DNA of 15,024 nucleotides, from the NCBI GenBank assembly GCA_001563335.1, contig LRSL01000101.1, positions 1-15,024 of the forward strand, read 5' to 3'. The notes beneath the pieces were generated by a model. It made no database searches. It was not told the origin of the DNA and was given only the letters and a program-made list of their open reading frames with translations. Shown in pieces: positions 1 to 15,024 of the stretch (its first letter is position 1; each line of letters begins with the position of its first letter). Source of the stretch: Candidatus Thorarchaeota archaeon SMTZ1-45 (GTDB lineage: Archaea > Asgardarchaeota > Thorarchaeia > Thorarchaeales > Thorarchaeaceae). The position numbers and the translations under genes were made by a program.

Positions 1-2
1 CA

Positions 3-1967
3 GTATCTGTTGAGAAGTCCTCCTCACAAGTACTCCAAGTATCTGTGAAAGAAATTAACAAAGTTGAATCATCTCAAGGAATTCTTGATAGATTGAAACT
101 GATTCCATATAGAGAACCTCCACAAAGGGATGAAGACGATGATGACTCAGAACAGTACTATCCTGCAAAGGAAATCACTCGTGCCCGTATGCACAAAGAG
201 AGAAAGAAATCAGATATACAGAAAATCTGGACACGACGTCCTCCACTATTTGTGGTTCCAAGAGATATCAGGATTGGAGAGAGAGAGTACAGACGAGAAG
301 TGTGGCGAATACTTCGAACAGCAGAGTTTCTTTGTAATAGAACACCTGACATACAACAGGATTGGAGAAGGCTCCTCAACGATGTTGTTACAGTATGTAA
401 GGAAGAAAGAAAGAAATCAGTTGATGTTCTGGAGGACGTAAAGAAAATCTTGGCACAGAAAAAGGAATCACGAGATATATGGAAATTGCTGATAGATGTG
501 AGAAAGGAGTCTATCAATGTAACTCAGAAGGTTGAGTCTACAAAAAGTGCATTGTGGGAACTCTTTGGGAATGACCTCTACTTACTTGTTCTAGCGATAT
601 TTCACGATGATGAGCTAGAGATTGATGTTTCAGCATTTGATGTCCTATGGTCTTCATTTTCAGACTGGCAGTTTTCCAATATGGGATATATTCCGTATGA
701 ACAACCGGATACATACGTGACATCGAAGTATGATGTAATCTCAATATGGACTAATCTTAGATGGAGAGCAAAACAGCTAGGGCGTATTAGGCCAGTTATT
801 GGAGTTTTCGAAGACTATAGATTTGGTCTTCTTGTTAACATTAATCAAGTTAGTAGTTGGTTGATGATTCAGACTAGATCTGGACAACAGTCAATGAATG
901 CGGGATATTCTGAATCTTTTCAGTGGCCCTTCCGTTGGAAATGGTATGACTGTATAACAGACCCGTTTCAACTTGAGGAAGTGAGTGATAGTTCTTGGGA
1001 CTCTGCTGTTCCGATTGTCATTACTCAAAGTGAAGGAAAGGATATCCTCTGGACTCCAAGAATGGAGGATGATGAGATTGTTCAATGGTGGGCAGAGGGA
1101 TTGTTTGAATGTGGAATGCCTCCAGAGGGGAGATTAGTCCCAATTAGGTGGTTCAGACTAAGTAGAATTCCTGACACTTTGAAATCTAGATTGATACAAC
1201 CAGAAGTCAATATTCCAAGCAATCTCGAAGACATTGTGAATATAACTCTGGAAGAAATGGATGGATTGAGTGATTATATTAGAAAGGTGAGTTGTCGGGT
1301 AACAATTGATGTTGATAGTGAAGTGTATCAGATTCAATTCTTCGATAAAAAATCTAGGAAGACAGATCCAACTAGCACTTTCGATATCGAAAACACAACC
1401 GAGTTGATTCAGACCTTGAGACATCCAACGTTGAAGGGGATACCCTTCAAGAACGAGTTATGGTGGAATCCTGAATCCGACATCAAGTTTACGAAAGTTG
1501 ACACAGAGTACGGTCCAATCGATTTGACATTTCTTAAACCATTCACCTATCGTTCTCGAAGAGGGTCAAAGCTCTTGAGGAATGTGACCCTTCCTAAGAC
1601 TGCAAGTGATTTACTTCAAACGAGGCTTGGAGATTCAATAACATTGGTTGCAGATTCGAATCTAGAACAGATGGCGTACCCCTACGCAAAGTATTGGAGA
1701 ATTCTGTTTCTTCAGACCAAACCTAGTGAGAAGATGCTTCGCCTTCAGAATATTGATGTGAATATCATTGAGATAGCTCAGTTCTTTGAAAGCAAGCAGT
1801 TTATCGATACGACAACCAGGCTGAGACATCCTCTTAGATTTGTTATAACCAACCTGAAGCAAGTCAGTTTCCCGGAAGATGTATTTCGATATAGCGAAAT
1901 TGCTACATATTTGGAAGAGAAGGACATTGTTGCAACAGATGAAAATGACTTCGAAGATTCTGGATAG
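3..1967 (+). CDS. Large hypothetical protein, C-terminal portion (5'-truncated by the window edge)
   Basis: The ORF track gives 45..1967, but the frame is open from position 3 (VSVEKSSSQVLQVSVKE...), so the real start lies upstream of the window. More than 650 codons open, Trp-rich, no motif I recognise. TAG stop at 1965-1967. Confidence 0.8.
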   Translation, partial: VSVEKSSSQVLQVSVKEINKVESSQGILDRLKLIPYREPPQRDEDDDDSEQYYPAKEITRARMHKERKKSDIQKIWTRRPPLFVVPRDIRIGEREYRREVWRILRTAEFLCNRTPDIQQDWRRLLNDVVTVCKEERKKSVDVLEDVKKILAQKKESRDIWKLLIDVRKESINVTQKVESTKSALWELFGNDLYLLVLAIFHDDELEIDVSAFDVLWSSFSDWQFSNMGYIPYEQPDTYVTSKYDVISIWTNLRWRAKQLGRIRPVIGVFEDYRFGLLVNINQVSSWLMIQTRSGQQSMNAGYSESFQWPFRWKWYDCITDPFQLEEVSDSSWDSAVPIVITQSEGKDILWTPRMEDDEIVQWWAEGLFECGMPPEGRLVPIRWFRLSRIPDTLKSRLIQPEVNIPSNLEDIVNITLEEMDGLSDYIRKVSCRVTIDVDSEVYQIQFFDKKSRKTDPTSTFDIENTTELIQTLRHPTLKGIPFKNELWWNPESDIKFTKVDTEYGPIDLTFLKPFTYRSRRGSKLLRNVTLPKTASDLLQTRLGDSITLVADSNLEQMAYPYAKYWRILFLQTKPSEKMLRLQNIDVNIIEIAQFFESKQFIDTTTRLRHPLRFVITNLKQVSFPEDVFRYSEIATYLEEKDIVATDENDFEDSG

Positions 1968-2010
1968 TACCATAAACTTGAAGTAGTATTCAAAGCAGTT
2001 TGCAAATTGA

Positions 2011-2086
2011 AGCCCCGTGGTGTAGTGGTCCAGCATTGAGGGTTTTGGCCTCTCAGACCTAGGTTCAAATCCTGGCGGGGCTACCA
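2011..2086 (+). tRNA. tRNA-Gln(UUG), intronless, CCA encoded
   Basis: Cloverleaf: acceptor AGCCCCG/CGGGGCT + A-CCA; D arm GTGT..GCAT; anticodon stem GAGGG/CTCTC with loop TT-TTG-GC; variable loop AGAC; T arm CTAGG-TTCAAAT-CCTGG. The A1-U72 pair is typical of archaeal tRNA-Gln. Confidence 0.96.
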
Positions 2087-2141
2087 CTTTTCCAAGAGTT
2101 AAAATCATCTTATTCTATCGTCCCAAAAAAGGGGGTTTCTA

Positions 2142-2915
2142 ATGACCGAAAGAAATCAAGTCGAGAGAGCCATAAAGGTGACACTCGAGAATGCTCAAGA
2201 ACTTCTTCGTAATTCTAGAGTTCTTGAAAAACAGGATAGTATTGGACACGCTACTAGTTTGGCAGTACTGGGTTTCGAAGAGGCACACAAAGCCTATCTC
2301 ACATCCTTTTTCCTTCCACTATTTGATGGGATTATCAGTCAAGAGTATAGAGATGATTTGAGAGGGCATTTAAAGAAACATGAATGGAAACAACTTCATG
2401 CGAAAGAGTTCCGTACAGGTCTTGAATACCTGTTAAAATCAGGCGGGTTATCTGAGGATACAAGAGAGCTACTGGGAATTCCAGTCCTGTCTAAAATCAC
2501 TCCAAGCACAGAGTATGCATTTTCAAAGAAACTGAATAAGATGAAAAATGATGGACTTTACGCGGACCCTTTTAGAAACCCAATTTGGTATCCAGCTGGT
2601 ATCAAACTTGAAACATTGAAAGCAGTTCAAGAGTTAGCAGCGACTCAAATTAAATCAGTGAAACGAATTGTAACGGTACTATCAGCAGTACGCTTTCTTC
2701 CAAGTAAGATGATAGAACCTATCAGAAATGAATTAGCATTGTTGTCCTCAACGCTTGATGAATTAAAGAAGGGCATCTCAAATTTTGACGAGTTAAAAGA
2801 GAAACTATCTGAATTCGGTGAAACTGGTAGTATTATGGCTTCGCTTGTTACATTGTACCTTGGTAGTGAAAGGATGAAGCAGATTCAACGCGAGAAGAAA
2901 AGAATGAGAACGTGA
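2142..2915 (+). CDS. abiV: AbiV-family (HEPN superfamily) abortive-infection-like protein
   Basis: Matches the AbiV pattern: N-terminal 'LENAQELLRNSRVL...GHATSLAVLGFEEAHK', central 'HEWK', and 'LNKMKNDGLYAD' (K/R-N-x-x-x-Y-x-D). GGGGGT precedes the ATG. Confidence 0.8.
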   Translation: MTERNQVERAIKVTLENAQELLRNSRVLEKQDSIGHATSLAVLGFEEAHKAYLTSFFLPLFDGIISQEYRDDLRGHLKKHEWKQLHAKEFRTGLEYLLKSGGLSEDTRELLGIPVLSKITPSTEYAFSKKLNKMKNDGLYADPFRNPIWYPAGIKLETLKAVQELAATQIKSVKRIVTVLSAVRFLPSKMIEPIRNELALLSSTLDELKKGISNFDELKEKLSEFGETGSIMASLVTLYLGSERMKQIQREKKRMRT

Positions 2916-2919
2916 GAAG

Positions 2920-2956
2920 CTCGCTGACGGAGGTTCAAATCCTCCCGGGGCTACCA
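2920..2956 (+). repeat. Second copy of the tRNA-Gln 3' portion (att-like direct repeat)
   Basis: CTCGC-TGAC-GGAGG-TTCAAAT-CCTCC-CGGGGCT-ACCA versus tRNA CTCTC-AGAC-CTAGG-TTCAAAT-CCTGG-CGGGGCT-ACCA. T loop, acceptor strand and CCA are identical; the T stem differs but is fully paired. Confidence 0.92.
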
Positions 2957-2962
2957 TCTCAA

Positions 2963-3401
2963 TTAATACTTGAACCAATGATCACCAACCTGAATTTCTG
3001 AGAGGTTTCCCTCTTCAGACCGAGGTTTCCGAATCTCAACAAGGTTGAGAACATTATAACCTCTTTTTTTCAAGAAGTGAATGATGACAGTATTATTCGG
3101 ATGAATCCAATTATAGACGGTTTCTTCATCCGGGTTCTTGACGAGGCGTTCTGCCTGGGAATATAGTGCAGACCCGATACCTTTTCTACGAGCGGATGGT
3201 TTTACAAACAAAGACTCAGCCCAGACGACATTTTGATCAATCCGACAGACCAAGTATGAGATAGTCTTCCAATTCTCTTCTTGCTGCATCAAAGTCATGA
3301 CTCTTTGAGATTGACTTCAGACTTGAAAGGAATACACGATACTCTCCAATTAGAGTTATGAGTTGGTCTTCATCTTCTGGACGATAGTTTCTGATTTCCA
3401 T
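2963..3401 (-). pseudogene. GNAT-family N-acetyltransferase, frameshifted by an apparent internal deletion near 3257
   Basis: ATG at 3401 gives MEIRNYRPEDEDQLITLIGEYRVFLSSLKSISKSHDFDAARRELEDYL (GNAT beta1/alpha1/alpha2), then runs to TGA at 3239-3237. The rest (YLVCRID..ESLFVKPSARRKGIGSALY..HPNN..FLKKRGY; acetyl-CoA motif RRKGIG) is in another frame from 3256. The beta2 strand that normally sits between the two parts is absent. Confidence 0.8.
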
Positions 3402-3468
3402 AACACTAGGTCAGATTAATGAGATAAGTGCCTTTAGTCATCCTAAATTACTGTACAGTATAAACTAA

Positions 3469-3491
3469 TTCAAATCCTCTTGGGGCTACCA
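3469..3491 (+). repeat. Third, shorter copy of the tRNA-Gln 3' end (att-like direct repeat)
   Basis: TTCAAATCCTCTTGGGGCTACCA is 21/23 identical to 2934-2956 and 20/23 identical to tRNA 2064-2086. It ends immediately next to the stop codon of the convergent HD gene. Confidence 0.88.
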
Positions 3492-4346
3492 CTATTTTTC
3501 AGTTGGTGTGAGACCGTCACCAGGTTCAGTCATCTGGACACGAAATAGTCTTTTCACATGTGAGAGAACAAGCCGGTCTCCATTGACAAGAACGTCAATC
3601 TCGATATGGTCCTGCAAGCCTGAAGTGGAGATCTTCTTCTCAAGGACTGCTTCAACCTGAAAGACGCCTGCAGGATTATCCATTGCGACAGTTATGTGTA
3701 GCGGCGTTCCTTTACCTCGCTCTAGAATGACATTATCAATAGCCATGGCACTGACTGAGTGTATATCGACCTTACCCTTCTGAAATGGTACTATTGTGCG
3801 GCCCTTGGTCATGTCGCATCCATCACCAAGCTTTGTGATTCCAGCCTCAAGGGTCAAACACTGTGTGTCATCATCATGAGCATAGATTCCGTGAAGGATG
3901 AAAGAGAGAATATCAGTAGCCTTCGCAGGGTCACCGTAGATATCCATAAGCTTCGACTCGAGAATGGGACTTGCCAAATTTATTGATGCTTGAGGGTGTT
4001 CGTTTCTGTGTACAACCATCCCAATATCATGGAGGTATGTTGATGCAAGAACTATGAGACGAGCATCATCCAAGTCTCCAATCCCTTCTGCTACCACATT
4101 TGGTTGGAACGTTTGTTCGAGAATGTCAAAGGCTTTCAGCGCATTCCATGTCGCAACTTCTGCATGGACTGGACCATGGTCTGTATAACCCAGTCTTGAT
4201 ACAGCCATTCGATTTGCTGTACGAAGATAGGACTGTACTTTCGGAGAACCAGTAAGGTGTTGATACATCTCCAGGGCAAGTGATTCGCCATTTAATAATT
4301 CACGTGCACGAATATTCTCTCGTTGAATGACTTCACTCGTATTCAT
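3492..4346 (-). CDS. HD-domain metal-dependent phosphohydrolase (COG3294-like)
   Basis: 'RLGYTDHGPVH', 'YLHDIGMVVHR', 'IYAHD', 'GDGCDMTKGR', 'DIHSVSAMAI' and 'NPAGVFQVE' are the conserved motifs of this HD family. Confidence 0.9.
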   Translation of the reverse strand: MNTSEVIQRENIRARELLNGESLALEMYQHLTGSPKVQSYLRTANRMAVSRLGYTDHGPVHAEVATWNALKAFDILEQTFQPNVVAEGIGDLDDARLIVLASTYLHDIGMVVHRNEHPQASINLASPILESKLMDIYGDPAKATDILSFILHGIYAHDDDTQCLTLEAGITKLGDGCDMTKGRTIVPFQKGKVDIHSVSAMAIDNVILERGKGTPLHITVAMDNPAGVFQVEAVLEKKISTSGLQDHIEIDVLVNGDRLVLSHVKRLFRVQMTEPGDGLTPTEK

Positions 4347-4454
4347 TATGAACTACCTACATAGGGACAGTTTTTGTTTACTTTTTGTTTGATAAGAGTT
4401 ACTTTGTAGCACAAATACAGGAATGTATCTGTGGTCCAATAAGGCAAAGTGTTC

Positions 4455-4473
4455 AGGTAGACTACATCTACCT
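4455..4473 (-). other. Perfect 7-bp inverted repeat overlapping the stop codon of the ribophorin-like gene (possible 3' stem-loop)
   Basis: AGGTAGA-CTACA-TCTACCT. Function not established. Confidence 0.35.
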
Positions 4474-7447
4474 AGATATCTCCAGCTTCTTCTTGTAATG
4501 ACAATAGGATGCGGTCGCTTGCACTTGTGGCTTTCTGAATGGTCTTCAGATAGTCCTGTCTTGACTTTTCAAAAGCAACGCGACTAATTCGTTGCTTCTT
4601 CTTCCGTAGTAGTAGCTGACGAAGGCCAGCCTTTGCACCCTCAATTCTTTCATCTTGAAGCTCAAGTTGCCCAACAAGATCTCGATACTTTGTCCCATAG
4701 TCTATCAGCTCCGCTCTCAGACTTGGGAGTTTGTTGTCAATCTCGTCAATTTGTTGTTTCAGGTCTCGTTCACGAATCATATACTCTCTCTTCTTTACCT
4801 TGCCTCTTCTTCGCGCTGCATCAAGCTTTTCCAAGTCCATGTTCAGTGAGGTTTTCCTTGAGTATAGATTTGCAAACTCTCTAAGGAGTTCAGGTGGAGC
4901 GCCGACTTGCTTGGGTTGTGTTTCTATGACATCCTCATCGTCTCGGGGTCCTAGGACTTCTTCAGGCAATTCGACCTTCCTCATTGCCACATATATGAGC
5001 CCGATGATTCCAATCAGAAGTGAGAAAACTGCAGGACGTGCTGCAGCCCCAAGTGTTGTTGTGTAGAATAATTCTATTGAGATTGGATTTCGCCTTGTCG
5101 TGTTATATGCTGTGTATCTGAGGGTGATATCGAAAACACCAAAAATCATTCGATAGCCTTCAGTTGCATCAGAGAATGACACTGTTGGAGTCAGTACAAC
5201 ATCAACAACATGTTTCAGAATGAAGACATCAGACAAAACAGCCATCGGTATTTGGAGCTTGTTTGCATTCAAATCAGCACTCTGATAATTACTTGTCTGA
5301 ATAATATAGTCTACAGTGAAGGTGTATCTAAATCCTGACTCCAGACCATCACCGAATCTGTCTGATACAAAGTTTATCCTGATAACACTGGTATCATTGA
5401 ATTCGTCATTTGCTATGAGTCTCTGCGACGACGCGAGAATACCGACCTCATCATAGATAGCGAATCTTGTGGAGTATGCAGGGACTTCGAATTCTAAATT
5501 GTTAAGGACACCAGCACCTATGTTGTTCAGTGTGATTGTTTCTCTGTAGAACAACCAGCCCCATGCATCTACAGTGATCCGTGTTGTGCGTTCAGCAACA
5601 ACATGTGTATTGAAGAGTCGCAGGTATGAGCCAAAGGTGTTTTTTGTGAATGGTGCCAGGTTACGAGCAGTTGAGTCTGGAATTGGCTCATTCGGTATCA
5701 ACGATCCACCCTGTTCAAAGACCAATGCAAACTCAGCATCACGAATGACATATGAGAGTAGGGGATATCTCAAGAACTCAAGTCGATATTCCCACTCACT
5801 GGGGTCTGTCAACCAGAACAGTCTTGTCATGTACATCGTTGTTTCGAAAGAGTACTGTTCTTGATATCCAATAGGGTCGCTGAAATGCAACCTCCAGCGT
5901 AGCATACCATTGGAGTCTGCAAGACGTGTGAGAGTAATCTCATTATCATCATCATCTATGGCAGTCATTGCTATGAAGTTTGATGCATAATCATCCGGTA
6001 GGAATATGTCAAAGTGGTTGATTGGGACAGAACCATTATTGACTATGGTATAACTGTCATCCACTCGGGACCCAAAGTGCACAGTTGGAACAAAGACACG
6101 TTCAACATCCACCTTCATGCCCAGATAGGGAGAGTAAGGCCTGTCAATAGTGACATTCACAAGTTCTATGGCTGTCGCATTTGATATGTCAGTTGCATTG
6201 AATGAAATAGTGTGAGATCCTTCAGAATATTCTGATATGTCAAGACTCACTTCCCAGAGTCTGGAAGTGAAGTCATACTCCAGAGAGCTCCAATCCTCTT
6301 GATCGAACCGATATGATGCGTCTTTCACCCAGTCATCAGTAGCATTGAGTTGCAGATTGACAACCCACTGTAGAGTGTCATTTTCTTTGGGGTTTTCAAC
6401 AATCAAAAGTGGCGGTGCATTTGGTTCAATGTTCACCATTGCAGGTTCGGTCCAAGAGGTATGCTGTACTGGTAATCCATTTAGCACCTCTTGATTACCA
6501 AACATAAAGATGAATGGAAATTGAATGTCTGTGCTGTTGAACAAGGGAATGTCGTTGATATCTGCACTGTTTAACAGAATCGCGAATTCAAGTTGAGTAA
6601 ATGTGCCATTGTCAGTTCCATCAGCCTGCAGAATCCTTGATTGGTCCGTGTCAGGACGATGTTGAAAAGTGCTTGTTCCATACTCATCACTGAATACAAT
6701 CTGACTCTGATCAGCTGGATTATCGAGCTCTGAGATTGTGTTCCTGTATATCCGCGTTAGTTCAATATCGTATATCAAGTCCTCTCCATAAAGCTCATGG
6801 TCCTTCTGAGTATAGGCTTGATGGGCGGGGATTGTGAAATGACGCTTCTCACCAACCCGCATTCCGAGTATGGCATCCTTGTACTTTTGGAGAGCATTAA
6901 CATCCTCAAGAGGTTGGACTGAGGTGATGTCTGGAAAGTCTGCCTCCTGAATTACTGTACCATTCCTCAATGTCAAGACATAGTGTACTGTCACAGCATC
7001 CGTCGGTAAGACCCTCCAATAAGGGTCAAGATTTGTACCAGGGGAATATCCAACTATGACATCACTGTTGTTCAGACCAGCTGCAGTGAATGTGTCAGTG
7101 TAGTTTTGCCATGCAAAGCCAATCCATCCTCCTGTTCTAGCCTCTAGACCAATAAACAACACAGTACCATTATGCTCAGCATAGACTCTAACCCCGGTCA
7201 CCGGATCCGTGTATGTGAGTGTATATTCAGTCGGGTCTATTATTCCATCAGTAATTCCATAGTAATCATCAACATAGGGGATAGATAGATTCACTACAGA
7301 CTCGGCCAAGGTTGACCCAAAGTCCCTGTTATGAGCCAAGTATCCTGATTCCAAAGTATCCGAGATTGGACTTAAAGCCATGAAACTGCTTGTCACGAAT
7401 AATGTGAGCAGTAGTAGGGTTGCTATCTTTCTATTCAACAGGCTCAA
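4472..7447 (-). CDS. RPN1: Ribophorin I (OST subunit RPN1/Ost1)-like type I membrane protein with N-terminal DOMON/CBM9-like, inserted FKBP and Ig-like domains and a cytosolic helical tail
   Basis: TTG start with GGTGA SD (7454-7458); signal peptide aa 1-25. RPN1-like motifs in aa ~444-797: 'NLAPF', 'TRITVDAWGWLFYRETITLNNIG' (cf. TRVIEVSHWGNIAVEE), 'VPAYSTRFAIYDEVGILASS' (cf. LP..YYRDEIGNVSTS), 'RF..GLESGFRYTFTVDY' (cf. RFPLFGGWKTHYIVGY). TM helix aa ~805-822. FKBP motifs 'DAVTVHY', 'GMRVGEKRHFTIPAHQAY', 'GEDLIYDIEL'. Confidence 0.82.
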   Translation of the reverse strand: MSLLNRKIATLLLLTLFVTSSFMALSPISDTLESGYLAHNRDFGSTLAESVVNLSIPYVDDYYGITDGIIDPTEYTLTYTDPVTGVRVYAEHNGTVLFIGLEARTGGWIGFAWQNYTDTFTAAGLNNSDVIVGYSPGTNLDPYWRVLPTDAVTVHYVLTLRNGTVIQEADFPDITSVQPLEDVNALQKYKDAILGMRVGEKRHFTIPAHQAYTQKDHELYGEDLIYDIELTRIYRNTISELDNPADQSQIVFSDEYGTSTFQHRPDTDQSRILQADGTDNGTFTQLEFAILLNSADINDIPLFNSTDIQFPFIFMFGNQEVLNGLPVQHTSWTEPAMVNIEPNAPPLLIVENPKENDTLQWVVNLQLNATDDWVKDASYRFDQEDWSSLEYDFTSRLWEVSLDISEYSEGSHTISFNATDISNATAIELVNVTIDRPYSPYLGMKVDVERVFVPTVHFGSRVDDSYTIVNNGSVPINHFDIFLPDDYASNFIAMTAIDDDDNEITLTRLADSNGMLRWRLHFSDPIGYQEQYSFETTMYMTRLFWLTDPSEWEYRLEFLRYPLLSYVIRDAEFALVFEQGGSLIPNEPIPDSTARNLAPFTKNTFGSYLRLFNTHVVAERTTRITVDAWGWLFYRETITLNNIGAGVLNNLEFEVPAYSTRFAIYDEVGILASSQRLIANDEFNDTSVIRINFVSDRFGDGLESGFRYTFTVDYIIQTSNYQSADLNANKLQIPMAVLSDVFILKHVVDVVLTPTVSFSDATEGYRMIFGVFDITLRYTAYNTTRRNPISIELFYTTTLGAAARPAVFSLLIGIIGLIYVAMRKVELPEEVLGPRDDEDVIETQPKQVGAPPELLREFANLYSRKTSLNMDLEKLDAARRRGKVKKREYMIRERDLKQQIDEIDNKLPSLRAELIDYGTKYRDLVGQLELQDERIEGAKAGLRQLLLRKKKQRISRVAFEKSRQDYLKTIQKATSASDRILLSLQEEAGDI

Positions 7448-7638
7448 TATGAATCACCGTGATTTCATCGGGGTTTATGTCGAGTGGATTCAGATTCCAC
7501 TATACGGGAGATTGGTCGCTCGAGCTTCTGGTTTGTTATTATAGATTTCGGATGTTGAAAGCATGCACGAACAATCGAATCCTCTCCGAAAGAGTCAAAA
7601 TGGTATCAAAGTGCCATCAGGCATCGGAAGTGGTCCAT

Positions 7639-8676
7639 GTGATTTCAATCCTCATTGCTTTATCTGCAGCATTTACAGTTGTTATACTTTTCATGCCTCA
7701 GGTAATCAAGATGCTGCGTGAGGCGGGGAGATTTGGAATCGATGTGCATAAACCAGAGAAGCCTGAGGTGCCCAAAGGTGGTGGACTCATAGTACTCTTC
7801 GCAATAGTCTTCGGCCTGCTTGTAGTCATTGGTATCACGACATTTCAGGAACAAGCAGAGGTCCATGAGGGGCTCCTTGCTGCATTGGTTTCAATACTCA
7901 TGGCAGGTTTCATTGGTCTTCTAGATGATACTTTTAATTTCACGACACGGACAAAAATCATCCTTCCATTGGTTGCCTCTATTCCAATGGTCGCAGTGAG
8001 TGTGGGCAACCCTACCATTTCAATTCCCTTTATTGGTACTATCAACTTTGGTCCATTCTATGCCCTTCTTATTGTCCCCTTGATGATGACTTTTATTGTA
8101 GACTCTACTAACATGTATGGGGGTATGAATGGACTTGAAGCAGGTCTAAGTACGATCAATTCCTCAGCAGTCATACTCTATGTCCTACTTTCGCCCTACG
8201 TTAATGGACATACGATAACGACAGCTCAGACTGACGCTGGAATGGTGGCTGCATCTCTATTTGGTGCATCTATTGCTTTTCTAATCTTCAACAGATTTCC
8301 AGCCAAAGTATTGCCAGGAGATGTTGGTAGGCTTCCACTTGGAGCTGCAATGGCGGCAGCGTTAATCTTGGGCAACATGGACCGGCTAGCCATAATAATG
8401 TACATACCATTCATGTTGAACTTTCTGCTTTACATAATATATCGTGTGTATGTCAAAAGAAGAAGAACCGAGTATGTAAAGTTCGCATCTCCAAGGGAGG
8501 ATGGGACTCTGGAGGTGATTGGTCCATTTACGATATATTGGATACTGCCATATCTCTCTAAGAACATAACAGAAAAACGGAATGTGCAAATGCTATTACT
8601 TCTGCAAGCGCTGATAGCATATGGAGCTGTGGTCTTTCTCCTCATTGCATATCCACTTGGAGTAGGTATAATCTAG
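7639..8676 (+). CDS. aglH: UDP-GlcNAc:dolichyl-phosphate GlcNAc-1-phosphotransferase (AglH/ALG7/DPAGT1-like, MraY/glycosyl transferase family 4)
   Basis: Polytopic membrane protein with 'GIDVHK..PEVPKGGG', 'GLLDD', 'NMYGGMNGLEAG', 'FNRFPAKVLPGDVG'. The ORF track starts at 7459, but the first ~60 codons look non-coding. Likely start is GTG 7639 after GAAGTGGT; ATG 7600 is an alternative. Confidence 0.85.
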   Translation: MISILIALSAAFTVVILFMPQVIKMLREAGRFGIDVHKPEKPEVPKGGGLIVLFAIVFGLLVVIGITTFQEQAEVHEGLLAALVSILMAGFIGLLDDTFNFTTRTKIILPLVASIPMVAVSVGNPTISIPFIGTINFGPFYALLIVPLMMTFIVDSTNMYGGMNGLEAGLSTINSSAVILYVLLSPYVNGHTITTAQTDAGMVAASLFGASIAFLIFNRFPAKVLPGDVGRLPLGAAMAAALILGNMDRLAIIMYIPFMLNFLLYIIYRVYVKRRRTEYVKFASPREDGTLEVIGPFTIYWILPYLSKNITEKRNVQMLLLLQALIAYGAVVFLLIAYPLGVGII

Positions 8677-9725
8677 TTGATTTTATTTGAGAGATAAGCG
8701 TCCACAACGTAGTCCATTCCAAACCTGCTGAATGCTTGTTGCTCAGCTTTTATGCGAATTTGTCTGAATTGTTGAATGTAATTTTGCCATTCTGGTTCAT
8801 CATACCGAACATCACGAGAGAGTTCTTCAAGTCGCCTTAGGTCCACATCGCTCATCGGTTCTGTTGGTAGTGAGTATTGGATAATATCTTCAGGAGTGAC
8901 TCCAATCCACTTTGCTTCTGGTATTGTCAGTTCTTTGATGTGTGCGGAATTTGCACTTCCGCTGGTGATAACTTTAGCAATATGCATTCCCCAAGGGTCA
9001 CCATCAGTGAAGATATACACAGGTAATCCAAGTGTTGCGTTTAAGTTTCTCATAAGTCGTCGGGTCGACCTAGGCGGTTGACCACCAAGTTGTATTAGTA
9101 CTGCGTTGAACCTTTTCCAAGCCTTAGTTTCAATCAATCTGGAGAACATACCTCCGGACTCTACGGCCAAGATGATTTTCGCATTGGACTTGAGGGGTTT
9201 CGCAGTCATGAGAGCTGGCCCCACAGGTAATCCATCAGGACTTATTGTGAGATCGATTTCTTTGCCTTCATAGCCTGTAACTGTATATCGCATCACCACC
9301 TCACCATAGATTGATGAGTGTTCTTCAGGATAGATACCAAAACTCTCGCGAGGAAGACTGGTGATACTTTCAAGATCAGTCACAATACGATCGGAGTCGG
9401 ATTGGTCAGTAAAGCCAACACCAAAAGCTTCTGAGGAGTAGTATAGGTCTCTTAGGGAACTGGTCCTGGATGCTCTGAGTAGTTCCTTTGCAAAGGATGC
9501 AACCCAGGTCAGCTGAGCAAAACGTTTCACATGTTTCACATTGCTAGAATCGCGTATGTTTCTGGAGGGTCCTAGGACATAGCGGTTGGATTCATCATCG
9601 AAGACAATATTTTTAGTGCTGCGGTCAGGTATCTCAAGCACGGGGTATCTGTACTCAAGTAAAGCATGGACTATCCTTTTCCCAAGTGCAGTCAGGGTTT
9701 CTATAGCAGATTTTGCGTTATTCAT
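8673..9725 (-). CDS. top6A: DNA topoisomerase VI subunit A
   Basis: Catalytic 'SLRDLYY', TOPRIM 'VESGGMF' and 'FTDGDPWG', C-terminal 'KAEQQA'. Overlaps the top6B stop by 8 nt. Confidence 0.97.
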   Translation of the reverse strand: MNNAKSAIETLTALGKRIVHALLEYRYPVLEIPDRSTKNIVFDDESNRYVLGPSRNIRDSSNVKHVKRFAQLTWVASFAKELLRASRTSSLRDLYYSSEAFGVGFTDQSDSDRIVTDLESITSLPRESFGIYPEEHSSIYGEVVMRYTVTGYEGKEIDLTISPDGLPVGPALMTAKPLKSNAKIILAVESGGMFSRLIETKAWKRFNAVLIQLGGQPPRSTRRLMRNLNATLGLPVYIFTDGDPWGMHIAKVITSGSANSAHIKELTIPEAKWIGVTPEDIIQYSLPTEPMSDVDLRRLEELSRDVRYDEPEWQNYIQQFRQIRIKAEQQAFSRFGMDYVVDAYLSNKIN

Positions 9726-11244
9726 CTGGCTCCACCTCGAAAAGCTTCTTTACAAGATTATCAACAGAGGGCACTTCATCAATATCAGCCAGCGCTGCAC
9801 TGAATCGGGCAATCTGCCTGAATGATTTTGAGAACTCTCGCATCTTCTTTGATTCACGAGCACTTCGTCTATATCGAGAGTTTATTTTTCCAAGCTTTCG
9901 ACCTAATTCTTTGATAATTTGGTATGCAGCTTGTTCAATCTCAGAAACAGATGCAAGAGACTGTTTTCCTGCAGCCTTGAATGGGATTTTGCTGGAGCAT
10001 AGATGTAGGAATATTGCGACTGGTTCTGACTTGTTGATGCCATACCTTGACCAGTTAACTCTCTTCAGAGTTCTTGTTAAGACACCATCAGTTGAGTCAT
10101 AGAGAAGGGGAACTCTATTTGCAAATCTATAGAGTGTTGGGATATCGGAACGTGGAAAGTCATCTCCCATGGCGACTACAGCTTCAATCACGAAGGGATT
10201 GCCTTGCCATTCACTAACACCATGACTTGCATACTCAGCTATCTTCACATTGAAGACTGATTTTATAGCATTCAAGAGTTCATTTTTTCCGATGATGCTT
10301 AGGCACTTGCTGTCTGGACGTTCAAAACCATCATACTTCCTTAATGCATTCGCTAGTTGGGACAATTCATCTCTGTTGAGTTCGGATACAATGCAATTCG
10401 GATTCAGATTCATGAATCGAAGAAAACGTGTAGAAGTCTTGGGACCTATTTTCTGAAAAGAGCTGCAAAGAAAATCATCCAGACTCCTTTTTTCATTATT
10501 CTGAACAAGTCTTCGAAGGACCTCCATATCTACAGATCGTGGATGAGGTTTTGAAGGTCTGATTGGTGAAGGGAGAGTATCAGACCATCCACCCAGGTCC
10601 AGCTGAATTTCCTCATCTATCCTAAGGGTAAGTTTTGCATGAGGTGTAGATACTGTAGAGAGACGTAGGTATTCAATAATTCGTTCCTGGGACCGTTTTA
10701 AGTCACCCTTCAGCTTGATGGTTACAGTAGTTCCAGTTTCATCGCGATGATGTTCTTCCTCATACTCCACAAGAGGACGGTTGTTCTTAACATCAACGAA
10801 TATCTTGTAGAGATGTCCTTTGGATTTGTATGTCTTTGAGTGAATGATCACGGGAGAATCTGTAGTTATCTGACCATACAGTATAGCCATAGTAACACCC
10901 AAGCCAAAGGTTCCTCGTTTCTGTTGTTGTGAATACTTACTTCCATAGAGTACGCGTCCAAATGCTAATGGAACCTGTTCTGGAGGAACTCCAGTGCCAT
11001 TATCGGATACTGTGACCGTAATCGTATCAGGTCCTACATTTTTGATTTCAATGTCTAAAATTGGATAGGTTTGGGCATCTTCACACGAGTCTAAACTGTT
11101 CTCAACTAGCTCTCTAACTGTGGAGTATACAGCCTGTGTAGGATTACCAAAGCCAGCCATCTGTCGATTCCTGTAGAAAAACTCAGCTGGTGAGATGCTT
11201 TCAAAACTGGCGTTGAAGGACTTTTGGTGACTCATGCTACTCAT
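9718..11244 (-). CDS. top6B: DNA topoisomerase VI subunit B
   Basis: 'SISPAEFFYRN', GHKL motifs 'RELVENSLD', 'DNGTG', 'RGTFGLG', 'GTTV'; H2TH 'FQKIGPKT'; transducer 'RFANRVPLLYD', 'WSRY', 'IPFKAAGKQ'. Confidence 0.97.
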   Translation of the reverse strand: MSSMSHQKSFNASFESISPAEFFYRNRQMAGFGNPTQAVYSTVRELVENSLDSCEDAQTYPILDIEIKNVGPDTITVTVSDNGTGVPPEQVPLAFGRVLYGSKYSQQQKRGTFGLGVTMAILYGQITTDSPVIIHSKTYKSKGHLYKIFVDVKNNRPLVEYEEEHHRDETGTTVTIKLKGDLKRSQERIIEYLRLSTVSTPHAKLTLRIDEEIQLDLGGWSDTLPSPIRPSKPHPRSVDMEVLRRLVQNNEKRSLDDFLCSSFQKIGPKTSTRFLRFMNLNPNCIVSELNRDELSQLANALRKYDGFERPDSKCLSIIGKNELLNAIKSVFNVKIAEYASHGVSEWQGNPFVIEAVVAMGDDFPRSDIPTLYRFANRVPLLYDSTDGVLTRTLKRVNWSRYGINKSEPVAIFLHLCSSKIPFKAAGKQSLASVSEIEQAAYQIIKELGRKLGKINSRYRRSARESKKMREFSKSFRQIARFSAALADIDEVPSVDNLVKKLFEVEPDE

Positions 11245-11288
11245 GAATAAAACAACGTCTAGTCATATTAGACGAGGTATTACACGTG

Positions 11289-11855
11289 TCATAGGTCCGT
11301 GTCTTCCCAAAGTTCAGCTCTTTGGCGATTCATATCTCTCCGCATCTTCTCCAAACGAGAATAGACTGCACTGTGTGGTGCACCAGCAATGAGCATATCA
11401 ATGGCTCTTCTAGCATAGTCCAAACCAGGATTCATTCCAATTATGGAGACTGTCTTGCCATAGACTGATATTTTGGTTTCTGTAGTCTGTTCAATGACTC
11501 TTCTTGTACGACCATTCTCTCCGATGATCCGTCCTGCGACTCGTTTCATCTGGCTCTGCGAAGCCCCTACAACTTCTCGTAGAGAGATTACCACTAGCAG
11601 CATATCATCATCGATGAGAGAGAACGCATTCTTTGGACTAAAGCCTCGAGCCATTGCTCGAATAATGTCACGAGCTTTCCATGCGAGGACAGGATCCTCA
11701 GAATTTTCAGGTGCTGTAATAGTTACAGTTCCTTCAGAATTCACTTCAATCTTGACATTTGTGAGCTCTTCAACACGTCGCTTAACTTTACCATTGCGTC
11801 CTACAATCACGCCAACTCGGTCTTCTGGCACTTTGATTGTTTCATGATAAAGCAT
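11289..11855 (-). CDS. dim2: KH-domain ribosome biogenesis protein (Dim2/Pno1/Krr1 family)
   Basis: Two KH GxxG loops ('VIVGRNGKVKRRVE', 'GRIIGENGRTRRVIE'), 'ARGFSP', 'GAPHSAVY'. Canonical position between rio1 and top6B. Confidence 0.93.
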   Translation of the reverse strand: MLYHETIKVPEDRVGVIVGRNGKVKRRVEELTNVKIEVNSEGTVTITAPENSEDPVLAWKARDIIRAMARGFSPKNAFSLIDDDMLLVVISLREVVGASQSQMKRVAGRIIGENGRTRRVIEQTTETKISVYGKTVSIIGMNPGLDYARRAIDMLIAGAPHSAVYSRLEKMRRDMNRQRAELWEDTDL

Positions 11856-12644
11856 TCATTCCTCACCAACTGTAAGTATATGTTTAGTAATGACTTCAGG
11901 GTTCTCTGTATCGACACCTAATTTTGTGAAATAATTGGTTATGTTTTGAATGTCACGGAAGAGATATTTTTTCGCATATTCGTGGGTAGTCAGAACGGCC
12001 TGAGACACATCAATGAAAACAGGTTTTCGTAGCCATAGAATGTTGTACTCAGAGAGATCAGCGTGGACTAGTCCAGCTTTTGTATAGCCATTCTCAATCA
12101 TTCGAATGATTTCATTGAATGTCTTCACAGGAGAAGGTATCTCGATGTTCTTGAGCATAGGCGCGGGTAGATTGGTCTTAGTGTCTCCGATAAACTCCAT
12201 AACAAGTACATTCCGCTCAATATCTATCGGTTTTGGAACACGAATTCCAGCCTCATGATACCTGATGAGATTCTTGTACTCCTTTGTTGCCCATTGCGGG
12301 ATCAATGATCTGCTACGGCGTTTCACATTCTTAAACCTAGGATCTCCAATAATATATTCAAGCATGAAGTCTGTTTCAGCAGTAGAAACACGGTATATCT
12401 TGACAGCAACTGATTTTCCATCAGCGTCCTCCCCACGATATACATTGGCTTCCTTTCCAGTGCTTATCGCACCATGCAGAGCACTAAGAGTTCCACGGTT
12501 CAGGAGCTTGTATAGAGTCTTTAGGGTGGGTGGATCAATTACACCCTCAACTACTTTGAACTCATCATCGTCCTTCCGCCGTTTTCGTTTGCGACGGTCG
12601 AGTTCTGAGATGATTCTCTCGTGTTGTTCATCAGCTCGCTTCAC
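11856..12644 (-). CDS. rio1: RIO1 atypical serine/threonine kinase
   Basis: 'ISTGKEANVY', 'AVKIYR', 'YIIGDPRF', 'LVHADLSEYNIL', 'FIDVSQAV'. GTG start. Confidence 0.96.
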   Translation of the reverse strand: MKRADEQHERIISELDRRKRKRRKDDDEFKVVEGVIDPPTLKTLYKLLNRGTLSALHGAISTGKEANVYRGEDADGKSVAVKIYRVSTAETDFMLEYIIGDPRFKNVKRRSRSLIPQWATKEYKNLIRYHEAGIRVPKPIDIERNVLVMEFIGDTKTNLPAPMLKNIEIPSPVKTFNEIIRMIENGYTKAGLVHADLSEYNILWLRKPVFIDVSQAVLTTHEYAKKYLFRDIQNITNYFTKLGVDTENPEVITKHILTVGEE

Positions 12645-12724
12645 TAGTTACTGCCATCCTAAATGCTACTGTTATGGAAACATGTGAAATAAGAAATTGT
12701 ACTCAAAAAAGCCTTGACTTCATT

Positions 12725-13063
12725 TCAAAACATCTTCAGAATGCCTCTCTTTTGCAGCCAGTCTATCTCGTTACCTTTGTAACGATGAATCACATCACAC
12801 TTCTCGTCACTCTGAAAATCCCATGGAATAATTAGGACTGTATCCCCAATCCGCATCCAGACTCTCTTCTTCATTCTGCCTGGAATCCTGCCCACACGGA
12901 TGTTTTGATCTTCACATCTGACTCGAACTCGGTCAAAACCCAGCATCTGGATGATGATTCCAAACATCTCTCCATCATCGCGTCGCGGGGTCCTGACTCT
13001 TAGTGGTTCGTCAGGGCCAGTACTTTGTTGCGGTCGTTTACCACCGCCTTTTTTTCGGGACAA
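12725..13063 (-). CDS. eif1a: Translation initiation factor aIF-1A
   Basis: 'GIIIQMLG', 'GRIPGRMKKRVWMRIGDTVLIIPWDFQ', 'DVIHRY'. TTG start preceded by GGAGG (13070-13074). Confidence 0.96.
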   Translation of the reverse strand: MSRKKGGGKRPQQSTGPDEPLRVRTPRRDDGEMFGIIIQMLGFDRVRVRCEDQNIRVGRIPGRMKKRVWMRIGDTVLIIPWDFQSDEKCDVIHRYKGNEIDWLQKRGILKMF

Positions 13064-13156
13064 AAAATTCCTCCGTTTATGCAGTGGACTATGGAGTCCT
13101 GTAGTTTATACTGCAGGGTTCTTGTAGAGGCCATTTAAGCGTACCGAAACCTCGTC

Positions 13157-14233
13157 CTACTCTCTAGGAAGCAGGAAGAACTCCTCGTCAATTATAAGTC
13201 CATAGACTGTGGCCCCAGTATCAGTGTCATTATCAAGAAGAAACTCATCGAGTTCAGTGATTTCAAAGGTTTCTGAGTCCATCAATTGAACGGGTTGACC
13301 ATAAACTCGCGTCGTGACCATATACTTGCGTCTTTCATCCTTAGAGGCGAGATATTCTATTGTTCGCCACTTTGAACTCTTTGGATTAATTGTAAATCTC
13401 TGTTTCTGAACTAAATCAAAACAAGTGAGACCACTCTTACCCATTGCCATAACTTGGCAAGGATTGTCGAGCACTCTTACAAAATCGCCTAATCCAAACC
13501 TGTTCAGCCGGATTAGAATAGTTATTCGAAACTTGTCCTTTCCCCCTTTATCCTGACCAACTAACTTGTAATTTTGCTTTCGTTGAGCGAGATATTGATA
13601 CTCGAGAACATCAGCAATGGACCTACAGAGATGCTCAGAACCTAGTTGAAAGTCGATACCATATTTGTCAGTGCTGATTTTTGTCACAAACGCCTTTTCA
13701 TTAGTTCCGTACTCTGCAACTGTCATCTCTGTCACAATGCGGACAATATCATCCTCTTCCTCTTCTGTTAGTTTTCGGCCATCAGCACGTATCTGAAGTG
13801 TTGCTTCATAGTACCCTCCACTCATCATGCCACAGGTATCACACGTGCCATAGGAAAACCGTACTTCAACGTTGTGTTGTTCCTCATGAGGCGGGAGCGT
13901 ATCATGAGATTTTCCAATGACTTTCAGAACGATGGAAAGTACCCGGTCTAATCGTTTTTCTTCCTCAATAGTAATCTCGACTCCACTGACAAGAGGCTTC
14001 AGCTCATGATCGAGTAGAACATCCACCTGATGTGGCCAGAGATCATCTGAGTCAGTCGCCTCAACTGACAACTTTTTCCAACCACCAGGTATTTTCACTG
14101 CTCCGCATTTTCTGCAGCTGAGTAGTGTCAGTGGGGTTTTGACCTCAATCAATGGATGCTCCTTGTCATAACAATCAGCACAAAGCCCATCCACGACTGC
14201 AGGTTCCCCACATTGATAACAGGGGGGTTTCAA
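13157..14233 (-). CDS. nmd3: NMD3-family large ribosomal subunit maturation protein
   Basis: Four CxxC pairs (CYQC, CADC, CRKC, CDTC), 'GGYYEATLQIR', 'KLVG.D..G', C-terminal OB-like 'VQLMDSETFE'. TTG start. Confidence 0.93.
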   Translation of the reverse strand: MKPPCYQCGEPAVVDGLCADCYDKEHPLIEVKTPLTLLSCRKCGAVKIPGGWKKLSVEATDSDDLWPHQVDVLLDHELKPLVSGVEITIEEEKRLDRVLSIVLKVIGKSHDTLPPHEEQHNVEVRFSYGTCDTCGMMSGGYYEATLQIRADGRKLTEEEEDDIVRIVTEMTVAEYGTNEKAFVTKISTDKYGIDFQLGSEHLCRSIADVLEYQYLAQRKQNYKLVGQDKGGKDKFRITILIRLNRFGLGDFVRVLDNPCQVMAMGKSGLTCFDLVQKQRFTINPKSSKWRTIEYLASKDERRKYMVTTRVYGQPVQLMDSETFEITELDEFLLDNDTDTGATVYGLIIDEEFFLLPRE

Positions 14234-14363
14234 TTAGACCAACCTGAGCTTATCATACTAATTCACTTAAAATGTGGACTGTTTGTACAAATAGTAAGCA
14301 TAATGAATAGGATACACCGGTTTACATCAGTCTGGATTTAACAAATAGATGGGTGAAAATTGA

Positions 14364-14744
14364 TTGAACGCACAGAAGATTGCAGTAACTGCAGATATAG
14401 AAAATGGTCTTAATAGTCCCATAAGCGGCCACTTTGGTCATTGTAGGGCATTCATAGTCACTACAATTGAGGATGGTGAAATTGCAAAAGTGGAAACAAT
14501 ACCTAACCTCAGTCATAGTAGCTGTGCAGAACCAGTAAATCAGCTTGTGGAATTGGGTGTAGACGTTCTAATTACCATGGGCATGGGAATGAAACCTTTC
14601 ATGACAGCACAACAACTTGGTTTGACTATTGTCCGAAGTGGTAACGCAACAGTGGGTGATGCAGTTCGAGCTTACCTTAAAGGATTGGGAGAAATAATGG
14701 ACCGTGATGGTCTTTGTGGCGGTGCTGGCGGAGGATGCCATTAG
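14364..14744 (+). CDS. NifB/NifX-family (MTH1175-like) metal/cofactor-binding protein
   Basis: 'KIAV', 'ISGHFGHCRAF', 'GVDVLITMGMG', 'TVGDAVRAYLKG'. TTG start after GGGTGA. Confidence 0.9.
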   Translation: MNAQKIAVTADIENGLNSPISGHFGHCRAFIVTTIEDGEIAKVETIPNLSHSSCAEPVNQLVELGVDVLITMGMGMKPFMTAQQLGLTIVRSGNATVGDAVRAYLKGLGEIMDRDGLCGGAGGGCH

Positions 14745-14747
14745 TCT

Positions 14748-15023
14748 TCAGAGTTTAACCCACTGTGCATGAGGGTGACCTTCAATGTACAAAACAGCTT
14801 GCTCATGGACAAGACCTGCATTCATTGCAGCTTCCACTGTTCTCTTTCCAACCATATTAGCAATGGTTGCTTTTTCCAAGTGCTGTAAACAGACCTTGAG
14901 ATCGACTAGGTCACCGCCATAAAACTCCTCACTAATTTTGAACCTCAAGTCACCTTGTTTCAGAGTCTTCCCCAAGAGTCCCTTGTCGCACATCGCCACA
15001 AGATAATGCTCATGTGTTTCGCT
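14748..15023 (-). CDS. DUF424-family conserved archaeal protein (5'-truncated)
   Basis: 'LVAMCDKGLLGK', 'ISEEFYGG', 'ATIANMVG', 'IEGHPHAQ'. The frame stays open to the window end (SETHEHYLVAMCD). Confidence 0.9.
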   Translation of the reverse strand, partial: SETHEHYLVAMCDKGLLGKTLKQGDLRFKISEEFYGGDLVDLKVCLQHLEKATIANMVGKRTVEAAMNAGLVHEQAVLYIEGHPHAQWVKL

Positions 15024-15024
15024 A

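Follow-up and report, generated by a model that had tools for sequence, protein, structure and literature searches.

The window, i.e. the whole analyzed stretch of 15,024 nucleotides from Candidatus Thorarchaeota archaeon SMTZ1-45 (contig LRSL01000101.1), contains on its minus strand a single open frame of 991 codons (positions 4472-7447) with a TTG start, and the plus strand across the same positions is crowded with stops. The database copy of the protein has 988 aa, which places the start three codons further in. The start and signal peptide (aa 1-27, 7367..7447) would thus begin at TTG 7447 or at the codon at 7438, and consist of a hydrophobic stretch (aa 7-29) preceded by arginine and lysine. 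Still on the minus strand, the signal peptide is followed by the first part of a DOMON domain (aa 52-134, 7046..7294), an insertion with an FKBP domain (aa 135-244, 6716..7045), the second part of the DOMON domain (aa 245-344, 6416..6715) and an Ig-like domain of the Big_7 type (aa 345-437, 6137..6415), together referred to below as the head. The remainder is ribophorin I/OST1: an extracellular region of two lobes (aa 444-610 and 616-797, 5057..6118), a TM helix (aa 803-825, 4973..5041) and, in the cytosol, a bundle of four helices (aa 852-988, 4484..4894). The TM helix is supported by hydropathy, with a hydrophobic stretch at aa 799-827, and by a helix at residues 365-388 of a structure model of aa 435-991. 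The protein is a type I membrane protein with the RPN1 lobes outside, one TM helix and the basic bundle inside; all of its 15 N-x-S/T sequons lie N-terminal of the TM helix, and it has no cysteine. This layout agrees with the preliminary description, made from the letters alone, which had listed a signal peptide, a DOMON-like region (aa ~55-340) containing an FKBP domain, an Ig-like domain (aa ~343-436), a two-lobed RPN1-like region (aa ~444-797), one TM helix and a helical tail.

Two genes flank OST1. Divergent from it on the plus strand is a GT4 gene (7600..8676; Pfam Glycos_transf_4, E 7.8e-27), whose frame is open from 7459 but which probably starts at the ATG at 7600, with relatives aligning from aa ~14-71 on. 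We take this gene to be of the Alg7/AglH type; an assignment as MraY equivalog was rejected, as the NCBIfam MraY models scored far below their cut-offs. Directly downstream of OST1, on the minus strand, is an HD-domain-like gene (3492..4346), for which the Pfam HD match (E 0.0011) is below the cut-off. Both genes hold the same position next to OST1 at 10/10 Thor-type loci. The unrelated genes Top6, RIO1 and NMD3 are conserved alongside at these loci too, so the synteny within one order may be simple inheritance. For the other Asgard families, a GT4 gene was found within the 16-18 kb examined at eight out of 12 OST1 loci. The GT4 neighbor speaks for a link of OST1 to glycosylation. Elsewhere in its own genome, the archaeon encodes STT3 (914 aa) and an OST3/6-like gene.

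The homology of aa 444-991 to ribophorin I is firm. For the structure model of aa 435-991 (mean pLDDT 85.8), the eight best Foldseek matches were all RPN1/Ost1 (E 8.6e-29 to 1.1e-19, the next match being at 3.4e-9), and VIA comparison with solved RPN1/Ost1 chains gave Z 27.2-30.8 with 361-514 residues aligned. Sandwiches of the aminopeptidase-N type, which the preliminary description had named as the generic match that would refute the RPN1 reading, reached just Z ~13 over one lobe, as against Z 27-31 for RPN1/Ost1, whose match takes in the TM helix and both lobes; the refutation thus fails. Pfam Ribophorin_I (PF04597) gave 23.5 bits for the segment and 21.6 bits for the window protein against a cut-off of 25, which is exceeded by the homologue P0122 (28.7 bits); of the 219 database homologues, 18 among the best 120 have a precomputed PF04597 match. 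A phmmer search with aa 435-991 retrieved 288 cluster representatives at E <= 1e-3, and those among the matches listed were mostly proteins of 550-640 aa that aligned end to end. From the window half and 51 of these phmmer-found relatives, for most of which the taxon was not identified, a family profile was built; 35 of its 52 aligned sequences match Pfam Ribophorin_I. It reached human RPN1 with E 1.1e-49 over chain residues 10-604 and yeast Ost1 with E 1.1e-24, while human RPN1 was missed at E <= 0.001 by a profile of Thor-type sequences only. The most conserved portion of the protein is the cytosolic tail, a homologue of the OST1 ribosome-binding domain both by sequence (8whn_A; phmmer E 2.6e-5, Thor-only profile E 7.4e-7) and by fold (VIA Z 16.5, 141/142 residues aligned, rmsd 2.0).

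In searches of whole genomes the family profile gave one OST1 match per genome in the family to which the window belongs, and it found the window gene once in its own genome, of which this gene is the sole detected OST1/ribophorin I. Pfam Ribophorin_I, run against that same genome, gave no match, this gene included, the first-look filter being too coarse for such a divergent member. Likewise, tblastn with the window proteins gave no match on a locus (L029) where the family profile had located OST1, and of the NCBIfam models only those for FKBP matched OST1, all below threshold. Overall, the profile search identified the OST1 family in 376 out of 400 Asgard genomes; the preliminary description had already noted that RPN1 homologues occur in Asgard archaea.

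The head, by contrast, is confined to one order, where ~400 residues were gained at the OST1 N-terminus. The fused form was found in 82/86 other genomes of this order: the full-length head is present in 81/85 genomes from the family of the window genome and in the single genome from a second family (1/1). Outside the order, the scan of the 400 Asgard genomes with the head gave single-domain matches only. Two shorter proteins, P0122 (608 aa) and P0126 (565 aa), were considered as head-less Thor OST1 and set aside as probable fragments, P0126 being labelled partial and P0122 lying on a 2-kb contig, with cluster partners of 986 and 937 aa. A search for shorter head proteins gave 17 matches of 103-475 aa, of which seven are named, all as Thorarchaeota and partial. 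The head also occurs without OST1, in six free-standing proteins anchored by a TM helix.

That two separate genes had been joined by misassembly, a one-off error that the preliminary description had kept in mind, is refuted by these data. The 120 best of the 219 homologues are 51-100% identical to the window protein and cover 77-100% of it (at least 90% in 116), and the matches in the genomes of the order sit in open frames of ~985-1000 aa. Furthermore, the junction of head and RPN1 region near nt 6125 is crossed by contigs of two other sequencing runs with zero differences. The short database matches to either half lent a chimera no support, 7/17 short head matches being labelled partial.

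Within the head, the DOMON domain is interrupted in one loop by a compact FKBP12-like domain. Residues 54-134 and 245-296 align to adjoining parts of uninterrupted Asgard DOMON proteins (BLASTP E 8e-13), in which the FKBP-bearing stretch (aa 135-244) has no counterpart. Pfam DOMON (PF03351) itself matches the head only weakly (E 0.17, 12.5 bits; cut-off 32.7), but the intermediates pass this cut-off (40.7-89 bits) and match the head, which relates it to the Pfam family. As MAFFT misplaced the second DOMON half owing to the insert, the BLASTP segments were used instead. The fold of aa ~52-344 resembles 2ivf_C best (Z 14.0, 163 residues aligned, rmsd 2.7), followed by 7b04_C (Z 12.7), CBM9 (1i82_A, Z 11.9), the putative carbohydrate-binding protein 4jpq_B (Z 11.2), dopamine beta-hydroxylase (4zel_B, Z 10.8) and the CDH cytochrome domain (1d7c_A, Z 10.3), and the alignments to the DOMON superfamily run across the FKBP insert (model residues 25-317). 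An ESM Atlas look-up with aa 28-345 gave no usable match. The Ig-like domain has a fold match (VIA Z 13.6, 89 residues aligned) together with a Pfam Big_7 match (E 6.4e-4, 20.7 bits) below the cut-off of 24.1, which is exceeded in the homologues P0124 and P0127.

DOMON domains are reported, in excerpts of PMC10784544, to bind haem or sugars, and both possibilities were considered for the head. The two best fold matches come from ethylbenzene dehydrogenase and nitrite oxidoreductase, in each case the haem-b subunit, and His263, His329 and Met315 are conserved, as would suit a haem-b domain for electron transfer at the cell surface with no role in folding. However, haem-type DOMONs use a Met-His pair according to the same excerpts, and at the position where the uninterrupted Asgard DOMON proteins have G-M-D-G the heads carry Leu125 (Leu in 119/121 sequences). 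Judged from these residues, the Met that presumably serves as haem ligand is probably absent, and we regard such a redox function as extremely improbable. Somewhat better placed, though still unlikely, is a CBM9-like lectin that reads the N-glycan or the lipid-linked donor, in keeping with the quality-control idea of the preliminary description. Such a lectin would tie FKBP-assisted folding to the state of the glycan, or else fasten OST1 to the glycosylated cell envelope. CBM9 and the putative carbohydrate-binding protein are among the fold matches, Trp108, Trp113 and Trp332 are each present in 119/121 sequences or more, and the neighboring gene is a GT4. Against this, the haem-type structures match the fold at least as well as CBM9 does, and the relatives nearest in sequence are DOMON proteins that in some cases match the CDH cytochrome family as well.

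The insert itself holds an FKBP domain. Pfam FKBP_C (PF00254) matches aa 148-230 with E 4.1e-10 (40.3 bits, cut-off 21.1), FKBP13 matches its fold with TM 0.77-0.80 and rmsd 2.2-2.4 (for 4nnr_A, TM 0.77 and rmsd 2.4), and VIA comparison with FKBP structures gave Z 11.4-12.6. The chaperone domain inserted in the flap of SlyD-type FKBPs is lacking, and the alignment to SlyD skips it, which counts against a folding helper. The pocket was assessed at what we take to be the canonical FKBP12 positions, i.e. Y26, F36, D37, R42, F46, V55, I56, W59, Y82 and F99. Compared with the canonical FKBP12-like protein of the same genome, only the tyrosine pair Y26 and Y82 is unchanged. Six substitutions are conservative (F36 to Ile, F46 to Leu, V55 to Ala, I56 to Leu, W59 to Tyr and F99 to Tyr), while the equivalents of D37 and R42 are Gln and Ser, respectively, the Gln occurring in 119/121 sequences. 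Leaving Leu180 out of the count, seven of nine head pocket residues are unchanged in at least 115/121 sequences, and the other two, Ile166 (86/121) and Ala185 (95/121), vary conservatively. Such near-invariance shows the pocket to be under selection, and the replacement of Asp37 and Arg42 suggests that the predicted isomerase activity may be low or absent.

The altered pocket also bears on another explanation, namely that the FKBP is catalytically dead, with its pocket permanently filled by a partner or by a loop of the complex, and that the head is an adaptor or scaffold which organizes or regulates OST and the translocon, e.g. by gating access to AglB. The Gln and Ser replacements are consistent with this, and a strictly invariant altered pocket would fit one fixed ligand. 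There is also a precedent in human FKBP11, whose pocket is buried by CCDC134 in a human structure, and which is described in the available portion of PMC12804085 as a ribosome-binding adaptor, the authors arguing there against a nascent-chain isomerase role. On the other hand, the six free-standing TM-anchored heads without OST1 suggest that the head can function alone. We consider the adaptor somewhat unlikely, although less so than the lectin.

The function that we favour, with moderate confidence and by analogy, is that of a folding helper tethered to the translocon and OST, i.e. a holdase or slow isomerase that would be the fixed counterpart of FKBP11. In this proposal, OST1 would sit with AglB/STT3 and OST3/6 beside the Sec translocon at the cell membrane, with its tail holding the translating ribosome and its head overhanging the outer exit of the translocon. 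There, the FKBP pocket, possibly together with a face of the DOMON domain, would bind proline-containing segments of emerging unfolded chains, and the head would act as holdase or slow isomerase during sequon glycosylation. It would thereby correspond, in permanently tethered form, to FKBP11, a protein recruited to the ribosome-Sec61-OST-A translocon. More tentatively, and with a greater chance of being wrong than right, Thorarchaeota may have hard-wired an FKBP on the outer side of the ribosome-bound Sec/OST translocon, where it would couple co-translational N-glycosylation to chaperoning of the emerging chain, with the FKBP-in-DOMON arrangement as a new composite client-binding unit. In SlyD, a chaperone domain is inserted into an FKBP, and the FKBP nested in DOMON is the inverse of that arrangement. 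Since the head is a soluble module of ~400 residues that can be expressed alone, the folding-helper idea is directly testable.

OST1/ribophorin I is a eukaryote-signature protein of Asgard archaea, and its function is, to our knowledge, poorly defined even in eukaryotes. Its permanent joining, in this lineage, to a probable folding-helper domain can be read as a 'Rosetta stone' hint that the nascent chain, rather than the sugar donor, is what this accessory OST subunit acts on. The head has a human parallel in FKBP11, found at the translocon in 2025, and, if the proposed function is true, a function of FKBP at the translocon arose independently at least twice. Being confined to one order, the head is a derived feature and not a trait of the eukaryotic ancestor, and it appears very unlikely that the FKBPs of the ER trace back to Asgard surface FKBPs of this kind. 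The preliminary description had known of no account of the architecture. In our literature search no paper describing an FKBP-in-DOMON head on OST1 was found, so that part stands, but Asgard OST1 itself, including its ribosome-binding tail, has already been published, as seen in excerpts of PMC11417166.

Components of the window protein are recognizable in several known systems. The DOMON surface proteins of other Asgard archaea (L040-L044) resemble it in their homologous DOMON domain, and they too have a signal peptide, Ig-type domains and a TM anchor at the C-terminus, but their DOMON is uninterrupted, with G-M-D-G kept, and they have neither FKBP nor RPN1 region. In the eukaryotic ribophorins of solved OST complexes (6S7O, 8B6L, 6EZN and 6C26), the fold is shared over lobes and TM helix, and for human RPN1, whose four-helix bundle docks ribosomes, also over the tail; identity to human RPN1 and yeast Ost1 is only 12-17%, and the head is absent from eukaryotes. 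The OST1 of the Lokiarchaeon 'Ca. Prometheoarchaeum syntrophicum' MK-D1 and those of other Asgard archaea (~575-640 aa) likewise have two extracellular lobes, a single TM helix and four bundled helices in the cytosol, although these proteins begin directly with the RPN1 lobes and lack the ~400 residues that precede them in the window protein. Compared with the crystal structure of the MK-D1 OST1 cytosolic domain (8WHN), the window tail gives Z 16.5 at 21% identity, and the MK-D1 tail binds ribosomes in pull-downs, as reported in excerpts of PMC11417166.

A published parallel closer than malectin, the ER lectin partner of RPN1 named in the preliminary description, is human FKBP11, which, in the portion of PMC12804085 available, binds ribosome-associated Sec61/OST-A translocons (PDB 9N9J/9YGY). 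Like FKBP11, the window protein is a membrane-anchored FKBP on the far side of the membrane, and its siting at an OST/ribosome translocon would be the same. The layout of FKBP11, in which a signal peptide and an FKBP-containing ectodomain precede a TM helix and a short basic tail, recurs in the free-standing head paralogues. By fold, the FKBP of the head matches FKBP11 with Z 10.9, while the similarity in sequence is weak (E 0.047) and no greater than to FKBP2 or other FKBPs. As the FKBP11 pocket is buried by CCDC134, the parallel supports an adaptor as much as a foldase. FKBP11 is a separate protein that is recruited, whereas the window FKBP is a covalent part of OST1, nested in its DOMON domain, and the resemblance is a functional analogy of place and topology rather than membership or demonstrated common descent.

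By reading both strands of 4472-7447, we found one frame of 991 codons with a TTG start on the minus strand, and no open frame on the plus strand. The product is OST1, the ribophorin I homologue, with a conserved, nested head of about 400 residues at its N-terminus (a DOMON domain with an inserted FKBP, followed by an Ig domain), which confirms the architecture observed in the preliminary description. As to topology, the hydrophobic stretches are the N-terminal aa 7-29 and aa 799-827; all 15 sequons lie ahead of the latter, and Cys is absent.

The assignment of aa 435-991 to ribophorin I/OST1 is clear on all evidence beyond the Pfam score, the Ribophorin_I match on aa 435-796 being borderline (23.5 bits, cut-off 25). 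Searched with phmmer, aa 435-991 had 288 matches at E <= 1e-3 among 1.84 billion cluster representatives, and 139 at E <= 1e-10. The majority of these relatives, among the matches listed, are 550-640 aa long and align end to end, the named members being MAG proteins of Odinarchaeia, Helarchaeota and Asgardarchaeia. Out of 52 aligned sequences of this half and its relatives, 35 had a Pfam Ribophorin_I match (best 2.7e-33). A profile of these 52 sequences, most of them without a taxon assignment, found human RPN1 at E 1.1e-49 (chain residues 10-604), the OST1 tail of the Lokiarchaeon MK-D1 at 4.1e-49 and yeast Ost1 at 1.1e-24. With Thor-type sequences alone, i.e. those of the order with the head, the profile found the MK-D1 tail (8WHN, 7.4e-7) and FKBP2 (1.6e-5), and did not reach RPN1 among solved structures.

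The AlphaFold2 model of aa 435-991 (mean pLDDT 85.8) points the same way. Its eight top Foldseek matches were RPN1/Ost1 chains (E 8.6e-29 to 1.1e-19; the next match 3.4e-9), which VIA, a structure aligner, superposed at Z 27.2-30.8, and 8WHN aligned at Z 16.5 over 141 of 142 residues (rmsd 2.0). The preliminary description had proposed RPN1 homology and named as the opposing outcome a match of aa 444-797 to generic aminopeptidase-N/S-layer sandwiches; this fails because aminopeptidase-N type sandwiches reached Z ~13 at most, mainly over one lobe, and the homology survives. Conservation along the protein is highest in the tail, whose counterpart in MK-D1 is described, in an excerpt of PMC11417166, as a four-helix bundle that pulls down ribosomes.

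Within the head, aa 148-230 score above the Pfam cut-off for FKBP_C. As modelled within aa 28-441 (pLDDT 77.8), the FKBP superposes on FKBP13 with TM 0.77-0.80 and rmsd 2.2-2.4, and on SlyD, SlpA and FKBP11 at Z 10.9-12.6. The sandwich around it was matched to structures of the DOMON superfamily, namely 2ivf_C (Z 14.0), 7b04_C (12.7), CBM9 (11.9), dopamine beta-hydroxylase (10.8) and the CDH cytochrome domain (10.3), in alignments extending over model residues ~25 to ~317, which thereby span the FKBP. The Ig domain, Big_7-like, follows the DOMON at aa 345-437. Weak partial matches to the head were found in other Asgard families by genome scan, and the five proteins fetched from these (loci L040:2439-3626, L041:2384-3544, L044:2290-3051, L042:1561-3285 on the minus strand, and L043:1934-3661) are surface proteins anchored by a TM helix, each carrying one or two DOMON domains without interruption (Pfam DOMON 40.7-89 bits, cut-off 32.7). 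In BLASTP, aa 54-134 of the head correspond to the first part of such an uninterrupted Asgard DOMON (E 8e-13) and aa 245-296 to the part immediately after it; the intervening aa 135-244, which hold the FKBP, have therefore been inserted into a loop of a DOMON type already present in Asgard archaea.

Those surface proteins that have tandem DOMONs additionally match the cytochrome family of cellobiose dehydrogenase (27.8 bits for L042, cut-off 27), and the uninterrupted proteins may be haem-b proteins located outside the cell. According to an excerpt of PMC10784544, DOMONs of the haem type rely on a Met-His pair. The G-M-D-G of the uninterrupted relatives reads G-L-N-N in the head, with Leu in 119 of 121 family members, and because this Leu replaces the presumed ligand Met, haem binding by the head DOMON seems unlikely.

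The window's genome also has a canonical FKBP12-like gene of 109 aa, to which the head FKBP is 32% identical. When the pocket was mapped in FKBP12 numbering, the tyrosines at Y26 and Y82 were found to be kept, whereas F36 is Ile, F46 Leu, V55 Ala, I56 Leu, W59 Tyr, F99 Tyr, D37 Gln and R42 Ser. Of the nine pocket residues counted (Leu180 left out), seven are the same in 115 or more of the 121 family members and two vary conservatively (Ile166 kept in 86/121, Ala185 in 95/121). This near-invariance argues that the pocket is under selection, yet by its residues it would be non-canonical.

Among 219 homologues in the database, the best 120 share 51-100% identity with the protein and measure 769-996 aa; precomputed Pfam matches give FKBP_C in 109 and Ribophorin_I in 18 of these 120, and their submitter labels are chiefly Thorarchaeota, with singles of Sifarchaeia, Promethearchaeota and others. 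Among 400 species-representative Asgard genomes, a full-length head match, in open frames of about 985-1000 aa, was found in 81 of the window family's 85 genomes, as well as in the single genome that represents a second family in the same order. The other Asgard families contributed 29 matching genomes, with single-domain matches only. Of the four family genomes with no head match, three have no OST1 match either; these are 60-86% complete. The OST1 profile matches 376 of the 400 genomes (89 of 90 high-quality ones), and outside the order most frames, among the matches listed, measure about 575-640 aa; a few are cut by contig ends at about 490-505. The head, confined to one order, has therefore been added in that order to an OST1 found throughout the phylum. 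A single OST1 match per genome is the rule in the window's family (80 of 82 matched genomes), and the junction between head and RPN1 part is crossed without differences by contigs from two runs of other studies. One genome of the family has an OST1 open frame of 1233 aa (G387:C47:57157-59985) vs about 990 aa, which may be a further extension or merely a long upstream open stretch.

A second, free-standing head gene occurs in two genomes of the family (2/86 of the order), at L024:6129-7889 and L025:7534-9321, both on the plus strand and encoding 586 and 595 aa; the database proteins P0317-P0321 are also of this kind. Each begins with a signal peptide and the DOMON-FKBP unit; Ig domains and a linker rich in Ser and Thr follow, then a TM helix with a short basic tail, and the RPN1 part is absent. 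In the large database, five out of 80 matches were free-standing head clusters (567-586 aa), and 73 of the other 75 were at least 940 aa long and fused-like. When 29 head sequences were placed in a tree, the six free-standing ones grouped in a single clade (SH-aLRT 100). With the tree rooted on the second-family lineage, this clade is nested among fused heads from the window's family; the root is assumed, and support at the deeper nodes is only 84-87. This fits a duplicated head that lost its OST1 part, and demonstrates that a membrane-anchored head can exist on its own.

The window is archaeal housekeeping DNA, with Top6A/B, a KH protein, RIO1, eIF-1A and NMD3 on one flank of OST1, and an HD-like gene, GNAT and an AbiV/HEPN gene on the other. 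Divergent from OST1 is a GT4 gene (Glycos_transf_4 in Pfam at E 7.8e-27) whose frame opens with a GTG at 7459, just 11 nt off the OST1 start. Because its relatives align only from about residue 14-71 on, the ATG at 7600, which comes before the first TM segment, is the likely GT4 start, so that the intergenic region is probably about 150 bp. An AT-rich TTATTATAG element lies near 7538, between the two genes. A second, diverged contig from a possible source run of the window covers 7191-7282 and 7406-7539 (within 7191-7568), i.e. the signal-peptide region and the intergenic region, and suggests strain variation there.

The order NMD3, eIF-1A, RIO1, KH, Top6B, Top6A, GT4 facing OST1, HD was kept in 10 out of 10 sampled loci, from nine genera of the window's family and the second family; taken alone, the conserved block could simply have been inherited. 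In 12 loci of other Asgard families, where OST1 has no head, the 16-18 kb fetched included a GT4 homologue eight times, once in the divergent arrangement; by tblastn over the same 16-18 kb, three of the remaining four loci had OST1 without GT4 and one gave no match whatever. OST1 is followed 125 nt downstream by the HD-domain-like gene (3492-4346, minus strand), whose Pfam match falls short of the cut-off (E 0.0011); it has this position in 10/10 related loci. Beyond it, a 654-aa ORF (3-1967, plus strand) without Pfam or NCBIfam match, the AbiV/HEPN gene (2142-2915, plus strand) and a short GNAT (2963-3298, minus strand) make 3-3298 look like a variable, possibly defence-related patch: the ORF and the AbiV/HEPN gene, the two that were queried, had no match in 9 of 10 related loci, and locus L026 matched the ORF partially. 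The STT3/AglB (914 aa) and OST3/6-like (140 aa) genes of the window's genome lie about 4 kb apart on a contig other than that of OST1 (G000:C24; AglB at L001:106-2850, the OST3/6-like gene at L002:1486-1908), parted by glycine-cleavage and pterin genes.

The tails of MK-D1 and human OST1 are shown to dock ribosomes, and this tail would do likewise; OST1 would sit beside AglB at the Sec translocon, and the head would offer a peptide-binding FKBP pocket to emerging chains. Human FKBP11, which binds Sec61/OST-A translocons associated with ribosomes, is a published parallel. A catalytically dead pocket that holds a fixed partner, and so organises the OST or translocon, stays alive as an alternative because the pocket of human FKBP11 is buried by CCDC134, the authors being doubtful of an isomerase role (excerpt of PMC12804085). 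The earlier interpretation, in which a prolyl isomerase/chaperone and a possible glycan-binding domain are tethered to an AglB/STT3-associated subunit, is as a whole only partly supported, its RPN1 homology having held. No description of a head on OST1 was found in the open-access literature searched. The FKBP part is recognised in databases, since the automatic NCBI name of these proteins is 'FKBP-type peptidyl-prolyl cis-trans isomerase'. Asgard Ost1 is already published, as excerpts of PMC10307638 (citing a 2017 Asgard paper) and PMC11417166 attest.

Follow-up and report, generated by a model that had tools for sequence, protein, structure and literature searches.

Ribophorin I (RPN1/Ost1) is, to our knowledge, the least understood of the large subunits of oligosaccharyltransferase (OST). 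Substrate presentation and the recruitment of accessory factors are its presumed tasks, and in solved eukaryotic OST complexes the contact between STT3 and OST1 runs largely via small subunits. In the animal ER, malectin partners ribophorin I. The bacterial foldases PpiD and PrsA, which act outside the cytoplasm, are anchored in the membrane at the Sec translocon; they are parvulin-type and unrelated to OST.

In the portion of PMC8861646 drawn on here, malectins are assigned to the OST complex and to ER quality control. Human FKBP11 binds the Sec61/OST-A translocon (PDB 9N9J and 9YGY; the sections used of PMC12804085). The question of a translocon FKBP has only just opened, for human FKBP11. 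On the archaeal side, the tail of OST1 from Lokiarchaeon MK-D1 bound ribosomes in pull-downs, according to the part of PMC11417166 consulted.

Here, we analyse an OST1 gene from Candidatus Thorarchaeota archaeon SMTZ1-45, within a window of 15,024 nucleotides that comprises the whole stretch of DNA studied. The protein resembles RPN1/Ost1 (human 6S7O, 8B6L and 8PN9; yeast 6EZN, 6C26 and 7OCI) in its two beta-sandwich lobes and TM helix, and RPN1 in the cytoplasmic four-helix bundle that follows, but RPN1/Ost1 begin with lobe 1 straight after the signal peptide whereas this OST1, Thor-type by database names, has ~440 residues ahead of it. It belongs to the same family as Lokiarchaeon MK-D1 OST1 (8WHN; PMC11417166), on whose tail its own can be superposed, and as plain Asgard OST1, which lacks the N-terminal module. 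The DOMON part of that module shares its fold with the DOMON superfamily (EbdC/NxrC, DBH, CDH and CBM9; Z 11.8-15.9) and, unlike those members, holds a complete FKBP domain in one loop. Like malectin it offers a beta-sandwich, possibly carbohydrate-binding, associated with ribophorin I; malectin, however, has another fold and is a separate protein, whereas the Thor-type DOMON is fused and a candidate glycan binder. The likeness to PpiD and PrsA is one of idea, a PPIase-type domain anchored where chains emerge at the outer membrane face. The comparison with human FKBP11 at Sec61/OST-A/TRAP, limited to the sections of that work used here, is an FKBP brought to the outer or lumenal face of the translocon via a ribosome-binding membrane protein; human FKBP11 is a separate, regulated accessory, whereas the Thor-type FKBP is a covalent part of OST1, set inside the DOMON sandwich.

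Domain architecture and the ribophorin I body

The gene and the parts of its product are as follows (amino acid positions are those of the 991-aa protein).

4472..7447, minus strand: whole OST1 gene, an ORF of 991 aa with a TTG start and full-length homologues at 51-100% identity
7370..7447, minus strand: hydrophobic leader, putative signal peptide, aa 1-26 (basic residues and a hydrophobic run; modelled helix 2-21)
7022..7288, minus strand: first half of a DOMON-superfamily beta-sandwich, aa ~54-142 (fold matches; conserved YGxxDGIIDPxEY motif)
6734..7021, minus strand: FKBP domain, aa ~143-238, in a loop of the DOMON sandwich (Pfam FKBP_C and fold matches)
6422..6733, minus strand: second half of the DOMON sandwich, aa ~239-342 (DOMON-type matches continue to model residues 298-300)
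6137..6415, minus strand: Ig-like, Big_7-type domain, aa ~345-437 (Big_7 in orthologues and a fold match)
5612..6130, minus strand: ribophorin I lobe 1, aa ~440-612 (RPN1/Ost1 fold matches from model residue 436-441 on)
5057..5611, minus strand: ribophorin I lobe 2, aa ~613-797 (RPN1/Ost1 fold matches; Pfam Ribophorin_I matches of orthologues map here)
4979..5053, minus strand: single TM helix, aa 799-823 (AF2 helix, aligned with the Ost1/RPN1 TM helix)
4481..4906, minus strand: cytoplasmic four-helix bundle, aa 848-989 (homologue of the domain through which RPN1 and Lokiarchaeon OST1 bind ribosomes)

Another TTG, which lies three codons further on, gives a 988-aa form (entry P0002 of the protein collection). 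The leader, in which basic residues precede a hydrophobic stretch ending in SSFMA and AF2 models a helix at 2-21, is probably a signal peptide, judging from sequence and model. The first-pass annotation had read this order of domains on the single ORF, and every domain that it named was recovered, with its fold make-up (a DOMON/CBM9-like sandwich holding an FKBP, then Ig-like and RPN1 regions) fully supported by Pfam and by fold matches of the models. Its boundaries moved by a few residues only: the DOMON-like region from aa ~55-340 to ~54-342, by fold matches, and the Ig-like domain from aa ~343-436 to ~345-437, at Z 13.6. The single TM helix and helical tail that it described correspond to AF2 helices at 799-823 and, four in number, at 852-987.

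The C-terminal 550 residues are, by homology and predicted fold, a true OST1/RPN1 orthologue. In the full-length AF2 model, where the two-lobed region has a pLDDT of ~85-95, the eight best Foldseek matches were all RPN1/Ost1 chains (E 4e-27 to 1e-17), with integrins next from 5e-11. Structural alignments (VIA) to RPN1/Ost1 gave Z 21.5-25.0 over 369-516 aligned residues, spanning model residues 436-831 and reaching residue 984 with human OST-A RPN1, while M1-aminopeptidase N-domains reached Z 12.3-13.0 and covered one lobe. The RPN1-like region first proposed at aa ~444-797 is thus specific to RPN1/Ost1 as against aminopeptidase sandwiches at Z ~13, and the AlphaFold and Foldseek comparison extends the match across both lobes, the TM helix (aligned with that of Ost1/RPN1, the model range running up to 826-833) and the tail. 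Sequence identity in these structure-based matches is 12-17%.

The tail superposes on 8WHN with Z 17.0 and an rmsd of 2.1 A over 141 aa, and matches it in sequence at E 2.6e-5 from the single sequence, 6.6e-7 from the A1 profile and 1.3e-48 from the A3 profile. The A3 profile, which includes aa 437-991 of the window protein, retrieved human RPN1 at E 3.5e-46 and yeast Ost1 at 7.5e-25; searched against PDB sequences, the A1 profile matched the 8WHN tail and FKBPs and returned no RPN1/Ost1 at E<=1. An hhalign comparison of A1 with A3 was set aside as circular, the window sequence being already in A3. Pfam Ribophorin_I (PF04597) gave no match to the window protein at E<=1 and, at E<=0.01, matched 12 of 33 orthologues (best 9.6e-10), falling in lobe 2 in orthologue P0043 (aa 643-769). 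The A1 profile reaches plain OST1 proteins of ~560-625 aa over positions ~442-985 at E ~1e-60 to 1e-25 (P0141, 8e-61), and those that it retrieves at about 1e-60 score 62, 53 and 42 bits with PF04597 (cut-off 25).

The gene product is the sole OST1/ribophorin I subunit of this archaeon and a type-I membrane protein. Protein and profile searches found one OST1 copy in the source genome; copy number was taken from these because PF04597 gave no match there and was likewise silent on control genomes. The same genome also encodes STT3 (914 aa, 165.8 bits) and an OST3/6-like protein on contig C24. The outside part holds 15 N-x-S/T sequons, against a shuffle mean of 7.2 (sd 2.5), and the tail has none; seven of the sequons do not vary across 33 sequences. 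This enrichment speaks for the N-terminal module and the lobes lying outside the cell. Mean identity is highest in the cytoplasmic tail (84%), then in the module (66-72%) and the RPN1 lobes (52-54%). At a pTM of 0.43, the full-length model does not fix the position of the module relative to the OST1 lobes.

The N-terminal module, its distribution and its neighbours

Modelled by itself (pLDDT 90.2; residues 298-300 of this model are aa 342-344 of the protein), the N-terminal module matched EbdC (2ivf_C) at Z 15.9 over model residues 10-298. Other DOMON-type matches were NxrC at Z 15.4, the DBH DOMON at 13.2 and CBM9 at 12.3 (model residues ~6-300), together with the cytochrome domains of pyranose-DH and CDH at 11.8-12.3 (CDH 11.8); these alignments cover about 141-176 residues. 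Pfam DOMON (PF03351) matches 5 of 33 orthologues (best E 6e-5), though not the window protein, and a phmmer search of the second DOMON half against the PDB returned non-significant matches only. All 41 sequences compared have W113. An ESM Atlas search with aa 45-345 led to DOMON clusters at a score of 0.75, which we treat as a lead. The likeness of a 30-residue stretch (aa ~296-326) to residues 29-60 of FKBP12 (E 0.45-1.6) was taken as chance because the matching residues NQEV..G are not kept in the family consensus.

Pfam FKBP_C (PF00254) matches aa 148-230 at E 4.1e-10 (40.3 bits, cut-off 21.1) and was detected in all 33 orthologues. SlyD (Z 12.7), FKBP13 (11.6, 28% identity) and FKBP11 (11.0, 26% identity) align to residues 99-194 of the N-module model, inside the span of 10-298 matched by the sandwich, and so the FKBP lies within the DOMON-like region as first proposed. 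The Ig-like domain that follows gave fold matches at Z 10-13.6, the highest with 6tn6_A. Big_7 (PF17957) scores the window protein at E 0.015 and 16.3 bits, under the cut-off of 24.1, and 15 of 33 orthologues at E<=0.01 (best 6.4e-11, up to 43.2 bits).

We surveyed the architecture in Asgard genomes and in a global protein library. The fused form is full length, uninterrupted and usually the single-copy OST1 in 82 of the 85 genomes of the window's family, which rules out the misassembly that the first-pass annotation had allowed for, and it also occurs in the one genome of the same order. Other Asgard families sampled have a plain OST1 of about 560-700 aa, and among the matches listed all those outside families f1 and f2 start at profile position 441 or later. 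The Asgard survey that had been proposed thus finds one order carrying the fusion and other families with plain OST1; the fusion is therefore neither a general nor an ancestral feature, and the ancestor of a single Asgard order gained the ~440-aa module. Given this restriction to one order, common descent of the Thor-type arrangement and that of human FKBP11 is not indicated.

The complete DOMON(FKBP) module appeared in the global search only in the fused OST1 family and in stand-alone paralogues. The latter carry DOMON, FKBP and Ig-like domains with a further Ig-like domain and a C-terminal membrane anchor (P0129, P0132 and P0133; loci in G337 and G318). They occur in 2 of the 86 genomes of f1 and f2 and form one long-branched group nested among the fused copies, a placement consistent with later duplication. 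What is new is the FKBP-in-DOMON and Ig module fused onto a known OST1: the literature searched yielded no description of a DOMON(FKBP)-Ig-OST1 architecture, and within that literature the suggestion that it had not been characterised before stands.

Two genes adjoin the OST1 gene.

7459..8676, plus strand: Alg7/DPAGT1-like GlcNAc-1-P transferase (Glycos_transf_4, Pfam E 7.8e-27)
3492..4346, minus strand: HD-domain gene, conserved downstream neighbour (Pfam HD E 0.0011, under the cut-off)

The Alg7-like gene stands head-to-head with the OST1 gene. The best solved relative of its product is human DPAGT1 (E 4.7e-17, against 3.3e-10 for MraY), and translation probably starts in fact from the ATG at 7600, judged from the onset of homology and from the sequence. 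It is adjacent and divergent in all eight loci of the family and order, and was present in the flanks examined at 4 of 6 other Asgard OST1 loci. The HD-domain gene likewise adjoins OST1 on the same strand in eight of the eight family and order loci. The pairing of OST1 with an Alg7-like gene in several Asgard families provides a simple genomic marker of the pathway.

Possible roles of the fused module

On our analysis the fusion is probably, though by no means securely, a folding helper integrated in the glycosylation machinery of the membrane, that is, an OST1 with a tethered, outward-facing FKBP at the OST-translocon. The protein would neighbour AglB/STT3 and SecY/Sec61 in the cytoplasmic membrane, with its basic cytoplasmic tail docking the translating ribosome. 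As a tethered prolyl isomerase or holdase, the FKBP outside would handle chains during their emergence and N-glycosylation, and the DOMON part might supply a second binding surface, possibly for glycan. An Alg7-type enzyme starts lipid-linked glycan synthesis, and the divergent promoter region shared with the Alg7-like gene may tie OST1 expression to the N-glycosylation pathway. A more elaborate proposal, which we hold doubtful, makes the protein a lectin-chaperone station in which the DOMON part grips the N-glycan added by AglB as the FKBP isomerises prolines of the same chain. If true, a single polypeptide would correspond to what in animals are separate ER factors on ribophorin I, malectin and FKBP11, and ribophorin I would have offered folding factors a place to dock either earlier than the ER or independently of it.

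The FKBP of OST1 might instead be an adaptor or structural element, recruiting or positioning a further extracellular factor at the OST-translocon or bracing the DOMON sandwich, and catalysing nothing; we give this a minor but real share of the probability. It is after all an insertion within another domain, and its pocket, by sequence comparison, is non-canonical in the fused family. Among the FKBP12 pocket positions (which we take to be Y26, F36, D37, F46, V55, I56, W59, Y82 and F99), alignment of 41 sequences to FKBP13 places Q at the D37 equivalent in 33 of 41, and the changes F36 to I/L, F46 to S, W59 to Y and F99 to Y are well conserved within the family. Y26 and Y82 are retained, however, and the pocket-equivalent Y156, Y189, Y212 and Y226 recur in 39-41 of the 41 sequences; such near-invariance of aromatic positions agrees with retention of a ligand pocket. 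The order-level orthologue P0125, moreover, keeps F36, D37, V55, I56 and Y82 and has the top FKBP_C score (50.8 bits). For human FKBP11, whose nominal catalytic site is buried by its partner, the authors argue for an adaptor role and against isomerase action in the part of PMC12804085 used here, and a tethered FKBP therefore need not be a catalyst.

The remaining alternatives detach the module from glycoprotein folding. A b-type cytochrome of the EbdC, NxrC or cellobiose-dehydrogenase type, with a surface redox role, would account for haem-binding EbdC and NxrC leading the fold matches ahead of CBM9 and for the retention of H92, H263 and M315 in 37-40 of 41 sequences. Yet P0125 has Q, R and A at these three positions, and H263 and M315 vary in the stand-alone paralogues too, which led us to downgrade the haem-ligand idea; the non-haem DBH DOMON and CBM9 are nearly as close in fold, and the protein contains no cysteine and no redox domain beyond the DOMON. 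We judge this very improbable. Scarcely better placed, in our estimate, is a surface or adhesion decoration on OST1 that faces the environment or S-layer rather than nascent chains. The existence of the module alone on a membrane anchor speaks for it, as does the Big_7-type unit being a common surface-protein repeat, present up to 25 times in giant proteins; but the fused form is the sole OST1 in nearly all genomes of the family, the module has changed less than the OST1 lobes, and the stand-alone copies were seen in only two of the 86 f1 and f2 genomes and nest among fused ones.

On the preferred reading of a folding helper tethered to OST1, selection fixed a folding-type domain onto ribophorin I and kept the fusion as the only OST1 across a whole Asgard order, and the ribophorin lobes themselves have diverged more than the module joined to them. 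Its ~400 soluble residues offer a compact, expressible model for the function of a translocon-tethered FKBP, and a handle on how archaea may fold secreted glycoproteins outside the cell, where ATP is lacking.

Ribophorin I homology and the cytoplasmic tail

The gene under study is read from a single frame:

4472–7447, minus strand: OST1 gene, one open frame of 991 codons with a TTG start

The 988-residue form in the protein collection (P0002) starts at the second TTG, three codons downstream. In a full-length AlphaFold2 model built from an alignment of 33 orthologues, residues 444–797 were predicted with a pLDDT of about 85–95 and are followed by a transmembrane (TM) helix (799–823) and four long helices (852–987). 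A Foldseek search of the PDB returned human RPN1 or yeast Ost1 from OST structures as all of the best eight chains (E 4e-27 to 1e-17), with integrins as the next class from E 5e-11. VIA comparison with RPN1/Ost1 gave Z 21.5–25.0 over 369–516 aligned residues, running from model residue 436–441 through the TM helix, and the match to human OST-A RPN1 extended across the cytoplasmic bundle to residue 984. The first-pass annotation had set a generic aminopeptidase fold against its RPN1 assignment; the N-terminal sandwiches of M1 aminopeptidases and LTA4 hydrolase reached only Z 12.3–13.0 by VIA and covered essentially one lobe (614–796), and are thus outscored by RPN1/Ost1.

Pfam Ribophorin_I has no match on the window protein itself, is matched directly by 12 of the 33 orthologues, and is precomputed on 18 of the 120 relatives listed. 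A family profile (A1) found plain proteins of ~560–625 aa across its positions ~442–985 (for example P0141, E 8e-61), and these score 42–62 bits against Ribophorin_I (cut-off 25). Combining residues 437–991 of the window protein with 44 plain proteins of this kind yielded a wider profile (A3) that matched human RPN1 (E 3.5e-46) and yeast Ost1 (7.5e-25), both under the chain title ‘dolichyl-diphosphooligosaccharide-protein glycosyltransferase subunit 1’. Judged at the sequence level, the chain of homology from the window protein to Ribophorin_I is tight, and the C-terminal 550 residues are OST1/ribophorin I. Homologues of OST1 are already known in Asgard archaea (Eme et al. 2023; PMC11417166).

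No other part of the protein is as well conserved as the cytoplasmic tail, which averages 84% identity to the window protein over 32 orthologues and holds long invariant basic runs. Residues 848–984 match the crystal structure of the Lokiarchaeon MK-D1 OST1 cytoplasmic domain (8WHN) both as a single sequence (E 2.6e-5) and in structure (Z 17.0, rmsd 2.1 Å over 141 residues). The MK-D1 four-helix bundle is reported to share the topology of its human RPN1 counterpart and to capture human ribosomes in pull-downs (PMC11417166). The part of the window protein outside the membrane carries 15 N-x-S/T sequons, seven of them invariant, against 7.2 ± 2.5 in shuffled sequences; the tail has none, and the whole protein is free of cysteine. 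This sequon distribution fits the predicted topology, in which the leader was judged by eye only.

The N-terminal DOMON, FKBP and Ig-like module

Modelling residues 45–440 alone from 41 sequences gave a pLDDT of 90.2 and a pTM of 0.81, and we compared this model exhaustively with the structures of 48,161 PDB representatives. Matches to the DOMON-superfamily sandwich span model residues ~6–300 and include EbdC (Z 15.9, 168 residues aligned), NxrC (15.4), the DOMON domain of dopamine beta-hydroxylase (13.2), CBM9 (12.3) and fungal cytochrome domains (11.8–12.3). A complete FKBP domain was matched at model residues 99–194 (SlyD Z 12.7, FKBP13 11.6, FKBP11 11.0). Since these matches fall within the DOMON span, the model indicates that the FKBP is an insertion inside the DOMON fold, bearing out the nested arrangement that the first-pass annotation had described. 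An Ig-like domain follows at model residues 301–393 (best Z 13.6). Pfam evidence agrees with these fold matches, with FKBP_C at 40.3 bits on the window protein and, among orthologues, FKBP_C in 33/33, Big_7 in 15/33 and DOMON in 5/33. Mean identity is 72% and 66% for the two DOMON halves and 67% for the FKBP; the ribophorin lobes are lower (52–54%).

We placed the pocket residues by alignment to FKBP13, and give them in FKBP12 numbering. The family retains Y26 and Y82; Tyr replaces W59 and F99, Ile/Leu replaces F36, Ser replaces F46, and 33 of 41 sequences carry Gln at D37. These positions are nearly invariant within the family, and the order-level fused orthologue P0125 retains F36, D37, V55, I56 and Y82. 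The FKBP pocket is thus conserved but altered.

A 30-residue stretch of the second DOMON half (aa 296–326, nt ~6470–6562) resembles FKBP12 residues 29–60 (PF.FM.G.QEV..G) at a non-significant E of 0.45–1.6. This resemblance is probably due to chance; the stretch is unconserved in the family, though it is odd beside a real FKBP.

Distribution and origin of the fusion

Across 400 Asgard genomes, profile A1 gave full-length matches (positions 1–988; frames of ~981–1012 aa or contig-truncated pieces) in 82 of the 85 genomes of the window’s family and in the one genome that represents a second family within its order. Of the matches listed, all those from other Asgard families start at profile position at least 441, in frames of ~560–710 aa; 181 weaker matches lie outside that list. 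Searched alone, the N-terminal module was complete in 81/85 family genomes and the one same-order genome, and elsewhere returned only pieces (small FKBPs, Ig repeats, DOMON starts). A library of 1.84 billion cluster representatives contained the full architecture as two full-length clusters (P0122, P0125) plus fragments, together with many plain OST1 proteins and a few stand-alone DOMON–FKBP–Ig proteins of 421–586 aa. P0129, P0132 and P0133 (567–586 aa) end in their own C-terminal anchor, and P0131 (421 aa) has none. Stand-alone copies were seen in 2 of the 86 genomes of the two families:

Genome G337, contig C125, 6153–7430: stand-alone DOMON–FKBP–Ig paralogue (L031)
Genome G318, contig C23, 20692–21867: stand-alone DOMON–FKBP–Ig paralogue (L032)

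Like P0129, P0132 and P0133, these two loci encode an additional Ig-like domain and a TM helix at the C-terminus. In a tree of the N-terminal module the stand-alone copies cluster together (support 98/99) inside the set of fused copies. Given their long branches and a root placed only at the midpoint, a later duplication is likely rather than proven.

The OST1 fusion is single-copy in the window’s genome. Together with the genome survey and the tree, this shows the fusion to be old and fixed within one lineage rather than an artefact of assembly, and the near-universal full-length matches rule out the one-off misassembly that the first-pass annotation had raised. Nor does the fusion go back to the ancestor of Asgard archaea. 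In the databases the nearest records are MAGs labelled by their sources Thorarchaeota, Sifarchaeia or Promethearchaeota, and family members are named ‘FKBP-type peptidyl-prolyl cis-trans isomerase’, ‘Ig-like domain-containing protein’ or ‘hypothetical protein’. In the main texts of open-access PMC and bioRxiv articles we found no description of the architecture and no paper that brings together ribophorin, Asgard and FKBP.

The Ig-like unit (aa ~337–433) is a common surface-protein repeat, recurring 4–25 times in giant proteins of 1,000–4,700 aa (P0134–P0271, global library). In another Asgard family (f13, genomes G083–G091), plain OST1 frames of 682–710 aa are ~100 aa above the usual length and the profile matched only the C-terminal ~210 residues; these may carry a different N-terminal elaboration.

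Gene neighbourhood and proposed role

The window is the complete contig C101 of a genome 87.7% complete in 119 contigs. Genes around OST1 are archaeal housekeeping genes by Pfam (topoisomerase VI A and B, a KH protein, RIO1, eIF-1A, NMD3), and a Glycos_transf_4 (GT4) gene is transcribed divergently from it.

3–1967, plus strand: ORF of 640–654 aa running off the contig start, without family match
2142–2915, plus strand: HEPN AbiV-like protein (E 5.7e-15)
3492–4346, minus strand: HD-domain gene (Pfam HD E 0.0011, under cut-off), 125 nt downstream of OST1
7459–8676, plus strand: Alg7/DPAGT1-like gene (longest ORF), beginning just 11 nt from the OST1 start

Among solved structures, the GT4 product is closest to human DPAGT1 (E 4.7e-17; MraY 3.3e-10), an Alg7-type GlcNAc-1-P transferase that performs the first step of lipid-linked glycan synthesis. 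Similarity to relatives sets in near residue 38–64 of the ORF, and translation more likely begins at the ATG at 7600 (MVSKCH...), judging from sequence. That start would leave a divergent intergenic region of ~150 bp, which holds an AT-rich TTATTATAGA stretch.

The block HD–OST1–(divergent) GT4–Top6A–Top6B–KH–RIO1–eIF1A–NMD3 is kept in 8/8 loci from other genera of the window’s family and the same-order genome, with the HD-domain gene downstream of OST1 in all eight. Of six plain OST1 loci from other Asgard families, four have a GT4 gene inside the ~7-kb flanks fetched, and at one (L029) it adjoins OST1 divergently. The proximity of OST1 and the Alg7-like GT4 at these four loci (L027–L030) and in the window, drawn from several unrelated Asgard families, suggests a conserved gene pair for N-glycosylation. 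STT3 (914 aa; C24, 4027–6771) and an OST3/6-like protein lie on another contig, ~3.5 kb apart with unrelated genes between:

Contig C24 of the same genome (L033), 10238–10660, minus strand: OST3/6-like protein, 140 aa, Pfam model positions 182–288 of 294

The latter matches the Pfam model only over its C-terminal membrane portion and so is missing the thioredoxin-like domain that eukaryotic subunits have.

The HEPN AbiV-like gene belongs to a family tied to defence by abortive infection and is flanked by the OST1 block and the gene without assigned function; tblastn gave 0 matches to it in ~17-kb stretches around OST1 from eight related genomes. ORF 3–1967 had no match in Pfam or NCBIfam and no usable Atlas neighbour, and the Atlas’s own model of it is poor (pLDDT 0.30).

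Beyond the observed homology, fold, topology signals, conservation and genomic linkage, we propose a mechanism by analogy with established RPN1 roles and the MK-D1 experiment. The window OST1 would sit with AglB and the Sec channel, its tail docking the ribosome, and the added module would overhang the outer face at the site of chain emergence and glycosylation. The nearest precedent for a tethered FKBP is the human membrane protein FKBP11, which binds the Sec61/OST-A/TRAP translocon; the authors of that study favour an adaptor role because a partner buries the nominal catalytic site (PMC12804085). We therefore rank an adaptor function for the window FKBP as the main rival to a catalytic or chaperone role. 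A cytochrome-type DOMON is a minor rival: haem proteins are the best fold matches, but the candidate haem ligands are not conserved. On the reading we favour, the tethered FKBP could serve at the outer face in prolyl isomerisation or as a holdase, and glycan or peptide could be ligands of the DOMON.
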